Of a stretch of 64,000 nt of DNA, positions 1 to 64,000 are shown one piece after another. The stretch is from a virus. The stretch is from UHGV virus genome UHGV-1332848. One strand, 5' to 3'. Made by a program: the position numbers and the translations under genes. Within the stretch, counting starts at the first letter, position 1, and the number at the start of each line of letters is the position of its first letter. The notes under the pieces were generated by a model. The model saw only the letters and a list, made by a program, of their open reading frames with translations. It had not been told where the DNA came from and ran no database searches.

Positions 1-250
1 TATAGAAAAATATTATTCAAAGAAATACAAGAATAAATACAAGATATGCAAGTATTATACTGATTATATTTATTCTTATTCACATTGTGGTTGTGTGATA
101 CCTGAAGAATCTTACTATGAACAAAATTTATCAGATGATGGAAGTGAATTTATATCTAAGAGAAATATATATAGGTATAGAGAGATTTAAAAATTAACTA
201 AAAGTTGTTAAAATCAAGATTTTATTAAGAGAGGAGATGTGTGAATTATT

Positions 251-565
251 ATGAATATATTGGTTTATGATGAGTATTGTGGCGATATGGGTTGTTTGTA
301 TAGAAATAACTATGATGATTATCACGTAATACAAGTAGAAGAAATACACAACAAAGGAAAAATAGATTTAGATGATCTTATTAATAAAATATACAAAGAA
401 TGGATAAAGGTTTCTAGGTTTGAGTTTGAAAATGTAATTTTAAAAAACAGAGAAATATTGAATTATAATGGAATGTCAAAAGTTAAATGGATTATATTAC
501 CTGATGGCGATAATAATAGATATTCACAAGAAATTATAATAAAAGAGAGGTTTAAGGAGGTGTAA
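251..565 (+). CDS. hypothetical protein (104 aa)
   Basis: ORF with RBS-like AGAGGAG upstream; no recognised motif. Confidence 0.45.
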   Translation: MNILVYDEYCGDMGCLYRNNYDDYHVIQVEEIHNKGKIDLDDLINKIYKEWIKVSRFEFENVILKNREILNYNGMSKVKWIILPDGDNNRYSQEIIIKERFKEV

Positions 566-567
566 AA

Positions 568-732
568 ATGGTTAGTATTATTTTCTTTGTAAAGAATGGC
601 ATAGGTGGCTTTACGCCTCAGCATAGTGAAGAATTTAATACTTATGATGAAGCTTTAGATTTCTATATTATGAATAAAGAAAAGTATAGAAATCAAGGTG
701 TATTTTTAAAAATTAATGTGAAGGGAGAATAG
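568..732 (+). CDS. small hypothetical protein (54 aa), not in ORF table (below 60 aa)
   Basis: ATG 10 nt after AAGGAGG; fills an otherwise empty gap between tightly packed genes. Confidence 0.35.
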   Translation: MVSIIFFVKNGIGGFTPQHSEEFNTYDEALDFYIMNKEKYRNQGVFLKINVKGE

Positions 733-734
733 TT

Positions 735-1049
735 ATGGATAGAAGTTTAATAATGTTAACTTATAACCATAGAGATGGTATAACGGAAATAAAGCCTATC
801 AAAGCAGAACTTACTAGCGAGAGAAAATGTAAATATGTAATTAGATTAAATGATAATAATACATATATTTATGAACATAATTTTAATATAAGGCAGAAGA
901 TTGGAAAACTCAAAGATAGTAGGTATCGTGAGTATTTCATAATATCAGAGAATGAAGAAACTGCTGTAAAATCTTATAGTGAAGAGATCAAGAAACTTGT
1001 TAAAGTTCATTTAAGTAGCGTAGATTATCTTTTAAAATTATTAAAGTGA
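735..1049 (+). CDS. hypothetical protein (104 aa)
   Basis: ORF preceded by GGGAGAATAG RBS-like sequence. Confidence 0.45.
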   Translation: MDRSLIMLTYNHRDGITEIKPIKAELTSERKCKYVIRLNDNNTYIYEHNFNIRQKIGKLKDSRYREYFIISENEETAVKSYSEEIKKLVKVHLSSVDYLLKLLK

Positions 1050-1215
1050 AAAACGAGAGGTGTAATAATATATTGAAAAATAAAATGATTTACTGGTTAG
1101 AGTGTCTAGGTTTAACTATTGAAATTATACTTATAACATTGCTTTATACAGTTGTAATTAAAATGGGAGGATAGAAATTTTTTAAAATTGTTGTTTCAAC
1201 AGCTAATTAAAGGAT

Positions 1216-1593
1216 GTGATAGATATGGATTATTTTGATGAAGGTAATAAGCTTTACGATATAAGAAATTATAAACAGGCTATTAAAAAATACAAAAAGA
1301 GCATTGAATTTAAGGTGCATGAGGAACGTAGCTATTATAATATGGGGTGTTGTTACATAAAGCTAAAAGACTACAATAAAGCCATTGAATGTTTAAGGAA
1401 AGCAATGTCATTTAGTAGAGAAAGTGAATATTATTTTAATTTAGGATATTGCTATGCGTATAAAGAAGACTATGGATCTTCATTATTTAATTTTATAATA
1501 GCTTCAAAATTAGATGAAAATGATTATGACGCAGTAAAAGCTATAAATGTGCTTACAGAAGAAATAAAAGAGTTAAATTGCAACAATAATTAA
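1216..1593 (+). CDS. TPR-repeat protein
   Basis: Repeated 'YxxxGxxYxxxxxYxxAIexxxKA' TPR-like units (e.g. YYNMGCCYIKLKDYNKAIECLRKA). Confidence 0.5.
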   Translation: MIDMDYFDEGNKLYDIRNYKQAIKKYKKSIEFKVHEERSYYNMGCCYIKLKDYNKAIECLRKAMSFSRESEYYFNLGYCYAYKEDYGSSLFNFIIASKLDENDYDAVKAINVLTEEIKELNCNNN

Positions 1594-1641
1594 AATGCGA
1601 ATTTTATTAACAATTAATTAAAATATAAAAAGAGGTGTTAA

Positions 1642-2355
1642 ATGCAATACGTTGGAAGTAAAAATAGGTTATCTAAAGAGTTGATACCTATAATACAATC
1701 ATACATAAATGAAAACACAAAAGGTTATTTAGAGCCTTTTGTTGGTGGAGCAAATATAATAGATAAAATTAAATGTAATAACAAAATAGGATTCGATATA
1801 CACAAAGAGTTAATAGCATTACTTAAATATGTTTCAGAAGGAAAAGATTTGCCCAATACAATCACAAAAGAAGAGTATGATTATGTTAAAAATAATAGAG
1901 ATAAGTTTGAAGATTGGTATATAGGTTTAGTTGGTTTTTGTGGTAGTTATGGTGCAAAATATTTCGGTGGTTATGCTAAGGGTAATGATAAAAGAGATAG
2001 ACAAAATGAAGCCATAAGAAATTTAGCAAATCAGTCATATAATTTAAGAAACATATCTTTTATACATAGGGATTTTAGTGATATAGATAAAGATGAGTTT
2101 AAAAATTACGTTATATACTGTGATATACCTTATAAAGATACAACAAAATACAGTACAAAAGAATTTCCATATGAAGAATTTTATGAATGGGTAAAAGAAA
2201 TGTCAATACATAATACAGTGTTAATAAGTGAATATGATATGCCTGATGAGTTTGAGTGCATATGGTCAAAAGAACATAAGGTTAATTTTGATAGCAATAG
2301 AAATAACGCAGAAAAAAGAGTAGAAAAACTATTTACATACAATAAACAAATATAA
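1642..2355 (+). CDS. DNA N6-adenine methyltransferase, Dam/D12 class (orphan, no cognate endonuclease seen)
   Basis: N-terminal motif X (YVGSKNRL) and motif I (EPFVGGANI, FxGxG). C-terminal motif IV DPPY-like (CDIPY). The alpha-class order matches Dam-type MTases. Confidence 0.75.
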   Translation: MQYVGSKNRLSKELIPIIQSYINENTKGYLEPFVGGANIIDKIKCNNKIGFDIHKELIALLKYVSEGKDLPNTITKEEYDYVKNNRDKFEDWYIGLVGFCGSYGAKYFGGYAKGNDKRDRQNEAIRNLANQSYNLRNISFIHRDFSDIDKDEFKNYVIYCDIPYKDTTKYSTKEFPYEEFYEWVKEMSIHNTVLISEYDMPDEFECIWSKEHKVNFDSNRNNAEKRVEKLFTYNKQI

Positions 2356-2440
2356 TTGGTACATAATATATACTAATATATAACAAATAACTTAATAAAA
2401 TTTCTATTTTAAAAATTGTTTAATAATTAATTAAAAACTC

Positions 2441-2469
2441 TTTACAGTTTTTAGAATAAGTGGTAACAT
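2441..2469 (+). promoter_or_regulatory. sigma-A-type promoter TTTACA-17-TGgTAACAT preceded by AATAATTAATTAAAAA motif
   Basis: seen directly; same architecture at 11746-11773 (TTGACT-16-TGgTAAAAT) and 20585-20612 (TTTACA-16-TGgTATTAT). Confidence 0.5.
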
Positions 2470-2494
2470 ATAAATATAGGGAGGAGGTGAACGA

Positions 2495-2791
2495 ATGACA
2501 CCTTATGAACTAATAGAAACAATAAGTCAAAACCACAGTCCTTCTGAAACAATAGAAATAGTAAATGAGTTAATAGGTGAAATTGATAATAATCCAAGCA
2601 AATACATAAATGGATTATCACAATCTATTGAAGACTATGGCGAAATACATAACTTATGTCCTTTATGTGGATCTAAATTAACTACAAATACATACGAAGA
2701 AGATAGAGGAGAGTATTTCGGTTTTAACTCATACGAAACAATGTTTCATGGTGAATGTTCTAATCCAGAGTGTTCATATACAGAAGAGTAG
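2495..2791 (+). CDS. small zinc-ribbon protein
   Basis: CPLCG...HGECSNPEC paired Cys motifs. Confidence 0.45.
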   Translation: MTPYELIETISQNHSPSETIEIVNELIGEIDNNPSKYINGLSQSIEDYGEIHNLCPLCGSKLTTNTYEEDRGEYFGFNSYETMFHGECSNPECSYTEE

Positions 2792-3375
2792 AAAGGGGGA
2801 ATTTGATGGCAAAGAATAGGATTCTAAGCACTTTACTCTCGGTTATGTTATTAACACCATTGATTAAGGTAAGGGCTATAGAGATTCCTGCTTCTAAACC
2901 AAGAAAGGGAATTGAATTTGACAGGAATTTGAATTTAAGAAATTATGAAGTCGAACAAGTGGAAGAATTAATTAAAGTTGAATTTAAAAAACGTAAGAAA
3001 ATCGAATTGGAAGAACAAAAGAAAAGGGAAATTGAGGAGCAAAAGTTGGAAAATAAAAAGCAGTATTGGAAGTTTGAAGTGAGTTACTATTGTGGATGCT
3101 ACTACTGTACTCAGAATGGTAATTTAATTACAGCAAGTGGCGAGTGTGCACAAGAAGGAGTGACGATAGCTTTGCCCAAAGATATACCTTTTGGCAGTAA
3201 AGTGCATATAGACGATGTTGGGGATTTTATAGTACAAGACCGAGGTGGGTACATCGAATACACGTATGATGAAGAAGGAAACTTAATAATGAGGGCAGAT
3301 GTGTATATTGAAAATCATGATAGAGCTTTGGAGTTAGGAAGACATATTGAAAGTGGATATATAATAATTAATTAA
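2770..3375 (+). CDS. secreted 3D-domain (MltA/YuiC-like) protein
   Basis: N-terminal signal-peptide-like hydrophobic segment. C-terminal Cys/Asp-rich block GECAQEGVTIALPKDIPFGSKVHIDDVGDFIVQDRGGYI typical of the 3D domain. Confidence 0.55.
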   Translation: MFIYRRVERGNLMAKNRILSTLLSVMLLTPLIKVRAIEIPASKPRKGIEFDRNLNLRNYEVEQVEELIKVEFKKRKKIELEEQKKREIEEQKLENKKQYWKFEVSYYCGCYYCTQNGNLITASGECAQEGVTIALPKDIPFGSKVHIDDVGDFIVQDRGGYIEYTYDEEGNLIMRADVYIENHDRALELGRHIESGYIIIN

Positions 3376-3380
3376 AATAA

Positions 3381-3743
3381 TTGAGGGGTGGTTTTATGAA
3401 ACAATTTGCTTGTAAATCTTGTGGAAGTGTAGATTTATTTACAAAAGATAAAGGCGGAAATACAATGTTATATTGTTCAGATTGTGGAGCATATCAACAA
3501 AACTTAGGAAAGAATGACAAATTATTATTTGAAGAGTATAAAAAGTCTTTAGAGCCAGTTAAAAAGATAGCTAATAACATACAAGCTATGGAAAGTATTT
3601 TAAATTACGATGGTAGCACAGTTGCTGAATTAAACAATCTAATAGTTGCGGAAAAGGCTAGGCTAGAATTTATAAATAATAGTTTTCAAAGAGGAATAAT
3701 AAAAGGTTTAGAAATGGCTTTGAAACTTATGGTGGATAAATAA
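3381..3743 (+). CDS. zinc-ribbon protein
   Basis: CKSCGS...CSDCG motifs. Real start may be the ATG at about 3396 (MKQF). Confidence 0.45.
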   Translation: MRGGFMKQFACKSCGSVDLFTKDKGGNTMLYCSDCGAYQQNLGKNDKLLFEEYKKSLEPVKKIANNIQAMESILNYDGSTVAELNNLIVAEKARLEFINNSFQRGIIKGLEMALKLMVDK

Positions 3744-3766
3744 ATGAAAGATGTTGAGGGAGAGAA

Positions 3767-3937
3767 ATGAATATATTTTTAATACTATGGTTTATCGGTT
3801 TCTTTATATTTACTATAAGCTTTGTGCTTTGGGTAGTGTTTTTAATTAAAAAAGATATTGATAAAATGCTTAAATGGAATATGGTATTATTGGTTGGATG
3901 TCTTTTAATGAACCTATTTGGCAAATACATAAAATAA
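3767..3937 (+). CDS. small two-TM membrane protein (56 aa), not in ORF table
   Basis: ATG after GAGGGAGAGAA RBS; two hydrophobic helices. Explains a gap otherwise covered only by an antisense ORF. Confidence 0.4.
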   Translation: MNIFLILWFIGFFIFTISFVLWVVFLIKKDIDKMLKWNMVLLVGCLLMNLFGKYIK

Positions 3938-3961
3938 GTCTTTTATAATGTTTTTTAAGAG

Positions 3962-4366
3962 GTGAGAATTGTGAGAAAGATTAAGTTTAGGTTTAGATTA
4001 GAAGATAAAATAACAAAAGAAATAATAATGGTTTATGCTGAATTATATAATCCAAAGTATTCAAGTGATTTAATGCAATATCCTATAAATTTAGAAGAGT
4101 TTAATGTGTTATCTATTGATGAATATACAGGACTTAGAGATAAAAATGCAAAAGAAATCTATGAAGGTGATGTTATAAGACATAAAAATCCAAAACCATT
4201 TAAAGATTCAATTTATAAAGTAGTATTTTTAAATGGAGGATTTGCAATAAAGAATAGTGATTATGTAGAAGATTTAAATGAATTTTTGAAAGGTAGTTCA
4301 AGTGCTGAGGTCGTAGGAAACATATATGAAAATTTAGATTTGTTGAAAGGTTGCAATAATGGATAA
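3962..4366 (+). CDS. YopX-family phage protein
   Basis: Motif TGLRDKNAKEIYEGDVI matches the conserved YopX 'D.NGkEIyEGDiv' block. Confidence 0.6.
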   Translation: MRIVRKIKFRFRLEDKITKEIIMVYAELYNPKYSSDLMQYPINLEEFNVLSIDEYTGLRDKNAKEIYEGDVIRHKNPKPFKDSIYKVVFLNGGFAIKNSDYVEDLNEFLKGSSSAEVVGNIYENLDLLKGCNNG

Positions 4367-4640
4367 ATGGAAAGAGGTTTATAAATATTACAAAGAAAAT
4401 AAAATAGAGTATTATGAAGATTACTTAGGCGCAAAATTAACAAAATTTCAAAAGATTAAATTGAAAATATACAACATTTTCATTAGGTACTTGCAAGAAC
4501 TTATTGAAAGACAAAGAGAGATAATAGATGAAATGTTAATAGAACCTTATGGTAGTCTTAGATATGTAACTTTAAAGTTACATATGAATGTGTTGGATTT
4601 AAAAATTATATTTATTAAAGAGTTATTTAAAATTAAATAA
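4359..4640 (+). CDS. hypothetical protein
   Basis: ORF overlapping upstream stop; coding periodicity. Confidence 0.4.
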   Translation: MDKWKEVYKYYKENKIEYYEDYLGAKLTKFQKIKLKIYNIFIRYLQELIERQREIIDEMLIEPYGSLRYVTLKLHMNVLDLKIIFIKELFKIK

Positions 4641-4656
4641 CAAGAGGTGTTTAGAT

Positions 4657-4923
4657 ATGAAATTTTGTCCATTTTGTAAAACAAGATTGAGAGAGTATAA
4701 TTATACAAGTCATTATGACCCTCCAGAATATGGTACAGTTTGTGATAACACTAAATGTGGAAAATATTATAGTGGATATTTTTATTATGATGGTATTAGT
4801 TTAAAATGTGGGAATTGGACATATTTTGAGAAGTGTGACGAAACAGACAGTGTAGATTCTAAGTTGTTAGAGTTTAGAAAAAGAATTAATTACCAATTAA
4901 AGAAAAGCAATAAAAAGAGGTGA
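4657..4923 (+). CDS. zinc-ribbon protein
   Basis: CPFCK...CDNTKCG. Confidence 0.45.
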   Translation: MKFCPFCKTRLREYNYTSHYDPPEYGTVCDNTKCGKYYSGYFYYDGISLKCGNWTYFEKCDETDSVDSKLLEFRKRINYQLKKSNKKR

Positions 4924-4927
4924 TTGT

Positions 4928-5110
4928 ATGGATAATTGCTGTAACTGTAATAAAGAATGTGAATCTGAATATGTTTGTTCAGAATGTAGAGAAATAATGT
5001 GTTATAATTGTTGGCAAATTATGGTGGTATATGCGAAAGTTGCTATGATAAATATTATAGTGATGATGAAGAAGATATTTAAAAGAGGTATTTTATTAAA
5101 AATAAATTAA
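4928..5110 (+). CDS. Cys-rich small protein
   Basis: CCNCNKECESEYVCSECREIMCYNC. Confidence 0.4.
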   Translation: MDNCCNCNKECESEYVCSECREIMCYNCWQIMVVYAKVAMINIIVMMKKIFKRGILLKIN

Positions 5111-5124
5111 AAGGAGAAAGTTAA

Positions 5125-5559
5125 ATGAAAATTGAAGAAGCTGTACAAATTATAAAATCATTTGATATACCAGAGATTAATGAAGCTATGAGATGGATAA
5201 CACCAATGATTTACGAAAGAGATAAGTACAAAGAGAATTTTATAAAAATGGTGAAAATCTACAAAAAGATGTTGCCAACAATACATAAAGACAAAGAGAT
5301 AGAATTAAACAAAACCTATTGGGTTACCGAATGGTCTTGGAGTCCAATGTGTGACGGAAGATTTGTATATGAAGAAACTATAAGAAGTCATAAAGTTATT
5401 AATGGAATAGATTGTTATTTTACAGATAGTAATTATAGAACTTATTTTAAAGAAGATATTTACGAATCAAGAGAAGAAGCCGAAGAGGTAGTTAGGTGGC
5501 AAAATAAATTTGCCTACGATTATGAAACTATAATATCTAGGCAAAATGATATAAGATAA
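5125..5559 (+). CDS. hypothetical protein
   Basis: RBS AAGGAGAAAG upstream. Confidence 0.5.
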   Translation: MKIEEAVQIIKSFDIPEINEAMRWITPMIYERDKYKENFIKMVKIYKKMLPTIHKDKEIELNKTYWVTEWSWSPMCDGRFVYEETIRSHKVINGIDCYFTDSNYRTYFKEDIYESREEAEEVVRWQNKFAYDYETIISRQNDIR

Positions 5560-5624
5560 AATAAAAACATAATTTTAATAATTAATTTGTAACTATTATA
5601 AATTAATTTTGAGGGGGAAATGAA

Positions 5625-6086
5625 ATGGGAAGAGAATTGAAAAGAGTTCCTTTAGATTTTAATTATCCATTAAATGAAGTCTGGGAAGGTTATGCTCCAA
5701 CTATAGAGAAGATTAAGTCTATAAAAGGTATATTTAAAAAAGCACCCTACTTAAAAGATTGTAAGTCATCTTGGGATATATGCTCCAAATGTGATGAAAT
5801 AATAAATTGTTGCAGTGAAAGTGCAGAACATTGTATATGGTATAACAAGGACAATAAAAGAGAATGGTATAAAGAAGTACCTGAAGGTGAAGGGTATCAG
5901 TTATGGGAAACTACATCCGAAGGCTCTCCTATTAGTCCAGTATTCAAAACTTTGAATGATTTATGTGAATGGTGTGAAGATAATGCAACTACATTTGCAG
6001 ATTATAAAGCCACAAAAGAAGAATGGAGAAGAATGTTGCAAAGTGGGCTTGTAAGCCATAAAGAAGTAAATATTGAATTTATTTAA
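5625..6086 (+). CDS. hypothetical Cys-containing protein
   Basis: RBS GAGGGGGAAA upstream. Confidence 0.5.
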   Translation: MGRELKRVPLDFNYPLNEVWEGYAPTIEKIKSIKGIFKKAPYLKDCKSSWDICSKCDEIINCCSESAEHCIWYNKDNKREWYKEVPEGEGYQLWETTSEGSPISPVFKTLNDLCEWCEDNATTFADYKATKEEWRRMLQSGLVSHKEVNIEFI

Positions 6087-6501
6087 TATGTCATCCAGAA
6101 ATAATAATAATATGGGAAAAGGGGAGATTGATATGGGAATTTATAAAATAGGGAAATGCGATTATTGTGATAATAAAGGTGAAATAGTCAGACCTACACC
6201 TTTTATGGCAGACATAGCAATGATGTGTGAATATTGTTGGGGTGAAACTAAAAGAGAGTATGCTAATTCACATGGAGAATATATAGATGATTTTCAAAGT
6301 GACAAAGAAGATTATAAAAAATTAGACGAAATACAAAAGAATATGGCTTACGAAGAAGAACTAAAAAGACTAGAATTAAAATTTAGAGAATGTGGATATA
6401 GCGATGATGCTATAGAATCAATAAAATATAATGATGGGGCAACAGAAGTAGAAGAATTTATTGCAAATTTAGAAGAAGAGTTAAGTTGTTGGAGTGAGTA
6501 G
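6073..6501 (+). CDS. hypothetical zinc-ribbon protein
   Basis: CDYCDNKGE...CEYCWG. Real start possibly at internal MGIYKIG. Confidence 0.45.
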   Translation: MNLFNMSSRNNNNMGKGEIDMGIYKIGKCDYCDNKGEIVRPTPFMADIAMMCEYCWGETKREYANSHGEYIDDFQSDKEDYKKLDEIQKNMAYEEELKRLELKFRECGYSDDAIESIKYNDGATEVEEFIANLEEELSCWSE

Positions 6502-6551
6502 TAAACAATTCAGAAATAAAAATAAATTAAATAAAAAAAGGATGTGTAAAA

Positions 6552-6779
6552 ATGTATATAAATAATACAACATATTGTGGAAATCAAGATTGTGATAATT
6601 GCAAAAACAATGATATTTGCAAGTGGGTTTCTTCAAGAAAAGAGATAAATAGTAAGGTCAATGAAATGAGAAAAGATAAAGATTTTTGTTCTCCAGTACA
6701 GATAAAAGTTACTTGTAATAGCTTTGAAAAGAAGGAAGAGAAACGAGATGGTTGGAAGCTAACAAATAAATTTAATTAA
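6552..6779 (+). CDS. Cys-rich small protein
   Basis: CGNQDCDNCKNNDIC. Confidence 0.4.
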   Translation: MYINNTTYCGNQDCDNCKNNDICKWVSSRKEINSKVNEMRKDKDFCSPVQIKVTCNSFEKKEEKRDGWKLTNKFN

Positions 6780-6791
6780 GGTAGGTGAAAT

Positions 6792-7118
6792 ATGGACAAA
6801 TTTAAATACACTATAAACGATATATTTAAATTTCCAATAGGAACTAAATTACAAGATGAAGAGGGTAATACATATAAAATATTTCAAGATAAACTTGGTT
6901 CGAAAACATTCAAGTATGCAATATTAAATGATAGATTAATGAATAGTAAATTTAAAGTGGTTGATTATAATGATGTTGAAGATAAGGATTTAATATGCCC
7001 TGATTGTGGTAGAGAGCTGGGAAGAAGATTTGTAAAAATAGATGACCACGGCGGATATGATTTCATTCTTGGAGTAGAATACGATTGTGAGTGTGGTTAT
7101 TACAGAGTAGATAAATAA
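6792..7118 (+). CDS. zinc-ribbon protein
   Basis: CPDCG...CECG. Confidence 0.45.
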   Translation: MDKFKYTINDIFKFPIGTKLQDEEGNTYKIFQDKLGSKTFKYAILNDRLMNSKFKVVDYNDVEDKDLICPDCGRELGRRFVKIDDHGGYDFILGVEYDCECGYYRVDK

Positions 7119-7145
7119 TAAATTAAAAAGTGAGAGGTGTAAAAT

Positions 7146-7370
7146 ATGGAAATGATTCAAAGAGATATAGAGCATGACAACCTTGAAGAAGCTAGAAATA
7201 ATTTAAATGATTTTACTGGTAAAATAAAGAGAAGATATGAAAGAGAAATACATATGGATAATGATAGATTAATAGATGAATGGCAATTAGGTTTTATAAA
7301 TGAGAATCCTGATTTGAGTTTTGATGAAATATTATTAGTAAAAAGAGTTTTTGATTATAGAAGGGATTAG
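7146..7370 (+). CDS. hypothetical protein
   Basis: RBS GAGAGGTG upstream. Confidence 0.4.
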   Translation: MEMIQRDIEHDNLEEARNNLNDFTGKIKRRYEREIHMDNDRLIDEWQLGFINENPDLSFDEILLVKRVFDYRRD

Positions 7371-7380
7371 ATAGAAAATA

Positions 7381-7605
7381 ATGATTGAATTGTGGTTTGT
7401 AATCTCAATGTTAACATGCATCATTTATTTCCTTATTCTGTTCAGATGTGAAAAGATTATAAAAAAACATTTGAGCATAAAATTTATTGAAACAATCAAA
7501 ACACTTTTAATATGTTTTATACCAATAGTACACATGTTCGTGATGCTGGGTTTAATGTTTGTATTGTTATTTGTGAGTGACGAAAAATTAAAGAGTTTAG
7601 TGTAG
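7381..7605 (+). CDS. small membrane protein
   Basis: two hydrophobic helices. Confidence 0.35.
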   Translation: MIELWFVISMLTCIIYFLILFRCEKIIKKHLSIKFIETIKTLLICFIPIVHMFVMLGLMFVLLFVSDEKLKSLV

Positions 7606-7697
7606 AGTAGATAAAACATTGATTTTATTAATAATTAATTAAAAATAAGCCAACGTTGCTGAAACAGGGGTGAGTATAGATTAAAGGGAGGAATTAC

Positions 7698-8851
7698 ATG
7701 AAAGTTATTAAAAGAGACGGAACAGATGTAGATTTTCAAAAGGAGAAAATAGAAAATGCAATATTTAAAGCTATGAAAAATGGTAGTGGTGTAGTAAAGG
7801 AGAAGATTGCACAAAAGATATCAGAAGAAATACAACAATCTGCAATAAGTGTTCTATCAGTATCACAGATAGAAAAAATGGTTTATGATCTGTTAATTAA
7901 ATATAAACAAAAAGATACAGCTAGAGCATATGAGAGGTTCAGGGCAGTACAAGAATTTAAAAGAAATAATAATACAACAGACGAAAGTATACTAAGTCTT
8001 TTAAATAAAACTAATGAAGATGTTGCTAAAGAAAATTCCAATAAAAACTCAGTTATTGCGTCTACTCAAAGAGATTTGATAGCAGGTGAAGTTTCAAAAG
8101 ATATAGCAAAAAGAAAACTTATTCCAACACATATAGTTCAAGCACATGAAGAAGGGGCAATCCACTACCACGACCTAGATTATGCAATACAAAATATTTT
8201 CAATTGTTGTTTAATAAACCTACAAGACATGCTTGATAACGGGACGGTGATTAATGATAAATTAGTCGAATCACCAAAATCCTTTAGTACAGCATGTACA
8301 ATAACAACTCAAATAATGGCTCAAGTTGCAAGTAATCAGTACGGTGGACAAAGTATAACTATTGCACATTTAGCTCCTTATTTAAGAAGAACAAGAGACA
8401 AAGCATTTAAACATTATTATAATGACTTAGGCTTTGATGTTGAAACTTCTAATAAATTATCTAAAGATATAATGATGAAAGAACTTAAAGATGGTGTTCA
8501 GACTATAAGATATCAGCTTTCAACATTACAAACTACTAACGGTCAAGCTCCATTTGCAACTATTTACCTTGAAATTGATGAAGGTAATGAGTATGAGGAA
8601 GAAATGGCTTTGATTTGTGAAGAAATGATAAAGCAAAGATTAGAGGGCATGAAAAATTATAAAGGACAAGAAATAGGAGAGGCTTTCCCAAAACTTGTTT
8701 ATTTATTAGATGAACACAATTGTCTTGAAGGTGGAAAATATGACTACATAACTAAATTATCAGCTAAGTGTACAGCAAAAAGACTTGTTCCAGACTATCA
8801 GTCGGCAAAAATTATGAGAATGAATTATGAAGGAAATACTTTCCCACCGAT
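7698..8851 (+). CDS. nrdD: anaerobic ribonucleoside-triphosphate reductase NrdD, exon 1
   Basis: N-terminal ATP-cone (VIKRDGTDVDFQKEKIENAI); RBS AAGGGAGG. The ORF frame runs into a stop at 8858, just after the inferred 5' splice site (U8851). Confidence 0.75.
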
Positions 8852-9737
8852 AAACTAAAACTGTCGCATATAGTAGTGATATTATATGAAAACCCATCTA
8901 AACGGAGAAAGTCCTATATAAAGGATAACTCACCGTACTAAATTGTTGAATATTTAAAAATTAATTAAATAGGAGGTGTTATATTGTGGAAAGATATTCA
9001 AAATTGGGAAGATTTATATGAAGTTAGCGATACTGGGGAGGTTAGAAATAAATTATCCAATAATTTATTAGTTGGTGATATTAATAACGCAGGTTACTAT
9101 CGTGTATGTTTATATAATAAGAACCACATACCGCCAAAACAAAGGTTCTTTAGACATAGACTGGTGGCAAAACATTTTATAGATAACCATAAAAATCTAC
9201 CTCAAGTAAACCATATAGATGGTGATAAATCAAATAATTCGATGAATAACTTAGAATGGGTTAGCCCAAAAGAGAATGAAATACATAGTAGAAAAGTTAT
9301 TGGCGTAAAAGAATATAAACCATTTGCTGTAGTTTTTGATAATGGTAAAACCATTGTTTGTAATTCAAAATCAGAATTAAGCAATGAAATTGGGTTAACA
9401 AAAACTTCTATAAAAGAATGGTTGCATAAAGGTAACACCGGTTATTTAAAAAGAGGGATTAAAGATATATACTACATATAAAGTAAAAGTATTCAACATA
9501 AAAGTCTAAAGACTAACGAAAACAATTAATAGAGAAACACTATTAAGGGAATGAGTAGTGTAGAGCCACAAGCTTATGGTGGTAAGGCACGGGAGATAAG
9601 ACCTTTTAAATCGAAACGATGGGGCTCTTATCAATGGTAACAGTTGTAAGAGTGTGATATAGTCTAATATCTTATGGTAACATAAGGAAGTTCATAAGAG
9701 AACTGTACAACAGTTGCGATGTTGTATGAATATTATG
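8852..9737 (+). mobile_element. group I self-splicing intron interrupting nrdD, carrying a homing-endonuclease ORF
   Basis: Splicing U8851 to G9738 gives ...FPP-M-GCRSHVG...GRFNQGVISLNLPQIA. This matches, from memory, the conserved NrdD block (E. coli ...SPMGCRSFLG...GRNNLGVVSLNLPRIA). Intron ends in G (9737) and exon 1 ends in U. A structured GC-richer RNA segment lies at 9481-9737. Confidence 0.65.
8984..9481 (+). CDS. HNH homing endonuclease (NUMOD4 + HNH_3), intron-encoded
   Basis: NUMOD4-like WEDLYEVSDTGEVRN. HNH core VNHIDGDKSNNSMNNLEWVSPKEN. Own RBS AGGAGGTG. Confidence 0.85.
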   Translation: MWKDIQNWEDLYEVSDTGEVRNKLSNNLLVGDINNAGYYRVCLYNKNHIPPKQRFFRHRLVAKHFIDNHKNLPQVNHIDGDKSNNSMNNLEWVSPKENEIHSRKVIGVKEYKPFAVVFDNGKTIVCNSKSELSNEIGLTKTSIKEWLHKGNTGYLKRGIKDIYYI

Positions 9738-10701
9738 GGGATGTAGATCACATGTAGGATGTGGTTGGAAAGATGAAAATAACAACTATAAGTTTTACGG
9801 AAGATTTAATCAGGGTGTAATATCGTTGAATTTACCACAAATAGCAATTCTATCTAATGGAGATATTGAAACATTTTGGGATATACTTGACCAAAGATTA
9901 CAACTGTGTAAAGAAGCATTATTGGTTAGACATAATCATTTAATTGGAACTCTTTCAGATGTTTCACCTATTCATTGGCAACATGGAGCAATAGCCAGAC
10001 TAGATAAAGGAGAGAAGATAGATAAATTACTGCAAAATGGTTATTCTACACTTTCATTAGGGTATGTTGGTGTATGCGAGATGACATACGCTATGTTAGG
10101 TGTAAGTCATACGACACTTGAGGGTGAGAGGTTTGCTTTGGAAGTAATGAATCATATGAATGAAGCATGTCAAAAATGGAAAGATGAAACTGGATTAGGC
10201 TTCAGTCTATATGGCACTCCAGCAGAAAATTTAATATATAGATTTTGCAAACTAGACAAGCAAAGGTTCGGTAATATACCAAATGTAACAGATAAGTTAT
10301 ACTATACTAATTCTTATCATGTTCATGTTTGTGAAGAAATAGATGCATTTAGTAAATTAAAATTTGAATCTCAATTCCATAACATAAGCCTAGGTGGATG
10401 TATTTCTTATATAGAAGTTCCTGATATGAGCAAAAACTTAGATGCAATTGAACAAATTATAAACTTTATATATCACAATATACAATATGCAGAAATAAAT
10501 ACTAAACCAGATATCTGTTATAAATGTGGATTTACTGGTGAAATAAAGAATGATGATAACTTAGAATGGTATTGTCCTAATTGTGGCAATAGAGATGAGT
10601 CAGAAATGCAAGTAATGAGAAGAACTTGTGGTTATATAGGGACTAATTATTGGAATAAAGGAAGAACTGCTGAAATAAAAGATAGAGTAATTCATTTATA
10701 A
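9738..10701 (+). CDS. nrdD: anaerobic ribonucleoside-triphosphate reductase NrdD, exon 2
   Basis: Glycyl-radical motif RRTCGYIG near C-terminus; CPNCG zinc ribbon. The table ORF 9826-10701 is the in-frame tail of this exon. Confidence 0.75.
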
Positions 10702-10705
10702 GAAG

Positions 10706-11212
10706 GTGTTTTGTATGAATTATGCAGAAATTAAAAAGTTTGATATAGCTAATGCTCCAAAAGTTTGTTGTACAATATTTTTTAGTGGGTGTACTCATAA
10801 TTGCAAGGGATGCTTTAACAAAGAAGTACAAAATTTTAATTATGGAAAAGAATTTTCTAACGAGGTTATGAATTACTTCATAAGCAAAGCTAGTCATAAA
10901 CAGATTAAAAATATATGTATATTAGGAGGAGAACCGTTCCAGCAAGAAATTGATATAATGATTAATTTCCTTGAAAGGCTTAAAATTGAAGTTAAAAAAC
11001 CAATCTGGGTTTGGACGGGATATCTATACGAAGAGTTACTAAAAGACAGAAATAAAAATAGACTATTAAAATACATAGACGTTTTAATTGATGGTAGATT
11101 TGAATTGGATAAAAAAGATTTAAATTTAAGGTTTAGAGGTTCAAGTAATCAAAGAATTATAGATGTACAAAAAAGCCTTAAGCAAAATAGAATAATAGAA
11201 TTTTTATATTAA
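10706..11212 (+). CDS. nrdG: anaerobic RNR activating protein NrdG (radical SAM)
   Basis: CTHNCKGC radical-SAM cluster. Strong similarity to E. coli NrdG (FVSGCVHECPGC, IWVWTGY, RGSSNQ). Start may be MNYAEI. Confidence 0.85.
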   Translation: MFCMNYAEIKKFDIANAPKVCCTIFFSGCTHNCKGCFNKEVQNFNYGKEFSNEVMNYFISKASHKQIKNICILGGEPFQQEIDIMINFLERLKIEVKKPIWVWTGYLYEELLKDRNKNRLLKYIDVLIDGRFELDKKDLNLRFRGSSNQRIIDVQKSLKQNRIIEFLY

Positions 11213-11228
11213 AGGAGATTAAAAAAAT

Positions 11229-11711
11229 ATGTTTAAAATAATATTGGTGTTATGGTTTTTGAGATTTTTTATAAATCTATTTACAAACAATTTTACATTT
11301 AAATATTTATATAAAAGGTATTTAAAAAGTTTAGAGAGATACAATGTGACAAAAAGTGGTGATATAGACTCGATAGAGGAAGATGGTAAGATTGAGATAA
11401 TGTTAGAAAGGTTCTGTATAATCGTTGTTGGTATTTATAAGATTTTAATGCTAATAATTGGTTTAATAATGATGTTGACTATGGTTAAATACGATCCAAC
11501 ACTTATAACAAAGATATTTATACTTTTAAATATTACATATATAATTGTATCAATGATAAAAGCTAAATTTGCTAAAAAGAAAGATGATAATCTTATTGAA
11601 TCAACCAGAAAAACTATTTACGATATAGAAAGATTTTCTTTTTATAAGCTTATATGTAGACTTATAAATGTTTTATATTGGGGTTATGCAATATATCTAT
11701 TATTCTTCTAA
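11229..11711 (+). CDS. hypothetical membrane protein
   Basis: several hydrophobic helices. Confidence 0.4.
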   Translation: MFKIILVLWFLRFFINLFTNNFTFKYLYKRYLKSLERYNVTKSGDIDSIEEDGKIEIMLERFCIIVVGIYKILMLIIGLIMMLTMVKYDPTLITKIFILLNITYIIVSMIKAKFAKKKDDNLIESTRKTIYDIERFSFYKLICRLINVLYWGYAIYLLFF

Positions 11712-11830
11712 TAGAATATTTATTTAATAATTAATTAAAAACTTATTGACTTCCTTACAGTATGTGGTAAAATATAAATTGTAAGGAAGTTATTTCTTTA
11801 TAATCAATTAAATGAAAAGGAGAGGATGAA

Positions 11831-12316
11831 ATGAAGATTAGAATTAAATACTTTAATAATGCAACAAAATTACAAAAGATTGAGAAAGGTAACTGGATAG
11901 ACCTATATGCAAATGAAGATGTTTTTGTACCACAAGGAGAAAAAGCAATGATTCCATTGGGAATAGCTTTAGAGTTACCTAAAGGCTGGGAGGCACATGT
12001 AGTCCCAAGATCAAGCACATTCAAAACATGGGGAATAATACAAACTAATCACATGGGCGTAATTGATGATACGTATATAGGAGATAATGATATGTGGTGG
12101 TTTCCAGCCTATTGTTTAAAAGGTAAGGAACATAAGGTAGAAACTGAACCTCACTCTACAACATATCCATTGGGAGTTAAAGGAACTTGGATTAGAAAAG
12201 GGGATAAAATTTGCCAATTTAGAATAATGGAAATTATGCCTGAAATAGAATTTGAAGAAGTAGAACATTTTGGCAATGTTGATCGTTCAGGATTTGGTTC
12301 TACGGGAGCTAGGTAA
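11831..12316 (+). CDS. dut: dUTP diphosphatase (trimeric dUTPase)
   Basis: Motifs [20 protein letters not shown] and C-terminal RSGFGSTG; resembles SPbeta-type phage dUTPases. Confidence 0.9.
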
Positions 12317-12560
12317 TATGTATAATGCAAGAATATTAAATAATAAACTTCTATGTGGACATTGTGGAAGTAATAAAATATCTGGAATAAGAGATTATAA
12401 AGAGGTCTTTATGAACGATATCGCTTACACTATGTTTCAAGTAAAGTGTTACTCATGTAACTCTGATAATAGGTATTTAGCCGACGTTACTTTGGAAGGT
12501 ACAACTAGATATGAGATAAATCATAAAATAACTGACATGAAACAATACAATAATAATTAA
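12317..12560 (+). CDS. zinc-ribbon protein
   Basis: CGHCGS...CYSC. Started at MYNARIL rather than the table's overlapping 12270. Confidence 0.4.
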
Positions 12561-12589
12561 TTAAATAGTAGATTTATAAAGTAAGTAAG

Positions 12590-12907
12590 TTGATATTATT
12601 ACGAATCGTAATGGAGGTAGGAATGAAAAAAAGAGCAATGAAAAAATGGATACCCAAAGGTGCATATTGTCATGGAAATGGGACTAAAAAGCGTCCTAAT
12701 TGTAAATGGAGAAAGTATATAACCACTATAAAAAGGAATAAGAACAATTGCGAATATTCGAATGAATGCAACGAAGAGTGTTGGAGCAAACCTAATAACT
12801 CATGCTATCATGTGGTTTATAAATGTGAATATATGAAATACATTGATTGGACACAAGATAGTTTACTTTGGGACGCTTGTAAAGAATGTGGAATAAAAGA
12901 TTATTAA
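12590..12907 (+). CDS. Cys-rich protein
   Basis: many Cys (CHGNG...CKWRK...CEYSNECNEECW...). Confidence 0.4.
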   Translation: MILLRIVMEVGMKKRAMKKWIPKGAYCHGNGTKKRPNCKWRKYITTIKRNKNNCEYSNECNEECWSKPNNSCYHVVYKCEYMKYIDWTQDSLLWDACKECGIKDY

Positions 12908-12926
12908 TTCGAAATTTAGAAAAGGA

Positions 12927-13124
12927 GTGAATATATTGTTGGACAATATTTATGTTGGTTGTAAAAGATGTGACTATAAAAAAGTTGATGTAATGTCGGT
13001 CAGAGAAGAAACAGTAAAATATGAAGGCAAGGAAATTCCAACAGCAACAATAACTTATATATGTCCTAGCTGTGGATGGATTGAGGATGATGAACATTAT
13101 TTATATAAGAAGAAAGTGAAATAA
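12927..13124 (+). CDS. zinc-ribbon protein
   Basis: CKRCD...CPSCG. Confidence 0.45.
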   Translation: MNILLDNIYVGCKRCDYKKVDVMSVREETVKYEGKEIPTATITYICPSCGWIEDDEHYLYKKKVK

Positions 13125-13203
13125 TTGAAGATATGAAAAGACTAAAAGGTATCTCGGAAATATTAATAACTATGAAAAATATTATTGAAAATGAGGATTA
13201 ACT

Positions 13204-13380
13204 ATGATTGATGATGTTGATAGAAATAAACAATTTAAAAGCACAGTGAAGTATAATGGTTTGACTTATTTAGAAGATATTCTAAAAATCATAACAAACA
13301 TGTCAGATGAGGAGTTTATAGAATATATAGATGTGGTTATTAACAAAAATGATAATTGGAGGATTAAAAATGAAATATGA
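13204..13380 (+). CDS. small hypothetical protein (58 aa), not in ORF table
   Basis: ATG after GAGGA; ends overlapping the phosphatase start. Confidence 0.3.
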   Translation: MIDDVDRNKQFKSTVKYNGLTYLEDILKIITNMSDEEFIEYIDVVINKNDNWRIKNEI

Positions 13381-13939
13381 GATACAAATACTTAGCAAAG
13401 ATGAAATGACTTTGTTTTCAACTAAAGATTTAGCCAAAGATTATATTGTAATATCAATAAATGACACAGGATACAATACAGTAATTTATAAAAACAAACA
13501 TATAGTAGATAGGTTAAAGTTATGGTTTGACGATATTTTCTTAAAGGAACATGAAGATGAAGATTTAAAATTAATGATACCAACAGATGCACAAAAGATA
13601 AAGAATTTTATAGATACATATAAGAATAAAATAAATAATATTATAGTTCATTGTACTGCTGGAATAAGTAGAAGCGGAGCTGTAGGTTGTGCTTTATCTA
13701 GGTATTTAAATGGGGATGACGAATATTTATTAGCAACAGGAAAATACATCCCTAATAAACACGTTTATAAATTAATGTGTGAAGTATTGGGTTTAGATTA
13801 TTCAGAAGAAATGTTTAAAGAGAAGCTAAGGATAAGAAATAAAGGTAATAGAAGCAATTTAAAGGGTTACGGGGATTATGGTATAGATTTGAATGATATG
13901 TTTTGCGATGTGACAATAAAGGAGGATTTAAATGAGTAG
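13370..13939 (+). CDS. dual-specificity/tyrosine protein phosphatase (CX5R)
   Basis: Active-site signature HCTAGISRSG. Started at MKYEIQ (RBS GGAGGATTAAAA) rather than table start 13331. Confidence 0.7.
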   Translation: MKYEIQILSKDEMTLFSTKDLAKDYIVISINDTGYNTVIYKNKHIVDRLKLWFDDIFLKEHEDEDLKLMIPTDAQKIKNFIDTYKNKINNIIVHCTAGISRSGAVGCALSRYLNGDDEYLLATGKYIPNKHVYKLMCEVLGLDYSEEMFKEKLRIRNKGNRSNLKGYGDYGIDLNDMFCDVTIKEDLNE

Positions 13940-14093
13940 ATTAGATTTTGAATTGAAGATAGCAGATTTATTAGATGAAGCTAATGGTAAATTAAAAAGC
14001 GAAGATTTCAATAAGTTATTAGCTAACTTGAAGGAGGTTGTCGAGGACTATGAATAATGTAGCAATAGAATGTAGTAAGGTAGGTGAGAGAAC

Positions 14094-14315
14094 TTGATTA
14101 ATAAAAGATTAGAAGAATTACTTAGAATAAATAACAGACAAGACTTTGAAAGTAAATTTCTTATAAATGGTGACAGTTCCTGTGCTTTTCTTCGTACCAA
14201 AGATGGAGATTTTGAATGTGAGTGCCCTTGGATAAAGAGATGTAATCCTAAAGATGATTGCATGGAATGTTGGGAAAATGCAATACAAAACTCAAAATTT
14301 AATGGGGAATATTAG
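14094..14315 (+). CDS. Cys-rich small protein
   Basis: CAF...CECPWIKRCNPKDDCMEC. Confidence 0.4.
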   Translation: MINKRLEELLRINNRQDFESKFLINGDSSCAFLRTKDGDFECECPWIKRCNPKDDCMECWENAIQNSKFNGEY

Positions 14316-14744
14316 TTTATAATACAAATAATTAAACGCAAATGGTGTTTATTACGCATTAAATGGAGGGAGTTTACGAGATATAAATACTAACCATGTT
14401 TATGGTAGCTCTGTTGTTAGTTATAAGAAAATAAATTAATTTGTATTTTAAAGATAGGAGGATAAGAATGGTAGAAGTGAAGAAGATAGAGAAAAAATAA
14501 CAGAAATTAAAGTTTCTAATAAACAGAATAGATTTTTTATAGAACAATTGAAGTTTATAGGAGCAATACCGACAAAAGAAAGTAGTAGATATACGTATTT
14601 TAGATTTAATGGGGATTTTGCAGAGTGTAGAAAGTATTTAGGAATTGAATAGTTCATCATTCAAAAATATTATGTAGTAACTAGGTGAATTTATGAATTT
14701 TAAATTAATATTTATTTTATTGCAAATTAGAAAGGAGATTTTAA

Positions 14745-14945
14745 ATGATAAAATTTGATGTAATTATAACTAATGGTTATATAGATAGAGACACTATATA
14801 TAATAAGTGTAATGAAGGATGGAACTTTGTTGTTACTTTACCAGCAAAGGCTTTACACCCTAATGCTTTAGAAACAGATAAAGCAACGATATTTTCTAAA
14901 TATATAAAACCAACTATAGAGGAATTGTCAAACACTGAAGCATAG
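14745..14945 (+). CDS. hypothetical protein
   Basis: RBS AAAGGAGA upstream. Confidence 0.4.
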   Translation: MIKFDVIITNGYIDRDTIYNKCNEGWNFVVTLPAKALHPNALETDKATIFSKYIKPTIEELSNTEA

Positions 14946-15074
14946 TTAATGAATAATACATATAAAGAAAGCAAATACCGTATTTAGTATATAAATAAAA
15001 TTCAGACACAATATATGGTATATAAAAGTTTATAAAACTAAGATTTTAATAATTAATTGAAAGGAGATAAAGTT

Positions 15075-15260
15075 ATGAAGATAATAGCAATAGATAATTT
15101 TGATAGAGATTGGGTGAGCGATACTCTTATTTGTGAAAATATAAATGAATATTATGGTAAAATAATTGTTGATTATTTAAACGAAAAAGAAGGTGAAAAA
15201 TCTCAAAATTTCTATGTTTTAAAGGAAGATGATTATAAATTATATGTATATGAAGATTAA
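15075..15260 (+). CDS. hypothetical protein
   Basis: RBS AAGGAGATAAAGTT then ATG (MKIIAID). Confidence 0.4.
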   Translation: MKIIAIDNFDRDWVSDTLICENINEYYGKIIVDYLNEKEGEKSQNFYVLKEDDYKLYVYED

Positions 15261-15277
15261 TTAAAGAGGTAATTACT

Positions 15278-15466
15278 ATGATTGTAATATGTCGAGAATG
15301 GAATATACTTACAGATGTAGGAAAAACATATGAAGTAATAAAAATCATAGAGGATGAATATGGCGATAGATGGTATAAAATAAAGGATATCAAATATGGT
15401 TCAATTGCTACATGGTGTTTTGACATTATAGATTCGACTATATATCCGCAGGTGGAAACATGCTAA
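15278..15466 (+). CDS. hypothetical protein
   Basis: ORF with RBS GAGGTAATTACT. Confidence 0.4.
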   Translation: MIVICREWNILTDVGKTYEVIKIIEDEYGDRWYKIKDIKYGSIATWCFDIIDSTIYPQVETC

Positions 15467-15511
15467 TTTTTAAGAGTATAACCATTTACTAAATTTTAGG
15501 AGGAGTAATAA

Positions 15512-15733
15512 ATGATAACAATAGCTTATCAATCAATACAATATTTAGATATTGAAATAGAGGGGTTAACCGAAGAAGATATTAAAGATATGTCAGATGA
15601 TGAAGTTATGAAACTGGTTGAAGATACATATGTACACAACGAAAGAGATGATTTTTCTTGTAGTGAAAACATTATAGAAAGACATGAAATATTAAATGAA
15701 AATGACGAATCTATACGATATATTGAGAGGTGA
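15512..15733 (+). CDS. small acidic protein
   Basis: high Asp/Glu content; RBS AGGAGGAG. Confidence 0.45.
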   Translation: MITIAYQSIQYLDIEIEGLTEEDIKDMSDDEVMKLVEDTYVHNERDDFSCSENIIERHEILNENDESIRYIER

Positions 15734-15987
15734 ATTTTATGAATATGGATATAATTTATGTAGTTTATTTTGATGAAGAAATGTATAAAGACAGAGGGAG
15801 AAAATCAACCTATTTGAAGCTAGGAAGTGCAAAACAAATAGTTAGTTCAGATTCTAAATATATCGCTCAACGTATGTGTGAAAATGAGAAAATTGATTGG
15901 TATGATTTAGGCAAAGAACAAAGGGAAGAATGGTTGGATAAAGCAAAACAAAGGTTTGAAATTAAAGAATTTATAGAGAGGGTGTAA
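15730..15987 (+). CDS. hypothetical protein
   Basis: overlapping start/stop coupling. Confidence 0.4.
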   Translation: MNFMNMDIIYVVYFDEEMYKDRGRKSTYLKLGSAKQIVSSDSKYIAQRMCENEKIDWYDLGKEQREEWLDKAKQRFEIKEFIERV

Positions 15988-15992
15988 GTTAT

Positions 15993-16376
15993 ATGAAAGA
16001 GGAATGGATAGTTGAATTAACCGAAAGTGATAGTGAAATATGGAGTTCTGACATTGATTGTGATAGTAGAGAAGAAGCAATTCAAGAAGGAATGAAATGT
16101 GCTAAAGATGATGGTTTAAAATCTTTTAGAATAGGTAGAGTTATTCCTTGCGGAATCCCGAATATAGATACTGATTGGCTCTTGGAAAAAGCACAAGAGG
16201 AATTATATGATGAAGTAGGTGAATCATCAGAAGTATATTTAGATGGGGTTAGCAAAGAACAAATTGAAGAATTAGATGAACAACTTAACGAGGTTTTTTA
16301 TCAATGGCATAAAAAACATAAGTTAGAGCCTGATTGCTATACAGTTGTTAATGACGAGGTTATTGAGGTGGAGTAA
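15993..16376 (+). CDS. strongly acidic protein (possible DNA mimic)
   Basis: very high D/E fraction throughout (ESDSEIWSSDIDCDSREE, EELDEQLNE). Confidence 0.45.
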   Translation: MKEEWIVELTESDSEIWSSDIDCDSREEAIQEGMKCAKDDGLKSFRIGRVIPCGIPNIDTDWLLEKAQEELYDEVGESSEVYLDGVSKEQIEELDEQLNEVFYQWHKKHKLEPDCYTVVNDEVIEVE

Positions 16377-16835
16377 ATGAGTAAATTGTTTTATTGTCCA
16401 GAATGTAAATCCGAGGATGCTGAATTTAAATTTAAAAATGAATCAGAAAGAAGAAGGTTATTAATATGGATAAATACTAGGGGTGGTTATGGTAGAGTTA
16501 TAGAACATATAAGATGCCCTAAGTGTGATAACCCTTTGAGTGGTGTAATGTTGTTATTAAAAGATAAAGATTTTGATGATAATTATACAGAAATTGATTA
16601 CTGTAAAGATTTAATAACCGCATATAATACAGAAATAAAAGATGGTGGGTACTTAGTTGGTGATTTGGATTGTTTAAAATCAAAGCTGATAGCTAAAAAT
16701 GAAAAGAGAAATAAAAAGGAAGCTACACCATTAACAGAAGAGAAAAAGAAAATCCTTAAAGATTTAATGGGTAGTGCATCTAATCAACAAATAGATTTTA
16801 ATAAAGTTAGAGATGAGTGGAGGGATAATAGATGA
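16377..16835 (+). CDS. zinc-ribbon protein
   Basis: CPECK...CPKCD. Confidence 0.45.
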   Translation: MSKLFYCPECKSEDAEFKFKNESERRRLLIWINTRGGYGRVIEHIRCPKCDNPLSGVMLLLKDKDFDDNYTEIDYCKDLITAYNTEIKDGGYLVGDLDCLKSKLIAKNEKRNKKEATPLTEEKKKILKDLMGSASNQQIDFNKVRDEWRDNR

Positions 16836-17029
16836 GCGTTTTTAGTAAATTAATGACTATGATGGGATTGATAGGTATATATTTTATCGCTTTTACAATT
16901 GTTTCTTCGGTTTATATATTCATCAACATACTAATTCCTAATTTATCAACAACTATCGTTTGTTTGGTTATAACATTTTTATTATTAAAGAAGTTTATAA
17001 TAAAAGTTTGTGACGAATTAGAAAAATGA
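16832..17029 (+). CDS. small membrane protein
   Basis: two hydrophobic helices. Confidence 0.35.
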   Translation: MSVFSKLMTMMGLIGIYFIAFTIVSSVYIFINILIPNLSTTIVCLVITFLLLKKFIIKVCDELEK

Positions 17030-17088
17030 ATAATAGATAAAATTCGTGTTTTAATTAAAAAATGTAAGTTTGATAAGAGGGGTATAAC

Positions 17089-17289
17089 ATGGAGAAAACA
17101 AAAGACCGATTGCTTTATAATATATGTTTATTAGAAACATATAAAGAAATTTTTGAAGATTATGGTTACACTAAAGAACGAGTGGATGAAGTTATGGATA
17201 TCCTAGATAAAGAATTATCATTAATTTATAGAGTTATGTGTGACGAAAAGTGGGACTTTGAAGACAGTGATTATAAAAAGGAGAAATAA
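17089..17289 (+). CDS. hypothetical protein
   Basis: RBS AAGAGGGG upstream. Confidence 0.4.
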   Translation: MEKTKDRLLYNICLLETYKEIFEDYGYTKERVDEVMDILDKELSLIYRVMCDEKWDFEDSDYKKEK

Positions 17290-17291
17290 AT

Positions 17292-17681
17292 ATGAGATTG
17301 TCAGAAGTGGAAAATATTCAAAATGAAATTATAACCAAAAGTGGCGTTCAAACTTGTTTTGAAAGAATATTAATTGATATATACAAAGGACGAAAAGGAA
17401 AGAAACCGAAATATTATCATAGAGGTACTGAGGTTGAAATTGATGTAATTAAAGATGACATAGAAAAGATAGCTTATTGTGACCGTTGTATGATTTGCGT
17501 TCCTGATGAAATAGCTAAAGTGAAATGTAATAAATGCGGTAATGAAATATCTTGGATACAAGGATATAAATTGAAAAATAAAAAATATTATTTATACTCA
17601 GATAATGAATGGAGTGGGTTTAATAAAGATTATACATCCACAAGATCAAATGAAATGATTAGATATGAGGGGGAAATATGA
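17292..17681 (+). CDS. zinc-ribbon protein
   Basis: CDRC...CNKCGN. Confidence 0.45.
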   Translation: MRLSEVENIQNEIITKSGVQTCFERILIDIYKGRKGKKPKYYHRGTEVEIDVIKDDIEKIAYCDRCMICVPDEIAKVKCNKCGNEISWIQGYKLKNKKYYLYSDNEWSGFNKDYTSTRSNEMIRYEGEI

Positions 17682-18151
17682 GAAGAAAAATAATGGCATT
17701 AGTAACTAATAAAAATATTAAAGAAGGAGAAGTATATATTTCTCGCCACCATAATAAAGATAACGATACTGAAATGATAAGGCTTGGAAGTATGGATAGT
17801 CCCAAATACATATATGAACCTACATCTAATTTTAAAGAACTACCAAGAGATGTAGCATTTTATGAATTTGAAAATAACGATTATTATTTGTTAGCACTAG
17901 TTGATAGATTAGAAAGTAATAAAAGCAAAAAGGCAATGGAGATATATTGGAAATATATAGGCGATGGGGACTTTGATAATTTTGATTCATTCTATTGTCA
18001 AAGTGGAATTTACCCTATAGAAATAACAGAGGAGACAGCATTGCTAAAATGGTATAGTGTAAATAAAAAGGAAACTGTAGAAAAAGCTCATAGAGAATTT
18101 TATATAAACTTAGAGGATGATGCATTGCTAATAGATGGAGACTTACTATAA
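17678..18151 (+). CDS. hypothetical protein
   Basis: overlap-coupled ORF. Confidence 0.45.
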   Translation: MRRKIMALVTNKNIKEGEVYISRHHNKDNDTEMIRLGSMDSPKYIYEPTSNFKELPRDVAFYEFENNDYYLLALVDRLESNKSKKAMEIYWKYIGDGDFDNFDSFYCQSGIYPIEITEETALLKWYSVNKKETVEKAHREFYINLEDDALLIDGDLL

Positions 18152-18163
18152 AGGAGTGATTTA

Positions 18164-18553
18164 ATGAGAATTATAATAGCAGGTTCAAGAGATTTTAATG
18201 ACTACAATAAACTTAAATCAGAAACATTAAAAATAATCAATGAATTGAATTTCAAAGATTATAATACAAAAAGAGAAAATGTAGAAATAATTAGTGGTAC
18301 TGCAAGAGGGGCTGACCAATTAGGTGAAAGATTTGCTAAAGAATACAAATTAAACTTGGTTAAGTTTCCTGCCAATTGGGATAGCTTCGGAAAGCGAGCT
18401 GGTTATTTAAGAAATGCCGAAATGAGTAAATATGCTAAACAAGATGCAGAATTAGGTGTATTGATAGCGTTTTGGAATGGGAGTAAAGGAACTAAACATA
18501 TGATAGATTTAGCGACCAAAGATGGTTTGAAAGTTTATGTTGTGAAATTTTAA
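18164..18553 (+). CDS. DUF2493/SLOG-family Rossmann protein
   Basis: MRIIIAGSRDF...ISGTARGADQLGERFA...FPANWDSFGKRAGYLRNAEM matches the conserved DUF2493 blocks (GSR, GxARGAD, HPADW..GKxAGxxRN). Confidence 0.6.
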   Translation: MRIIIAGSRDFNDYNKLKSETLKIINELNFKDYNTKRENVEIISGTARGADQLGERFAKEYKLNLVKFPANWDSFGKRAGYLRNAEMSKYAKQDAELGVLIAFWNGSKGTKHMIDLATKDGLKVYVVKF

Positions 18554-18558
18554 GAGAG

Positions 18559-19074
18559 GTGATTATCATTAATAAAATACAATTGCAAATAAAAATCAAA
18601 AGATTAAAAAGAAGGTTAATTGAAAAGTGGTATAAATTAGTTAAACCATTAGCTAATTTAATAGATAAAGTAGACAGTATAAAAGATAAAATACACAACA
18701 AGAAAGTAGAGAATATAACTATTGAAAAAGCATCTAAGTTACTTTCCAAGACTATCATCAAAGATTTGGTCAGACATTCTTCGGTAGATGGGTACGAAAT
18801 TGAATTAGAGGTAGCTAAAAGGAGTCAAGAATATTGCGGTGATACCGTTTTAGAATATATTAATAAATTTACGAACAATAAGTACTTAAAAACTTGGGCT
18901 TGGAGAGTTAAAGATGAGGACAAAGTTAATCATTGTAAAACTTTGGCTGAAATATTAATACATGGAGATTTAAAGAAATCTGGAGTTTCTATAAAAGTCT
19001 ATAAAAGAGATTACGGAATATACAAACATAGGATCCCAGAAGACTACCAATATACAATACAGATAAGTTTATAA
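18559..19074 (+). CDS. hypothetical protein
   Basis: ORF with RBS GAGAGGTG. Confidence 0.4.
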   Translation: MIIINKIQLQIKIKRLKRRLIEKWYKLVKPLANLIDKVDSIKDKIHNKKVENITIEKASKLLSKTIIKDLVRHSSVDGYEIELEVAKRSQEYCGDTVLEYINKFTNNKYLKTWAWRVKDEDKVNHCKTLAEILIHGDLKKSGVSIKVYKRDYGIYKHRIPEDYQYTIQISL

Positions 19075-19115
19075 AATGTGGATTTCAATAATTAATTAAA
19101 GGAGTGGATTATAAA

Positions 19116-19706
19116 ATGACATGTGTGGTAGGAATGTTAGATAAAGAGAATAAAACAGTTTACTTGGGTGGAGATAGCTTAGGCTCAAATGGTTATATAA
19201 AGACAATTTATAAACAAAGAAAGGTTTTTCATTCAAAAGATACAAATGATTTAATTATAGGTATTTGTGGTTCTTTCAATTTTCAAGGGTTAGAATATGA
19301 AAAATTGCTAGATGAAACAAAATTATTGAAAGGCGAGATAGATAGAGAATATTTAATAACAAAGTTTATACCAAATTTAAGAAGAATAATATCGTCATAT
19401 AACTGTAACGAATCCAAAAGCGGGATAGATAGTATGGAAGGAGTTTTACTATTCGGATATAGAGATAATTTATTTATGATACAATCCGATTACTCGTTAG
19501 TGGAATCTACTGATGATTATTTGGCAATTGGTAGTGGGATGGATTACGCTTTAGGAAGTTTAGCAACAACTTATGATAATGAAATACCTATAATAGACAA
19601 AATACATATGGCTTTAAAGTCAGCTACAAAACATGTGGTAGGAGTTGAACCACCGTTCTACATAATAAATACAGCTAATGACGAAGTAATAGAATTGTTA
19701 GAATAA
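19116..19706 (+). CDS. HslV-like Ntn-hydrolase (proteasome-type peptidase homologue)
   Basis: Start at ATG 19116 (RBS AAAGGAGTGG) gives Met-Thr N-terminus (MTCVVGML), so Thr1 is exposed. Blocks VYLGGDSLGSNGYIKT...KQRKV and DYLAIGSGMDYALGSLA align with HslV VIAGDGQATLGNTVMKG...KVRRL and DLIAIGSGGPYAQAAARA. Confidence 0.6.
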   Translation: MTCVVGMLDKENKTVYLGGDSLGSNGYIKTIYKQRKVFHSKDTNDLIIGICGSFNFQGLEYEKLLDETKLLKGEIDREYLITKFIPNLRRIISSYNCNESKSGIDSMEGVLLFGYRDNLFMIQSDYSLVESTDDYLAIGSGMDYALGSLATTYDNEIPIIDKIHMALKSATKHVVGVEPPFYIINTANDEVIELLE

Positions 19707-19726
19707 ATTAAAAGGAGATGAGAATA

Positions 19727-19882
19727 ATGAAAATCAAAGCAATAACTAATTTAAGAGAATTTGTATTCGATACTGAAGATATGAAAACTCAAAATAGAGG
19801 TGGAGTAGGTGTCAGCTTATTAGGATTAGCCAAAAATCAATTAGAAAAAGGAGAAAATCTAGTAAGACTAGTGGAAGTGTAA
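19727..19882 (+). CDS. small hypothetical protein (51 aa), not in ORF table
   Basis: ATG after AAAAGGAGATGAG; fills the 19707-19883 gap. Confidence 0.3.
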   Translation: MKIKAITNLREFVFDTEDMKTQNRGGVGVSLLGLAKNQLEKGENLVRLVEV

Positions 19883-19883
19883 G

Positions 19884-20573
19884 ATGAAGAGAAAATTAAT
19901 CAATAAGATTATATTAACATTATCTTTAACATTAGCGATAACAACATATTATACAATAGATAAATACATAAATATAAAACAACAACAAAAGGTTATGCCG
20001 TTATCAACTAAAGAAGAAATTGATCTAATATCTAAAGATGTGATAATTAAAAAACTTAATAATGAGAACCAAATGTTAGTAGTGTCTGGAGAAACAGAAG
20101 TCCAAGTTACATATTCAAATAAAGATATAGCTGAAGATGATGTTAATTTTAAATGGATTAAAGATTGGTTTTCTAAGATGAATAGTAAAGACTTAAAGAT
20201 TAATGCTACTTATACATATCAATTCCATTACGATTTAAAGGACTTAGACATAACAATAGTTAATAATAAACCCAGTATGAATCTTAGTAAGAATAGACTA
20301 AACTGTGAAGCTGAATTGATAGATAATAAATCTATTTATGCTGATAGGGTAGGCATATTTGAATCTCAGTTTACTCCACAGGAAGTTAGTTCTATTAATG
20401 CAAGAACTAAAGCAATAGTATTAAATAAAATACAGAATGATAAAGAACTTAGGGATAAAGCTATGGCTAATGTACAAAAGAATATAGAGGATTTATTAAA
20501 GATTGATTGTAAATTTAGTGTAGCAAAATATGATGTAGTTGAATATAATAATGAAATTTTATTTAATAATTAA
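19884..20573 (+). CDS. membrane-anchored hypothetical protein
   Basis: N-terminal TM (ILTLSLTLAITTYYTI) then soluble domain. Confidence 0.45.
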   Translation: MKRKLINKIILTLSLTLAITTYYTIDKYINIKQQQKVMPLSTKEEIDLISKDVIIKKLNNENQMLVVSGETEVQVTYSNKDIAEDDVNFKWIKDWFSKMNSKDLKINATYTYQFHYDLKDLDITIVNNKPSMNLSKNRLNCEAELIDNKSIYADRVGIFESQFTPQEVSSINARTKAIVLNKIQNDKELRDKAMANVQKNIEDLLKIDCKFSVAKYDVVEYNNEILFNN

Positions 20574-20659
20574 TTAAAAACTATTTACAATGTAAGAAAA
20601 TGATGGTATTATTAATACAAGAACAGAAGTTCTTAAAAATAAGATGGTGGGTGGATAAT

Positions 20660-20818
20660 ATGAATATTGAAAAAATGAGTTATGAAGAATTAAAGGCTTT
20701 TGCAAATGAACTAATGAGGGAGAATGAAAAGCTAAAGAGTAAAGTTGATACTTATTCAGTAGATATGACAGTTGAAGATATGGAGGCACAATATAAAGAT
20801 TATTACAGTCAATATTAA
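20660..20818 (+). CDS. small coiled-coil protein
   Basis: Start MNIEKMSYEEL after GGTGGGTGG; promoter-like TTTACA-16-TGgTATTAT at 20585-20612. Confidence 0.4.
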   Translation: MNIEKMSYEELKAFANELMRENEKLKSKVDTYSVDMTVEDMEAQYKDYYSQY

Positions 20819-20856
20819 TACATAATAATTAATTAAAAATATTATAATAAAGGAGA

Positions 20857-21372
20857 ATGATTATGAATAAAAACAAAAAAATCTACATCGCAGGGAGTTT
20901 ATTTTCTGAAGCTGAGGTTGCACAAAGAATAAAGGAGGGAGAGTTGTTAAAAAAAGTTGGGTTTGAAAATATATATAATCCTATACAAGCCCCATGCAAT
21001 TCCAAGGAAGATTTGCCGACTGCTGAAGATATTTTCTGGGGAGACACAAAAGAAGTATTAGAATCAGAAATTGTAGTGATTGATATAAGTAACCCACTAG
21101 ATGCAGGAGTTTTTTGTGAAACTGGGATAGCTTGGGCTTGTAATTACATCCATAGGTTAGCTAATGAAGGTAAGAATTTAGATGAAGTTTTAAACATAAT
21201 GAAAGAAAAGATGGTAGTAGCACATCTATCTGATATAAGGAAATCGACATCACATAGATATAATGGCAACCATATTCCAGTAGGATTTAATCAATTTGCA
21301 GTAGCCTGTATTGAAGATGTTGGTGTTATAAAAGACAGTTTCAATGAAGTATTAGAAGAGTTAAATGATTAA
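20857..21372 (+). CDS. nucleoside 2-deoxyribosyltransferase-family protein (NDT / dNMP N-glycosidase-like)
   Basis: N-terminal IYIAGSLFSEAE block resembles the NDT/Rcl signature (IYLAGPFF). Size (~170 aa) fits the family. Confidence 0.55.
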   Translation: MIMNKNKKIYIAGSLFSEAEVAQRIKEGELLKKVGFENIYNPIQAPCNSKEDLPTAEDIFWGDTKEVLESEIVVIDISNPLDAGVFCETGIAWACNYIHRLANEGKNLDEVLNIMKEKMVVAHLSDIRKSTSHRYNGNHIPVGFNQFAVACIEDVGVIKDSFNEVLEELND

Positions 21373-21405
21373 TTTGTATCTATTGCGAAGAAAATGGAGG
21401 TAACT

Positions 21406-21684
21406 ATGGATTTAAAAATAAAAGATAAAGTTATATTCACTAATATGCAAAATGGAAATGAAGAAGTTGGAGAAATACAACTAATTGCACAAGTCACAGA
21501 TTGTGATACTACTGGAATAGTCGGTAAAAATGTTTATTATGTTAGAACTATAACGGGAGGACAACTATTTTTTAGGCAAAACTTAGAAAAATATACAGAA
21601 GGAGTTAAGGATCAATGTCCTTGTATGAAAGAGCCAAGCTATAATTGTGGCATGAAATGTTCAAGATGTGGAAGAGAATTGTAA
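21406..21684 (+). CDS. zinc-ribbon protein
   Basis: CPCM...CGMKCSRCG at C-terminus; RBS GGAGG. Confidence 0.45.
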   Translation: MDLKIKDKVIFTNMQNGNEEVGEIQLIAQVTDCDTTGIVGKNVYYVRTITGGQLFFRQNLEKYTEGVKDQCPCMKEPSYNCGMKCSRCGREL

Positions 21685-21729
21685 TTCGCAATTCAGAAAT
21701 AAGAATAAATTAGGGGAGGAAATGAAAAT

Positions 21730-22014
21730 ATGAATTTAGCAACATTATTTAGTACATTTCAATTAGTAGGAGGTGTAGTTCTGTTTATATCGTATTTACC
21801 GATGATTAAGTTGCTACACACTACAAAATCAGCTAAAAATCAAAGTATTAGTTTTTGGATCATATTAGATGTAGGAATGGTTTTATTTGAGTTAAATGCT
21901 CTATATTTAGCAATTACACTAGGACAACTATCATATGCAATAAGCCAATCATTAAATTTATTATGCGGTATTATTGTATTAATTCAATTATTAATTTATA
22001 GAAAGAATGATTAG
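21730..22014 (+). CDS. SemiSWEET / PQ-loop family 3-TM membrane protein
   Basis: 94 aa with three TM helices. TM1 has a PQ-loop-like motif (LFISYLPMIKLL) followed by TKSAKNQS loop, matching SemiSWEET 'lPQi.k..ktKs..g.S'. Confidence 0.55.
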   Translation: MNLATLFSTFQLVGGVVLFISYLPMIKLLHTTKSAKNQSISFWIILDVGMVLFELNALYLAITLGQLSYAISQSLNLLCGIIVLIQLLIYRKND

Positions 22015-22024
22015 GAGTAAGTGG

Positions 22025-22663
22025 ATGAAGAAATTAAAATTATTTATAGATATGGATGAGTGTATTTTCGACCTTTCAGATGCTATAAGATTAAGAGTAA
22101 ACAAAGACTTTAACAAAAATTATCCGAAGGGATTCAATAAATCTTATTGGTGGTCAGATTATGAAATACCAAAGAAATATTTTGAAAATTTACTAAATCA
22201 AAAAGGATTATTTTTAGATTTGCAACCATATGAATGTGCAATAGAAACATTAACTAAACTACATGAAGAAGGTTATGATATACATATTCTAACTTGCCCA
22301 CAGTACAATGAAACGTGTTTCATAGAAAAAGTATTGTCGGTTAAAAAATACTTACCATTCATAAATATAGAAACTAATTTTCATACAAGTGGCAATAAAG
22401 GTTTGTTTGCTAAAGAGAATAGAATATTAGTTGATGATAATCCAATTTACATAAACCAATTTAGAGACAATGGTGGCTATGCGATAGTATTCAATCAACC
22501 TTGGAATAAAGAATGTAATGATGCTAGGGCGTTTAATTGGAATGATGTTTATGAGTATATAAAATTATATGATGAAGTTTATAATTTTAATAATACAAAT
22601 GTAAAAGTTAATGTAGATATAAATAATTATAAAAAGTATATGGAAGGAGCTTATCATGAGTAG
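22025..22663 (+). CDS. 5'(3')-deoxyribonucleotidase (HAD superfamily, NT5C-like)
   Basis: HAD motif I LFIDMDECIFD (DxD); family size and downstream blocks match NT5C. Start taken at the second ATG (RBS AGGAG). Confidence 0.7.
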   Translation: MKKLKLFIDMDECIFDLSDAIRLRVNKDFNKNYPKGFNKSYWWSDYEIPKKYFENLLNQKGLFLDLQPYECAIETLTKLHEEGYDIHILTCPQYNETCFIEKVLSVKKYLPFINIETNFHTSGNKGLFAKENRILVDDNPIYINQFRDNGGYAIVFNQPWNKECNDARAFNWNDVYEYIKLYDEVYNFNNTNVKVNVDINNYKKYMEGAYHE

Positions 22664-23273
22664 TAAATTATATTTCAAGTATGGCTGTATGAACTCAAGT
22701 AAATCATTAAATCTTTTAGCAACAGCTCATAACTATGAATCACAGGGTAAAAAAGTATTGCTAATAAAACCAACTTTAGATACAAGGACAGACAAAGGAA
22801 TTATTGAAAGTAGAGTAGGTATTTCTAAAAAATGTATTGATGTAGATAAGGATACTAACTTAATAAATTTATTTAAAATGCATATAAAGTATAATGATTT
22901 AATACATTGTATTTTGATTGATGAAGCACAATTCTTAACGAAAGATCAGGTAAAACAATTAGCAAAAATAGTTGATACATACGATATTCCAGTTCTTTGT
23001 TATGGTCTTAAAAACAGTTATATCGAATCTGAATTGTTTGAAGGAAGTCAAGCACTTTTATACTACGCAGACAAGTTGGAAGAAATTAAAACAACTTGCT
23101 TTTGTGAGGGATGTAATTCAAAGGCTACAATGAATCTTAGGATATTAAATGGTGAAGCCGTATATAACGGAGAAATGATTAATTGCGGAGATACCAAACC
23201 AACAAGCGATTATTATATGCCAGTATGTAGAAAACATTATTACAATCAAATAGGTTATTATAATCTTAAATAA
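22656..23273 (+). CDS. tdk: thymidine kinase
   Basis: P-loop YFKYGCMNSSKS; IHCILIDEAQFLT; DIPVLCYGLKNSYIESELFEGSQALL; VCRKHY. Near-colinear with E. coli Tdk. Confidence 0.9.
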   Translation: MSSKLYFKYGCMNSSKSLNLLATAHNYESQGKKVLLIKPTLDTRTDKGIIESRVGISKKCIDVDKDTNLINLFKMHIKYNDLIHCILIDEAQFLTKDQVKQLAKIVDTYDIPVLCYGLKNSYIESELFEGSQALLYYADKLEEIKTTCFCEGCNSKATMNLRILNGEAVYNGEMINCGDTKPTSDYYMPVCRKHYYNQIGYYNLK

Positions 23274-23384
23274 GTTACTCGTAAATGATATAGATATTAT
23301 AATTAATTAAACTATATCAAAATTACTTCTGAAACATATAATATATCATAATAAGTTTATAGGAAGAGTTTTTATGAAAAAATA

Positions 23385-23428
23385 AAAAAATAGGGGATAT
23401 ACACTCAAATTAATGAATATATATCCCC
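23385..23428 (-). terminator. rho-independent terminator (minus strand)
   Basis: 9-bp GC-containing stem GGGGATATA/TATATCCCC followed on the minus strand by a U-rich tract. Confidence 0.45.
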
Positions 23429-23472
23429 TAAATTAAAAATGATAATTTACATATACTAATAGATTTAATACA

Positions 23473-23516
23473 GAAAGGAGTGAGTTTTACATGCAGGTGA
23501 CTCACTCCTTTCTTTT
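23473..23516 (+). terminator. rho-independent terminator (plus strand) closing the early arm
   Basis: 12-bp stem GAAAGGAGTGAG/CTCACTCCTTTC followed by TTTT. Confidence 0.5.
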
Positions 23517-23670
23517 ACCCAATTTTAGAATCCAGCTCTTCAAGCAAATCTAATAAGCATTTTCTATAGCCCTGAGAATAATTATATGTATTCTCGTTAT
23601 AATTGTCTATTTCATAACTTATTAATTTTTCTTGGAGTTGAGATTTAAATCTTTGTAGTATTAAATCCAT
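23515..23670 (-). CDS. small hypothetical protein (51 aa), not in ORF table
   Basis: ATG preceded by strong RBS AAAGGGGATGGG; has its own downstream terminator. Confidence 0.3.
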   Translation of the reverse strand: MDLILQRFKSQLQEKLISYEIDNYNENTYNYSQGYRKCLLDLLEELDSKIG

Positions 23671-23795
23671 TTTCCCATCCCCTTTATACTATATATAGTA
23701 TTTTTTATTATCAACATCTACAATATGTAGTATTGAAAACTTTTTAAAATAACAATTTTATCTATTTACTTTAACTTTAGTTTATTATATAATTA

Positions 23796-23845
23796 AACTT
23801 ATAATTGATAATATTTTGTTATTTTTATATCAATTATAAGTTTCT
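23796..23845. promoter_or_regulatory. perfect 15-bp inverted repeat AACTTATAATTGATA/TATCAATTATAAGTT
   Basis: seen directly; sits in the convergent intergenic zone. Confidence 0.35.
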
Positions 23846-23857
23846 ATTTTTTTATAC

Positions 23858-23927
23858 AGATAGATTAAACCTAAACAAAGTAAATGCATTATGTGTTGAA
23901 TGTAAAGTTTAATCTATCTTTTTTATT
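23858..23927 (+). terminator. long-loop hairpin terminator
   Basis: 13-bp stem AGATAGATTAAAC/GTTTAATCTATCT followed by TTTTTATT. Confidence 0.4.
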
Positions 23928-24021
23928 GTAATATTAATTATTACGAATATTGGTATCACTAATATCTTTTATATTCGTACTCATATTTTATCGTTAGTGC
24001 GTAATATGTTTCTATTATTAC

Positions 24022-24453
24022 CTACATATTTCTATATTTTATTACCTTTGCAGGAGATCCAACTGCTACAGCGTTATTTGGTATATCTCTAGTAACAACG
24101 CTATTAGCCCCTATTATTACATTGTCGCCAACAATCACATTCCCTATAATTTTCGCACCAGCACCTATTACTACACTATCTCCAATTCTTGGAACTTCCT
24201 TTTGACCTATACTTCCTCCAATAGTTACTTGTTGACTTATCTTACAATTCTTCCCAATGATAGCATTGGGATGCAAAACTATTCCTAACCCATAATATCC
24301 AAAGCTTGTACCTTCTCCGATTTTTGTCTGGTATGGTATAACACATCCGAATACTATTCTCATCAATATTTTTATTAATTTAGGAATTACAGGTATTTTA
24401 TGTTTATATAGAAAATGTGACATATTATACAAATAGTTTATTATTTTAATCAT
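24022..24453 (-). CDS. hexapeptide-repeat O-acetyltransferase (CysE/LacA/NodL family, short form)
   Basis: LYKHKIPVIPKLIKILMRIVFGCVIPYQTKIGEGTSF...IGKNCKISQQVTIGG aligns with the serine-acetyltransferase C-terminal region. Left-handed beta-helix hexapeptide repeats follow. Confidence 0.7.
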   Translation of the reverse strand: MIKIINYLYNMSHFLYKHKIPVIPKLIKILMRIVFGCVIPYQTKIGEGTSFGYYGLGIVLHPNAIIGKNCKISQQVTIGGSIGQKEVPRIGDSVVIGAGAKIIGNVIVGDNVIIGANSVVTRDIPNNAVAVGSPAKVIKYRNM

Positions 24454-24526
24454 CCCCTTTAAAATTCTTATTAATCTTATTCACACCTTCTATTTTACAA
24501 TGTAATTGAATTTGTTACAACTTTTG

Positions 24527-26026
24527 TTATTCTGCATTAAATATAATCTCTTTAGTTATGGTTGCAGTAGATTTATCTAAGAAGCTTGTAGATGCTCTTC
24601 TTACAGTATTTTTTACATTTATAAACTTAATCAAGTTGTGTGTACCTGTTAAATACAACATTGTTGTACTATCATTTGTATAAGTTCCATTCATAATTAT
24701 AGTATTTAAAAATGAAATATCATCAGAACCGCTTGATGATAATAAATAGCTTCCACCAGTTCCATTTATCCATATTGTACAACCAATTATTTTAAATTCA
24801 CATTTGTTATTTATTCCAAATCCCCCGTATGGAGACTTTCCTCTATCGTAATAAATTGAGCAATTTTCAAAGTTGACATAACATTTCCCATTAGAATTCG
24901 TTACCAATCTATTACAGCTATCCTCTATAATTGAATTTCTAATAGTTATTTTAGTATAAGATATACCGTTATTTTCTTTATTAGCTTCTACAAAACTTGA
25001 ATTAACAAGGTTATTAGAGTTGTAAAATACACAATTATCGACTTTAACATTAGAAAGTTCACCTAAAACAATATTTATATTGCTTATGTCAGAATTTTTA
25101 ATGGAAAGTTTAGTTTCCTTATCAGTTGCCCCATACTGAGTCAGTTTTATACCTGCTCCACTAGATATGATAAAACTTCCACTTTTTGAAGTAATAATAT
25201 TAAGATTATCTATAACCGCATCACTTGTTCTAAACACCTCTATTGGATTGAAAGGTAATCTGCTTCCTGTTACTATCATTTTACAATCCTGTAGCTTTGC
25301 ACCACTTATAAATGATTTTTTTCCACTGAATTTAACGGGGGTTTGAGTCGAATTATTTAAATAAGATGGTCTTAATACGTCCAAATCAACAATCCAAGTT
25401 ACATTCTTGTATACTATGTTATGTAAACAAGTTGCATAACCTTGCTGTTGAATTATACAATTTTCTACAAGTAAGTTACTAGCAAAATTAACGACCTCAT
25501 TATCATTTAAACTTCCTATATTTATTACTGATTGGTATGCTTTTCCCTTTGTATAAATATTTTTTATAGTTACATTAAATTCTGTTATTTTTGTACTATC
25601 ATATCTAAAATAAAATAAATCATAAAAATCAGTATCATCTGTGAGTGTTATTTTAGTTGTATCGACCGTAAAGTCTCGATAACTTGAATCATGCATATTT
25701 AAACATTTAAAAATACCACTAACACCATTTGGAGAATTATTATCTAAATATATAACAGTTTCTTCACCAGCACCAATTAAATCAATGTTAGGATAAGCTT
25801 CTATAAAACAGTCTCCTTTAGAAGTTTTAGTTTTAAAATAGTAATTCTCTTGATTAAGTTTTATTTTTCCTTTCTTGCCATTTAAATAATCGTATGCTCT
25901 TTGGAGTCTAGGTGCATCATCCATTTCTAGTGTCAATCGTGGAAACTGATTAATATTTACTGTTGCAATATGTTCCAATGACGCACTATGTTCTTTTATT
26001 TTACTTTCTACTTCTCTGTATAACAT
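24527..26026 (-). CDS. tail fibre / receptor-binding protein with right-handed beta-helix (pectin-lyase-like, putative depolymerase)
   Basis: Asn/Ile/Val-rich repeating beta-helix pattern. First 18 aa identical to protein 30159-31472. Confidence 0.55.
   Translation of the reverse strand: MLYREVESKIKEHSASLEHIATVNINQFPRLTLEMDDAPRLQRAYDYLNGKKGKIKLNQENYYFKTKTSKGDCFIEAYPNIDLIGAGEETVIYLDNNSPNGVSGIFKCLNMHDSSYRDFTVDTTKITLTDDTDFYDLFYFRYDSTKITEFNVTIKNIYTKGKAYQSVINIGSLNDNEVVNFASNLLVENCIIQQQGYATCLHNIVYKNVTWIVDLDVLRPSYLNNSTQTPVKFSGKKSFISGAKLQDCKMIVTGSRLPFNPIEVFRTSDAVIDNLNIITSKSGSFIISSGAGIKLTQYGATDKETKLSIKNSDISNINIVLGELSNVKVDNCVFYNSNNLVNSSFVEANKENNGISYTKITIRNSIIEDSCNRLVTNSNGKCYVNFENCSIYYDRGKSPYGGFGINNKCEFKIIGCTIWINGTGGSYLLSSSGSDDISFLNTIIMNGTYTNDSTTMLYLTGTHNLIKFINVKNTVRRASTSFLDKSTATITKEIIFNAE
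25971..26026 (-). repeat. 56-nt direct repeat copy B (47-nt identical core) = 5' end of beta-helix fibre gene
   Basis: TGTTCCAATGACGCACTATGTTCTTTTATTTTACTTTCTACTTCTCT is identical to 31417-31463. Confidence 0.9.
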
Positions 26027-26041
26027 TCGTCATTCACCTCC

Positions 26042-26317
26042 TTATTCCTTAGCCAAGATCACAATTTTGCAGTTCATAGGCTCACCATTGTAAATCTTTA
26101 TTGTATTTGAATCAATTATTTCTATATTATTCATTGACAGGGAAGTATTATCTTTAAAAATACTAATTGTCAAATTATCAGTTCTTAAATTATGAGTTAC
26201 ATTAGTTGTATATTCATTTCCAATCAAAGTCCAATCAGATATAATCACATTCTTAATTGACTGTTTTATATTTCCTCCTCCAGAGAATATGCCGAATCTA
26301 AAATCATTTATAAACAC
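26042..26317 (-). CDS. hypothetical protein (91 aa)
   Basis: ORF tightly upstream of fibre gene. Confidence 0.4.
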   Translation of the reverse strand: MFINDFRFGIFSGGGNIKQSIKNVIISDWTLIGNEYTTNVTHNLRTDNLTISIFKDNTSLSMNNIEIIDSNTIKIYNGEPMNCKIVILAKE

Positions 26318-26325
26318 ATCACCAC

Positions 26326-26619
26326 CTACATTCCTAACAAGATATCATAATTAGTTCCTACAGGAGCTTTAATTTTTAAACTAACCCAAGGAACAAAATT
26401 ATCTAAAATAACAGATTGACCACTTTTAATTTTTATACTTGAAATGCTATTATTTATAGTTCCAACAAATTCACAGTCAGCATCAGCCCAAAGAGTAGCA
26501 TAATAAATATAATTTTTATCATACTTACCTTTAAATAATTCTTCTTCAGCAGAAGTAGTAACTCCGTATTTTTTAATTAATTTTTCATATTGGGTATTAA
26601 AATGTATTAAATTTGCCAA
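26326..26619 (-). CDS. hypothetical protein (97 aa)
   Basis: ORF with RBS. Confidence 0.4.
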   Translation of the reverse strand: MANLIHFNTQYEKLIKKYGVTTSAEEELFKGKYDKNYIYYATLWADADCEFVGTINNSISSIKIKSGQSVILDNFVPWVSLKIKAPVGTNYDILLGM

Positions 26620-26768
26620 AAACCCACCTACTTTCTTAAATTTTAAAAATTCACACCTCCAAGAATGGCTATATTACTAGCTTTCAGGAGTTGAATTTAT
26701 TTATAAAATGTTGATTTTAACAATTGTATCAAAATAGGGTAGAGAGTTAGCCCTACCCGTAAAAATTA

Positions 26769-27239
26769 TTAAACTTGATATTTAACTTCAGCTAAAACTT
26801 CTTCTATTTTCACCTCGATATATGAATTTATATCTTTTATTCCACCATTTAAAATATCTAACGTCCCATCTGTTAGTTGATTTAATACATTTTCTTTTAC
26901 TTGAACAGCAAGGTGTTTTAATTCTTCCTTGTCAATCTCTCCATCAAGCATAGCCTTTTCAATTAATTCTTTCTTAAGTGTGTTTTCCATAGCGATTATA
27001 TTTGTTTGAATTAATTTTTCAGTTTTCTCTATAGCGTTATTAAACATAGCCTGAACTCTTTCGTCTTCTAGTCTAGCAACCTCGATTTTAGCCTTTTGTG
27101 TAGCCTTAGCAACCCATAAACCAATATAAGCAGTAGCAATAGCGATAAGACCTCCTAAGACAACTGATAGTAATTGTAAAGCACTTTCTTGTAACATTTC
27201 CATTGTAAAATCCCTCCATTTAATTATTTTTATTGACAC
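26769..27239 (-). CDS. holin-like membrane protein (single N-terminal TM + coiled coil; LL-H-type)
   Basis: TM LLSVVLGGLIAIATAYIGLWVA then charged coiled coil; resembles Holin_LLH architecture. Confidence 0.4.
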   Translation of the reverse strand: MSIKIIKWRDFTMEMLQESALQLLSVVLGGLIAIATAYIGLWVAKATQKAKIEVARLEDERVQAMFNNAIEKTEKLIQTNIIAMENTLKKELIEKAMLDGEIDKEELKHLAVQVKENVLNQLTDGTLDILNGGIKDINSYIEVKIEEVLAEVKYQV

Positions 27240-27357
27240 CTAGACTCAACTAGGTTAAAATACACTTGTTAGAATAATCCATTTCTAACGTAATAGGAGT
27301 TATATCCTATTACCTCACATCAGTGTAATAGGTTTTAGCATTACCTATTGCACTTTT

Positions 27358-27675
27358 TTATTTATCTAATTTATTTTTTATATCAGTTACATCTTTTTTA
27401 ATTTCTTCCATAACGTCAAACTTATCAGCTAGATCAGAAATTATTTCTTGATTTTTATTTATAATATCCTGATTATTGTTTATTATCTCTTGGTTCTTGT
27501 TTATCGTATTTTGCATTTTTTCTTCTCTATTTTTACTTTCCAGTTCCCTTTCCCTACTTTCTTCTCTAGTATCCTCAACAAGTTTGTTATAGTCTTTTCT
27601 TTGATAAAACCACATAATAGCCATCAATCCCAAGATAGGACTAGATTTAAATATATCTACAAACATTGATTCCAT
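27358..27675 (-). CDS. membrane protein with tandem heptad repeats
   Basis: N-terminal TM (ILGLMAIMWFY) then coiled coil with NKNQEII x3 encoded by 21-nt DNA repeats. Confidence 0.4.
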   Translation of the reverse strand: MESMFVDIFKSSPILGLMAIMWFYQRKDYNKLVEDTREESRERELESKNREEKMQNTINKNQEIINNNQDIINKNQEIISDLADKFDVMEEIKKDVTDIKNKLDK

Positions 27676-27804
27676 TCAAATACCTCCTTATTTATGTTTT
27701 ATTTTTATGTTTCGTAAGGAGGTATTGAATAGTGATTTTTACTATGCAAAATAGTGATAGGGCAATAATAAATTTCATTTTAACCGCCTCCTTTTTTTAA
27801 TTTA

Positions 27805-28860
27805 TTATTTCTCAAATAGTTTATTAGCTTCTTCAGAATCGTCTCTTAAATCATAATGATTTGAAGTGGTAGAAATATCATTATGTTGACCAACATATTT
27901 GCTGACTACCTTTATATCTTTACCTTGTTCTAACAAATATGTTATAGCACTAGCTTTAAATAAGTGAGGATTTATTCTTCTGCCTAATATATCTGATAAG
28001 GTATCAGAACAAAAGAAATCAGCCCATTCCAAACCTATTTGGATAACTTCATCTTTGAACTTTTTAGCAAATATATATTTACTTTCAAAACCTCTTTTTT
28101 CTAACCACAACCTACAATACTTCAAAACTTCTTCATTAGCCATATATCTTACACGTTTGCCGTCATCAGATTTACCTTTTTCTCTAACGTAATTTGTATT
28201 AACGAACGTTCTACCTTCTGGAATTTCTTGGTATACAAAACTGGTTTCAAATTGTCTTATTCCTCCACGTCTAGCACCAGTATTAAAAGCACACACAACC
28301 CAAGCTAATCCCATGTAATTTTCATCATCCATTAATGTTTCTTTTAATATTTCATATTCTTCTTTAGAGATAGGTATTTTCTCATAAACATGGTTTTTGG
28401 GAATGTCTTTAAATGCTTTTGTAAAGTTTCTAAAATTCTTATATTCTTCAAAATCATCATCTTCAGCAATTACATCTTCTATATACGCACATAGAGTACT
28501 AACTGATGATTTTTTAAATCTCAAACCTGAACCGCTCATCCCTCTATTTGTTAAATAACTCATATACCTATTAAAATCTCTTTTCTTTATTTTATATAAG
28601 GGTTTATCATTACAAGATGAATATATCCAATATATAAATTGCTTTAATCCTGATATATATTGTCTTTTAGTGGCTGGAGATAGTTGAGGATTCATTTGCA
28701 AAAATTCTTCCATCATATCTCTATTTTCTTTATTACACAAGTTATACATTTCATCCGTTACTGAAGGAAGTTTTAATGCTCTTTCTCTAATCATATTTTT
28801 ATTTATTGTCAAATAAATACCTCCTTTATGTTTAATTTCGCATTTTATTTCGTTTTTCAA
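27805..28860 (-). CDS. tyrosine site-specific recombinase (phage integrase family)
   Basis: C-terminal catalytic region with conserved R (TGARRGGIR), H-x-x-R (HLFKASAITYL) and terminal Tyr (SNHYDL). N-terminal SAM-like core-binding domain. Confidence 0.85.
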   Translation of the reverse strand: MKNEIKCEIKHKGGIYLTINKNMIRERALKLPSVTDEMYNLCNKENRDMMEEFLQMNPQLSPATKRQYISGLKQFIYWIYSSCNDKPLYKIKKRDFNRYMSYLTNRGMSGSGLRFKKSSVSTLCAYIEDVIAEDDDFEEYKNFRNFTKAFKDIPKNHVYEKIPISKEEYEILKETLMDDENYMGLAWVVCAFNTGARRGGIRQFETSFVYQEIPEGRTFVNTNYVREKGKSDDGKRVRYMANEEVLKYCRLWLEKRGFESKYIFAKKFKDEVIQIGLEWADFFCSDTLSDILGRRINPHLFKASAITYLLEQGKDIKVVSKYVGQHNDISTTSNHYDLRDDSEEANKLFEK

Positions 28861-29006
28861 ACTTAACCATATATGACCATATAGTTATTTTAAGGCTTTA
28901 TAAATAACCTTTATTACTCTTAGCCATATTCATTTAATCAGCATTTATTAGATATTTTTTATAACCATGTTGAAAAATATTTAACCATATAGTATAATTT
29001 GCTTAA
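28861..29006. promoter_or_regulatory. repeated AACCATAT(A/G) motifs next to the recombinase gene (candidate arm-type or operator sites) plus TATAAT -10 for the divergent ORF
   Basis: Four copies of (T)AACCATAT-like motif at about 28862, 28872, 28922 and 28985; TAGTATAAT at about 28990. Confidence 0.35.
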
Positions 29007-29258
29007 ATGATGCATATACTAGGAGGTTACATTTTGTTTAATATAAATGGTTATCAAATAAAAGAGGGGAATGAATATCTAAAACACCCAAGAACAAAGG
29101 TCACAACAACTATAAGAAGTGAATATTACACAGAATATAAAAAGTTGATGAGTGCGATAGGTGAAGAATATTGTAAGGGCTTTGATATAATGATTGAATT
29201 ACTAAGTCAAAACGAAGAATTACTAGATGAATTTGTATCAAGAGTTAAAAAATACTAA
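29007..29258 (+). CDS. small protein transcribed divergently from the recombinase (candidate excisionase/regulator)
   Basis: Only + strand gene in the late arm; RBS AGGAGG; likely start TTG/ATG near 29031. Confidence 0.4.
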   Translation: MMHILGGYILFNINGYQIKEGNEYLKHPRTKVTTTIRSEYYTEYKKLMSAIGEEYCKGFDIMIELLSQNEELLDEFVSRVKKY

Positions 29259-29394
29259 CTCAATACATAGTTTATATAACTACAACATGTAGTAATCAAA
29301 ATATATAAAACTTCAATTTTAAATAAAATTCAAATTAGTAATTATAAGTACAGTAGGGGAGTTAAAATTTAAATTCTCCTACAAATCAACCCTA

Positions 29395-29961
29395 TTATTT
29401 TTGCTTTTTCTTTTTTAATTTATTATTCCTCAACGTTTCTTCACGCTTTTTAGATTTTGCAATTTCTTTAATGGCAGTTTCATATAACAATTCCTCATCG
29501 TATTCACAATCATAAAATTCTATTCTTGATCCTTCAATTCCTTTATGGTATTCAACGGTGATAGTTAATTCTTTTATGCATAAATAACTATCATCAACTA
29601 ATACGCCACTAGCTTCAGCAGTAAGACCATCTAAAATCATCTTCGGAGTATAATTGTCAATATCTTTTCTCCTTGAAGTAGAATTGTAAACCACATATTT
29701 ACATTTACAATTTGATATTCCTAAATCTTCTAAGCCATAATGTTTTACCACATAAACAACGAAATCTTTCCAGTCTTGTTTCAGTTTATTCATAGTTATT
29801 CTCTGCAAAATCACCCATTTATTCAAAGATGGATGACTAGGGTTATCTATTGGTCTTTTTTTACTTCTTGGATGCTTTTTAAAATATTCTTTTGTCCAAT
29901 TCTCCAAAAGTTCCTCCGTAAACTCTATTACTATTTTTTCATTATTCATCCTTAACCTCAT
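29395..29961 (-). CDS. RusA-family Holliday-junction resolvase-like protein with Lys-rich tail
   Basis: RKDIDNYTPKMILDGLTAEASGVLVDDSYL...KELTITVEY matches RusA catalytic block ([25 protein letters not shown]...LELTITEM). Confidence 0.6.
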   Translation of the reverse strand: MRLRMNNEKIVIEFTEELLENWTKEYFKKHPRSKKRPIDNPSHPSLNKWVILQRITMNKLKQDWKDFVVYVVKHYGLEDLGISNCKCKYVVYNSTSRRKDIDNYTPKMILDGLTAEASGVLVDDSYLCIKELTITVEYHKGIEGSRIEFYDCEYDEELLYETAIKEIAKSKKREETLRNNKLKKKKQK

Positions 29962-30158
29962 TTTCTATTTCAATATAAAATGACTAGCCAAATCAATGAC
30001 TAGTCAAAGTATTTAATTAATTATTTTATTGCGTAATATTTATCAATTTACTAGTAATAACACTTGCTAGGTGAGCTAATTTCCTTATAACTATCATCTT
30101 TATCCCTCGCCTAGCATTATTTTTTATAATAAATAAAAAAGACTAGCTTTCACTACTC

Positions 30159-31472
30159 TTAGATTCCACCACCAAATATTGAATTATAAGCTTCTTCATA
30201 CATCTCTATATGACCATTGGCGTTCGGATGTATTTTATCTTCTTGTAATAATGTTAAATCATTTTTAAAAGTATTAAAGAAGTCTATACAGATAATTTTT
30301 TCTTTAGAGCATAATCGTCTCACTTTATTATTATACTCTATTATCCAAGCCCAACTTTGACTATTTACAGCCGAGGTATTTTTTGTTCTATCCATAGGTG
30401 GGCAAGTACAAACAACTGGAATTGCTCCATTTCCTTTACATTGCCATATAGCTTGTCTTAATTGATTTATTGCTGTATTAATATCAGTACCAGTACCATC
30501 AATTCTTGAATTATTTGTACCACCAAGAATAGTTACTAAATCATAACCTTTAAGTATATTATTAACTACCTGACTTAATATAACTTCCATATTTGAGCCA
30601 CTAACTGCAACATTTTCACTTTGAACTTCTGCATTTAATTCTTTAATTTTATTATATAATAAAGTAGTCCATCGTTCTTCTGTATTTACTCCTGCTCCAA
30701 ATGTTAAGCTATCTCCGACATGAAGAATTTTATCTACTTTGTTAGGTAAAATATCGAATTTATATTCCTTAACCCAAGGATTTTCAAATACTATATTTTT
30801 AATCCATGTATCTATATTTGTAGACCCATTATAAATACCAAATCCAAATAATCCTATACTTTCTCTTAAAGTAAAACAACTTGAGACATCTTCATCGAAT
30901 AAAGCACTCCCATTCATATAAACACTAAATCTAGTACCTATAAATCTAACAGATAGATTTATACCTTCACCATTTTTCGGAACAATTTGATTAACATCAT
31001 AACTAATTGCTTTAGCTCTTTCGAAAGCTCCATTTGTAGTTTTACCTAGCCAAAGTTGTTTAAAATTAAAAAATAATAAGCATGAAAAGTAATCTGTTTT
31101 ATTTTTCCCTTTAAAATTTATTGCTACAGCATTGTTGTCCGTAGAATTTATATCAAATCCTTTTATTGTAACTCCTATTTCACCATCTTGAATTAACTTA
31201 GTCTTATGAAAAATATTCACTCCATGAGTATTAAATTGAGTGAAAGTAGGTTTAAGTGTTTCATCACTGAATATCCAATCGCCCTGTTCTTGATTAGGTG
31301 TTAACCAACAACTTTTTTTCCAATCTTCTTGACCATTAAAAAGATTTATAAATTCTAATTTTGTTCTATTTATTAGACTTGATACATTATTATTTTCTTT
31401 ATTTATAGTATTCATTTGTTCCAATGACGCACTATGTTCTTTTATTTTACTTTCTACTTCTCTATATAGCAT
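30159..31472 (-). CDS. tail protein with C-terminal SGNH/GDSL hydrolase (esterase) domain
   Basis: SGNH blocks I (ILHVGDSLTFGAG), III (ILGGTNNS) and V (DKIHPNANGH). N-terminal 18 aa identical to fibre 24527-26026. Confidence 0.7.
   Translation of the reverse strand: MLYREVESKIKEHSASLEQMNTINKENNNVSSLINRTKLEFINLFNGQEDWKKSCWLTPNQEQGDWIFSDETLKPTFTQFNTHGVNIFHKTKLIQDGEIGVTIKGFDINSTDNNAVAINFKGKNKTDYFSCLLFFNFKQLWLGKTTNGAFERAKAISYDVNQIVPKNGEGINLSVRFIGTRFSVYMNGSALFDEDVSSCFTLRESIGLFGFGIYNGSTNIDTWIKNIVFENPWVKEYKFDILPNKVDKILHVGDSLTFGAGVNTEERWTTLLYNKIKELNAEVQSENVAVSGSNMEVILSQVVNNILKGYDLVTILGGTNNSRIDGTGTDINTAINQLRQAIWQCKGNGAIPVVCTCPPMDRTKNTSAVNSQSWAWIIEYNNKVRRLCSKEKIICIDFFNTFKNDLTLLQEDKIHPNANGHIEMYEEAYNSIFGGGI
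31417..31472 (-). repeat. 56-nt direct repeat copy A = 5' end of SGNH tail protein gene
   Basis: identical 47-nt core plus 3 mismatches in the first three codons; sequence diverges abruptly beyond the core. Confidence 0.9.
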
Positions 31473-31504
31473 TTAATAAAATTACCTCCTTTTGTAATTA
31501 ATTT

Positions 31505-32515
31505 TTATATAGCCAAAGGCGTCATGTATCCATAACACACTGTATCAGTATTCAAATCTTTTGATATATTACTTTTAACAAATAATTTATATCCAGTTGC
31601 ATTATAATCTATAGCACCTGATAAATCACCATATGTGATACTTGGACTTAAATTTTTACCATCTATAGTTCTGTCATTTAAATTAACAACAAATGGATTG
31701 ATTTTACCGTTATATAAATTAAAACTTAATAAAAAAGTAGCTGAATTAAAAGTACCCGGGCTAACAACTCCTCCGATAGATATTAAATATTGCTTATTTA
31801 AAAGATTTTTTGCAGGTTCATTAATTAAGTCAGTTGACAAATAAATGTAATTTGAACCTAAAAGTCTATAAGGATTCAATTTAATTCTTTTGGTTAGCTG
31901 ATAATTTACAACATGGTTAATTCCATTAATGTCATTTTCTAATACATTTATCTCTGTTTGTATATTGTTTTTTAGTTCAACAAATTCAATATTTACATCA
32001 TTAGTTTTTTGAGTAACTAAATCCTTCATATTTATTACAGATTGATTGATATTATTTAAATCACCTCGATAAGAATTTAGTAAATTATTTAACTCTCTTA
32101 ACGTTTCAATATCTTCTCTGGATTCAACAATTATGCCGGTAGCCATTGATTTAACAACATTAACCACGAATCTTTGGAGATTAATAGATTCATCTCCATC
32201 CTCAATTAATAAACAACATATATTTCTACCTTCAACATTGAATATATCAACTCTGGGGTAAAGTTTTACTATACCATTTGGGGCATCAACTATATTTATT
32301 TTTTCTATTTGTTCAAAATATTCACCATTAGATTTTACTCCTACAAACCTGCATGTAGCTCCAGTTATATCTTTAGGCAGATTGTTTTCTTCTATATTTA
32401 TAGTTATCTCAATGCTGTCGCCTACAACTGCAACAAAATCTTTTATACTTAATATGTTTTGTTTGATTGTATCTAATTTTATATTTAACTTTTTTGCTAT
32501 TATATTTTCAGGCAA
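31505..32515 (-). CDS. baseplate / receptor-binding-complex protein (BppU-like N-terminus)
   Basis: N-terminal domain then Asn-rich coiled coil then C-terminal beta domain; position between endolysin and fibre genes. Confidence 0.45.
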   Translation of the reverse strand: MPENIIAKKLNIKLDTIKQNILSIKDFVAVVGDSIEITINIEENNLPKDITGATCRFVGVKSNGEYFEQIEKINIVDAPNGIVKLYPRVDIFNVEGRNICCLLIEDGDESINLQRFVVNVVKSMATGIIVESREDIETLRELNNLLNSYRGDLNNINQSVINMKDLVTQKTNDVNIEFVELKNNIQTEINVLENDINGINHVVNYQLTKRIKLNPYRLLGSNYIYLSTDLINEPAKNLLNKQYLISIGGVVSPGTFNSATFLLSFNLYNGKINPFVVNLNDRTIDGKNLSPSITYGDLSGAIDYNATGYKLFVKSNISKDLNTDTVCYGYMTPLAI

Positions 32516-32546
32516 TGTTAAATCACCACCTTTCTTTTAATTAATT

Positions 32547-33413
32547 TTACCTATTTATAGTTGCATTTTTTCTTATATATGCTCTAGTTCCATCTATATC
32601 TAAAGCATAATATCCGCTCATTTCAAATCTTGCAGTTATTAATTCATCTTTATAGAAAGGTTTAATTTCTTTTTCCCAAACCCTACAAGGATAGTCTATT
32701 ACTTGAAGTCTAAACCTTCTATATCTTTCATCAGTTCGTCCTAATAACTCTACATTAGCCTTTTCTACCCAACAGCGTTTCCCATCAAACTCTATAGCAT
32801 ATGCCCATTGATTTTCTGCATCAGAAGTTAATAAATCGCCCTTATTGAATATCTTAACTTCTCCATCATATGACATTGCATCTGAACTCATTTTCAAAGG
32901 TAGCGGGAAACTAGATTTAACATCTGTATCAAGTTTATTTAACTCAGCTTGAATCATATTTAAGAATCTTTGCCACCCCATATCCAAAGTTCTGTGAGGA
33001 CAGTACTTTCCACTAAAATCTTGATGTTTCTTTACTTTATCTATTCCCCAACCTCTTTCCTTTAGTATTTCAGCAACCAATTCAGCACAATTCCTTTCAG
33101 CTTTATCAAACCTTTCTCCGCCTGATCTTGAATAACAAATTTCTATACCTATGTATTTTCTATTACCTCTTCCACTTCCACCATCGCCAGTATGCCAAGC
33201 ATTTCTATTAAGTGGCAACCCTTGAATAGCACACACATCATCTACTGCAATATGAAAGCTTACTTCGTTATTATTGCTTTGCATATAAGCTATTTCATTT
33301 TCAGCACTTGCATCATTGGCTGTGTTATGAATTGCTATACCTTCAGCTTCCATTGGATAAGGGCACTTTATGTCGTACCTATTTGATGATATAAGTTTTT
33401 GTATTATTTTCAT
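32547..33413 (-). CDS. N-acetylmuramoyl-L-alanine amidase (Amidase_2/PGRP) with C-terminal cell-wall-binding repeats; endolysin
   Basis: AIHNTANDASAENEIAYM...AWHTGDGGSGRGNRKYIGIEIC...KHQDFSGKYCPHR zinc-amidase motifs; duplicated SH3-like C-terminal halves. Confidence 0.85.
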   Translation of the reverse strand: MKIIQKLISSNRYDIKCPYPMEAEGIAIHNTANDASAENEIAYMQSNNNEVSFHIAVDDVCAIQGLPLNRNAWHTGDGGSGRGNRKYIGIEICYSRSGGERFDKAERNCAELVAEILKERGWGIDKVKKHQDFSGKYCPHRTLDMGWQRFLNMIQAELNKLDTDVKSSFPLPLKMSSDAMSYDGEVKIFNKGDLLTSDAENQWAYAIEFDGKRCWVEKANVELLGRTDERYRRFRLQVIDYPCRVWEKEIKPFYKDELITARFEMSGYYALDIDGTRAYIRKNATINR

Positions 33414-33594
33414 AAAACTCTCTCCTTTTTATATAATTTTTCTATATTCAAACATAATATTAATATCCAAAAAAGTATTTCCAAATACAATTTATTAGTT
33501 ACTTTTTTATATAAATATGGATATGATTCACACAATTTATTCTGCCAGAATTATCATTTTAATATATAATAGTTATGGGAAATAAACCATAAAT

Positions 33595-34407
33595 CTAATA
33601 GCCATACTTGTTCCACCTCCCAATAGCCCTTATATGTATATCAAAAGAAAGTGGAGTTGTTGTAGCTGTGCCTCTAAAAAATATTATCTTCCCGGGTGAC
33701 GTTTTAGTTGGTAAAGATTTTAGACTAGACATAAAAGACCAATCTTCGGTGTTAAAAACACTTACCTGTACTGTAGGCGGTTCTGTGAATTCTACGGGGT
33801 AATTTGATAGATTATATGTTTCACTTCCAAATATTTGCCCCCATGCCCCCTTTATTTCAACATTATTCAACCTTTGTGTCATATTTATTTCCATAAGACC
33901 ATTGTCGTATCTTATAATACTACTGTTTGAATATATGTCTGAGTTACTATATTTTGAATCCACAGTAATTACTACGTTTCTGAGCTTATACTCTCCTATC
34001 TCGCCTTGTGACAATCCAATAACACAAGAAGTATATTTGGAATTATTTTTAGATATAAAATTAAATGTTATAGTTTCCCAAACACCTGAACTGTTTATAG
34101 ATTCTAAACCACTCGTGTCAAAATTAGTACCCACATAACTTTGGTTAGAATAGTCTATTGAAAAATGAGGTTTGATTCCACTTACACACATTATCTCTGC
34201 TTGTACCTTTATCTTATCACCAATGCCAATTTCTCCAAGGGCAATTCGAAAATAACCTCTATTGCAATTTGCGTGAACGTACTTACCATTATCATTCCAT
34301 ATGTATTGATTAACATTTGGTGCAACGCCCTCTGTATATGTTAAATCTCTAGTTATACAGTTTTGAAATTCTTCTTTTTTTACTAAACTAAAAACCCTAA
34401 TATTCAT
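33595..34407 (-). CDS. hypothetical tail/receptor-binding protein (beta-sandwich-like)
   Basis: position within tail cluster; no motif. Confidence 0.4.
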   Translation of the reverse strand: MNIRVFSLVKKEEFQNCITRDLTYTEGVAPNVNQYIWNDNGKYVHANCNRGYFRIALGEIGIGDKIKVQAEIMCVSGIKPHFSIDYSNQSYVGTNFDTSGLESINSSGVWETITFNFISKNNSKYTSCVIGLSQGEIGEYKLRNVVITVDSKYSNSDIYSNSSIIRYDNGLMEINMTQRLNNVEIKGAWGQIFGSETYNLSNYPVEFTEPPTVQVSVFNTEDWSFMSSLKSLPTKTSPGKIIFFRGTATTTPLSFDIHIRAIGRWNKYGY

Positions 34408-36360
34408 TTAAAAATCACCACCTTCTATTAAAAAATCAGTTGTCATTAAATCAACACCCAAATCCATTTGATCTCTAAATTGCATTATTGATGTGGCACT
34501 GTAAGATATTATTGCAACATTATTATTGTGGGCATACTTAATTAAATCTTCAGTTACATAATTGGTTGGAGTTGATATGAATGAGTTTCCTAAAACTATA
34601 CAATTATCAATATTTGAGTTGCTAATGTTTGCATTATAACCCAACATTATGTTTTTATCTTTATTTCTTATCTCACTCAATAATGTGTAGTTAAAGGATA
34701 AAAATACTACTTTATCTCTAACTTTATATTTGTCTATAATAGCGAAAAGTTTATCGTAATTATATATAGTCCCTTTTAGTTCTAAAAATAAATATTTATT
34801 ATATCTTTGAAGTATTTTTAATAAATCTTCTATTTTGGGTATTCTTAAATCAGTATAATAGGAAGGATTGCCATCGCCCCCATCTATTTTTAGGCTACTT
34901 ATATAATCATAATTTAAATTCTCAACTCTACCAGTTCCATTAGTTGTTCTATCTAACGTATCGTCATGTATTATTACAAATTCGCCATCTCTCGTTTGAT
35001 ATATATCAACTTCAACCCCGAACATCCCAATTTCAAAAGCCTTCTCTACTGCAAATGCTGTATTTTCTGGATATATATGACCTAATCCCCTATGTCCTAT
35101 TAATTTAGATTTGGAATTTTTTATAATATTAAAAAAATCTTTTTTATTTTTTTCATTTATTATATTACCAATCTCAATAGTATTTTCATTGATTCTCTTA
35201 TCAATATCATCAATCTTTTTAGTTAATTTTGTAGTTCCATCCTGCATAAATACTGCATCTGAATCAGTAACTGGATTTTCTAACAAACCATTCCCATCTT
35301 TTAATCTAACTTTTTTTGTATCAACGCCTATACTATCACTAGCAAATTCTTCAACATTAGTTCCAAATAAAGCATTACCTTGATAATAACTAGCCGAAAG
35401 TACCACTTTTATATTTGGGTGTTCAGCACTATTCCTTATTAAAATATTGTTTTTATCAATTATCTTACAATCTGGGAACAACAATTCATCCAAAACACTA
35501 TCATACATAACTACATGTAGTTCTTTACTATTCATATTATGTGTCCAAGTATATTCATTATTTACAAATTGAGATGCTCCAATAATTAAACTTTTATTTC
35601 CTGTTGCATTAATTTTATCTACAGAATCTTTTCCACTCGCAATTGTTTGTTGTAATACCAAGTTTGTCTGTGTTGCCGATTGATTTGTATTTGATAAGGT
35701 TGTGTTTGTATCCGTAGCACTGTCTATAGATTGGTCTAAATCTTTTTTCTTTTGTGTAGCGGTATTGTTTGCATCAACTAGACTAGGTAACAAAGTATTG
35801 CCTTCTTGTATATTTTCTTTCAAATTTGTATTTAATGGTGTTCCTACCCTTATGTCTTCAAGCAAATTTTCATGTAATATAGTACCAGTTTCTATATCTT
35901 TCTCTAATCTTTTTAATATAGTTACAGAATCTCCAAAGAGTTCCAAAGCTCTTAATCCCTCGTATCCTTTATCTATCAACTCTTGAAGTATTCTAACCAC
36001 GTTATCTTTATTTTTATAGAATATTCTATTGGTTGAAAGTAAAGTTACTCCTAATGAGTTGTATCTAAATTCCAGCGTTCTTCCCTTTAAATTAGGATGA
36101 AAATAAATTAGCCCATCTTTTGTTATATAATAATTATTTTCACTCTTATATACATCATCCAAGTTGTCGACTTCCATCATATTATCTCCATCAACTATTG
36201 TCACCCCTTGATATGTTTCTGGTGTACCAGTTAATTGTACGAGGTTTTTATCAGATGAAACTTGTTGTTGTTCCACCATTAATTTAGCATAAGGTCTATC
36301 GTTTTCATCTAAGAACCATCTGCTTATAATGGAGTTTTCATATCTATCCTCTATACTCAC
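34408..36360 (-). CDS. tail-associated glycerophosphodiester phosphodiesterase (GDPD domain)
   Basis: C-terminal IGHRGLGHIYPENTAFAVEKAFEIGMFGVEVDIYQTRDGEFVIIHDDTLDRTTNG is a canonical GP-PDE catalytic block; N-terminal structural domain. Confidence 0.75.
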   Translation of the reverse strand: MSIEDRYENSIISRWFLDENDRPYAKLMVEQQQVSSDKNLVQLTGTPETYQGVTIVDGDNMMEVDNLDDVYKSENNYYITKDGLIYFHPNLKGRTLEFRYNSLGVTLLSTNRIFYKNKDNVVRILQELIDKGYEGLRALELFGDSVTILKRLEKDIETGTILHENLLEDIRVGTPLNTNLKENIQEGNTLLPSLVDANNTATQKKKDLDQSIDSATDTNTTLSNTNQSATQTNLVLQQTIASGKDSVDKINATGNKSLIIGASQFVNNEYTWTHNMNSKELHVVMYDSVLDELLFPDCKIIDKNNILIRNSAEHPNIKVVLSASYYQGNALFGTNVEEFASDSIGVDTKKVRLKDGNGLLENPVTDSDAVFMQDGTTKLTKKIDDIDKRINENTIEIGNIINEKNKKDFFNIIKNSKSKLIGHRGLGHIYPENTAFAVEKAFEIGMFGVEVDIYQTRDGEFVIIHDDTLDRTTNGTGRVENLNYDYISSLKIDGGDGNPSYYTDLRIPKIEDLLKILQRYNKYLFLELKGTIYNYDKLFAIIDKYKVRDKVVFLSFNYTLLSEIRNKDKNIMLGYNANISNSNIDNCIVLGNSFISTPTNYVTEDLIKYAHNNNVAIISYSATSIMQFRDQMDLGVDLMTTDFLIEGGDF

Positions 36361-36459
36361 TTATCTCATCACTCCTAACACTTCTATATTTTTACATAAA
36401 TAAAACAGCCATAATATTTTACAAATCCTTTACGATTCGCTTAATAAAATGACTGTTTT

Positions 36460-36693
36460 TTATCGTTCATTCTTTTCTAATTCTTCAATTATTTCTTGGA
36501 ATGTGTTTATTTCGGTTTCTAAATTCTTATTTAGGTTTTTTAAATTTTGATTCATTTCTCCTACTTCTTTTAAATCCTTTTTCATATCATTTATCTTTAT
36601 CTCTCTATTTATCAAATAAACACCAGCTATTAAAATGCAAACTACTATTAAAAAATTTCTTATAGTATCTATTTTGTTAATACTTTTTTTCAT
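36460..36693 (-). CDS. small TM + coiled-coil protein (holin/XhlA-like candidate)
   Basis: TM FLIVVCILIAGVYLI then coiled coil. Confidence 0.4.
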   Translation of the reverse strand: MKKSINKIDTIRNFLIVVCILIAGVYLINREIKINDMKKDLKEVGEMNQNLKNLNKNLETEINTFQEIIEELEKNER

Positions 36694-36763
36694 AATACTC
36701 TCCTCATATAACCTTTATACTATTATAGTATGTCTTTTGGCTATTTATGTCAACTATTACTGA

Positions 36764-39700
36764 TTAAAAACCAACAAACATCTTTGAAAATACTGTTAAT
36801 TGTAATCTTCCTAATGTAGAGCTTGTTATTTTAATTTTATTAGCTTTTCCTATTGTTAAATAATTCTTTATATCAATAGTTATATCAGAATTTATTCCAC
36901 TTCTAACCAATACATCATTTACATAAAGAGAACAATTTGAAGGTTTCGAACCCAGATATATACCCTGAACCAAAGTGTGATTATGTGTTGTGTCTATTGT
37001 TAATGAGTGCCTGTGATCTGGGATAACCACACTATGTTCATGTAGTGGGATTTCTATTTGGATGTCATGCCAGTGCTTTAGAGTTTCCCTAAATATGTAA
37101 TGATAATGCCTTCCATAATAGTCTAAATTCTCGCTTGGAGAATCTATTGCATATGGAGTAGTTGTTGCAATATCTCTATCTGAATTATATTGCAGGTTTT
37201 GCGTTGATCTAGTATCATAGTAATACCCCCCCGCACCACTTGTACCAGTATAACCACCTCCACTGGATGACGTTTGGCTGACAGAAGCCCCCCCGGAATT
37301 TAATGATTTCACTGTCGCTCTAAATTCTTTAAAAGCTAAAGATATTGTTGTTTTTCTAATTTCGTAAACTCCCTCATCCACTATATGCTCAAATTCTAAA
37401 GGATTACTTGAATCCAAATCATTTGAATATATATATTGGTTTGTTTGTATTATACCATTTTCATCCAAAACTACTGAACGTCCAGTCTTATCATATAAAG
37501 TTAACCCAGCTTTTCTATTGCCATTACCATCATCAAATAATCCTAATTTAACTCTAACTCTTTTAAATTCATCATATATAGTTAATCCATCACCAGTTAT
37601 CTCAAAAGCGCCCGTATCAGATGTAGCTATTAGTTTTTCCCCAAATATTATTTCGCCCCATAAATTTTCAGCGAAAATACCATCTGGACTAATAGCAGTC
37701 TTACTGCTTGCAAATCCATCTGTTGATATACATATAAGTCCACTTCCAATATATAAGCATTTATTCATATCACTTTGGTCATATAAATAAATTCCAGCTT
37801 CACTAATGTCTATAAAATTACTAATTCCGCGACCCCTGGCAATATATGCAGATAAATCCAAGCCATTCTTCAATACCTCACCAACAAAGTTATTACTTAA
37901 CATAGCATCATCTATTATTGGTCTTAAACTATTTAATAAATTATTTGATGAATTAGCTTTTTTCCCTAAATCTGCTAAACTTTTCGCAACATTATATCTA
38001 TGTGTTTTATTAGTAAAAATTAGATTGCTTATTGTATTTGTCTTAGGCTCATATTCATAACCAATAAACCTAACTATATCCTCACCTAACTCTTCCTTTA
38101 ATTCAGGTTCATCAAACTTAAATAGACTACCTAACTCCAATATGTAATTCCAGCCACGTTTATTTTGAATTACTTTACATAAATTAACACAATTAATATC
38201 AAAATCAAGTTGAGGTTTAATCATTTCCTCCAAAACCTTTTTAGAAGCATTTAATAATGAAAAACTATTACTATAATAATCATCTTCATATACCCCAAAT
38301 TGTTCTATATCATTTAATTCATCTAAATCATTATCAGTAAATATTTTACCCTGATTATCCACAACAACTTTTCTATCAATAGATGAGCTTATAGCCATTA
38401 ACTCATTATTTAAGTTTTCTATATTATGAGTATAGCTTAATCTTAAAGCTAAACATTGGTTCAATCTCGATTCTAGTCCATCAATTTCGCCCTTTATTCG
38501 AGCTTGGTTAGTTGTATCATTTTTAGACATATAATCTGCCAATATACTCTTTAAATCTTTTACCCTTAATTGTAGAGATTGCACTTCACTATCAATCCTT
38601 ACTTGCTTTTGTTTCTCTGTTATTACATTATTTTTTATTCCCAACCATTCCTGTTGTTTAGTGGTTAGTAGCGTTTCATATCTTTTTAAAGCTAACTGTA
38701 GTTCATCTGACATATTTCCAAGCCTTATATATTCACTATAATTTCTGACTATATCATCCCCATAAATATTTTCAGAAACAATGCTTAAACCATTTTTCCC
38801 CATAACTTTTAATCCAGTTACATAGTCACTATTTTCAGTAACATTAATATCTATAATTGCATTATCATAAGTTAATATATACGGCTTCTCTTCTCCTAGG
38901 TTATCTCTATGTACTACGCTTACTGTTTTATTATAACTATCAAATAAAAATACACTTTTAAAATTATCTTGTAAACTTCTTAACGCTTCATACCAATCCA
39001 TATCAAGATTTTCTATATTTATATATTTTACATTCTCAGTTTCTATAATATTACCCGTTTCCCAAGTCAGTCTTATGTTTTCACAACTAAAAGTTTTATT
39101 AATAATATTTGTAAAAACCGCTATTCTTTCAACTCTAGTATTATCTGTTAAGGTGAATACATATTTAATGCCATATCTATTACCTACATCACTATGATGA
39201 TAAGCTTGTACCTTCTTTATGTTAGTATATAATGCATCAGTTAAAGTATTATAAATAGTAGGAGTATCAATTAACAATTTACCATTATCATATGTCTTAA
39301 AATTACTATACTCAAAAGATATATATAAAGGTCTATTTTCATCTATTGTAGTCGTTATATCTTTCTCAAATAACAATTCACCTTCCGTAACATTAGTTGG
39401 CTTGTTATAATTCTTAAACAAATCTACATTAATCTTTTCAGTAGTAGACATTAGTTCGGTTCTTGATTTTGGATCTACATAATCTACGCCCCAACCAGTT
39501 TCTCTTGCAAATTTATCTAACACTCCCTCAGCTATATGCACATCGTCTTTTTTTAACTGGATAACCTTGCCTTCAAAGCTAGTCCTTTTTTTCTTTAATG
39601 TATATTCAAACGACATAGCCTTAAAGGTTTTAGAGCCATTGTTCTTACTTATACTTTTACTCGGTTGTATTAATACAAATCTTTCTTTCTTTTCAATACC

Positions 39701-39958
39701 ATCCACAACAGTAGTAACTATAACATGTTGCATAGGCTTTATTTTCATGTACAATGGCGTTATCTTTTTCTTATCCTTGACTTGAATATACTTAGGAATA
39801 TTTATTTCAAACTCAGTAATAGATTCTAATTGTCTTTTTACATTTCCTATATAATCATTTGGTATATCATCTATTTTTTCATGTCTATTCCTATATAGCT
39901 CGGCTCTAAAGTCTTCGCCTGTATTCTTTATATTAATCTGCCTAAATATTTCTCTCAC
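36764..39958 (-). CDS. tail-associated lysin / tail tip protein (Tal-like, 1064 aa)
   Basis: large protein directly after Dit-like gene; coiled-coil segments; Gly/Ser-rich linker. Confidence 0.55.
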   Translation of the reverse strand: MREIFRQINIKNTGEDFRAELYRNRHEKIDDIPNDYIGNVKRQLESITEFEINIPKYIQVKDKKKITPLYMKIKPMQHVIVTTVVDGIEKKERFVLIQPSKSISKNNGSKTFKAMSFEYTLKKKRTSFEGKVIQLKKDDVHIAEGVLDKFARETGWGVDYVDPKSRTELMSTTEKINVDLFKNYNKPTNVTEGELLFEKDITTTIDENRPLYISFEYSNFKTYDNGKLLIDTPTIYNTLTDALYTNIKKVQAYHHSDVGNRYGIKYVFTLTDNTRVERIAVFTNIINKTFSCENIRLTWETGNIIETENVKYINIENLDMDWYEALRSLQDNFKSVFLFDSYNKTVSVVHRDNLGEEKPYILTYDNAIIDINVTENSDYVTGLKVMGKNGLSIVSENIYGDDIVRNYSEYIRLGNMSDELQLALKRYETLLTTKQQEWLGIKNNVITEKQKQVRIDSEVQSLQLRVKDLKSILADYMSKNDTTNQARIKGEIDGLESRLNQCLALRLSYTHNIENLNNELMAISSSIDRKVVVDNQGKIFTDNDLDELNDIEQFGVYEDDYYSNSFSLLNASKKVLEEMIKPQLDFDINCVNLCKVIQNKRGWNYILELGSLFKFDEPELKEELGEDIVRFIGYEYEPKTNTISNLIFTNKTHRYNVAKSLADLGKKANSSNNLLNSLRPIIDDAMLSNNFVGEVLKNGLDLSAYIARGRGISNFIDISEAGIYLYDQSDMNKCLYIGSGLICISTDGFASSKTAISPDGIFAENLWGEIIFGEKLIATSDTGAFEITGDGLTIYDEFKRVRVKLGLFDDGNGNRKAGLTLYDKTGRSVVLDENGIIQTNQYIYSNDLDSSNPLEFEHIVDEGVYEIRKTTISLAFKEFRATVKSLNSGGASVSQTSSSGGGYTGTSGAGGYYYDTRSTQNLQYNSDRDIATTTPYAIDSPSENLDYYGRHYHYIFRETLKHWHDIQIEIPLHEHSVVIPDHRHSLTIDTTHNHTLVQGIYLGSKPSNCSLYVNDVLVRSGINSDITIDIKNYLTIGKANKIKITSSTLGRLQLTVFSKMFVGF

Positions 39959-40759
39959 CTACCTTAATGCCACTGGCAATTGATACTCTACTTTCAATCT
40001 ACAATCACCTATTATTTTAATTCTATTAACTCCATAATCAATATAAGGGAAACTATTGTATTCTAAACTCTTAAACATATTTTTAGTTGGCATAGTCAAT
40101 GACTCTACTTCAAGAACACCATCGCCAAGAATTCTCACCACCTCACCAACTTCCATATCTTTGACCTTAAATTTCCTTCCATTTTTAAGATTTAAAATTT
40201 CTACACTCCCTACATTTTTATGCTTTTCTATATGAATATCCAAATAAACTTTGTCATTTAGATTAGATTTATTTTCTAATTCAATTATTTTTTCACCGAC
40301 TACTTTTATATTGGAAGTCATAATTGGTGTATAAGCATAAGGGCATATACTCTCAAATTCTAATTTAATTATTCCTTGTCTATGAGGATTATGGAATTCA
40401 GTTGCAGATACAAATTTACCATAATGAATTAACCCATCAACCTCTAGTTTGCCAACACCTTTAATCATTAGCCAACCAATTATTCTATCATATTCTTTTT
40501 TACTCATTGGCAACACATCATTCCAACTATTTAGCCTCATTATCTCAACTGGGAAACTATAAGTATTATTCTTTTCATCTATGTATAGTTTTTTATCACC
40601 TATTCCATCTTGAGTTTGTACTGTTTTATTAACACCAAAAATTCTTTCAGTGTTATTACTATCTGTTGTAACTATTGATATTCCAAACATATCTGAACTA
40701 ACGCCATTAAACCTAAAGTAAGAACTATCTATAAATTGTGCCATTATTATCACCTCCAC
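39959..40759 (-). CDS. distal tail protein (Dit-like)
   Basis: 266-aa gene immediately after tape measure. Confidence 0.55.
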   Translation of the reverse strand: MEVIIMAQFIDSSYFRFNGVSSDMFGISIVTTDSNNTERIFGVNKTVQTQDGIGDKKLYIDEKNNTYSFPVEIMRLNSWNDVLPMSKKEYDRIIGWLMIKGVGKLEVDGLIHYGKFVSATEFHNPHRQGIIKLEFESICPYAYTPIMTSNIKVVGEKIIELENKSNLNDKVYLDIHIEKHKNVGSVEILNLKNGRKFKVKDMEVGEVVRILGDGVLEVESLTMPTKNMFKSLEYNSFPYIDYGVNRIKIIGDCRLKVEYQLPVALR

Positions 40760-40791
40760 ATATAAAATAAGGAGGGTATAAACCCCTCCAA

Positions 40792-43700
40792 TTATCTAGT
40801 ACCAGCTAATTCACCTATTTCTCTCATTGTTTCATATTTTGCCTCCTTAATCATCTTTTCCACTTTCGGCAATACATCTTCATTCATATTCCCTTTAACA
40901 ATTAATTTATATTCTAAGTTAATATCACCAATTTGTTGTTTAGAGTTTGCATTACTCATATTTCTATTTACATTTGAATTTAAATTCAAGTCAACCGTAC
41001 TAATGCCTTTCAACTCAGTTATGAATTTATCTAGGTTTCCTAGCCAATCATTTTGAATTATATCTCCAACATTTGTAAATGTAGATGTAATACTTTTGTT
41101 TGCATTACCTACGCTATCTAATACTGAGGATAAATCTCTAACACCATTCTGAACCATTTTAAGAATTTCTTCGTCTGTTAATTTACTATTAATTTCATCA
41201 ATTTTATTTTGAGCATTCTCTTCTATCCTTTCAAGTTCTTCATCGTATCTTTCATTAGCCTTATCTCTTTCATTATCTCTAATGAAGCTATTTATATCTT
41301 GCTGTGCCGATTCAATTTGCTTTTTAATATTAGCTATTAATTCCCCATCCGCCATTCTCATGGCATCTTGAAGTTGAGATTCTAGATCAATTAAACTATC
41401 TTGACGCTTCTTTAACTCGTCTCTATAATCATCTTCGTCCCATTCTTTATTTCTTAAATCTTTCCTTTTTTGAATAGCTTTTTTTAATGCATCAGTTTCT
41501 TTGTTAATGTTTTCTATATATGAATCTTTTTGCTTTTTAATTAACTCTACTATTTCTTTTTGTGTATCTATTGTAGTATTTTTTAAGTCTAATATAGCAT
41601 TGCTAACTTCTGGTATTTGATTAAGTAAAAGGTCATTATATCTTTCTAAACTTTCAGCAATAGCTTTGGCATTCTTTTGTGCATTTTCTCTGGCATCTCC
41701 GCTTAAACTATTAGCCCAGTTAGTAAGAGCGTCAAGCCTGCTATTAGCATTTGTTATCCTGCCACTACCATCAGCATTGAATCCATTGGCAACTAACGAA
41801 TTCTTTAATTCAGATAATTCCTTCTCTTGTTCTTTATTTTTATTTTTATATGCCATTTCTTGTTTTTTAATTAATTCTAATTCTTTCTCTAAGTATTTTA
41901 ATTTTTCTTCATCTGAAGTGTTTTCCATTAAAATTTTATTTCTATCTAATTCATTGTCTAATTCCTTTAATGCATTATTTACATCCCTATATCTATCAGA
42001 TAACTTCTCCATGTTGGCAATTTCTTTTTCAGCCTTATCTTTAGAACCCTTATCCCCTATTAATGAGCTTCCTCGTCCAAACGTTGGCGAAGAAGTGTTA
42101 AAACTGGCGTAAAATTCATTAAAAGCAGTATCTATTTTTGCCTTTTCAGTTTGTATAGTTTTTATTTGTTGTAGTGCTTTGGTTGCAAATTTTTCATTAT
42201 TAAGTGCATCTATAGACGTTGCAGATTCAACAGACTTTTCAGCAAAACTGTTTAACCTACTTTCAGCCTTACTTATCTGTTCGTCTAGTTTTGCAAGAAT
42301 TTTACTCTTCATTTCAGCCCAGCTACGTGCATTAGCTAAGTCATCTCTGTAAGTTTTCGCACTTCCCCCAAGTAAATTTGCTAGAAAATCAGATAAAGGT
42401 TCAGATAGTTTCGTAATAAACCCAGCTTTTGCTTCGTTTAAAGTAGCAAAATTATCTAAATCAAAATCATAACTTTCACTATTTACGTCCACAAATTGAC
42501 TAGCAAATTTATCAAATGCATTTTGAGCCTCAGAGCTATTTTTAATTTTTTCAGCATAGTATTTTTGATCATTACCTATCATTACTTGATATGCTTCTTG
42601 TTGTATTGCCACTTGATCTTGAATCTTGTTATTTAAATACTCTTGAACAGCGTTAATATCTGTAATATTCCCACCTAAATCAGAATAGTTTTTAGCAAGT
42701 TCAGCTACTATATCAGGTGTGAGTTGTTGCTCCTTATTTATCTTCTGTAGTAACGTGTCAAGTTTTTCCACTTCTTCAACTGCTTTACCATAGTTTTGAG
42801 TTGCTTGTTCTATTGATACTTCAGCAAATCCACCAACTTCGGCATCAACATTGTCTTGTTTTGCCTTAGTATTTTCTTTTGTTGCTTCTGTTGCTTTATT
42901 TACAGAATTTATATAATTATTAACAGCACTCGTGTCGAATCCCATTTGAGTTAATTGAGAAGATTTATATCCATTATCTAACAACCATTTTATATGAACT
43001 TGAGCTTGCGATGCTTTTAAGGTTGTATCCTGTATTTCCTGATTGAGCTTGTCTAAATCAGATTGTGTTACTTTTTGAGAATATGTACCAGTTGTAGTTT
43101 TACCTCTTTCAGTGTAAGATACCTGCTTTGTGTATTCTTCTCCTTTTATCATAGCAAGTTTCATTTCTTCATATTGCTTTTTCTTCTGTTCCAAAGCATT
43201 TAGTTCATTAGTCAATCCTCTGTTCGTTTCTATAAACCCTAAAGCTTCAATTTCCATTTGTTCTTTTTTTAATCTGATCTGTTCCTCAATTAACCCATTG
43301 TTTTGACTTATTGCATCTCCCTGTAAGCTAAAACCACTAGCTGACTCAGGGAGTACACTTGCCAGTTGTTTTTCTATCTCAACTAGTTGAGATTCCAAAT
43401 CTTTTCTTTGACTTAAATTTGAAGTATTTGTTATTTGTTGTTCTAGCTTTGTTTTTTCATCAAGTAATTTTTGTGCTTGGGTTATAGCTTTACCACTATC
43501 TGTAATAAAAGCAGTGGATTCAGCATTCATTTCTTTCATCTCTTCTTTTGTTACTATTAATTTGTCTATAAGTTTAGTTACGCCAGTTATTATTCCAGTT
43601 ATAGCAAAACTCAATCCTAAAGTCATAGTTGCTGTAGCCAAAGCAGATGCGACTTCAACAGCTTTAAAACTAACAGCTAACGCTGTATTTTTTGCACTTA

Positions 43701-45957
43701 AAACACTTGCTTTAGCACTAGCATTAGTCATACCATCAGCAAACTTGTTAAAAGCACCAGATATAACTCTACCTATACTCATTTGAGTAGCTTTAGCAAG
43801 ATTGTCTATTTTTAAAGACATTGATCCGACTATGGGAATTCCCTTGGAAATCCCCATATACATCTCTTTATTAAAAAGAACTAATGCGGTTGTAGCAACC
43901 CCTATTGTAGCAGGTAATGCTCCAAACGTATTAGCCATTCCACCGAATACTTCTAGTGAGGTTGTACCTAAATCCACAACGTTTTTTATAGTGTCCGAAT
44001 TAATTGCATTAACCCACACAGACTTCAATGTTTCAGAAAACTGATTCATTTTTCCCTCTATTGAGTCCATGAACCTCTGTTGTTCGTTATAAGCTGAACC
44101 AGAGCTTTCCAGTGCACTATTATAAGCTTCGATACCCTCTTGCATATTTTTCATAGTTCCCGAGAAGACATTCCCCTGTCTCTGACCAGCTATAACATAT
44201 TGCAAGTATGCTCTTTGCCCATCGGTCAATTTAGGATATACCTGTGCAAGTTCAGTCATTTGTTCATAAGTTGATTTAAAAGTATTGTCATCAACCATTA
44301 TGTCAACCATTTGTCCAGCAGAAGCAGTTAGTTGTTTTATTTCATCTCTTAATTTAGAAACTGGAACAGATGTTTCGTCTATCTCTGTTTTCATTCCACG
44401 TAATCTCATAGCGATTGTCTTGAGTGCTGTTCCTGTGACATCAGCATCTTGTATTGAAGCGTTTCCAGCAACAAATATTCCAACAGCTTGTTCATAACTG
44501 TTTCCAGCCTCATAAAGTGCATTACCCATTTTTTGCAATCCGTCAGCTACATCCTTGGTAGAACTTGAAAATTTATTTCCAGTATTATTAGCAACATCAA
44601 TTATTCTAGTAATATCTTCTAATGTGTTTAAATCAAAACCCTTGCTTATAGTAATAAGTGCCTTGGAAGCCTCGTCAATTGACTGGAAATCTCCTACATT
44701 TTTAAAAATTGTCGCTTGAGACGCTCTTTTAGATGCCTCATCAATAGCATATCCTAATTTTGAATAATATTCAGTTGCTTTAATAATATTTTCCGTACTT
44801 GTACCCACTTCTTTAGCCATATTATTAGCAACAGATGTAAACATATCTAACTGTTCTTGTGTAGCCTTAGCCACCTTTGCTAAGTCCCTCATAGCAGTAT
44901 CTAGCGAAATTATATCATTTATTCCTTTTCTTACTTCCGCTATCCCATTGTAAATAATGCTTCCACCAAAGGCATACATTCCCATTCTCTTAAATAAATT
45001 AGAAAATGAGGATTCATATTTAACTAATTCGTTAGTTTGAATCCTCATTTGACTTATTGTTGAATTTATTCTATTTTTTTCAGCAGTACCTAGTAAATTA
45101 TTTTGATTTTTCAAACTCTCTATGTTAGATATTTGTCTAGATATTTCATCATTTAACCGTTTCTGCTCTGTGGGTTTACCTCCACCTTTGTTATTAACAG
45201 CTTGCTGATATATCTTTAATTTTGCTATTGTTTTATCCAAATAATCATTCTGCTTTAATAAATCTTGATTAAATTTATTTATATTGCCAGTTTCAATTTT
45301 AGACTTAGCTATAGCATATTTGTCTTCAAGTATAGACCTTTCTTTTAATAAATTATTATATAAGGTTTCATCAGCTAAGTTGGATTTACTAACACTACTT
45401 ACACTTTCTTTGCTTATTTGTTGAGTATAATTCAATTGTTCTTGTAATACTTTTGCATATTCACCATCAGCAGTTAGTAACTTTGTTTTTAAATCATACT
45501 CAACTTTTTGTAATTGAACTATTTCTGAATAAGCGTTTTTCTTATTCTTGTCTACATCTCCAATAATACTAATATCTGTATTGCCATTGGTTAGATTCTT
45601 AACCGTTCTAACAGTTTCCTTTAACTGATTATTTATATCAGTTACAACTTTAACTTCCCCATCTGACATTAATTGAATTTTATATTTAGACATTCCTTGA
45701 ATTTCTCTTAGTGTTTTCGCTAATTTTTCTAGCGATTTTTCAGATGAGAGCCCGTCAATATCAAGTTTAGAACCACTTAGAGTTTTAATTTTTTTATTTA
45801 TCTTATCAATATTTTTATCAAAATTCATAAAATCTACATTTGTAATTTTTAAGTTTATTTGCTTAGAAACACTATCTAATATTCCTTGTGCTTCTTTCTT
45901 TAATTGATCAATAGAGTCGAACTGAATGCCAGAAGATACCATTAATCGTTTAGCCAT
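40792..45957 (-). CDS. tail tape measure protein (1721 aa)
   Basis: Size, extensive coiled coil, central TMP-type domain (AMRDLAKVAKATQEQLD...GTALKTIAMRLRG), hydrophobic TM-like core segments. Confidence 0.85.
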   Translation of the reverse strand: MAKRLMVSSGIQFDSIDQLKKEAQGILDSVSKQINLKITNVDFMNFDKNIDKINKKIKTLSGSKLDIDGLSSEKSLEKLAKTLREIQGMSKYKIQLMSDGEVKVVTDINNQLKETVRTVKNLTNGNTDISIIGDVDKNKKNAYSEIVQLQKVEYDLKTKLLTADGEYAKVLQEQLNYTQQISKESVSSVSKSNLADETLYNNLLKERSILEDKYAIAKSKIETGNINKFNQDLLKQNDYLDKTIAKLKIYQQAVNNKGGGKPTEQKRLNDEISRQISNIESLKNQNNLLGTAEKNRINSTISQMRIQTNELVKYESSFSNLFKRMGMYAFGGSIIYNGIAEVRKGINDIISLDTAMRDLAKVAKATQEQLDMFTSVANNMAKEVGTSTENIIKATEYYSKLGYAIDEASKRASQATIFKNVGDFQSIDEASKALITISKGFDLNTLEDITRIIDVANNTGNKFSSSTKDVADGLQKMGNALYEAGNSYEQAVGIFVAGNASIQDADVTGTALKTIAMRLRGMKTEIDETSVPVSKLRDEIKQLTASAGQMVDIMVDDNTFKSTYEQMTELAQVYPKLTDGQRAYLQYVIAGQRQGNVFSGTMKNMQEGIEAYNSALESSGSAYNEQQRFMDSIEGKMNQFSETLKSVWVNAINSDTIKNVVDLGTTSLEVFGGMANTFGALPATIGVATTALVLFNKEMYMGISKGIPIVGSMSLKIDNLAKATQMSIGRVISGAFNKFADGMTNASAKASVLSAKNTALAVSFKAVEVASALATATMTLGLSFAITGIITGVTKLIDKLIVTKEEMKEMNAESTAFITDSGKAITQAQKLLDEKTKLEQQITNTSNLSQRKDLESQLVEIEKQLASVLPESASGFSLQGDAISQNNGLIEEQIRLKKEQMEIEALGFIETNRGLTNELNALEQKKKQYEEMKLAMIKGEEYTKQVSYTERGKTTTGTYSQKVTQSDLDKLNQEIQDTTLKASQAQVHIKWLLDNGYKSSQLTQMGFDTSAVNNYINSVNKATEATKENTKAKQDNVDAEVGGFAEVSIEQATQNYGKAVEEVEKLDTLLQKINKEQQLTPDIVAELAKNYSDLGGNITDINAVQEYLNNKIQDQVAIQQEAYQVMIGNDQKYYAEKIKNSSEAQNAFDKFASQFVDVNSESYDFDLDNFATLNEAKAGFITKLSEPLSDFLANLLGGSAKTYRDDLANARSWAEMKSKILAKLDEQISKAESRLNSFAEKSVESATSIDALNNEKFATKALQQIKTIQTEKAKIDTAFNEFYASFNTSSPTFGRGSSLIGDKGSKDKAEKEIANMEKLSDRYRDVNNALKELDNELDRNKILMENTSDEEKLKYLEKELELIKKQEMAYKNKNKEQEKELSELKNSLVANGFNADGSGRITNANSRLDALTNWANSLSGDARENAQKNAKAIAESLERYNDLLLNQIPEVSNAILDLKNTTIDTQKEIVELIKKQKDSYIENINKETDALKKAIQKRKDLRNKEWDEDDYRDELKKRQDSLIDLESQLQDAMRMADGELIANIKKQIESAQQDINSFIRDNERDKANERYDEELERIEENAQNKIDEINSKLTDEEILKMVQNGVRDLSSVLDSVGNANKSITSTFTNVGDIIQNDWLGNLDKFITELKGISTVDLNLNSNVNRNMSNANSKQQIGDINLEYKLIVKGNMNEDVLPKVEKMIKEAKYETMREIGELAGTR

Positions 45958-46023
45958 AAATCACTCCTCCTTCCATATTATTTTTAAAATAAAAAGAACC
46001 ACAAGAAGTGATTCAAAATAACA

Positions 46024-46467
46024 TTATTTATTTTTCTTTTCCAAACCATTTATTTCTTTTGCCTTTTTACTCATAGCATTTATTCTTGTTATAGCTTCTA
46101 CTTGAATTAATTTTAATTCGGTATCCATTAACTGTGCTATATTATTCCTCAATACACTTTTGATGCAATCAGAAACAACCTTGCCTATCTCAAAACATAT
46201 GGTTTCCATCTCGGATGTTGGATTATGATAACATTCCATAAATTTAAATTCATTTATATTTTTTACCTCTGGAACATCACTTACTACTAACTTTTTGAAA
46301 AGCATATAAATAGCTTTTGGGTTATCATAATCTATATCTCCAGTTTCAGTCTTGGCAATGCTATTCAGTTTTTTTATTAATTTATTAGTTTCCTCTAAAT
46401 TAGGAATCTTAATTTTAACACCTTCCAAAATCTCTCTTTCTTCCTCTCTTTTTAACATATATTCCAC
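46024..46467 (-). CDS. tail assembly chaperone (downstream partner)
   Basis: pair of small genes immediately upstream of tape measure. Confidence 0.4.
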   Translation of the reverse strand: MEYMLKREEEREILEGVKIKIPNLEETNKLIKKLNSIAKTETGDIDYDNPKAIYMLFKKLVVSDVPEVKNINEFKFMECYHNPTSEMETICFEIGKVVSDCIKSVLRNNIAQLMDTELKLIQVEAITRINAMSKKAKEINGLEKKNK

Positions 46468-46472
46468 TCCCC

Positions 46473-46949
46473 CTATTTTATTTCAAAATCTATATTATTC
46501 TTTATTGTTTTAACAACTATATCACTTTCATCTATTTTCTTTTGAGTTATTTTAGTAAAAGGTCTTGGTAGCTTCTTTTTATATATCTCAGAATTTTTCC
46601 ATGTATATTCTCCATATTCCACCATTTCATCTATATAACCACTAGTGCTATTAGGATAATCAGGGTTCCCTCTTGTATCATTTGTTATATTCACTTGTAT
46701 AGAATCTCTTGTTTCTACATAATCAGCAACCATATTATCTCTTGACATCAAACCTTCCTCGCCATTGCTCTCCTCACTTCTTCTATCATAATAACTTGGA
46801 GTGTAAGTATCTAATACAACTTCCTGAATTGTTTCTTGTTCCACCTCTTTTATTGCTTCCACAACCTCATCCTTCATAACTTCTTTAATTTCTTTTTGTA
46901 CATATTTCCATAAAGATTCTAAATCATTAAAAACCAATTTATATATCAC
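46473..46949 (-). CDS. tail assembly chaperone (upstream partner)
   Basis: position; acidic small protein. Confidence 0.4.
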   Translation of the reverse strand: MIYKLVFNDLESLWKYVQKEIKEVMKDEVVEAIKEVEQETIQEVVLDTYTPSYYDRRSEESNGEEGLMSRDNMVADYVETRDSIQVNITNDTRGNPDYPNSTSGYIDEMVEYGEYTWKNSEIYKKKLPRPFTKITQKKIDESDIVVKTIKNNIDFEIK

Positions 46950-46954
46950 CCCAC

Positions 46955-46995
46955 TTATAATTTAAAATAACAAAAAAAAGAGCCTGATAAAATAT
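46955..46995 (-). terminator. weak hairpin + U8 tract after the lipoprotein gene
   Basis: minus strand CTGATATTTTATCAG stem-loop followed by TTTTTTTT. Confidence 0.35.
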
Positions 46996-47016
46996 CAGTC
47001 CCTTAATTAAATAACA

Positions 47017-47457
47017 TTATTTATTTTTAGTTTCTTCAACCATATCAAAAACAACACCAGTACTATCTATAATAAGCAATGGAATCTCTTTATCTGTTTT
47101 TGAACTTTCTTTATCAATTATTACTATTTCATACCCAACGTCTTTTATATTGCTTGAATCTGCAAGGTTTTTAACATCATTATATAAACTCAAAGCATTT
47201 TCCCTTAATATAACCCATTGTTTATACACACTGTCTTTTGAAACAGCATCAATTATCGTGTCTTTACTTAAATAATCTGTAATTCTTATGACATTTCTAT
47301 CTTCTCTATATTCAACATCATACTCCACCATATCTTGTAACACTTTTACAAATTCCGGTATTTTTGTTTTACTACCCGAAGTCGAACAACCTATCATAAA
47401 TACAAAAGTCAAAATAAAGTTAATAAAAATTATTGCATACTTCTTTTGATTCCACAT
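47017..47457 (-). CDS. lipoprotein moron (candidate superinfection-exclusion lipoprotein)
   Basis: Signal peptide with lipobox-like FMIGC. Own promoter (TGgTATTAT extended -10) and own RBS AAGGGG; flanked by terminators. Confidence 0.6.
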   Translation of the reverse strand: MWNQKKYAIIFINFILTFVFMIGCSTSGSKTKIPEFVKVLQDMVEYDVEYREDRNVIRITDYLSKDTIIDAVSKDSVYKQWVILRENALSLYNDVKNLADSSNIKDVGYEIVIIDKESSKTDKEIPLLIIDSTGVVFDMVEETKNK

Positions 47458-47561
47458 ATAATTTACCCCTTATATAAAATATTATTTATATTTTATCATA
47501 TATGAGGTTATAATACCATAATTTAACTATGAAAAGAAGTATTTTATCTATTATTTAATCC

Positions 47562-47625
47562 GAAAAAATAAGGGGATAGAAAGGATTTTTTTACTTTTAT
47601 CCCCACTATCCCCTTTCTATATTTT
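47562..47625 (-). terminator. rho-independent terminator after the major tail protein gene
   Basis: 10-bp stem AAGGGGATAG/CTATCCCCTT followed on minus strand by ATTTTTTC. Confidence 0.5.
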
Positions 47626-47701
47626 CAATAAAATTCCACTTTTATTTAATTAATTATTATAATAATGCACACCATTTATAGATGTGCATAGGTTTTAATA
47701 A

Positions 47702-48457
47702 TTAAACAGCATCTGGAACTAAAGCCCAGTTAACCATTTTCTCTAAACTATCACCTAATATATCTACTTTTAAGCTGAATGGTGATACATTTTCAGCATC
47801 AAATGTAAATGCATTTTCAGCAAGAGTTGTTACGTTAGGGAATGTTAATTGCATATCAACAAAAGCTCCTTCTGCATGTGTTTTACCCTTACATCTTAAT
47901 ATCATAGTACATGATTCAGATAATTCATTTGTTGCTTTAATAGTAAAGTTTAAGGCTTCTTTTGAAGTGTAGTATGTGGCAACAATTATATCTCCCTTTT
48001 TAGCTCCAGTTAGTGTCGCACTCTTTCCTGATGTAACTTGTGCTGTTGAAAGTTCCCCTATCTTTGTTCTTCTGTCCTTTTGTAATTTATAGAACTTAAC
48101 TACACCAACAGGAGTTTCTTTTAAAGTGACTACTTCGTCATTTGTTGTAACCTCAAACTCATCACGATTATAGAATTTAACTGCTGATGTTTGTAATTGG
48201 CTACCATTAGCAAATGACATAACTTCTAAAGATGTTAATTCTAAATCAAATGTACCCTCACCTTGCTTTGGCTGGTCAAAAGAAACCATGTCGCCACCAT
48301 TACCTTTTGCTTTAACAGTTTCGCCTGTTGCCGAAAATTCAAATTTGTTTGCGAAATTTATATATACTTTCTCTTCATTTGTCTTGTTAGATATAAATGA
48401 AATTCTTCCAACATCTTTTATCGCAAAAATACCTACATTTTCTAATCCACTATACAT
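47702..48457 (-). CDS. major tail (tube) protein
   Basis: 251-aa beta-rich protein upstream of chaperones and tape measure; strong RBS AAGGAGGAAAATG. Confidence 0.5.
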   Translation of the reverse strand: MYSGLENVGIFAIKDVGRISFISNKTNEEKVYINFANKFEFSATGETVKAKGNGGDMVSFDQPKQGEGTFDLELTSLEVMSFANGSQLQTSAVKFYNRDEFEVTTNDEVVTLKETPVGVVKFYKLQKDRRTKIGELSTAQVTSGKSATLTGAKKGDIIVATYYTSKEALNFTIKATNELSESCTMILRCKGKTHAEGAFVDMQLTFPNVTTLAENAFTFDAENVSPFSLKVDILGDSLEKMVNWALVPDAV

Positions 48458-48503
48458 TCATTTTCCTCCTTTTAATTAATTTTTATAAATATGGCATTAC
48501 CCA

Positions 48504-49313
48504 CTATTCATCAATAATTCTTTCGTTAAACCCTCTAGTGTCCATCTTTTTAACATCGGATAACATTCCACTTGATAGTAACCTCATGTCGTATCTATAC
48601 TTCTCTGCCTTATTTAAAATTATATATGTATTATAAAGTTGATACAGGTTGAAGCTAAGTGGCTTTTCATAATCAACTGAATTTGAAGCATGACAAACAT
48701 AATTAAAGACACTATATAAACTTAGTGCCTTCTTGTTTTTACTATCTTCTTTTTTATTTTTATTATAAATTGCTAACTGATACTCTCTTTCTCTTCTATC
48801 CTTAATATTCATTATCTGTTCGTAAGTTAGCTTTTTTTCTTTCTTATCTTTATTTATATCATTTTCTGTCACTTTTTTTAAATGACACATTTTCTGTATT
48901 ATTTCAGATAACTGTTCAAATTTAATTTTATCCAGCCACAACATATCATCAATAACTATCTCTTTATGAACTTCGTCAGGCTTATCATCATTAGGCATAT
49001 AATTTAACTTTACATTATTAGTTTCAAATACTATTTTTAAAAACTCTATACAATAATCTATTTGAATATCATCAGTTGATAAAATATCTAGTAGAAACCT
49101 TTCCTCTCCAATTGGTGGTTTGCCTAATAATGCATCTGAATTCAACCTAAATGGATTTACTAATGAATTATAGACTTCTTCGCTCATAGTAAAAACATCT
49201 TTAACTTTAATGTGATGTAGATGTTTATTATAGAAAGGTATTGGTAATCCAGTTAAACATAACCCCTTTAAATATTCACAATACTCTTCATCTTCAATAT
49301 TATATAAATCCAT
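48504..49313 (-). CDS. head-tail joining / tail completion protein (putative)
   Basis: position between capsid and tail tube genes. Confidence 0.4.
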   Translation of the reverse strand: MDLYNIEDEEYCEYLKGLCLTGLPIPFYNKHLHHIKVKDVFTMSEEVYNSLVNPFRLNSDALLGKPPIGEERFLLDILSTDDIQIDYCIEFLKIVFETNNVKLNYMPNDDKPDEVHKEIVIDDMLWLDKIKFEQLSEIIQKMCHLKKVTENDINKDKKEKKLTYEQIMNIKDRREREYQLAIYNKNKKEDSKNKKALSLYSVFNYVCHASNSVDYEKPLSFNLYQLYNTYIILNKAEKYRYDMRLLSSGMLSDVKKMDTRGFNERIIDE

Positions 49314-49319
49314 AATTTA

Positions 49320-49814
49320 TCACCCTATTTCGCCTTTAAAATCACTAAATTTAAACTGTAACTCTATAGCGTAATAATCTTTTCTGCTTGTTATTTCCTG
49401 AAAACCATTCATATAACACTTACCAACCCAATTGCCATATGAACTATCAAAGCTTTTCATAAGTTCATCACAAATACTTATAACCCTTGTGTCACCATTT
49501 TCTAAGGAGTAAATATCATTGTGCGATATTACATAGAAGTACAAATACACATCTGCAAAGGCTGTATTTACCCTATTTGGTGCTACTCTAAAATTAGTTA
49601 ATAAAAATGTCCTGACTTCCTGTATTGTTGAATCCCAAACAACAGGATTTAAGTATATGTAGTTATTAAGCAAGGATTGTGGGTCATCTATGTCTGGTAA
49701 ATCAAACGGATTTTCCTCATTATAAACTATCATTTTTAATAAATTTTGATTTGATAATAACCTTTCTTTTATAATAGATTTTAAATCATTAATTTTTTTA
49801 AATATTGTATCCAT
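49320..49814 (-). CDS. head-tail joining / tail completion protein (putative)
   Basis: position. Confidence 0.4.
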   Translation of the reverse strand: MDTIFKKINDLKSIIKERLLSNQNLLKMIVYNEENPFDLPDIDDPQSLLNNYIYLNPVVWDSTIQEVRTFLLTNFRVAPNRVNTAFADVYLYFYVISHNDIYSLENGDTRVISICDELMKSFDSSYGNWVGKCYMNGFQEITSRKDYYAIELQFKFSDFKGEIG

Positions 49815-50785
49815 TATTTAGTTAATCCCACCTCCTGACTTACATTAACTACACCATTAGAGAAATTTATAATTATCTTGTTTAAATTTTCACCTTTTAG
49901 ATTTCTCATCTTTATACTATTACTAGCCTTACTTTCCACACTAATATGAGATGAATCAACACCATTGTAATCAATAGATATATCCCAATTTCCTGTATCC
50001 GCAATATTGTCCTTCATTACAGTAAATTTAGACGAACTATATTGTCTCATATCAAAAGCACCTAAACTAGATGATATTGAATAACCATTTTGAGGTCTTA
50101 TCTCAGGTTCTTCTTCACCTGATAAGAATGCATTGTAAGCAATATTGTTTACCAAGTCATCTTTGCCATCGAAATGCTCAACCTTTTTCATTACTATTTT
50201 ATAAATATTAGGTGTAGATACATTCTTAATAGAAATAGTCTCAAACTTCATCATTGGGTTGTGATTAAATATAAATTTCATATTCTGTTTTATTTGATTT
50301 GTGGTAGAATTCACAGGGACAAAACACGCAATCTTCCCATCAACCATCGAGAAGTAATCTAAGTTAATTTCGCCTTTGTCATTATAAGCTGTATCTTCGC
50401 AAACACATGGTATAGGAGCAGATAACCCCTTCCAATTCAATGTTTGGTTACAATATTTTGCGATAGAATACGGAGCAATTGTATTATCACTTTCACACTC
50501 AATTATTAAATATGATTTATCATTATATTTTATATAACTACCAACTTCTATATTGGAATCAGGTAAAAATACTATTCTTTTTTGAGCGGTTGTTCTTTCT
50601 ATGTTGGTAACCCTTACATCCATTATTGTCTCTGTTAAATCTAATTTTTGCAAAGTAGCTTGTCTATATGAAGGGTCATTTTTAAATTCTCTAATAAAAA
50701 GCTCTTTAGAGGTATTTAATCTAGCCTCACTAACATTAGAGCCTTGATTATTCATTTTCTTTTTCCAAATATCATAATATCTCAT
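49814..50785 (-). CDS. hypothetical structural protein
   Basis: position; start overlaps upstream stop. Confidence 0.4.
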   Translation of the reverse strand: MRYYDIWKKKMNNQGSNVSEARLNTSKELFIREFKNDPSYRQATLQKLDLTETIMDVRVTNIERTTAQKRIVFLPDSNIEVGSYIKYNDKSYLIIECESDNTIAPYSIAKYCNQTLNWKGLSAPIPCVCEDTAYNDKGEINLDYFSMVDGKIACFVPVNSTTNQIKQNMKFIFNHNPMMKFETISIKNVSTPNIYKIVMKKVEHFDGKDDLVNNIAYNAFLSGEEEPEIRPQNGYSISSSLGAFDMRQYSSSKFTVMKDNIADTGNWDISIDYNGVDSSHISVESKASNSIKMRNLKGENLNKIIINFSNGVVNVSQEVGLTK

Positions 50786-51210
50786 TATTTAAACCCAACC
50801 TTAGACAATCTAGTTAAGTTATATCTTCCTATCCAATACTGAAATTCTTTTTCGGCATCAGATTTTAACTCTCTAAGCTCCCTCAAATGATTAGCTTGAC
50901 TATAAAAGTTAAAATCCTTAGAGCTTAATGATTGTTTTAATAATTCTATATTATTTATCTTTGGTGTCAACCAAGACACGACCATCCCATAAGCTAGTAT
51001 TTCTACTTCTAAATCTTCCAATTCTCTATTAAAACATCCCATATCATAATCTGCAACTAAATCATTTCTACTTATAAACTTTGAAATCGAAGTCTTTAAA
51101 AGCATTTTCAGTTCAATATTTAATTCCTCTTCCGTAAGGTTAGTATATTCACTTAAAGTCGTTATCTTTGACAAAAACACAGCAAAAATATCTTCAAAAT
51201 AAGTTCCCAA
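50785..51210 (-). CDS. head-tail connector protein (putative)
   Basis: position. Confidence 0.4.
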   Translation of the reverse strand: MGTYFEDIFAVFLSKITTLSEYTNLTEEELNIELKMLLKTSISKFISRNDLVADYDMGCFNRELEDLEVEILAYGMVVSWLTPKINNIELLKQSLSSKDFNFYSQANHLRELRELKSDAEKEFQYWIGRYNLTRLSKVGFK

Positions 51211-51224
51211 TTATATCTCACCAC

Positions 51225-51935
51225 CTATAATAGCAATGTAGTGCCTAAAATTTCTTCCAACTTTCTTATTAAAACAATATCTCTAATTTCGTTGTTATTT
51301 ACTTTTGTAAAAATAACGCCAGCTAAAGTTTTTTTGTATTCATATGGAGCTTTATTTATCACTTCTTCAATTTCATCAACATTCATATCTAACAGGTTAT
51401 CAACATCTTCCATTTGTTCAATTACTTCATATAAGTTCTTTAGCCCCAACGCCTCAATCACTTCTTCATCATCTACAATCAACCAAGGTGTATTTAAGAA
51501 ACGTCTAGATGTACTATCCATAGTTAAAATTTCATCAATAGTTAGCACTTCTTCATCTCCAATTGCCATCCATTTATATAGAGTATTTGTTTTCGGAGAT
51601 TTAAAAGAAACAACTCCCGCTACACTTCTTACAACAACTTCTTTATCTTTAATTGTTCTTAAATATGATTTTGTTATTTTTTTAGGTCTCTCATTGTTTT
51701 TATGTGAAACTTCTATTTCGTTTAATTTATTTTTATCTTGCATTTGCTGAAACATAGCAAACATTTGATTCATTAACTCAGGTGGTATATCATTTATAGT
51801 CAACTCTTTTTTAGAGTTGAGTTCTTCTTTAACTACCTCTTCTTTCTTTTTAGGAGTTGTTTTTCTATTAGTCGTTTTCTTTTTTTGTTCAACTTCCCCT
51901 ATAACATTTATATCCTCTTTTTTCTTTACACCCAT
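51225..51935 (-). CDS. hypothetical structural protein with Lys-rich N-terminus
   Basis: position after capsid gene. Confidence 0.4.
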   Translation of the reverse strand: MGVKKKEDINVIGEVEQKKKTTNRKTTPKKKEEVVKEELNSKKELTINDIPPELMNQMFAMFQQMQDKNKLNEIEVSHKNNERPKKITKSYLRTIKDKEVVVRSVAGVVSFKSPKTNTLYKWMAIGDEEVLTIDEILTMDSTSRRFLNTPWLIVDDEEVIEALGLKNLYEVIEQMEDVDNLLDMNVDEIEEVINKAPYEYKKTLAGVIFTKVNNNEIRDIVLIRKLEEILGTTLLL

Positions 51936-51965
51936 TTTATATTCCTCCTACTAGAACTCTTATTA

Positions 51966-52175
51966 TTATGAAAATTTAATGTCATTTAATTTATTTAATT
52001 TTTCATGAAAGTAATCATCTACAAGAAAGCTGTAAGATATCAACCCTTCATCATCAAATTTATAATATTTATATCCTATATAATTCAAAGCATAAGCTAA
52101 TGTTTTACTTTTAGTTTGAAAGTATTTGTTATTCATATTACACCCCATTAAATAAAAAGTAGGGCAGTAAACCAC
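51966..52175 (-). CDS. small hypothetical protein
   Basis: ORF between structural genes. Confidence 0.35.
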   Translation of the reverse strand: MVYCPTFYLMGCNMNNKYFQTKSKTLAYALNYIGYKYYKFDDEGLISYSFLVDDYFHEKLNKLNDIKFS

Positions 52176-52190
52176 CCTACCTAAAATTCA

Positions 52191-53210
52191 CTATTCTAAT
52201 TCAATAGAACCAATCATTTTATTGTAACCAACTGAACAACCCGCTTTAAAAGTAACAGCAGTTTCTAAACTTCTATCTGCATTATCAGTTCCATCAGAAA
52301 CTTCCTTAACTTCAGTGTCTCCCTCAAGTAACATTTGGACAACCTTTGTATTGTTTCCACAAACAGCATAAACTTTATTTGTAGGCATAGTAAAGTCTAA
52401 TGTTCCAACTTTATGCCCCTGTGCTATTTCCATACAAGTATATCCATTCCAAACTGGTAAAATAAAATCTTCATTTCTTTGGTCTTTCATCTTGTCTGAG
52501 AACTTAGTATCTACAACACCTTGAAGTTTTCTTATTGCGGTAGCTACCCCTACTAATATAGGTTTTTCGCCATTACTAGCTTCTAAATGGGTTAACATAG
52601 TTAATATATTGTCTTCGTTATATGTACCCGTAACCTTAAATGTAGTTGGCAACTTATCAATAGCAACAGCAAAAGTAGCTTGTGCAATTTCAGCTAGTTT
52701 TTTATCAATAGCTATAGCAATTAATGAAACCAACTTATCAATAGAAGCTCTACCACTTGCCACTCTCTCATAGTATTCATAAACTTTTATACCAAAATCC
52801 TTCATAGAAGGAGTGAATGATTGTCCAACATCTACTCTTTGTCTTCTTAAGTCAAAATGTGAACCAGAGAATTCAGAAACAATTAATTCATTTCCCCCTT
52901 CTACATAGAACTCAGGCTTGTCACCCAAAGCTAAATTTCTAACTTCTACAAACTGGTTGAAGAAAGCATTCTTTTGATACTCTCCATCAACCATTACTTG
53001 ATTTGCGACTTCTTCTATAATCGCATAAACCTTGTATTTATTTTCATTCCAAGCCCTTCTAAAAACCTTCTTCTCAAACTTCTCTATTCCCAATGCATTT
53101 AATAATTCCGTCCTAATAGCTTCTTCTCTTTCAGATTTTGAAACTGAAGCATATTTTGCTGGAATTTCACCCTTGTATGTATCATATATAATTTTTACTA
53201 AATCGTTCAT
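52191..53210 (-). CDS. major capsid protein (HK97-fold, putative)
   Basis: 339-aa gene with strongest RBS context (AAAAGGAGGTAAG) in the head module. Confidence 0.6.
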   Translation of the reverse strand: MNDLVKIIYDTYKGEIPAKYASVSKSEREEAIRTELLNALGIEKFEKKVFRRAWNENKYKVYAIIEEVANQVMVDGEYQKNAFFNQFVEVRNLALGDKPEFYVEGGNELIVSEFSGSHFDLRRQRVDVGQSFTPSMKDFGIKVYEYYERVASGRASIDKLVSLIAIAIDKKLAEIAQATFAVAIDKLPTTFKVTGTYNEDNILTMLTHLEASNGEKPILVGVATAIRKLQGVVDTKFSDKMKDQRNEDFILPVWNGYTCMEIAQGHKVGTLDFTMPTNKVYAVCGNNTKVVQMLLEGDTEVKEVSDGTDNADRSLETAVTFKAGCSVGYNKMIGSIELE

Positions 53211-53239
53211 ATTATTTCTTACCTCCTTTTAATTAATTA

Positions 53240-53848
53240 TTAAGCTATAACTCTGACTAATTCTAGTTGAACCATCTTATAATCGGTTGGGAACATTGAA
53301 GCTGTAGCACTACCATCAGTGTAAACATAATTAGCTATGTGCGAATTCACAACTCTAACAACTTTAAAATAGAAACAAGTTTTAGCTAATAATGGTGCAT
53401 CTGTTGAGTATTTTAACTGAGTTCCAGCTACAGCATTTGCTTCTAATGTAAACTTGTCGCCAACCTCGACCTCTTTTGTTTTTCCTGAAACCTTTCCTGT
53501 TAAATCAAAGTAATCGAATGATAAATCTATACCATCTAATTCTTCTAATGGAACAACTGGAAATGCTTTGTTTGCAGGATTCCTAAATATCCCTATCGCA
53601 TTGTCAACTTTTCTATCTTGCTTATAGTTTATTTCTGGTTTCATAACTATGACAGGCATTTTAGCTTTCACCAATTCTTCTGTTGGTGCTAAAAATTGTC
53701 TCACCTCTGTTGAACCCTCAACAAAATCACCTAAATACCCCAATACCCCATTTGGTATTTCTGTATTAAATTTAGCAGAGTGTAATCTTCCCCCTCTGTT
53801 AGTAGCCTTAACTTGTGATAAATCACATCTAAAATATGTTTTAGCCAT
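53240..53848 (-). CDS. head-associated protein (decoration/scaffold candidate)
   Basis: position directly upstream of capsid gene; RBS AAAGGAGGAA. Confidence 0.4.
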   Translation of the reverse strand: MAKTYFRCDLSQVKATNRGGRLHSAKFNTEIPNGVLGYLGDFVEGSTEVRQFLAPTEELVKAKMPVIVMKPEINYKQDRKVDNAIGIFRNPANKAFPVVPLEELDGIDLSFDYFDLTGKVSGKTKEVEVGDKFTLEANAVAGTQLKYSTDAPLLAKTCFYFKVVRVVNSHIANYVYTDGSATASMFPTDYKMVQLELVRVIA

Positions 53849-53868
53849 ATATTAATTCCTCCTTTAAT

Positions 53869-55368
53869 TTAATTATTTTTTATATACTTGTCTAAAATAC
53901 ACCATGCAGTGTCAGTATTTGATTCTTTTTCCATATTAACTACAGGAACTCTTACAATATTCTTAGAAAAGTCTCTCTTATTTTTAGAGTTGATATCTAT
54001 ATTGTTATCAAACGCTAAAACTTTAAGTGATTTAATTAATTCTTCTTTTTCTAATTCATATCTTTTTTCAAATAACTCATTATATCCCACAACTTTATTC
54101 AAGGCAGAATATTCAACAAATATTGAATTCAACTCAGCATCCTTTTGTTCTTTTTCTATTTTTAATTTAAATTCAGCAAGTTCCTTGTTTTCTTCTTGCA
54201 ATGATACATATGTAGAATTTAAATCGATATATTTGCCCTTCATATCTCTTAGTTCATCATCCTGCTTCGAATACTTACTATTATATTCTTCTACTTTTTC
54301 TTTATTATGTTTTATTTCTACTTCAAAAACGTTACTAACAACTTCTGATTCACCCTCGATATATTCTCTCCAGTCACCCCTAATATATCTCTTAAACTCA
54401 TCTAAATTTAAAATTATTCCATCACCTTCTAATGTGTAGGGAATCCCATAATATCTATACCAACATTCAGAATCTTCGCATATTGCAATGTTTTCTGTAG
54501 GTAATATATCTATTAAATAGTATTTTTGACACTCATATGTATCTCCCCACCAATCAGTATGAGTATGTGTAATTTCTTTTAATTTTTCTCTTATTTTTTT
54601 GTCTAAATCTTCAACACTTAAAGTAAATAATTTTTCTTTTAAATCATCAAAACTTAAAGATTCATCATTGATTACAGTTTCATATTTTTCAGATTTAAGA
54701 TATGAATATTTTTTTATCAATTCTTTCTTCTCATCCAATTTATTACCCCCTTTACCAAAATTTATATTTTTAACCTCTTCAAGCAACATAGAAAATTCTT
54801 TTTTGTAATCTTCTTTATTAAGAGAATATACTACTTTTGCACTAGGGAAGCATGGTGCAGTATTTTCACCAAGTATACAAATTCCTGTAAAATTAAAATT
54901 ATTTATAACCATTACTTGATTCTCATCCTCTTCGTAGTCTAAAACAGATATCTCCATAGATTGATTATTTAAGTTCTCCATGACCTTTTCTGCTTCAGGA
55001 TATCTGCTAGTCCAAAGTATCCCATCACAAACTAGATATTCAATTCCACTTTTATCAAATTCCCATCTCGGATTACAATTCTCAGGAATAACGCCATATG
55101 CTTTAGTTGTTTCAATAAACTTAATTCCATCATCTGATATTTCTAGCTTTCCACCATGCCCCTTAAAATCCTCGATACTTTCTGACCATTCGCCTAGTAT
55201 TGGAATATTATATAAACTATTCATAGCGTTTTCAAAAGCTTGCTTTGTTATATTAGAGCCATTTGCATTCTCGCCGTAAGTTGCAACCCAAATATTAACC
55301 TTAGTAAAGTCAGGATGTTCAAATTCTTTTACTTGTTCAAATTTAACACTCAAATTTAATTTATTCAC
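53869..55368 (-). CDS. head morphogenesis protein (possible prohead protease-scaffold fusion)
   Basis: N-terminal globular domain + long C-terminal coiled coil (KEKLFTLSVEDLDKKIREKLKE...). Confidence 0.35.
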   Translation of the reverse strand: MNKLNLSVKFEQVKEFEHPDFTKVNIWVATYGENANGSNITKQAFENAMNSLYNIPILGEWSESIEDFKGHGGKLEISDDGIKFIETTKAYGVIPENCNPRWEFDKSGIEYLVCDGILWTSRYPEAEKVMENLNNQSMEISVLDYEEDENQVMVINNFNFTGICILGENTAPCFPSAKVVYSLNKEDYKKEFSMLLEEVKNINFGKGGNKLDEKKELIKKYSYLKSEKYETVINDESLSFDDLKEKLFTLSVEDLDKKIREKLKEITHTHTDWWGDTYECQKYYLIDILPTENIAICEDSECWYRYYGIPYTLEGDGIILNLDEFKRYIRGDWREYIEGESEVVSNVFEVEIKHNKEKVEEYNSKYSKQDDELRDMKGKYIDLNSTYVSLQEENKELAEFKLKIEKEQKDAELNSIFVEYSALNKVVGYNELFEKRYELEKEELIKSLKVLAFDNNIDINSKNKRDFSKNIVRVPVVNMEKESNTDTAWCILDKYIKNN

Positions 55369-55573
55369 ATTATCACCTCCTTTGCTAAAAATAAAGCTTG
55401 TTTGTCTTATAAACTTTTATGTTTAATTTATTAAAATTTAATTTATTATCATTTTCAAAAACGTAAGCAAATTTATCTCCTATTTGGTTTTTACAAATAA
55501 ATTTATAACCATTTAAAATCAATTTTTCTCTTTCACTCTCGCTGAATACGTAAATAAACATCTAAACCACCAC

Positions 55574-57118
55574 CTAAATATCTCTATCATTACCATCACT
55601 ATCACGTGTAACTTCACCCTCATCCGATATTTTACTATCATCAACTTTTTCTCTACCACCTTCACCTGAAAGATCTGAACTTGACGTTGTATGAGAACTA
55701 GCTAATGGCTTCCATTCTTCCGATAGATTCAATATATTGTCTTCAAGGAAAGTTAATCCCCTTTCTACCCCCTGAGTAACTCCACATAATGCAGATAGCT
55801 GTAGTTTAACAGGAACACCATATTGTGCAAGTTTTAAAAGTTGAGTAATTGTTTCATCTAAGTTAAATACTGTTACATCTAAAAGCTTTATTGTAAATTT
55901 ACCATTATATTCTCTTTTAAATTTTCTATTTAACCAACGCTCAAACTGCCTATATATCTTAAATATCCTAGCTGAATCAACTAGATTTGATGATTTTAAT
56001 CCTGTACTTGTAGTCGCACCTTTACCAAAGTTTACTGGACTTATACCACTTGATGTAAATACATTATCTTCGGCTCTATTAACGTTATCTTTATCAGATA
56101 CAACTCCACTTCCAAAGTTTATATCTTTAAAATCAGTAACAGATAAAAAAGCACCTATACCTTCAGGTAGATTGTCTAATAACATACTGTAGAATTGTAT
56201 AGCAGTATTTGTATCAACTAAGAAATCATCAACTTTCCCACTATTCTTATTTAATGGTATTTGCATACCTATAAATTTATAGTTATCAACTTGTGTTTTT
56301 GTTTTAGTTAATTCTTTGTATGTTGCTAAATCTGATAAGTCATTAAATAAGCTTGAAAATGGTGGAAATACAAATGGTAATTCCTCAAGCATTTTTATAC
56401 AAATAGTATTTTCTTCACTCAATTCTTGCCACTTCATATTTGTCTTATCTTTTAAATACTTAGAATAACAGCTCCTAAATTCTTCTGGGTATGTTTTAAT
56501 TAATTCTTCATCAACACCTTTTATTTTCTTGTTCTTTTCAAAATAACTGAAATCAAATTGAAAATTAAAAACTCCATCTGTTATAGATGATATTCTACAA
56601 TAATCACTATCAAGTTGCTGTATATAAAAACTATCAGTTGTTTCATGCACATAACCGTAAAATACATCTTCTCTTACATTAATACCTAGTATTCTTTGGA
56701 ATTCATGTGCTATATTTAACTTCTCTAAGTTAGAGATAATTTTAAAATACTCTTTCTTTAGTTTTTTCTTATCTGAAATATCACCATTAGCAGAACTAAA
56801 TTTATCTACATTAGGCACAACAATAGGAATAAACTTACTAATAGAAGGAAGGTAATTCACTACTTGCTGATATTGTGGAGATAATGTCGTTAATACAGTA
56901 GATAAATTTCTTAATTTTGCTTCATGCTCTATTGGGTTCTCTAAGAACTTTTGAACATTCTCTTGAGTAAACTTATCTGAGAATGGTTTCTTTTTTTGAG
57001 CTGTAACAAGAGTGTTAGCAACACTACTATTTAATTTTTGTGCAAATTCTAAGAATAATTTAGTATTAATTTCATCTTTAATTTTATTAACTTGTTCTTC
57101 TGTGTATGTTTTCTCCAT
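55574..57118 (-). CDS. portal protein (putative)
   Basis: 514-aa gene immediately downstream of the large terminase; acidic C-terminus. Confidence 0.55.
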   Translation of the reverse strand: MEKTYTEEQVNKIKDEINTKLFLEFAQKLNSSVANTLVTAQKKKPFSDKFTQENVQKFLENPIEHEAKLRNLSTVLTTLSPQYQQVVNYLPSISKFIPIVVPNVDKFSSANGDISDKKKLKKEYFKIISNLEKLNIAHEFQRILGINVREDVFYGYVHETTDSFYIQQLDSDYCRISSITDGVFNFQFDFSYFEKNKKIKGVDEELIKTYPEEFRSCYSKYLKDKTNMKWQELSEENTICIKMLEELPFVFPPFSSLFNDLSDLATYKELTKTKTQVDNYKFIGMQIPLNKNSGKVDDFLVDTNTAIQFYSMLLDNLPEGIGAFLSVTDFKDINFGSGVVSDKDNVNRAEDNVFTSSGISPVNFGKGATTSTGLKSSNLVDSARIFKIYRQFERWLNRKFKREYNGKFTIKLLDVTVFNLDETITQLLKLAQYGVPVKLQLSALCGVTQGVERGLTFLEDNILNLSEEWKPLASSHTTSSSDLSGEGGREKVDDSKISDEGEVTRDSDGNDRDI

Positions 57119-57134
57119 AATAAATTCCTCCTTT

Positions 57135-58976
57135 CTATATAAGTCTATTTGATTGTTTCATTGGTGATTTGTATTGTAGTAGTTGTGAAATGTCAATTTT
57201 AGGTCTTTCCTTATTTACTATCCCGTCTCTTCTCATCTCTTTTAAATACCAAGCCAACATACAAAAAGTATACGCTCTATCATCATGGACTGTGGCTTTT
57301 TTGTCTTGTGGCAAATCATATCTGTATCCACTACCTGTGCTATCAAATCTATATGTCAATACTAATTCTTCTTTAGCTAAATCTATATTTTTTAAAGCTA
57401 ATTCCTCCTCAAAAGCAAGGTTTACCTTATCATAATCAATATTTCCATCATTACCTTCTATTGGTATATTAATAAAACCTTTCATATCGTATGAATCTGT
57501 AAACTCAATAAGACCTAAGTTTAACATTTCTATAAAAGCATCGTACATTTCAGTTCTATATTTTTTAGGAGAAATTAATCTTAGCTTATCTAAAGCATTT
57601 GGGAAGTTTGATAAATAATCAGAAGATTCAACATTATCTATAATCCCTTTATGTGCTACACCTTGTTTGTCAGTCCAATCCTCCATGAAATAATCTGCTA
57701 TATTTACCCCTGCACCACCTGCACCACTATCAATTAATAAACCTTCTATATTTTCATAATCTGCAAAGCCTTTTCCATTATATTTTAAAATCATATCTTT
57801 AACATATTCCACCTGTTCAGGTGTTCTCATAGGAGTTCTATTTTTCTTTCCTATATCAATTAAACTCACACAGTTTTGTATTTTTAATTTTAAGCCTACA
57901 TTTTCATCATTTATTAATTCTCCAACTGATACAATAGAATTGTCATAAGATCTTGCTGGATCATATGCAAGAATAAATCTTCTACTAGAATTGTTATCAT
58001 TACACAAAACTGGTTTTCTTACGCTTGAATTTTTAATTATTTCAGCTCTTTTAATAGGTTGATTACTTCCACCTTCAGTAGTAAATTTATTATAATATTC
58101 TCTAAGTGCTTTTTCTCTATTCTGTCTCATTGCATCATCAACCTTATCTTTAGTTAATAATGGTACGAATAACTTCTTACCCCTATTGGTTGCATTTATT
58201 ATAACTTCACAATCTAAATCTGCAACAAAATGATTTTTACTACCTGCAAACATCATTTTCGAATAATTCTTGTATATATTATAAAAATAAGAATCTACAC
58301 TAGAAGCAGAAGAACAGAATAATAATTGGTTAGGTATATTCCTAGCCAATGTTTCCATATCTAAATCTTTACCAAGTTTAAAGTCAGCATTTTGCAAACA
58401 GAAACCTGCTGTTGTAACTGCATAGTTTTCTGAAATCCAACCACTTTCATCGTATAAATTTAATGACGATCTTTTTCCTCTAATATTATCCTCAACACCT
58501 GATAGTGATGTTACTTTACTACCATTAAACAACTCGTACTTAAAACCTTGTGGAGAATGAGTGAATCCATCTGTATTAGATGCTGATTTAACTATTTCAT
58601 TATAGTAAATATCAGTTAAGCCAGTAAAAGATTCTATCTGCTTTTTTGCTATCTTCTCCATTTTCATAAATGTATCTTGAGATTGTGCAGATGTTGTAGA
58701 AAGTATATAAGATTCAAAATTAGGGAACAACATCATTTTAGTCATAATAAATGGTGCTGAAAGTGTTGATTTTCCACCATTTCTACTCATAAGCCAAAGA
58801 ACAAATTGTTTGTCCCAACTTGACTGAAAACAATATCTCTGATAATCCATGTATTCTACGCCTAGAAACATCTCGCTAAATGCAACAGGATTTTTTCTAC
58901 CCCATTGTACTATTTTTGACCATCTCAAGTAAGATTCTAGTTTCCTTTGTGAGAGATTTTCCTTATTTACACTCAT
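57135..58976 (-). CDS. terminase large subunit
   Basis: Walker A-like LWLMSRNGGKSTLSA; size 613 aa; acidic nuclease-like C-terminal half; followed by portal. Confidence 0.8.
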   Translation of the reverse strand: MSVNKENLSQRKLESYLRWSKIVQWGRKNPVAFSEMFLGVEYMDYQRYCFQSSWDKQFVLWLMSRNGGKSTLSAPFIMTKMMLFPNFESYILSTTSAQSQDTFMKMEKIAKKQIESFTGLTDIYYNEIVKSASNTDGFTHSPQGFKYELFNGSKVTSLSGVEDNIRGKRSSLNLYDESGWISENYAVTTAGFCLQNADFKLGKDLDMETLARNIPNQLLFCSSASSVDSYFYNIYKNYSKMMFAGSKNHFVADLDCEVIINATNRGKKLFVPLLTKDKVDDAMRQNREKALREYYNKFTTEGGSNQPIKRAEIIKNSSVRKPVLCNDNNSSRRFILAYDPARSYDNSIVSVGELINDENVGLKLKIQNCVSLIDIGKKNRTPMRTPEQVEYVKDMILKYNGKGFADYENIEGLLIDSGAGGAGVNIADYFMEDWTDKQGVAHKGIIDNVESSDYLSNFPNALDKLRLISPKKYRTEMYDAFIEMLNLGLIEFTDSYDMKGFINIPIEGNDGNIDYDKVNLAFEEELALKNIDLAKEELVLTYRFDSTGSGYRYDLPQDKKATVHDDRAYTFCMLAWYLKEMRRDGIVNKERPKIDISQLLQYKSPMKQSNRLI

Positions 58977-60076
58977 TAAATCACCTCACTAATTTCCTCA
59001 TCTTTATTGAATTTTATTTTTAACAACCTTAATTCTTCTTCCAATCTATCTTTTTCTCTACTTAACTTATACAATTCATCCTTTTGCCATGCCACCATAT
59101 CTGCGTAGTCATTTTCATCAAATTGCAGTTGTTCCATAATACTTTTATGTGACATATCAGCTACCTGTTTCATTCCTTCTGAAGTTTGTATATCAAAAAG
59201 GTTTACTTTAGATTCATCTAAATCTAATTCGCCTAATTTTTTAATCATTCCTGTTAATGTTCCTGAGCCTTTAGACTTATTTGTATTAAATTTAGTTGAT
59301 ATTCCATTATCTTCGCAAGTTTTTAATATAGTTGCCATTAGTTTTTGTTTAGTCTCTATTAACGACTTCATGCCACCATTGTTATCACTTAAAGCGTTTA
59401 TATTTGATGTTATTTTAGCTATAGCCATATCAACATATTCAACCTGATTAAAGCTTTTTACAATAGATATAACCGACATTAGTTTCACATTATCCTCTAC
59501 TACAGAATCATCTAACATATCCACAAGCCTATTAAATAAGAATTTTCTATCTCTTTTATTCTCATTCTCAAATGGATCATAACCTATTATTCTTATAACA
59601 TCTTTTTCATTTTGAAAATCTCTTTCATTTACATCAACTTCTACAATGTCATCTTTTATTGCTTCTTCTTTTAAGCCATTATCAATACTATCTCCATTTT
59701 CAAATGTATAAGATGAGTATTGTTTTAAACTATTTATATTTTTTATGTATACCTTAAAAACATTTGCATTACTTTTTTCAGCCTCATCTATTGCTGATTG
59801 GAAAGGAACTTCTAAGTATGGAAAGTCCAATAGTCTACATAATCTATAAGTTGCGATTTGTTCATTGCCACTTGACTGTTCAACAAACTCATCAAATAAT
59901 TGCCAAATACATTCCTTGCATACAGTTTGCTTCCCTATACTTTTATTTAAAATTGAATTGGATACATAAAATCCAATCTTTACATCTTTTTCTTTACCAC
60001 AACAGCTACAAGTCATTTTGGGCTTTTCAACCTTATCCATAGCTTTTGCAGTTTTTCTAGTAGCCATTATGTTCAC
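58976..60076 (-). CDS. terminase small subunit candidate with N-terminal zinc ribbon
   Basis: stop/start overlap with TerL; CSCCGKEK...CKEC. Confidence 0.35.
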   Translation of the reverse strand: MNIMATRKTAKAMDKVEKPKMTCSCCGKEKDVKIGFYVSNSILNKSIGKQTVCKECIWQLFDEFVEQSSGNEQIATYRLCRLLDFPYLEVPFQSAIDEAEKSNANVFKVYIKNINSLKQYSSYTFENGDSIDNGLKEEAIKDDIVEVDVNERDFQNEKDVIRIIGYDPFENENKRDRKFLFNRLVDMLDDSVVEDNVKLMSVISIVKSFNQVEYVDMAIAKITSNINALSDNNGGMKSLIETKQKLMATILKTCEDNGISTKFNTNKSKGSGTLTGMIKKLGELDLDESKVNLFDIQTSEGMKQVADMSHKSIMEQLQFDENDYADMVAWQKDELYKLSREKDRLEEELRLLKIKFNKDEEISEVI

Positions 60077-60184
60077 CCCTTTTTTTATTTTATTTAACTA
60101 CCTACCCATACAGATAAGCACTAGAAATACAATAAAGACTAGGCAGAAAACCACCTAGTCAATAAAATTACATTTTTATTAAGT

Positions 60185-60817
60185 TTAATTAATTTTTATA
60201 ATTGAATTACTAGCATCAATTACATTATAATCATCAATTCTAAGAGCATCATATACAACTATGCCAAATCCTCTAATATCCATATAAATAGGCACTTCCT
60301 TATTATAATTCAGTATTTCTTTTACTTTATTAGTCATAACGTCAGCATTGTTAACTTTAATTAATATTTTTTCTCCCTTGAAGTAAATACAAACACTATC
60401 TCTATCGACCTCTACATACGCTTTCTCACATTTAGTTATACGTTCCTCATTTTTTATTTCAAATTTTCTATGATTCTTAATTTCAGATCCTTTTTGTTCC
60501 CACACAGCAACATATTCTTTATCTTCAGATGAATATTTACTCCACTGTTGACTCCATTCTTCTCTTTGAACTAAACCTGCAATCTCCTTTAAAGCTAATA
60601 CTAAATTCTTATAAGTTCCTATATTATCATCATCTAAAGCTTTCTTCATCTTTGATAATAATAACTGTTGTTCATTTTTTAATGCTGATAATAAATCTAA
60701 TTGAAATTTGTGTGTATGTATTGGTAATTCGTCATTTGATTCATCAGGAACTTCCCAAGATAGATTTCCATTATATACTTTACTCATATTATATTCTCCT
60801 CCGATGTCAGCCATCAC
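60185..60817 (-). CDS. hypothetical protein
   Basis: ORF upstream of packaging genes. Confidence 0.4.
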   Translation of the reverse strand: MMADIGGEYNMSKVYNGNLSWEVPDESNDELPIHTHKFQLDLLSALKNEQQLLLSKMKKALDDDNIGTYKNLVLALKEIAGLVQREEWSQQWSKYSSEDKEYVAVWEQKGSEIKNHRKFEIKNEERITKCEKAYVEVDRDSVCIYFKGEKILIKVNNADVMTNKVKEILNYNKEVPIYMDIRGFGIVVYDALRIDDYNVIDASNSIIKIN

Positions 60818-60924
60818 CTTTAAATTTAAGGACTAAAAACCTTAACAACAATCACCGTTTGAGATGATTGCTATAAGGATTTTATTTAATTTTATACTTA
60901 TTTACGAGTACATCACTTAAGGAA

Positions 60925-62133
60925 CTACAATTTAATTTTATATGTACATTCCCTACCTTCTTCATTGTAAATCATCAAAGTTTGTGAAGGTTTATTACTC
61001 TTTCTAATATGTTTTGCGTATTTATCTACTCCACTTGCTGTTCCGTTTACAACAACAGACATATCATGTTCCTCTTTCTCGTAATGGCTGTGATAATGTC
61101 CCATATGCACTTCCGTTGGGAAAATCTTTAACATATTAGACAAATCATTAATAACTGTTCCGACTTTATCTTCATGTCCATGCACGGCAAATATAGTCTC
61201 ATTTAAAAACTTATAAACGATTATGTTATCATCATACAGATTCTCGCAAAATTCTATATTACCAACACCATCTAATCTTGATTTTAAATACCACGGTATC
61301 ATTCTTTCAAAATTTTCAGTATCAATTGAATCTTTTGCATTAGCCACACATCTTCCATGATTTCCAGTTGCAGAATATATCTTAATTTTATGTATATTTT
61401 CGGCTAGATTTTTAATCATATTGGCTAATATTTCAGCACATATCATGGTCTGTGATATTACATCTTCCTCATTTGATACTCTAGTTCCTAAATGAATTAT
61501 TCCATTAATCATATCTCCCAAAACCTCTAAATGTAACGTAGAGACTTCGTTTTGTTTGCAATATTTAATAATCTTATTCTGTAATTTCTCTATTCTTTCT
61601 CTTAATATTTCTACACTTATCTCATTCCAGTAGTTCTTCTCTTTTATTCCAGTATGCCAATCGCTTACAATTGATACCGCTTCATTATTGCTGTGTTTTT
61701 CAGGTACTCTAAACACTCTCAATGGTCTTATTTCATTTAATTTTTCAATTTCTTCTTTCATCGTTGAAACTAAATGCTCAAATCTTGCATCAGCTCTTAA
61801 GTAGTTTCTATATTCTCTTTTCTGATCTTGGAATCTTATTTTTTCTTTTTCTAATTCAATTTTTTTAGCCTCAATTTCTTTTAATATAGAATCTTCTTCT
61901 ATGTTTTCAATCTTTTCATTATCCAAAATCTCTAATATATTTCTTGCCCCGTAAAACATTCTTCTAGCAACATCACTAGAATATTCTTTACCGAATGCTA
62001 ATAGAGACAACTCGGTATAATCTTCGTCTATTGTTTTATCAACCAACTTTCCATATACTATTCTTCTTATATATTCAAGTCTACTTTCATCATCTCGCTT
62101 CTTTAAAATATCCTCTCTCATAACCCACCTCAT
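60925..62133 (-). CDS. calcineurin-like metallophosphoesterase (Mre11/SbcD-type) with N-terminal helix-turn-helix-like domain
   Basis: Phosphoesterase motifs VSDWHTG (I), GDMINGIIH (II), GNHG (III), HGHEDK, GHYH. Confidence 0.7.
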   Translation of the reverse strand: MRWVMREDILKKRDDESRLEYIRRIVYGKLVDKTIDEDYTELSLLAFGKEYSSDVARRMFYGARNILEILDNEKIENIEEDSILKEIEAKKIELEKEKIRFQDQKREYRNYLRADARFEHLVSTMKEEIEKLNEIRPLRVFRVPEKHSNNEAVSIVSDWHTGIKEKNYWNEISVEILRERIEKLQNKIIKYCKQNEVSTLHLEVLGDMINGIIHLGTRVSNEEDVISQTMICAEILANMIKNLAENIHKIKIYSATGNHGRCVANAKDSIDTENFERMIPWYLKSRLDGVGNIEFCENLYDDNIIVYKFLNETIFAVHGHEDKVGTVINDLSNMLKIFPTEVHMGHYHSHYEKEEHDMSVVVNGTASGVDKYAKHIRKSNKPSQTLMIYNEEGRECTYKIKL

Positions 62134-62306
62134 TATTTAATCTCTATTAATTGTTCAGCTTCGCACTTTATATTTGGACACATAATTACAAGACCACATT
62201 TTGTCTCCTCAACATAACCTTCTTCCTTTAGTTCTTGTAAGTTATATCTTTTTCCACAATATTTACATGTAAAATCTAAAGCTTTTTTAACTCTCTTTTC
62301 TCCCAT
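62134..62306 (-). CDS. small zinc-ribbon protein (57 aa), not in ORF table
   Basis: CKYCGK...CPNIKC; stop abuts the start of the downstream gene. Confidence 0.4.
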
Positions 62307-62376
62307 ATGTCATTCTCTCCATTTATTTAATTAATTTTTTATAATAAAAAGAGTGGCAAAACACCACTCATATGTA

Positions 62377-63222
62377 TTAACTAGCTAAATTTACACCATC
62401 TTTATAATGCTTAATCACATCAGAAATATCAATATTCTCTTCATTGCACATAGAAATAATAGTAGCTATTGCATTTGGAATTTCACTATCATCCAACATA
62501 TCAAGTGTTTTTGGTTTAGTTCGCTTTCCAGTTTTATTTAAATAATTCGTAATTCTACTGTTTATATTTATTGAATGGCTATATAATAAATTCTTTTTAT
62601 ATTCAGTCCAAGCACTACCAAAATCACCTTTAGCATATCTTCTAACTAATGCATTTATTAGGTTTCTATTAGCCCAACTAAACACTTCTCCACTCAATAA
62701 TCTTTTTTCAATCGATATAGTTTCATTTTCTAAAAGCAACTTTTCTTTTTCTTCTTCGGCTTCAACAAGCATCAATAGAGCCTCTTTAAAATTGGTCGGA
62801 AGTTTATATTGCTGTTGTTGGATTATTTCTCTCATCCTGAAATATTCTTCTATTATAGAATCCATAACTTCCCACTTCTTATCGTTTGAATTATCCATCA
62901 TTGCAACCAGCTTAGTATATCCTCTTTCAGATAGTAAAAATATATTTTTTGTTCTATTGTTAGTAATTAATCCATTTTCTTTAGCAAAATCTCTTAAACC
63001 TTCTGAAGGTTTTAGAAAATCCTTCAAATCATTATTATTAAATCTGTTGATATTATTGTTTATTAATGTATTTATTTTATCTAGCCTTAAATCATGTTGT
63101 AGTGCAATATCACTAGCTAAAATACATTTTTGATTTTCACCAAAACCACCTTCGACAACTTTTACACTTTTGCCATTAATTTCTTTTGTACCATTAATTT
63201 TGATTAACTCCATATATCTCAT
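62377..63222 (-). CDS. phage antirepressor-like / Bro-KilA-type regulatory protein
   Basis: architecture and position at the head of the late arm; assignment tentative. Confidence 0.4.
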   Translation of the reverse strand: MRYMELIKINGTKEINGKSVKVVEGGFGENQKCILASDIALQHDLRLDKINTLINNNINRFNNNDLKDFLKPSEGLRDFAKENGLITNNRTKNIFLLSERGYTKLVAMMDNSNDKKWEVMDSIIEEYFRMREIIQQQQYKLPTNFKEALLMLVEAEEEKEKLLLENETISIEKRLLSGEVFSWANRNLINALVRRYAKGDFGSAWTEYKKNLLYSHSININSRITNYLNKTGKRTKPKTLDMLDDSEIPNAIATIISMCNEENIDISDVIKHYKDGVNLAS

Positions 63223-63694
63223 TACCCTTTTGACCGTTCATATATTAACTCTTACAACTTAATAAGAAAAGGGCATGCCGTGGTCAATGTAAATTGCCTC
63301 ATCACAACTTACCCGTACAACCAAGTAACATCACTCGGATATTTTAATTAATTATTATTGTTGTCTGTAGCCATTTAATGCACTATAGAGTTGATTTTGA
63401 TAAAGGAGCTATTCTAACTCCTATCTACAGAATGTAGCTATCTATATTCAATTGTTCATACAAAGATACAATCAAATATATCCTTGGATTAACAATTGAT
63501 AAAATAGGTGATTTAATTAATTATTATACTATATGTGCTACTTACGATTGTTCTACAATCCTAAATCGCAGTACGTCTACCACTTGCACATATAGTAACC
63601 ACTATCCCACTCGTGAATAATATCTTTGTCTTTTTAAATGGAGCTATACTCCGTTGTTTTACGCTGTCCCCTTGGACGAAATATATCAATAGTC

Positions 63695-63800
63695 AAACCT
63701 CATACAAGTGTCTGCTAGCTATTTATTAAAACGATTTTGGTAGGCTTCGCAACCTCTATTAAAACAATTTTGATAGGCTTTGCAACCTCTATTAAACTGA
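63695..63800. repeat. about 33-nt imperfect tandem (iteron-like) repeats x3
   Basis: CTATTTATTAAAACGATTTTGGTAGGCTTCGCAAC / CTCTATTAAAACAATTTTGATAGGCTTTGCAAC / CTCTATTAAACTGATTTTATATTCACAAGTCGC. Confidence 0.6.
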
Positions 63801-64000
63801 TTTTATATTCACAAGTCGCTTCAAATCAATCCAGAAGCAATCCGAAATAAAACCCTTCACACTATCAGTAGAGCCCAATAATATTAACGTTAGCACAGCT
63901 AGAATACCTCCAACTTCCATTTATTATTATCTACCCTCACTCGACAACTACGGCGTACCGCCTATTTCCTCTATGTTGTATCAACTACGCCCTCATAAGC

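What the first reader, a model, noticed from the sequence alone, without database searches (positions are those of the whole stretch)
7698..10701. nrdD split by a group I intron carrying an HNH/NUMOD4 homing endonuclease
The NrdD reading frame is broken at 8851 and resumes at 9738. Joining U8851 to G9738 gives ...NTFPP-M-GCRSHVGCGWKDENNNYKFYGRFNQGVISLNLPQIA. This matches, from memory, the conserved NrdD block (E. coli ...SPMGCRSFLG...GRNNLGVVSLNLPRIA), and the split codon AT|G restores a Met. The 886-nt intervening sequence ends in G. It carries a free-standing HNH endonuclease ORF with its own RBS and a GC-richer structured tail (9481-9737). This mirrors the T4 nrdD (sunY) intron/I-TevIII arrangement in a different, low-GC phage. 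It is also a case where naive ORF calling yields two false gene fragments.
Basis: partly seen in the sequence, partly recalled or inferred. Interest (0 to 1): 0.6.

Follow-up and report, generated by a model that had tools for sequence, protein, structure and literature searches.

The report
Self-splicing intron splitting phage nrdD

Summary
nrdD is broken at 8851/9738. Joining U8851 to G9738 gives a stop-free 705-aa NrdD, 76% identical end to end to the uninterrupted NrdD of Clostridioides phage ES-S-0173-01, with an identical junction (NTFPP-M-GCRSH).

The 886-nt insert is a subgroup IA, T4-td-like group I intron. P1 to P9.2 can all be placed, with a U·G pair at the 5' splice site and a terminal G. 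The helices covary across same-site nrdD introns in other phages, and the guide sequence changes with the exon three ways. A covariance model built only from metagenomic relatives hits the window (E=2e-19) and all three proven T4 introns (E=1e-18 to 2.5e-25).

The 165-aa NUMOD4/HNH ORF sits in the P6a loop and resembles I-HmuI (1U3E, E=2.7e-17).

It also lies about 115 codons upstream of this site, with its ORF 3' of the core. The suggested Rfam test is negative, but Rfam also misses T4 td and nrdB.

Splicing has not been shown experimentally. Split phage nrdD genes are well documented, so this is a new member of a known kind, of modest interest.

The parts
7698..8851 (+). nrdD exon 1: ATP-cone plus the N-terminal half of NrdD. 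It ends with the first two bases (AU) of the Met386 codon.
   Evidence: Pfam ATP-cone E=1.3e-17 and NRDD E=1.9e-69, profile positions 1-249. Collinear with the uninterrupted NrdD of L001.
8852..9737 (+). Group I intron, subgroup IA and td-like. It is 886 nt long; the ribozyme is 355 nt without the P6a loop.
   Evidence: Helices verified; covariation; model R1 gives 85.6 bits, E=2e-19.
8848..8866 (+). P1. Exon/intron strand CGAU|A (8848-8852) pairs with the internal guide UGUCG (8862-8866). U8851·G8863 is the wobble pair at the 5' splice site. The exon-1 frame stops at UAA 8856-8858, in the P1 loop.
   Evidence: 5/5 pairs. The guide covaries with the exon: CGAU/GUCG here, CCAU/GUGG in TR-TP2 and L079, GCAU/GUGC in L031, L040 and L066.
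8867..8888 (+). P2 hairpin, 9 bp, with a GUGA (GNRA) loop.
   Evidence: 9/9 pairs. Six different strand pairs among six introns, all fully paired; the loops I read in the five nrdD-site sequences are GNRA.
8893..8898 (+). P3 5' strand CCCAUC. It pairs with GAUGGG at 9618-9623, 719 nt away, and forms a pseudoknot with P7.
   Evidence: 6/6 pairs. Six distinct complementary strand pairs across the relatives and T4 td.
8902..8936 (+). P4 (8902-8905/8933-8936), P5 (8907-8908/8930-8931) and P5a (8911-8915/8922-8926).
   Evidence: Recovered by MFE folding. P4 shows ACGG/CCGU versus AAGG/CCUU versus CAU/GUG. P5a has six distinct strand pairs.
8937..8955 (+). P6 5' strand (AC, 8937-8938, pairing with GU at 9504-9505) and P6a 5' strand (8944-8955, pairing with 9487-9498). 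P6a is a 12-bp clamp around the ORF.
   Evidence: 12/12 pairs. P6 is AC/GU here and GC/GC in td, L031 and L002. P6a differs in sequence in every ORF-bearing relative but always brackets the ORF.
8971..8976 (+). Shine-Dalgarno sequence AGGAGG for the endonuclease ORF, 7 nt upstream of the TTG start.
   Evidence: Read directly from the sequence.
8984..9481 (+). Intron-encoded homing endonuclease, 165 aa, with NUMOD4 and HNH_3 domains. It is I-HmuI-like and lies in the P6a loop.
   Evidence: Pfam. PDB 1U3E I-HmuI E=2.7e-17 over residues 2-150. 60% identical to the L040 intron ORF and 50% identical to TR-TP2 over the catalytic half.
9487..9505 (+). P6a 3' strand (9487-9498) and P6 3' strand (9504-9505).
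9511..9515 (+). P7 5' strand GACUA. It pairs with UAGUC at 9660-9664. G9511-C9664 is the candidate guanosine-binding pair.
   Evidence: 5/5 pairs. The first P7 pair is G-C in all 72 sequences with letters there, and the helix is 99% paired. RNAalifold predicts the helix independently.
9526..9583 (+). Peripheral hairpins between P7 and P3', the subgroup IA hallmark. P7.1 is 9526-9532/9540-9546. The P7.2-like hairpin is 9565-9569/9579-9583.
   Evidence: GCCAC/GUGGU, GCCAU/AUGGU and GCCGC/GCGGU are seen among window, L040, L031 and L066. Family P7.1 and P7.2 covary.
9618..9623 (+). P3 3' strand GAUGGG.
9625..9652 (+). P8 (CUCUUA/UAAGAG) with an extension capped by a GUAA loop.
   Evidence: 6/6 pairs. 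Six unrelated P8 sequences at the same position in the relatives.
9653..9664 (+). J8/7 (UGUGAUA) and the P7 3' strand (UAGUC). Together they form the conserved GAUAUAGUC 'S' element.
   Evidence: GAUAUAGUCU is invariant in the alignments. It is identical in T4 td.
9670..9727 (+). P9 (9670-9676/9681-9687, GUAA loop), P9.1 (9689-9693/9700-9704) and P9.2 (9705-9712/9720-9727).
   Evidence: All fully paired. In the 73-sequence alignment, 6 of 7 P9 pairs and 7 of 7 P9.2 pairs show changes on both sides.
9737..9737 (+). Terminal guanosine (omega-G) of the intron, preceded by the conserved UGAAUA.
   Evidence: All five same-site constructs and T4 td end ...UGAAYA(N)1-4G.
9738..10701 (+). nrdD exon 2. 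G9738 completes the Met386 codon. Codon 9742-9744 encodes the cysteine that aligns with T4 NrdD C290. The exon also carries the Gly_radical domain, with the sequence RRTCGYIG near the C-terminus.
   Evidence: Pfam NRDD E=7.8e-109 and Gly_radical E=3.3e-19. Alignment to T4 NrdD 1H78 puts PMGCRS at residues 287-292. There is no start codon between the stop at 9727 and the TTG at 9826.
10715..11212 (+). nrdG (activase) directly downstream, giving the operon context.
   Evidence: Pfam Fer4_12 E=2.9e-43 and Radical_SAM. L001 has the same gene order.

Best explanation
Window 8852-9737 is a mobile, self-splicing group I intron of subgroup IA. It belongs to the same RNA family as the T4 td and nrdB introns. 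It is inserted in the Met386 codon of a phage nrdD gene, two codons upstream of the cysteine that aligns with the catalytic Cys290 of T4 NrdD.

Inferred mechanism:
1. nrdD-nrdG is transcribed as one pre-mRNA.
2. The last four exon bases, CGAU, pair with the internal guide GUCG to form P1, with U8851·G8863 marking the 5' splice site.
3. The P3-P8 and P4-P6 domains and the P3/P7 pseudoknot fold around it.
4. A free guanosine bound at the P7 G9511-C9664 pair attacks after U8851.
5. The terminal G9737 then takes its place, and the exons are ligated to AU|G.
6. The spliced mRNA encodes a 705-aa NrdD.

Separately, the 165-aa I-HmuI-like HNH enzyme is translated from its own SD/TTG inside the P6a loop. 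It is expected to nick or cut intron-less nrdD alleles of co-infecting relatives near CCNCCNATGGGNTGTAGA. Repair from the intron-bearing copy then spreads the intron (homing).

Shown here: the exon junction, the RNA architecture with covariation, homology to proven introns, and the identity of the endonuclease family.
Inferred: actual splicing, nuclease activity, and the nuclease's target.
For: 1. The junction restores a full-length NrdD, 76% identical to an uninterrupted homologue and identical at NTFPPMGCRSH.
2. All core helices are placed and fully paired at window coordinates. MFE folding recovers P1, P2, P4/P5 and P6a on its own.
3. Five further introns sit at the identical codon position: TR-TP2, L031, L040, L066 and L079. 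They form the same helices with different sequences. P1 covaries with the exon in three combinations.
4. RNAalifold on 41 relatives independently predicts P7, P7.1, P7.2, P9, P9.1 and P9.2, with 19 of 31 pairs compensatory. On 73 sequences, 97.4% of cells are paired, against 74% in shuffles and 24-41% with slid partners. 26 of 31 pairs change on both sides, and 0 of 500 shuffles reach the observed values.
5. Model R1 contains no window or T4 sequence. It scores the window at 85.6 bits (E=2e-19). It scores the experimentally established T4 introns at 109 bits (nrdB), 104 bits (td) and 83 bits (nrdD).
6. The window intron aligns collinearly with T4 td through P3, J3/4, P4, J6/7, P7, J8/7, P9.2 and the 3' terminus.
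7. The ORF is a full-length I-HmuI homologue. It lies in the P6a loop, where the I-TevI ORF lies in td.
8. Neither ORF fragment can encode the cysteine codon without splicing.
9. Exons and ORF are intact, and an empty-site allele exists in the closest phage.
Against: There is no experimental evidence of splicing or cleavage for this sequence.

Rfam RF00028 gives no hit, even at E<=10 on the isolated region, or on the ORF-less relatives. This is weakened by the control: RF00028 also misses the proven T4 td and nrdB introns.

P1 is short (5 bp). P10 is at most 1-2 bp.

The A3 alignment used for the pair counts was fitted to the model, so it leans towards the structure.

The residue preceding the catalytic His is N in the window (VNHIDG) and D in I-HmuI (VDHKDG). 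I could not test what this means for activity.
Confidence: 0.93

Rival explanations
1. The gene is split by a free-standing homing endonuclease insertion with no RNA splicing. The two NrdD halves are translated separately and assemble, as reported for Aeromonas phage Aeh1 nrdA split by mobE.
For: ORF callers give two NrdD fragments and an independent HNH gene. Split but functional RNR genes without introns are described in the literature (PMC3653736).
Against: The break falls inside a codon. Exon 2 has no start codon from the stop at 9727 to the TTG at 9826, so residues 386-414, including the catalytic Cys, would be lost. The 355 nt flanking the ORF form a conserved, covarying group I core, which a free-standing HEG does not need. 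ORF-less versions of the same insert occupy the same site (L031, L066).
Confidence: 0.02
2. The element is a decayed group I intron that no longer splices, which would leave nrdD a pseudogene in this phage.
For: Splicing is untested. P1 is only 5 bp and P10 is minimal. The T4 record documents decayed intron components: its I-TevIII is defective.
Against: Every core helix is fully paired. The invariant elements (GACUA, GAUAUAGUC, the P9.1 hairpin and UGAAUA...G) are intact. The model score lies between those of the functional T4 introns. Both exons, the endonuclease ORF and the downstream nrdG are free of frameshifts and stops. That is not expected if selection on nrdD had been lost.
Confidence: 0.04
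3. The insert is another kind of intervening element, namely an intein or a group II intron.
For: Inteins are frequent in RNR genes (PMC3653736).
Against: The insert is not in frame: a stop occurs 5 nt into it. No intein or reverse-transcriptase domain was found; the only ORF is NUMOD4/HNH. The RNA matches the group I architecture and the T4 introns.
Confidence: 0.005

Closest known systems
Phage T4 td intron with I-TevI (subgroup IA; experimentally self-splicing)
   Same: The RNA core is collinear (P1-P9.2, with P7.1 and P7.2 between P7 and P3'). The J3/4-P4, J6/7-P7 and J8/7-P7' elements are near-identical. The ORF is in the P6a loop. An in-frame stop lies just inside the intron. Model R1 hits both.
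   Different: The host gene is thymidylate synthase rather than nrdD. The endonuclease is GIY-YIG (I-TevI), not HNH. P9.1 differs (CUGGAUAUAAUUCCGG in td, GUUCAUAAGAGAAC here). The window has larger P7.1 and P7.2 insertions.
Phage T4/RB3 nrdB intron with I-TevIII
   Same: It is the best-scoring T4 intron with the family model (109 bits). It shares the exact P9.1 hairpin GUUCAUAAGAGAAC. It carries an HNH-family endonuclease and sits in an RNR gene.
   Different: The host gene is nrdB (class Ia beta subunit). The T4 record and PMC1865063 describe I-TevIII as an HNH-family enzyme that makes a double-strand break as a dimer. It is defective in T4. I did not compare its sequence with the window ORF.
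Phage T4 nrdD (sunY) intron with I-TevII
   Same: Same host gene family (class III RNR large subunit) and the same intron class. Model R1 gives 83 bits.
   Different: The insertion site is about 115 codons upstream. The ORF lies 3' of the ribozyme core. The endonuclease is GIY-YIG. Rfam RF00028 recognises it but not the window intron.
Bacillus phage SPO1 DNA polymerase intron endonuclease I-HmuI (PDB 1U3E)
   Same: The window ORF aligns over residues 2-150 at E=2.7e-17. It shares the N-terminal NUMOD4-type domain, the HNH core (..H.DG.K.NN...NL.WV) and a C-terminal helical DNA-binding region.
   Different: About 34% identity. The host gene and target site differ. The residue before the catalytic His is N rather than D. 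That I-HmuI nicks one strand is from my own knowledge and is only assumed for this enzyme.
Same-site nrdD introns in Thomasclavelia phages TR-TP1/TR-TP2, Peptacetobacter sp. AB800 and IMG/VR contigs (L031, L040, L066)
   Same: The insertion point in the Met codon of the PMGCR motif is identical. They share the same intron subfamily and homologous I-HmuI-like ORFs in P6a. ORF-less forms also exist.
   Different: The sequences have diverged, with compensatory helix changes. GenBank annotates TR-TP2 as two NrdD CDSs plus an HNH CDS, with no intron feature.
Split nrdD genes of Jug (jumbo gut) phages and other phages
   Same: [quoted passage not shown]
   Different: The phage lineages and hosts differ. 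I did not establish whether any of those introns use this insertion site.

Membership tests
Group I intron | P1 helix between the 5' exon end and an internal guide sequence, with a U·G wobble pair at the cleavage site | tested here: met
   CGAU|A (8848-8852) pairs with UGUCG (8862-8866), and U8851·G8863 is the wobble pair. Guide and exon covary in three combinations across the same-site introns.
Group I intron | The intron ends in a guanosine (omega-G) | tested here: met
   G9737. All same-site relatives and T4 td end UGAAYA(N)1-4G.
Group I intron | Conserved core: P3-P8 and P4-P6 domains, with a P3/P7 pseudoknot in the canonical order P1-P2-P3-P4-P5-P6-P7-P3'-P8-P7'-P9 | tested here: met
   All helices are fully paired in that order. 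Each helix except P7 and P9.1 is formed by 2-6 different strand pairs in the six introns compared: 2 for P6, 4 for P1 and P4, 5-6 for the rest. The 3' domain shows 97.4% pairing, and 26 of 31 pairs change on both sides.
Group I intron | Guanosine-binding site at a G-C pair in P7 | tested here: inconclusive
   G9511-C9664 is present, and that pair is G-C in all 72 sequences with letters there. An invariant pair is consistent with the feature but does not demonstrate binding.
Group I intron | Homology to experimentally proven group I introns | tested here: met
   Model R1, built without T4 or window sequences, gives E=2e-19 for the window, 2.5e-25 for T4 nrdB, 5.5e-24 for td and 1e-18 for nrdD. 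The alignment with td is collinear.
Group I intron | Recognition by Rfam RF00028 (database recognition, not a biological property) | tested here: inconclusive
   No hit for the window or the ORF-less relatives. The same search also misses the proven T4 td and nrdB introns and finds only T4 nrdD, so the test does not discriminate.
Group I intron | GTP-dependent self-splicing with exon ligation | not testable with these tools
   Requires an in vitro transcription and splicing assay, or RNA from infected cells.
Group I intron subgroup IA | Extra helices P7.1 and P7.2 between P7 and the 3' strand of P3 | tested here: met
   103 nt lie between P7 (ending at 9515) and P3' (starting at 9618), with hairpins at 9526-9546 and 9565-9583. 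Family P7.1 and P7.2 covary. The T4 record labels td, nrdB and nrdD as group IA introns. Assignment to IA2 rests on my own knowledge and was not tested.
HNH homing endonuclease, I-HmuI-like | HNH catalytic domain and NUMOD4 N-terminal module above curated thresholds | tested here: met
   NUMOD4 scores 41.1 bits against a cut-off of 23.4. HNH_3 scores 30.4 bits against a cut-off of 24.8.
HNH homing endonuclease, I-HmuI-like | Full-length similarity to the solved I-HmuI, including the catalytic His | tested here: met
   1U3E at E=2.7e-17, query residues 2-150 against chain residues 3-150. VNHIDGDKSNN aligns with VDHKDGNKDNN.
HNH homing endonuclease, I-HmuI-like | Site-specific nicking or cleavage of the intron-less allele | not testable with these tools
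   Requires purified protein and an nrdD target of the ES-S-0173-01 type.
Class III (anaerobic) ribonucleotide reductase NrdD | NRDD fold with the finger-loop catalytic Cys and the C-terminal glycyl-radical motif, plus an adjacent NrdG activase | tested here: met
   The spliced product covers Pfam NRDD positions 1-562 and the Gly_radical domain. PMGCRS aligns with T4 residues 287-292, so the Cys is at 290. The sequence RRTCGYIG is present. nrdG follows. The catalytic role of C290 and the reading of RRTCGYIG as the glycyl-radical motif are from my own knowledge (Logan et al. 1999).

The most novel reading that the evidence does not exclude
The Met-Gly-Cys finger-loop codons of nrdD may be a previously uncatalogued, recurrently used homing site for one td/nrdB-like intron subfamily with I-HmuI-type nickases. 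The site would span phages of Clostridia, Peptostreptococcaceae and Erysipelotrichales. All stages of the homing cycle are present in sequence databases: the empty site (ES-S-0173-01), ORF-bearing introns (window, L040, TR-TP2, L079) and ORF-less introns (L031, L066). On this reading the subfamily would be a compact natural system for studying intron/endonuclease gain and loss. It would also explain a systematic annotation gap, because RF00028 and gene callers miss it.
Probability: 0.45. Interest if true: 0.35.

Novelty: new member of a known kind. Interest (0 to 1): 0.3.

Why it matters
Annotation: without the intron call, this phage and relatives such as Thomasclavelia phage TR-TP2 appear to carry two truncated NrdD genes. 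The true product is one 705-aa enzyme whose catalytic cysteine is encoded only in the spliced mRNA.

Detection: this is a concrete example of a blind spot. Rfam RF00028 misses td-like phage introns, including two of the three classic T4 introns and even ORF-less members of this family.

Biology: it adds another case of a homing element sitting on the most conserved, catalytically essential codons of a nucleotide-metabolism gene. It also offers a small set of same-site alleles (empty, ORF-plus and ORF-minus) for studying homing-cycle dynamics. It does not change current understanding of group I introns.

Tried and rejected
Rfam. The gathering-threshold search of the whole window and the E<=10 search of 8750-9850 gave no group I hit. 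There was also none in the related loci, including ORF-less introns. The control on T4 shows that RF00028 finds only the sunY intron, so I did not use the negative result as evidence.

MAFFT alignment of ten ORF-trimmed full-length introns (A1). It misplaces P8, P9.2 and P1 in the more distant members. I therefore did not run pair counts on it. I used explicit helix verification and a model-based alignment of the 3' domain (A3) instead.

Full-length covariance model. I did not attempt one, because about 330 positions would exceed the calibration limit. As a result, P1-P6 and P3 are supported only by the six-sequence comparison, not by a large alignment.

The search for related loci with the HNH protein. 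It returned only one distant locus and was of no use.

Second R1 hit in the window (40983-41096, minus strand, E=0.085). It lies inside an uninterrupted 1721-aa ORF, so I judged it a chance match.

Genome-contig pattern scan. Only 2 of the 11 hits (L079, L070) contain the intron according to R1. The others look like chance matches to the degenerate pattern.

Same-site hypothesis with T4 nrdD. Rejected: the T4 intron is at a different position.
Full report
**The observation**

The window carries an ORF at 7698-8858 that matches the ATP-cone domain and positions 1-249 of the Pfam NRDD profile. The translation of 9739-10698 matches NRDD positions 263-562 and the glycyl-radical domain. Between them lies a 165-aa ORF (8984-9481, TTG start, AGGAGG seven bases upstream) with NUMOD4 and HNH_3 domains. 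nrdG follows directly.

Joining 7698-8851 to 9738-10701 gives 2118 nt with one terminal stop. The 705-aa product is 76% identical, in a global alignment, to the uninterrupted 706-aa NrdD of Clostridioides phage ES-S-0173-01. That phage is the closest sequenced relative. The junction peptide NTFPP-M-GCRSH is identical in both. At DNA level the intron-less gene reads CCT ATG GGT TGT, and the window reads CCG AT|...|G GGA TGT. The boundaries U8851 and G9738 are therefore fixed to the nucleotide.

The intervening 886 nt end in G9737.

**What the intervening sequence is**

Rfam gave nothing. There was no hit at gathering threshold on the whole window, at E<=10 on 8750-9850, or on ORF-less relatives. 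I therefore tested the group I hypothesis by anatomy and by comparison.

MFE folding of an ORF-trimmed construct recovered P1, P2, P4/P5 and a 12-bp P6a that clamps the ORF. By inspection, and then by script, all canonical helices can be placed and are fully paired:

| Helix | Window coordinates | Note |
|---|---|---|
| P1 | 8848-8852 / 8862-8866 | U8851·G8863 wobble at the 5' splice site |
| P2 | 8867-8888 | GUGA loop |
| P3 | 8893-8898 / 9618-9623 | pseudoknot with P7 |
| P4 | 8902-8905 / 8933-8936 | |
| P5, P5a | 8907-8908 / 8930-8931; 8911-8915 / 8922-8926 | |
| P6 | 8937-8938 / 9504-9505 | |
| P6a | 8944-8955 / 9487-9498 | brackets the ORF |
| P7 | 9511-9515 / 9660-9664 | |
| P7.1, P7.2-like | 9526-9546; 9565-9583 | between P7 and P3' |
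| P8 | 9625-9652 | |
| P9 | 9670-9687 | GUAA loop |
| P9.1 | 9689-9704 | |
| P9.2 | 9705-9727 | |
| terminal G | 9737 | omega-G |

Without the 531-nt P6a loop that holds the ORF, the ribozyme is 355 nt.

**Comparative evidence**

A blastn search with the 3' part found weak similarity to hundreds of phage loci, including Staphylococcus, Enterococcus, Bacillus AR9/PBS1 and Vibrio phages. A pattern scan of viral contigs for the conserved P7'-P9-P9.1 element returned 62 loci.

Five other sequences carry an intron at exactly the same codon of nrdD:
- Thomasclavelia phage TR-TP2, annotated in GenBank as two NrdD CDSs plus an HNH CDS;
- IMG/VR loci L040 (887 nt, with a homologous ORF), L031 (300 nt, ORF-less) and L066 (325 nt, ORF-less);
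- a Peptacetobacter sp. AB800 contig, L079.

In these sequences the exon bases preceding the splice site differ, and the guide sequence changes to match: CGAU/GUCG, CCAU/GUGG and GCAU/GUGC. In the six introns compared helix by helix (window, L040, TR-TP2, L031, L066 and T4 td), P2, P3, P5a and P8 are each formed by six different strand pairs, P6a, P9 and P9.2 by five, and P4 by four; all are fully paired except the T4 td P5a strings I chose, which pair at 3 of 4 positions.

For the contiguous 3' domain, RNAalifold on 41 relatives independently predicts P7, P7.1, P7.2, P9, P9.1 and P9.2. 19 of the 31 pairs are compensatory. On a 73-sequence model-based alignment:
- 97.4% of cells are paired, against 74% for shuffles and 24-41% for slid partners;
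- 26 of 31 pairs change on both sides;
- no shuffle out of 500 reaches the observed values.

That alignment was fitted to the model, which favours the structure. The slid-partner control and the independent RNAalifold result argue that the signal is real.

**Link to proven introns**

I retrieved the T4 td, nrdB and nrdD regions from the T4 record. Covariance model R1 was built from the 41 metagenomic 3' domains only. Its scores are:

| Target | Bits | E-value |
|---|---|---|
| T4 nrdB intron | 109 | 2.5e-25 |
| T4 td intron | 104 | 5.5e-24 |
| window 9608-9732 | 85.6 | 2e-19 |
| T4 nrdD intron | 83 | 1e-18 |

A ten-sequence alignment shows the window intron to be collinear with td from P3 through the 3' terminus. 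The J3/4-P4 (CUAAACGG), P4'-J6 (CCGUNCUAAAU), J6/7-P7 (..CUAANGACUA) and J8/7-P7' (GAUAUAGUCU) elements are near-identical. The presence of P7.1 and P7.2 between P7 and P3' places it in subgroup IA, which is also how the T4 record labels its three introns.

As a control on the Rfam negative, RF00028 detects the T4 nrdD intron (105 bits) but misses both T4 td and T4 nrdB. Its silence on the window therefore says little.

**The endonuclease**

The ORF aligns over residues 2-150 with I-HmuI, the HNH nicking endonuclease of the SPO1 DNA polymerase intron (PDB 1U3E, E=2.7e-17). It is 60% identical to the ORF of the L040 intron. It is 50% identical to that of TR-TP2 over the N-terminal catalytic half, and their C-terminal DNA-binding parts diverge. 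It lies in the P6a loop, the position of I-TevI in td.

**The insertion site**

Aligned to the solved T4 NrdD (1H78), the PMGCRS motif occupies residues 287-292. The intron therefore splits the codon equivalent to Met288, two residues before Cys290. From my own knowledge of Logan et al. 1999, Cys290 is the thiyl-radical cysteine at the finger-loop tip.

Exon 2 has no start codon between the in-frame stop at 9727 and the TTG at 9826. This cysteine can therefore only be translated from spliced mRNA. That argues against a model in which a split gene yields two working polypeptides.

The T4 record shows that the nrdD (sunY) intron encodes I-TevII, a GIY-YIG enzyme. I-TevIII is the defective HNH ORF of the nrdB intron.

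The T4 nrdD intron interrupts the gene between residues ~235 and ~273 in window numbering, about 115 codons upstream of this site. Its ORF lies 3' of the ribozyme core.

The present element is therefore not a counterpart of the sunY intron. It is a td/nrdB-like ribozyme, carrying an I-HmuI-like ORF, at a different nrdD site.

**Mechanism**

Shown:
- the exact exon junction;
- the group I architecture, with covariation;
- homology to proven self-splicing introns;
- an intact I-HmuI-family ORF with its own ribosome-binding site;
- an empty-site allele in the closest phage;
- ORF-plus and ORF-minus introns at the same site in other genomes.

Inferred:
- guanosine-initiated two-step transesterification removes 8852-9737 from the nrdD-nrdG transcript;
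- exon-1 translation terminates at UAA 8856-8858 on unspliced RNA;
- the endonuclease nicks or cuts intron-less nrdD near the insertion site and drives homing by recombinational repair.

**Novelty and interest**

Group I introns with homing endonucleases in phage ribonucleotide reductase genes are textbook. A 2013 survey found nrdD to be the most commonly split RNR gene in phages (PMC3653736). Jug phages have nrdD fragmented in 95 of 104 genomes, with group I introns common in those genomes and spliced reads shown for nrdD (PMC12880540).

Most sequenced phages are uninterrupted at this site: 2506 of 2701 NrdD-bearing records cover at least 80% of the junction region in one place.

What is new here is a specific member: this site, this ribozyme/ORF combination and this phage lineage. 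The practical point is that Rfam and gene callers miss it. I rate it as a new member of a known kind, interest 0.3.

Noticed in passing
L002 1459-2724, 2852-3358, 3671-4582 (GenBank PQ571310, Thomasclavelia phage TR-TP2): The published annotation lists an 'NrdD-like' CDS, an HNH endonuclease and a second 'anaerobic ribonucleoside reductase large subunit' CDS. These are in fact one nrdD gene with an 877-nt intron at the same site, and the record has no intron feature.
   Followed up: yes
L068 7653-7884 (-); L069 5463-5609 (-) and 10553-10703 (-): Rfam RF00028 detects the T4 nrdD (sunY) intron at 105 bits. It gives no hit at E<=1 for the proven T4 td and nrdB introns, or for the ORF-less td-like introns L031 and L066. 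This is a sensitivity gap for this subfamily.
   Followed up: partly
L019, L034, L050 (7 hits each), L062 (5), L012 (4), L029 and L070 (3): Several IMG/VR contigs and an Oscillospiraceae MAG contain many tandemly spaced matches to the intron 3'-domain model within a few kb. These appear to be intron-dense regions, but I did not identify the host genes.
   Followed up: no
window 9689-9704; T4 nrdB intron in L069: The P9.1 hairpin GUUCAUAAGAGAAC is present in all 41 seed sequences, which were selected by a pattern containing it, and in the window. It is also identical in the T4 nrdB intron, which the pattern did not select. T4 td has CUGGAUAUAAUUCCGG instead. Such conservation of a peripheral hairpin suggests a tertiary contact or a protein-binding role, which I did not explore.
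   Followed up: no
L079 ~1200-2300 (Peptacetobacter sp. AB800, NZ_JBLOUI010000003, 123-kb contig): A bacterial genome assembly holds an nrdD gene with an intron at the same site and an HNH ORF. The 123-kb contig could be a prophage or a co-assembled phage of the ES-S-0173-01 type.
   Followed up: partly
L003 890-3152 (Vibrio phage BONAISHI) and L004 1860-2576 (Enterococcus phage EF1): In BONAISHI, nrdB is annotated as two beta-subunit CDSs separated by an HNH endonuclease, and the intervening DNA resembles the window's P7.2-P8 region. EF1 has an HNH ORF annotated 'Phage intron' that is followed by a 96-bit match to the intron model.
   Followed up: partly
window 8850-8858: On unspliced RNA the exon-1 reading frame runs AUA AAC UAA and stops 5 nt into the intron, inside the P1 loop. 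In L040 the stop comes later, at the UAA in the 5' strand of P2 (by my reading; the other same-site introns look similar). An early stop may keep ribosomes out of the ribozyme core.
   Followed up: no
window 10706-10717: The mechanical ORF for nrdG starts at GTG 10706. Comparison with the ES-S-0173-01 NrdG (MNMKYAEIRKFD) suggests that the real start is ATG 10715 (MNYAEIKKFD).
   Followed up: partly
window 40983-41096 (-): A weak match to the intron model (15.6 bits, E=0.085) lies inside an uninterrupted 1721-aa ORF (40792-45957, minus strand). I judged it a chance match.
   Followed up: yes
window 1-23300 (+) versus 24500-63200 (-): The window has two divergent blocks. Small ORFs on the plus strand include nrdD and nrdG. 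A long run of large ORFs lies on the minus strand, including ORFs of 1721 aa and 1064 aa, which looks like a phage structural module. The only near DNA match in the phage collection is the 113-kb Clostridioides phage ES-S-0173-01, at 79% over exon 2.
   Followed up: no

What the first reader, a model, noticed from the sequence alone, without database searches (positions are those of the whole stretch)
20857..23273. Deoxynucleoside salvage / base-exchange operon: NDT-like, SemiSWEET, 5'-deoxynucleotidase, thymidine kinase
Five overlap-coupled + strand genes form a pathway-like set. They are a nucleoside 2-deoxyribosyltransferase-family protein, a zinc-ribbon protein, a 3-TM PQ-loop/SemiSWEET membrane protein, an NT5C-type HAD 5'(3')-deoxyribonucleotidase and thymidine kinase. 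NrdD/NrdG and dUTPase sit 10 kb upstream. NT5C would dephosphorylate dNMPs, for example from degraded host DNA. An NDT-type enzyme exchanges or removes the base on a deoxynucleoside. Tdk re-phosphorylates it. A membrane permease of the PnuC/SemiSWEET fold could import a nucleoside or base. Together this reads as a phage route to re-tool the deoxynucleoside pool. It could be plain thymidine salvage or incorporation of a non-canonical base. I do not recognise the combination with a phage-encoded SemiSWEET as a described module.
Basis: partly seen in the sequence, partly recalled or inferred. Interest (0 to 1): 0.8.

Follow-up and report, generated by a model that had tools for sequence, protein, structure and literature searches.

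The report
Phage SemiSWEET carrier in deoxynucleoside salvage
A Clostridium-type phage carries a tight gene cluster for recycling DNA building blocks, and its tiny membrane carrier of the "SemiSWEET" sugar-transporter fold turns out to be linked repeatedly, in many unrelated phages, to the same recycling enzymes, which points to an undescribed job for this carrier family.

Summary
Five tightly packed + strand genes at 20857-23273 encode an NDT with all catalytic residues, a Cys-rich 92-96 aa protein of no known family, a 94-aa SemiSWEET-fold protein, an NT5C-type HAD deoxynucleotidase and a thymidine kinase. Only the NT5C/TK junction certainly overlaps.

The SemiSWEET is not a chance neighbour:
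- A natural SemiSWEET-NDT fusion exists (P0061).
- NDT sits next to a SemiSWEET-like gene in at least ten phage lineages (Clostridium, Geobacillus, Sporosarcina, Staphylococcus and metagenomic).
- In a motif-drawn sample of 79 viral loci, the commonest neighbour families were NDT, TK, an NT5C-like HAD phosphatase and dNK.
- 26 cellular loci drawn with the same motif had none of these partners.
- In near-identical relatives of C. botulinum phages D-1873 and c-st, and in a relative of this phage, the SemiSWEET and an NCS2 uracil/xanthine-type permease occupy the same slot.

Best reading: the SemiSWEET is a uniporter for deoxynucleosides and/or nucleobases that serves NDT, TK and NT5C. Substrate and direction are inferred, not shown. 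Nothing in the window supports non-canonical DNA bases. I found no paper describing this link. I rate it a new variant of a known kind, of moderate to high interest.

The parts
20857..21372 (+). Nucleoside 2-deoxyribosyltransferase (NDT). The likely true start is 20863, giving 169 aa.
   Evidence: PF05014 at 38.2 bits, above the 28.8 cut-off, and phrog_1817 at 6.9e-34. The best PDB relative by sequence and by fold is EfPDT 7M5H. The AF2 model has pLDDT 91. The catalytic set of EfPDT (Tyr5, Asp60, Asp80, Glu86, Asn130; PMC12372993) aligns with Y10, D63, D82, E88 and N145 in 171-aa numbering; all five are invariant across homologs. The ribosome-binding site AAGGAGA is placed for the ATG at 20863.
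21394..21684 (+). Small Cys-rich protein (C-terminal CPC...C...CxxC). The likely start is 21406. It is an accessory gene, not a conserved module member.
   Evidence: No hit in Pfam, PHROGs, NCBIfam or PDB. It has no homolog in any related locus. The related modules L025, L021 and L031 lack it. The equivalent position between NDT and SemiSWEET in other phages holds unrelated small proteins. One database protein, P0094, fuses a PQ-loop domain to a weak, below-cut-off zinc-ribbon match.
21730..22014 (+). SemiSWEET-fold (PQ-loop family) membrane carrier of 94 aa with three TM helices. The PQ motif has degenerated to PM.
   Evidence: AF2 gives pLDDT 90.4 and three helices. Foldseek against PDB returns SemiSWEET/SWEET as the top 14 hits, TM 0.75-0.84. 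The family profile hits only the SemiSWEETs 4rng and 9kax in PDB. The profile finds 160 cluster representatives, and 74 of 80 sampled match PF04193. K/R residues cluster in loop 1 and at the C-terminus, consistent with an N-out/C-in topology.
22007..22663 (+). NT5C-type HAD 5'(3')-deoxyribonucleotidase. The likely start is 22025.
   Evidence: PF06941 at 66.2 bits, above the 24.8 cut-off, covering profile positions 4-174 of 180; phrog_2643 at 2e-21. HAD motif I D-M-D-E-C and motif IV V-D-D-N are readable in the translation. An AGGAG ribosome-binding site lies 7 nt before the ATG at 22025.
22656..23273 (+). Thymidine kinase (TK1/Tdk type).
   Evidence: PF00265 at 126 bits, NF003300 at 217 against a cut-off of 195, and phrog_592 at 6.6e-68. 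The DEAQF motif and two Cys pairs are present. The Walker A motif reads GCMNSSKS, and the Gly-to-Ser/Ala change before the Lys is shared by several phage TKs, including those of c-st and D-1873.
23472..23513 (+). Hairpin followed by a U-rich tail: the putative terminator that closes the + strand block after TK.
   Evidence: The RNA fold has dG -23 kcal/mol, z -5.1, and none of 200 shuffles fold as well. The consensus scan missed it because of its loop size. A separate - strand terminator lies at 23430-23391.

Best explanation
This is a phage cassette for salvaging deoxynucleosides and nucleobases, and its membrane component is a SemiSWEET-type carrier.

Proposed mechanism:
- The 94-aa protein dimerises into a small uniporter. 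This is inferred from the fold.
- The uniporter lets deoxynucleosides and/or free bases cross the host membrane down their gradient.
- Inside the cell, NDT moves the deoxyribose from any available deoxynucleoside onto the base that is needed.
- NT5C turns dNMPs, for example from degraded host DNA, back into deoxynucleosides that NDT can use as donors.
- Thymidine kinase phosphorylates thymidine or deoxyuridine. This traps the product and pulls the flux towards dTTP.
- The logic matches PnuC/NadR (facilitated diffusion plus kinase trapping) and Lactobacillus-type NDT plus kinase salvage.

Shown here: the identities of the four proteins, the intact catalytic motifs, and a strong, repeated and phage-specific genomic coupling of SemiSWEET-like genes to NDT, TK, dNK and NT5C-like genes. 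That coupling includes a fusion protein and slot-for-slot exchange with NCS2 nucleobase permeases.

Inferred: the substrate (I favour deoxynucleoside slightly over nucleobase), the direction (import), dimerisation, and true transferase activity of the NDT.
For: 1. Fusion. P0061 (287 aa) carries PQ-loop at residues 11-61 and NDT PF05014 at 123-239. Its NDT half has the same motifs as the window NDT: SLFS, and D-[SA]-G-V-x-C-E-x-G. The NDT lies at the C-terminus, which the positive-inside charge pattern of the window protein suggests is cytoplasmic.

2. Recurrent adjacency.
- In isolated phages, NDT lies next to or one gene from a SemiSWEET-like gene: the Clostridium CS29/phi8074-B1 group, Geobacillus GR1, Sporosarcina Lietuvens, Staphylococcus Terranova and PMBT8.
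- The same holds in metagenomic contigs L005, L012 and L013.
- Other lineages have TK-x-dNK-SemiSWEET (L009) or an NT5C-like HAD gene overlapping the SemiSWEET gene.

3. Census. A motif scan (YxPQIxxxxKTK) of IMG/VR gave 79 loci with a true SemiSWEET-like ORF.
- Over all SemiSWEET-bearing loci then in hand (these 79 plus the earlier ones), the largest neighbour families within 2 kb on the same strand were NDT (18 loci), TK (13), an NT5C-like HAD phosphatase (11) and dNK (8).
- Partner density was 15.2 per 100 kb at 0-2 kb, against 0 at 2-5 kb and 2.9 at 5-15 kb.
- The same motif scan of cellular genomes gave 26 SemiSWEET-like loci, none with a partner. 28/79 against 0/26 gives Fisher p = 9e-5.

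4. Conservation. L025 (NDT 56% identical) has NDT-NT5C-(449 aa)-SemiSWEET-TK.

5. Displacement.
- L021/L022 (NDT 66% identical) have NrdD-NrdG...NDT-x-NT5C-Xan_ur_permease-TK-x-dUTPase.
- L031/L061/L119 have an NDT 95% and a TK 94% identical to those of C. botulinum phage D-1873. The flanks are syntenic, and the SemiSWEET gene sits exactly where D-1873 has two small ORFs plus a uracil permease.
- L110 (NDT 87% identical to that of c-st) shows the same arrangement.

6. Enzyme competence. All five NDT catalytic residues are conserved. The HAD motifs of NT5C and the TK motifs are intact.

7. Precedent. PnuN, a member of the Pnu transporter family (PnuC-like), is predicted to carry deoxynucleosides in Lactobacillus (PMC7749635).
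Against: - There are no transport or enzyme data; everything rests on comparative genomics.
- The window protein itself fails the Pfam and NCBIfam SemiSWEET models and has PM in place of PQ.
- Only 8 of 22 SemiSWEET clusters at 60% identity (28 of 79 loci) have a partner within 2 kb. Several phage lineages show none (L004, vB_BcoS-136, the AAA5/VWA clade L006/7/10/11). The family is therefore not uniformly tied to this pathway.
- NCS2 permeases carry bases, not nucleosides, whereas dNK/TK-only contexts point to nucleosides. The substrate is thus unresolved.
- NT5C and TK in one operon form a potential futile cycle unless their specificities differ.
- A 2025 preprint found that most of the phage-metagenome NDTs it tested showed no purine transglycosylation (10.1101/2025.10.22.683976). 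Transferase activity therefore cannot be assumed.
- My partner HMMs were built from few sequences, and the cellular control is small (26 loci).
Confidence: 0.6

Rival explanations
1. The SemiSWEET works as an efflux valve. After host DNA breakdown, NT5C makes deoxynucleosides and NDT releases free bases. The SemiSWEET vents surplus deoxynucleosides or bases out of the cell. This would resemble T5, which as I recall dephosphorylates and excretes host DNA breakdown products, or the export arm of the mammalian substrate cycle of NT5C, TK1 and an equilibrative nucleoside transporter.
For: - The carrier is of a uniporter type, which should be bidirectional (fold match to SemiSWEETs).
- One large SemiSWEET cluster is paired only with an NT5C-like HAD phosphatase, which produces nucleosides rather than consuming them.
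- The window encodes NT5C immediately after the SemiSWEET.
Against: - Kinases (TK, dNK) that trap imported nucleosides are frequent partners.
- The slot is exchanged with NCS2 permeases, which by family knowledge are proton-coupled importers.
- The phage also carries NrdDG and dUTPase, so it invests in making dNTPs rather than discarding precursors.
Confidence: 0.15
2. The cassette is a route to a non-canonical DNA base. The carrier imports a modified base (or the phage makes one), NDT loads it onto deoxyribose, TK phosphorylates the product, and the base ends up in phage DNA.
For: - NDTs are promiscuous base exchangers (family knowledge).
- A 2025 preprint associates NDT with 2,6-diaminopurine phages.
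- The module has a transporter, and two small proteins of unknown function lie nearby.
Against: - No PurZ, DatZ, dCMP/dUMP hydroxymethylase, DpdA/7-deazaguanine gene or thymidylate-synthase homolog was found among the + strand ORFs scanned.
- A dUTPase is present.
- The TK is an ordinary Tdk equivalog.
- Only 64 kb of a roughly 137-kb genome was visible, so this absence is not complete.
Confidence: 0.06
3. The SemiSWEET is functionally unrelated to its neighbours. It would be an ordinary sugar SemiSWEET auxiliary gene, or a small membrane protein acting as a holin or in superinfection exclusion, that merely sits in the early-gene block.
For: - Solved SemiSWEETs are described as sugar carriers (the PDB titles).
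- About two thirds of sampled phage SemiSWEET loci show no nucleoside-metabolism partner within 2 kb.
- The window protein gets no direct family assignment.
Against: - A fusion with NDT exists.
- There is a sharp distance-dependent enrichment and a zero count in the cellular control.
- The gene is exchanged slot-for-slot with nucleobase permeases between 87-95% identical flanks.
- There are no holin PHROG hits, and the gene is not in a lysis cassette.
- The TM2 Trp of the sugar SemiSWEET 4rng aligns with Phe53 here.
Confidence: 0.1
4. The pair handles pyridine nucleosides. The carrier would import nicotinamide riboside, as PnuC does, and the NDT-fold enzyme would act on NR, NMN or NAD-related compounds to counter NAD-depleting defence systems.
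For: - From my own knowledge, PnuC has a SWEET-like fold and carries a nucleoside-like vitamin.
- From memory, NDT-fold domains occur as NAD-cleaving effectors, such as the retron NDT-like effectors (lead only).
- Bacillus phage vB_BcoS-136 has a SemiSWEET about 3 kb from a ribose-phosphate pyrophosphokinase-like gene.
Against: - The recurrent partners are TK, dNK, NT5C, RNR and dUTPase, not Nampt, NMNAT or NadR.
- The NDT keeps the full deoxyribosyltransferase catalytic set, and its closest solved relative is a purine deoxyribosyltransferase.
Confidence: 0.04

Closest known systems
SemiSWEET / PQ-loop (MtN3) uniporters, e.g. TySemiSWEET 4RNG, LbSemiSWEET 4QNC, EcSemiSWEET 4X5M
   Same: The length is about 90-100 aa. 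The fold is a three-helix bundle, with TM-scores of 0.75-0.84. The Pro of the PQ motif in TM1 is conserved, as is the Asn in TM3. Relatives match PF04193, and some match PF03083.
   Different: The window protein has PM instead of PQ and fails the Pfam and NCBIfam thresholds. The TM2 Trp of 4rng aligns with Phe53, and a different Trp (W43) is invariant. The genomic partners are deoxynucleoside enzymes rather than sugar genes, so a different substrate class is implied. The cellular SemiSWEET-like genes sampled lack these partners.
C. botulinum phage c-st / D-1873 cluster: uracil permease (NCS2) - NDT - thymidine kinase
   Same: The NDT is 39-50% identical and the TK 52-53% identical. Both clusters have a transporter plus NDT plus TK in one co-directional block.
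   Different: The transporter there is a 395-aa NCS2 nucleobase permease, whereas here it is a 94-aa SemiSWEET. c-st and D-1873 show no NT5C in the cluster. Close relatives of D-1873 and c-st (L031, L110) carry a SemiSWEET in the permease slot. I found no paper that treats this as a module.
Lactobacillus-type deoxynucleoside salvage (NDT plus deoxynucleoside kinases) with the predicted deoxynucleoside carrier PnuN
   Same: The pathway logic is the same: take up deoxynucleosides, swap bases with NDT, and phosphorylate with kinases. A small carrier of the Pnu (PnuC-like) family is predicted to bring the substrate in (PMC7749635; the rest is family knowledge).
   Different: PnuN is a roughly 7-TM Pnu-family protein, not a 3-TM SemiSWEET. 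That system is cellular and, as I recall, regulated by NrdR. The system here is phage-borne and includes NT5C.
PnuC/NadR nicotinamide riboside uptake
   Same: Both combine facilitated diffusion through a SWEET-like carrier with cytoplasmic kinase trapping. This is a mechanistic analogy from established knowledge.
   Different: The substrate and enzymes differ, and no NadR, Nampt or NMNAT is present here.
Mammalian deoxynucleoside substrate cycle (NT5C/dNT-1, TK1, equilibrative nucleoside transporter)
   Same: The three activities are the same: a 5'(3')-deoxynucleotidase of the same Pfam family (PF06941), a TK1-type kinase (PF00265) and a passive carrier. Together they can set dNTP pool size (established knowledge; family hits).
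   Different: The carrier family is unrelated to the mammalian transporter. The phage system adds NDT. No regulation data exist.

Membership tests
SemiSWEET / PQ-loop (PF04193, PF03083, NF037968) | About 90-100 aa forming one triple-helix bundle, superimposable on solved SemiSWEETs | tested here: met
   The protein is 94 aa. AF2 gives pLDDT 90.4 and helices at 3-32, 40-64 and 67-93. The top 14 Foldseek PDB hits are SemiSWEET/SWEET, with TMt up to 0.84 and rmsd 1.8 A.
SemiSWEET / PQ-loop (PF04193, PF03083, NF037968) | Direct match to the curated family models above their cut-offs | tested here: not met
   The window protein has no Pfam hit at E<=1 apart from a spurious DUF6264 match, and no NCBIfam hit. 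Membership is transitive only. 74 of 80 profile-found relatives hit PF04193 at E<=0.01 and 11 hit PF03083. The family profile hits only SemiSWEETs in PDB, at E 0.01 and 0.058.
SemiSWEET / PQ-loop (PF04193, PF03083, NF037968) | Pro-Gln (PQ) motif in TM1 | tested here: inconclusive
   Pro24 is kept but Gln is replaced by Met (SYLPMI). The 76%-identical homolog P0015 has SYLPQI, and 105 of 120 relatives have PQ.
SemiSWEET / PQ-loop (PF04193, PF03083, NF037968) | Homodimer forming the translocation path, with sugar transport | not testable with these tools
   No multimer prediction or assay was available. The TM2 Trp of 4rng aligns with Phe53, which hints at a different pocket.
Nucleoside 2-deoxyribosyltransferase (PF05014; EC 2.4.2.6) | Family model above its cut-off, and the NDT fold | tested here: met
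   PF05014 scores 38.2 bits against 28.8. phmmer finds EfPDT 7M5H at 3.2e-6. The AF2 model has pLDDT 91 and its top Foldseek hits are 7m5h, DNPH1, 7o62, 2a0k and CtNDT.
Nucleoside 2-deoxyribosyltransferase (PF05014; EC 2.4.2.6) | Catalytic Glu nucleophile plus the Tyr, Asp, Asp and Asn of the active site | tested here: met
   Y10, D63, D82, E88 and N145 align with EfPDT Tyr5, Asp60, Asp80, Glu86 and Asn130. All five are invariant in alignments A4 and A5. The third residue of the NLM motif is Phe here (NQF).
Nucleoside 2-deoxyribosyltransferase (PF05014; EC 2.4.2.6) | Transfer of deoxyribose between bases, as opposed to hydrolysis only | not testable with these tools
   This needs an enzyme assay. 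Most phage-metagenome NDTs tested in 10.1101/2025.10.22.683976 showed no purine transglycosylation.
DNPH1 / Rcl dNMP N-glycosidase | Closer similarity to DNPH1 than to NDTs | tested here: not met
   No DNPH1 chain was found by sequence at E<=1. By fold, DNPH1 ranks below EfPDT (E 5.8e-3 against 1e-4). The N-terminal motif reads AGSLFSEAE, like EfPDT's AGPLFSQAD. The specific phosphate-binding residues were not examined.
NT5C 5'(3')-deoxyribonucleotidase (PF06941, HAD superfamily) | Family model above its cut-off over the full length, plus the HAD catalytic motifs | tested here: met
   66.2 bits against 24.8, covering profile positions 4-174 of 180. Motif I DMDEC and motif IV VDDN are readable in the translation. 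Substrate specificity was not tested.
Thymidine kinase, TK1/Tdk type (PF00265, NF003300) | Equivalog model above its cut-off; P-loop, DEAQF and Zn-binding Cys residues | tested here: met
   NF003300 scores 217 against 195 and PF00265 scores 126 bits. DEAQF and the Cys pairs are present. The P-loop reads GCMNSSKS, with Gly replaced by Ser, as in several phage TKs.
Holin | Match to holin families and a location in a lysis cassette | tested here: not met
   The PHROG hits are phrog_25992 and phrog_2642, both of unknown function, with no holin family. The neighbours are nucleotide-metabolism genes.

The most novel reading that the evidence does not exclude
The phage SemiSWEET imports a base or nucleoside that the host does not make. 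NDT and TK then convert it into a nucleotide that is built into phage DNA. This would be a transporter-fed, base-exchange route to non-canonical DNA.

A less extreme version, which I consider likely (about 0.55), is that this is the first SemiSWEET/PQ-loop subfamily whose physiological substrate is a nucleobase or deoxynucleoside, working as a membrane-attached salvage unit with NDT.
Probability: 0.06. Interest if true: 0.9.

Novelty: new variant of a known kind. Interest (0 to 1): 0.62.

Why it matters
- The physiological roles of bacterial SemiSWEETs are, to my knowledge, poorly defined; only weak sugar transport has been reported for a few of them. A phage subfamily that is fused to, adjacent to and interchangeable with components of nucleobase and deoxynucleoside salvage gives a concrete, testable substrate hypothesis for this minimal carrier fold.
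- The result suggests that phages of Firmicutes, including well-studied Staphylococcus Herelleviridae and C. botulinum toxin phages, commonly carry their own uptake step for DNA precursors. That bears on how phages secure dNTPs in nutrient-rich or DNA-rich habitats such as the gut.
- It may also bear on how phages escape nucleotide-depleting defences.
- A 94-aa nucleoside or base carrier and its partner NDT would also be useful parts for nucleoside-analogue biocatalysis.

Tried and rejected
- Megablast of the region against 50,697 phage records gave no match. The phage has no close sequenced isolate.
- tblastn with the window SemiSWEET found only Sporosarcina phage Lietuvens. Other SemiSWEET queries were needed.
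With single proteins it gave one locus (L025) or none. I replaced it with a degenerate DNA motif scan.
- I looked for cryptic NDTs, using my own HMM, in the SemiSWEET loci that lack one (L004, L006-L011). None were found.
- I tested whether DUF7768, which recurs about 4 kb downstream in one phage clade, is NDT-like. hhalign probability was 0.8%, not significant, although the aligned stretch is the D-G...E catalytic region.
- I tested whether the proteins lying between NDT and SemiSWEET in different phages are homologous to the window's Cys-rich protein. They are not.
- I scanned for riboswitches and introns with Rfam. There were no hits at the gathering threshold in the whole window and nothing credible in the NrdD gap.
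- The promoter consensus scan gave 44 matches against 43.6 expected, which is uninformative in this AT-rich DNA.
- I considered that the TK P-loop change from Gly to Ser marks an inactive kinase. I rejected this because c-st, D-1873 and other phage TKs carry Ala or Ser at that position.

Full report
**What is in the sequence.** The window is AT-rich (about 28% GC). It has a + strand block of early and metabolic genes up to about 23.3 kb, followed by a - strand structural block. At 20857-23273 there are five consecutive + strand ORFs of 171, 96, 94, 218 and 205 aa.
- Three are identified by family models above their curated cut-offs. ORF1 is PF05014 (nucleoside 2-deoxyribosyltransferase, NDT) at 38.2 bits against 28.8. 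ORF4 is PF06941 (NT5C) at 66.2 against 24.8. ORF5 is PF00265 (TK) at 126 bits and passes NF003300 at 217 against 195. PHROGs agree.
- ORF2 matches nothing and has only a C-terminal Cys cluster.
- ORF3 gets no direct Pfam or NCBIfam hit.
- Gene spacing is tight but not uniformly overlapping. The gaps are 21 nt and 45 nt, followed by two 8-nt overlaps.
- Ribosome-binding sites suggest downstream starts for NDT (20863; 169 aa, the length of database homolog P0203), ORF2 (21406) and NT5C (22025). The last of these would remove the overlap with ORF3.
- TK is the last gene of the block, and a strong hairpin follows it.
- A split NrdD, NrdG and a dUTPase lie 9-13 kb upstream.
- The closest database copies of the NDT and ORF3 proteins lie on a contig of about 137 kb labelled Clostridium sp.. 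No sequenced phage is close at the DNA level.

**ORF3 is a SemiSWEET.**
- An AlphaFold model built on 16 homologs is confident (pLDDT 90) and has three helices.
- Its top 14 PDB matches are all SemiSWEET or SWEET structures, with TM up to 0.84.
- A profile of the close family hits only two PDB sequences at E<=10, both SemiSWEETs, aligned in register.
- A profile search of 1.8 billion cluster representatives found 160 relatives, mostly 85-110 aa. 74 of 80 sampled match PF04193 and 11 match PF03083.
- The window protein has Pro-Met where the family has Pro-Gln. A 76%-identical homolog still has PQ.
- The K/R distribution fits an N-out/C-in topology.
- There is no sign of a holin.

**The enzymes look competent.**
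- The nearest solved relative of the NDT, by sequence and by fold, is EfPDT (7M5H), a purine deoxyribosyltransferase. Its published catalytic residues Tyr5, Asp60, Asp80, Glu86 and Asn130 (PMC12372993) align with Y10, D63, D82, E88 and N145. All five are invariant across homologs.
- NT5C has the HAD motifs DMDEC and VDDN.
- TK has DEAQF and the zinc Cys pairs. Its unusual P-loop Ser is shared with other phage TKs.

**The SemiSWEET is functionally tied to the enzymes.** Five independent lines support this.
1. *Fusion.* P0061 is a natural fusion with PQ-loop at the N-terminus and an NDT at the C-terminus carrying the same motifs.
2. *Recurrent adjacency.*
 - NDT lies next to, or one small gene from, a SemiSWEET-like gene in Clostridium sporogenes phages of the CS and phi8074-B1 group and in Geobacillus GR1.
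 - The same is true of Sporosarcina Lietuvens, Staphylococcus Terranova and Staphylococcus PMBT8.
 - It is also true of metagenomic contigs L005, L012 and L013.
 - Other lineages have TK-x-dNK-SemiSWEET or an NT5C-like HAD gene overlapping the SemiSWEET gene.
3. *Census.*
 - A degenerate motif scan of IMG/VR, blind to the neighbours, gave 79 loci with a true SemiSWEET-like ORF.
 - I clustered the neighbours of all SemiSWEET-bearing loci then in hand (these 79 plus the earlier ones). The largest families were NDT (18 loci), TK (13), an NT5C-like HAD phosphatase (11) and dNK (8).
 - Partner density was 15.2 per 100 kb within 2 kb, 0 at 2-5 kb and 2.9 at 5-15 kb.
 - The same scan of cellular genomes gave 26 SemiSWEET-like loci and no partner at all. 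Fisher p = 9e-5.
4. *Conservation.* A relative with 56% NDT identity (L025) keeps all four genes, in the order NDT-NT5C-(449 aa insert)-SemiSWEET-TK, and lacks ORF2.
5. *Non-orthologous displacement.*
 - A relative with 66% NDT identity (L021/L022) has NDT-x-NT5C-NCS2 permease-TK-x-dUTPase after NrdDG.
 - Contigs whose NDT and TK are 95% and 94% identical to those of C. botulinum phage D-1873 have syntenic flanks. Their SemiSWEET gene sits exactly where D-1873 carries two small ORFs plus a uracil permease.
 - A relative of c-st (L110) shows the same arrangement.

**How it most likely works.** A SemiSWEET dimer would act as a passive carrier for deoxynucleosides and/or nucleobases.
- NDT needs both a deoxynucleoside donor and a base acceptor.
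- NT5C can make donors from dNMPs, for example from host DNA.
- TK removes thymidine or deoxyuridine as the monophosphate and so drives net uptake and flux to dTTP.
- This is the PnuC/NadR principle and the Lactobacillus NDT-plus-kinase salvage scheme. A Pnu-family carrier (PnuN) is already predicted to carry deoxynucleosides (PMC7749635).
- Deoxynucleoside is the only metabolite common to all four partner types (NDT, TK/dNK, NT5C), so I favour it slightly.
- The exchange with NCS2 permeases argues for a nucleobase. Because NDT uses both, either carrier type could feed the same reaction.
- The identities and the genomic coupling are shown. Substrate, direction, dimerisation and transferase activity are inferred.

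**Rivals.**
- *Efflux* (about 0.15). This fits the lineages that pair the SemiSWEET only with an NT5C-like gene. It fits poorly with the kinases and importer-type permeases as partners and with the phage's investment in NrdDG and dUTPase.
- *Route to a non-canonical base* (about 0.06). It has no positive evidence in the window: no modification or thymidylate-synthase genes among the ORFs scanned, and a dUTPase present. Only half of the genome was visible. A preprint links some phage NDTs to diaminopurine phages.
- *Unrelated sugar carrier or holin* (about 0.10). The fusion, the enrichment and the displacement contradict it.
- *Pyridine-nucleoside or NAD role* (about 0.04). The partner spectrum and the NDT active site contradict it.

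**Comparison with what is known.** Each enzyme is an ordinary member of its family. The cluster of uracil permease, NDT and TK is present in the c-st and D-1873 annotations, but I found no paper that treats it as a module. Searches for SemiSWEET or PQ-loop together with deoxyribosyltransferase, deoxynucleoside, or phage plus nucleoside returned nothing relevant. I therefore rate this as a new variant of a known kind. The pathway type, deoxynucleoside salvage, is known. Its carrier belongs to a family not previously connected with nucleosides or bases. The link is widespread in phages of Firmicutes.

**Limits.**
- There are no functional data.
- My partner HMMs were built from few sequences, so counts are lower bounds.
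- Many viral loci are truncated.
- At 60% identity the 79 loci collapse to 22 clusters, of which 8 show partners.
- The cellular control is small.
- Several phage SemiSWEET lineages have no such partner, so the family is probably not uniform in function.

Noticed in passing
window 7698-10701: The anaerobic ribonucleotide reductase gene nrdD is split. The N-terminal part (7698-8858) matches phrog_487 positions 4-376 and the C-terminal part (9826-10701) matches positions 420-712, with an HNH endonuclease ORF (8984-9481) between them. No group I or II intron model matched, either at the Rfam gathering threshold or in a permissive scan. The nature of the interruption is unexplained.
   Followed up: partly
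L018 3465-4100 (Staphylococcus phage Terranova_047) and L019 3492-4082 (Staphylococcus phage PMBT8): These roughly 200-aa membrane proteins next to NDT contain two SemiSWEET repeats each (my own HMM, two domains per protein). They are duplicated, SWEET-like proteins encoded by phages. Several IMG/VR loci (L036, L042, L052, L054, L088, L094) have ORFs of similar length that match the SemiSWEET HMM. I did not check those for a second repeat.
   Followed up: partly
L069 6323-6906 and L077 565-1148: Two SemiSWEET-like genes lie in tandem in the same viral contig, which might mean a heterodimeric carrier.
   Followed up: no
L019 2770-3489 (Staphylococcus phage PMBT8, QDF14358.1): This protein is annotated as hypothetical but matches my NDT HMM (3.6e-17) and lies directly upstream of the double SemiSWEET gene.
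   Followed up: partly
protein P0094 (262 aa): This database protein fuses a PQ-loop domain to weak, below-cut-off zinc-ribbon-like matches (Zn_Ribbon_TF, 20.5 bits against 29). That is reminiscent of the Cys-rich ORF next to the window's SemiSWEET, but no sequence homology between the two was detected.
   Followed up: partly
L033, L037, L047, L056, L057, L065, L072, L081, L082, L102, L108: In one IMG/VR SemiSWEET cluster (environmental source not checked), the carrier gene is preceded by a 190-aa HAD phosphatase with the motif TDCDGVLL. In L072 the two genes overlap. The phosphatase has a weak but full-length match to NT5C (PF06941, 6e-4, below the cut-off).
   Followed up: partly
L006 8997-9518, L010 9095-9622, L011 8694-9221: One phage clade has the gene order AAA_5 - VWA/CobT_C - x - x - SemiSWEET - N6/N4 methyltransferase. 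A DUF7768 protein recurs about 4 kb downstream in these three loci (L007, of the same clade, shows none). Its only hhalign match to the NDT profile covers the catalytic D-G...E stretch but is not significant (probability 0.8%).
   Followed up: partly
window 13331-13939 and 19104-19706: The early block includes a dual-specificity protein phosphatase-like gene (PF00782, 2e-9) and an HslV-like peptidase gene (phrog_1040, 1.5e-20; weak Proteasome hit).
   Followed up: no
window 23391-23513: Transcription converges at the strand switch. A 17-bp-stem terminator for the - strand lies at 23430-23391, and a separate hairpin for the + strand lies at about 23472-23513.
   Followed up: partly
L016 (Bacillus phage vB_BcoS-136, 113713-121475): Here the SemiSWEET has no NDT neighbour. 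It lies among RNA ligase, polynucleotide kinase, ClpP and DNA ligase genes, about 3 kb from a ribose-phosphate pyrophosphokinase-like gene. This is a different context that may point to another role for some family members.
   Followed up: no

Follow-up and report, generated by a model that had tools for sequence, protein, structure and literature searches.

Bacterial SemiSWEETs (PF03083; solved structures 4RNG, 4QNC, 4QND, 4X5M, and 9KAX) are small membrane proteins of about 90 amino acids with three transmembrane (TM) helices, which pack in the order 1-3-2 into a triple-helix bundle with an N-out/C-in orientation. To our knowledge, sugars are the only substrates that have so far been demonstrated for them. 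The PnuC proteins also have a SWEET-type fold but a nucleoside-like substrate, and PnuC works together with the NadR kinase, such that facilitated diffusion is combined with trapping of the substrate by phosphorylation. A protein of the PnuC family, PnuN, is a predicted deoxynucleoside transporter (PMC7749635). In sugar SemiSWEETs the substrate pocket includes Trp48, Asn64, and Thr13 (numbering of LbSemiSWEET), and mutation of the hinge proline cripples EcSemiSWEET (PMC5972207). A 2018 survey described the physiological role of prokaryotic SemiSWEETs as unknown, and SemiSWEET surveys mention neither viruses nor nucleosides. Here we describe a phage-encoded protein of similar size and topology that sits among genes for deoxynucleoside salvage, and we consider what it may transport.

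The protein is 94 amino acids long and is encoded at positions 21,730–22,014 on the plus strand of the viral genome UHGV-1332848, of which we analyzed a stretch of 64,000 nucleotides (hereafter the window). The window derives from a Clostridium-type phage with a GC content of 29%. The open reading frame starts with ATG, and a Shine-Dalgarno sequence (GGGGAGG, positions 21,713–21,719 on the plus strand) can be read 10 nt 5′ of this codon. An AlphaFold2 model run with 22 homologs (pLDDT 92.7) consists of helices at residues 3–32, 40–64, and 67–93, in agreement with the three-helix protein proposed in a preliminary description of this DNA; the two motifs quoted there were also found, LFISYLPMIKLL at residues 18–29 and TKSAKNQS at residues 32–39. 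Lysine and arginine are confined to the TM1–TM2 loop and the C-terminal tail, as expected for an N-out/C-in topology. Public assemblies contain 22 close homologs with 68–100% identity, and a Bacillota metagenome-assembled genome (MAG) encodes an identical protein on a contig of 133 kb. Relative to the orthologs in loci L002 and L003, dN/dS of the gene was 0.10 and 0.12, respectively, at saturated dS (approximately 1.5). Given these ratios and the 22 homologs, the open reading frame is a genuine coding gene under purifying selection.

The gene lies in a long early block on the plus strand of the window that also encodes NrdD/NrdG, a dUTPase, and a nucleoside salvage cassette, whereas tape measure, portal, terminase, amidase endolysin, holin-like, and integrase genes are on the minus strand. 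The cassette, all on the plus strand, begins with a nucleoside 2-deoxyribosyltransferase (NDT; 20,857–21,372; PF05014 at 38 bits against a cut-off of 28.8; phrog_1817, 7e-34). It is followed by a 96-aa open reading frame with a Cys-rich C-terminus that matches no family (21,394–21,684), the gene for the 94-aa protein, a 5′(3′)-deoxyribonucleotidase of the NT5C/HAD type (NT5C; 22,007–22,663; PF06941, 66 bits; phrog_2643), and a thymidine kinase (TK; 22,656–23,273; PF00265, 126 bits; phrog_592, 7e-68), which is the last gene of the plus-strand block. The 96-aa reading frame is a variable insert: it is missing from L002 and L003, and two other reading frames occupy the same spacer in L020. Between the converging plus- and minus-strand blocks is a hairpin with a 17-bp stem (23,391–23,430) that is probably the terminator closing the salvage operon, and the tightly packed genes of the cassette are surely co-transcribed. 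A promoter scan was uninformative in this AT-rich DNA, with 51 sites found and 48 expected.

With NDT, NT5C, and TK as same-strand neighbors, the placement of the gene in a nucleoside-metabolism operon proposed in the preliminary description was correct, as was its separation from the lysis genes; the amidase (32,547–33,413) and the holin-like gene (26,769–27,239; phrog_36209) are located elsewhere, on the opposite strand. The suggested translational coupling to NT5C was sustained only with regard to the tight packing. The longest NT5C reading frame begins at an ATG at 22,007 and overlaps the stop codon of the 94-aa gene, but a second, in-frame ATG at 22,025 has its own Shine-Dalgarno sequence (AGGAG, 22,013–22,017), and a start there agrees with the 10-nt spacing in L002 and L003. 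For these reasons ATG 22,025 appears to be the likely true start of NT5C, and overlap of the two genes is not certain.

The preliminary description had pointed to the MtN3/PQ-loop and PnuC families, but direct family searches with the 94-aa protein gave little. The protein by itself matched no Pfam or NCBIfam family; it went unmatched by the Pfam PQ-loop model (PF04193; gathering cut-off of 22 bits) even at E ≤ 10, and likewise by both MtN3_slv (PF03083) and the NCBIfam model SemiSWEET_2 (NF037968). No PnuC family was matched in Pfam, NCBIfam, or PDB profile searches, and the protein has three TM helices. It did match two PHROGs of unknown function, phrog_25992 (8e-13) and phrog_2642 (1e-5). 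No holin family was matched in Pfam or PHROGs either, which speaks against a holin identity, a possibility against which the preliminary description had also set the protein.

Profile-based searches were considerably more informative. The close-family profile, compared with approximately 178,000 PDB sequences, returned only two matches, both of them SemiSWEETs aligned in register (E = 0.017 and 0.11). A HMMER scan of 1.84 billion representative sequences recovered 148 relatives, mostly 85–110 aa in length, and most of these carry the canonical Y-I-P-Q-I...K-T-K-S motif. A broad family profile built from 110 of these relatives matched SemiSWEET structures over their full length (4RNG, 6.8e-16; 9KAX, 2e-14; 4X5M, 2.4e-12; 4QNC, 2.6e-10), followed by cystinosin and AtSWEET13. 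Pfam PQ-loop, which outscores MtN3_slv among the relatives, was matched by 10 of the 22 close homologs (best 5e-6) and by all 10 of the long remote homologs tested, with remote scores of 22–37 bits, while scores of the relatives against SemiSWEET_2 reached 27–38 bits relative to a cut-off of 80. When the AlphaFold2 model was compared with the PDB using Foldseek, the best 14 matches were exclusively SemiSWEET chains (TM-scores of 0.66–0.76 normalized by query and 0.72–0.84 by target; rmsd 1.8–3.5 Å), after which came SWEET and the mitochondrial pyruvate carrier; the E-values were all above 0.006, and three-helix bundles are structurally simple. The best matches in a viral structure library are labeled SemiSWEET/PQ loop. 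Based on the profile and Foldseek matches to SemiSWEETs, we assign the 94-aa protein with high confidence to the SemiSWEET/PQ-loop (MtN3-like) superfamily as a divergent member consisting of a single triple-helix bundle, and the SemiSWEET-like fold named in the preliminary description is thus upheld. Tandem gene pairs and fused relatives with seven TM helices (3+1+3) occur in other phages, consistent with a functional unit of two bundles.

To compare functional residues, the four solved SemiSWEETs were aligned with the family using hmmalign, with LbSemiSWEET numbering and with residue roles taken from PMC5972207. The hinge proline is kept (P19 in LbSemiSWEET, P24 in the 94-aa protein), and the inner gate is conservatively replaced (F17/D32/S34/M37 to Y22/N37/S39/F42). 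The remaining positions differ: the hinge glutamine Q20 is M25, so that PM replaces PQ; the pocket residues T13/W48/N64, present in all four solved SemiSWEETs, correspond to L18/F53/Q73; and Y51/G52 of the outer gate, likewise invariant in these structures, correspond to N56/A57. The preliminary description had named a lack of the conserved PQ or Asn/Tyr pore residues as counting against its proposal, and in this reproducible alignment that objection applies in part: the proline is present, and Q20, T13, W48, Y51, G52, and N64 are substituted. The substitution of the pocket tryptophan extends across the family, as no Trp occurs in the W48 column among 110 family members and 53 locus copies.

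Other positions are under strong constraint. The polar and aromatic intramembrane residues W43, F53, N56, Y59, Q66, Y69, Q73, N76, and Q86 are invariant in the close clade, with N76 located one turn past Q73, and since these residues lie within the helices, their invariance suggests a site for a non-sugar ligand. The PQ site itself is variable in the close clade, where the second position is Met in 15 homologs, Leu in four, Thr in two, and Gln in one, and where the proline is replaced in 3 of 22; in the wider family P is present in 102 of 106 sequences and Q in 99 of 106. Loss of the proline speaks against strict conservation of the SemiSWEET mechanism, and judged by its defining residues the 94-aa protein is not a canonical sugar SemiSWEET.

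We then considered the genomic neighborhood of related genes. Searches that started from the window itself yielded few relatives: megablast of the salvage operon against deposited phages gave no match, tblastn with the 94-aa protein gave one weak phage match only (with P0062, none), and when the close-family alignment served as the query, IMG/VR yielded no relatives and the genome collection a single MAG contig. IMG/VR was sampled using a degenerate nucleotide pattern that encodes the YxPQ[IV]..KTK motif, and 57 loci were screened with HMMs; the pattern misses PM-type copies such as the 94-aa gene and may favor Firmicutes-type sequences. A family member (hereafter PQ gene) was present in 40 of these loci, and the other 17 served as controls. 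NDT, TK, or deoxynucleoside kinase (dNK) genes were found no more than 2.5 kb from the PQ gene in 13 of the 40 family loci and in none of the 17 controls (Fisher p = 0.008 for 12 of 40 versus 0 of 17, computed before the dNK profile raised the count from 12 to 13). Within the same loci there were 39 salvage hits in the 251 kb up to 2.5 kb from the PQ gene versus four in the 311 kb farther out, which corresponds to an approximately 12-fold higher density near the PQ gene.

The arrangements themselves are diverse. In total, at least nine phage lineages have the PQ gene within zero to three genes of NDT, TK, dNK, or NT5C, in differing orders. The order NDT-PQ-NT5C-TK is retained in L002 and L003. 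In Geobacillus phage GR1 the stop codon of NDT overlaps the PQ start, and the two genes also overlap in L018, L019, and L061. Sporosarcina phage Lietuvens has the order PQ-x-NDT, NDT-x-x-PQ is the order in Clostridium phage phi8074-B1 and in approximately 30 CS phages, and in Staphylococcus phage RQ1 an HNH insertion lies between the PQ gene and an NDT located 2.1 kb upstream. The order PQ-NDT-TK was found in L026, L041, L070, and L077, and PQ-NDT in L078. In another group of loci (L035, L042, L058, and L051) the order is TK-x-dNK-PQ, with the dNK stop codon overlapping the PQ start, and in L046, L050, and L063 dNK is 0.6–0.7 kb away; the dNK genes of PQ loci match PF01712 at 129–141 bits. Finally, both functions are joined in P0054, a single protein of 287 aa with an N-terminal PQ-loop domain (35 bits) and a C-terminal NDT domain (56 bits), each above the Pfam cut-off, whose contig is present in two samples. 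The N-out/C-in topology would put its NDT domain in the cytoplasm. We treat this fusion as supporting rather than decisive evidence. It forms a singleton cluster, and the other 119 proteins among the matches listed are stand-alone NDTs.

This linkage is not universal. For about two-thirds of the viral PQ loci no recognizable salvage gene was found nearby, so the family may have more than one function. No sugar-metabolism gene was found adjoining any phage copy. The genes next to chromosomal relatives, which come from Clostridium, Paenibacillus, Gorillibacterium, and a MAG, were uninformative, and the link to salvage cannot be extended to cellular copies.

The most revealing comparison involves botulinum-type phages. 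The botulinum-toxin phages c-st and D-1873 encode the closest homologs of the window's NDT, and in both a uracil/xanthine permease (Xan_ur_permease, PF00860, 138 bits) lies directly upstream of an NDT-(x)-TK cassette. The IMG/VR locus L026, which also has a neurotoxin-like reading frame, is approximately 90% identical to D-1873 across NDT-TK; directly upstream of NDT, however, L026 has about 350 bp with only an 88-aa PQ-loop gene, whereas the corresponding region of D-1873 spans about 2 kb and includes the permease. In this comparison, two unrelated membrane proteins alternate at one site of an orthologous NDT-TK cassette. The NCS2 permease, which shares the slot upstream of NDT-TK with the PQ gene, is by this analogy probably a functional counterpart of the PQ protein. 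CST094 of phage c-st was considered as an equivalent of NT5C and was rejected, as it is without a Pfam match.

The explanation we favor, to which we would give a probability of roughly 0.55, is that the 94-aa protein is a divergent dimeric uniporter of SemiSWEET fold that carries deoxynucleosides or pyrimidine bases and feeds the phage salvage module. Dimerization, transport activity, substrate, and direction are what we infer here; a nucleoside- or base-transporting function of the protein is, in our judgment, close to an even call. By analogy with the solved SemiSWEETs, the protein would assemble in the host membrane (N-out/C-in) as a parallel homodimer and would act as an alternating-access uniporter. 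Its pocket has been remodeled, with Phe, Leu, and Gln in place of the sugar-stacking Trp and the Thr and Asn ligands, and with two more invariant Asn residues. Thymidine, deoxyuridine, uracil, and thymine would pass the membrane down their gradient. Deoxynucleosides would be freed by NT5C from dNMPs of host origin, NDT would then exchange their bases, and phosphorylation by TK, or by dNK in other phages, would trap the products as dNMPs, an arrangement reminiscent of PnuC and the NadR kinase. In this way precursors rich in dTMP and dAMP could be supplied to a genome of 29% GC and the pools biased towards T and A. NDT-family enzymes can also have other activities, for example that of a dNMP N-glycosidase. 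The gene context fits nucleosides and nucleobases, and import and export, alike. A broader version of this proposal, in which the proteins of PHROGs 25992 and 2642 are dedicated uniporters of deoxynucleosides or pyrimidine bases that together with NDT, NT5C, TK, or dNK make up a self-contained "import, base-swap and trap" module, is put forward tentatively, at somewhat less than even odds. The substrate prediction for the clade rests on conserved neighborhoods, on the domain fusion, and on displacement by a nucleobase permease.

Several other explanations should be weighed against this one. The protein could be an ordinary SemiSWEET sugar uniporter of the glucose/sucrose type, carried as an auxiliary metabolic gene whose position in a nucleoside operon is incidental. 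Such a role would fit the fold and homology, and cellular relatives are named "SemiSWEET family sugar transporter" in their source records; nevertheless, the five pocket and outer-gate residues shared by the four solved SemiSWEETs have become L, F, Q, N, and A, the pocket Trp is missing family-wide, the relatives score far below the 80-bit SemiSWEET_2 cut-off, and the phage copies show strong linkage to salvage genes and none to sugar metabolism, which together render this explanation very improbable. We give as little credence to a holin, an antiholin, or another membrane-perturbing or superinfection-exclusion protein. Class I holins are similarly small, with three TM helices, a basic C-terminus, and N-out/C-in topology, and one relative, P0357 of a B. 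thuringiensis prophage, is encoded directly downstream of an Amidase_2 endolysin, i.e., in a lysis cassette. The 94-aa gene, however, is in the early plus-strand block, at a distance of 5–10 kb from the amidase and the holin-like gene, which are on the other strand; neither the protein nor 21 close homologs matched a holin family (Pfam at E ≤ 10, or PHROGs), and the homology to transporters is specific and full-length. The invariant intramembrane residues are more suggestive of a ligand pocket than of a lesion-forming helix, and linkage to cytosolic salvage enzymes recurs.

A third scenario retains the connection to salvage but dispenses with transport: the protein would be a membrane anchor or scaffold that holds NDT and other salvage enzymes, for example beside a host transporter or at the site of replication. 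The PQ-loop::NDT fusion P0054 can be read in this way, as can the overlaps with NDT or dNK genes in several lineages, which are typical of interacting partners, and the absence of the hinge proline from some close homologs. Yet a fusion of a transporter with the enzyme that acts on its substrate is likewise expected for substrate channeling, the strongest conservation is at pocket-facing polar and aromatic positions within helices rather than in cytoplasmic loops, and a uracil permease, a true transporter, occupies the orthologous site in botulinum-type phages; we thus regard an anchor as quite unlikely. The remaining alternative is that another small metabolite with a connection to the nucleotide or cofactor metabolism of the phage is transported: nicotinamide riboside or nicotinamide, by analogy with PnuC; a precursor of a modified base; or, by analogy with eukaryotic PQ-loop proteins, a cationic amino acid. 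The PQ gene of Bacillus phage vB_BcoS-136 has no NDT nearby, and genes for Prs and nicotinamide phosphoribosyltransferase lie at a distance of about 4 kb; in addition, Pfam PQ-loop scores better than MtN3_slv, and many viral copies have no salvage neighbor. This explanation may apply to some family members. For the 94-aa protein we consider it unlikely: the closest partners are specific for deoxynucleosides (NDT, TK, dNK, and NT5C) both in the clade of the window and in at least eight other lineages, and the transporter that was swapped in belongs to the nucleobase (NCS2) family.

If the 94-aa protein is indeed a uniporter of deoxynucleosides or bases, the SWEET/PQ-loop superfamily would gain a new substrate class, and the protein would be smaller than any nucleoside or nucleobase transporter known to date, as well as the first case of a physiological role for a prokaryote-type SemiSWEET. 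It would also show how AT-rich phages of Firmicutes, including botulinum-toxin phages, top up their dTTP and dATP pools, and a transporter of 90 residues would be of possible use for engineering the uptake of nucleoside analogs. Should the transporter hypothesis fail, the protein would be a routine divergent PQ-loop homolog in a phage. The occurrence of such homologs in phages is already known at the level of annotation. The preliminary description regarded a phage SemiSWEET as apparently unreported, but a "PQ loop repeat protein" is annotated in the GenBank records of Lietuvens (ORF79), vB_BcoS-136 (gp188), and GR1, and entries with the name "SemiSWEET, PQLC" in UniProt derive from metagenomes of Myoviridae and Caudovirales as well as from giant viruses. 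Our literature search, in which few subscription journals were covered, returned no account of phage members or of a link to nucleoside metabolism, and the genomic linkage to deoxynucleoside salvage appears to be unreported.

Compared with the systems described previously, the 94-aa protein resembles bacterial SemiSWEETs in its length, its three TM helices, its basic "KTKS" loop after TM1, the hinge proline in TM1, and its conservative inner gate. It differs from them in four extra residues in the TM2–TM3 loop, and its gene is borne by a phage and tied to deoxynucleoside salvage rather than to carbohydrate genes. The annotated phage proteins of Lietuvens, vB_BcoS-136, and GR1 (PHROGs 25992 and 2642) belong to the same family and are of the same size, with 26–35% identity to the 94-aa protein, but they keep the canonical PQ; an NDT near the PQ gene is common to GR1 and Lietuvens. 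The NCS2 permeases of c-st and D-1873 have an unrelated fold with 12–14 TM helices in approximately 390 aa, and belong to a family of proton-coupled nucleobase symporters, in contrast to the small, uniporter-type protein considered here. PnuC proteins are single chains with seven or eight TM helices, so that their likeness to the 94-aa protein is restricted to function and fold; they are partnered with NadR or with genes of the NrdR regulon, whereas the partners in the family of the 94-aa protein are NDT, TK, dNK, and NT5C.

The gene for the anaerobic ribonucleotide reductase, nrdD, is present in two pieces within window positions 7698-10701. Its N-terminal part (7698-8858) is separated from its C-terminal part (9826-10701), which carries the NRDD profile from position 284 to 562 together with the glycyl-radical domain, by an HNH/NUMOD4 homing-endonuclease ORF (8984-9481); the location of this ORF suggests that the split represents an intron- or intein-type interruption. 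Genes for NrdG (10706-11212) and a dUTPase (11831-12316) follow. Further downstream, in the same block as the salvage cassette and upstream of it, lies a gene for an HslV-like peptidase (19104-19706) assigned to phrog_1040 and with a weak match to the Pfam Proteasome family.

Within the cassette, the content of the spacer between the nucleoside 2-deoxyribosyltransferase (NDT) and membrane genes is variable. In the window it holds a 96-aa ORF (21394-21684) with a Cys-rich C-terminus (CPC...C...CSRC) that matched no family; the corresponding spacer of a MAG contig (L020, 4975-5812) contains two unrelated ORFs of 108 and 151 aa, and in two related phages that keep NDT, the PQ-loop gene, NT5C, and TK (L002 and L003) it contains no ORF. 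On the other side of the membrane gene, two in-frame ATG codons are available for NT5C (22007-22027). The first, at 22007, overlaps the membrane-gene stop; the second, at 22025, is the likelier true start, given that it is preceded by an AGGAG at 22013-22017 and that the resulting 10-nt spacing matches that of related phages. A hairpin with a 17-bp stem (23391-23430) is found just past TK, between converging gene blocks on the + and - strands.

Relatives of the membrane protein occur in several other genomic settings. In botulinum-toxin phages, a neurotoxin gene is followed a few kb downstream by a transporter-NDT-TK cassette (phage c-st, L016 1-5947; L017; L026 2-4493); in the last of these, a 121-kb IMG/VR contig, a BoNT-like ORF fragment lies upstream of the PQ-NDT-TK genes. 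Bacillus phage vB_BcoS-136 (L011, 5989-11977) has no NDT near its PQ-loop gene, which is instead surrounded by genes for RNA ligase, polynucleotide kinase, ClpP, and DNA ligase. About 4 kb away lie the genes for ribose-phosphate pyrophosphokinase and nicotinamide phosphoribosyltransferase (NAD salvage), and this combination hints that the PQ-loop protein of vB_BcoS-136 has another substrate. The gene for the 93-aa family member P0357 directly follows, on its downstream side, that for an Amidase_2 endolysin in a prophage tail/lysis region of B. thuringiensis contig NVMF01000010.1 (L010, 3991-5282); as a holin would be expected at this site, part of the family may have been recruited to a role in lysis.

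Family proteins also vary in architecture. Several (P0031, P0062, P0099, P0157, P0158, and the protein at L078 4396-5082, directly followed by NDT) bear soluble C-terminal extensions of 80-130 aa without a Pfam match, one type of which (…DGS.V.TPC.VN..TKE…) was found in four representatives; several remote PQ-loop homologues (P0082, P0095, P0112) have zinc-ribbon-like C-terminal extensions. The fold itself takes three forms in phages (L044 6338-6909, L049 580-1151, L015 4968-5561, L014 4995-5594, L021, and L022): a single 3-TM unit, a tandem pair of overlapping genes, and a fused protein of ~200 aa. Tandem pairs encode proteins of 93 and 97 aa, which could possibly form a heterodimer, and the fused forms, which correspond to phrog_2642, show seven hydrophobic stretches arranged as 3+1+3, most clearly in Staphylococcus phage RQ1. 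This phage series, from single to tandem to fused, mirrors the duplication route from SemiSWEET to SWEET.
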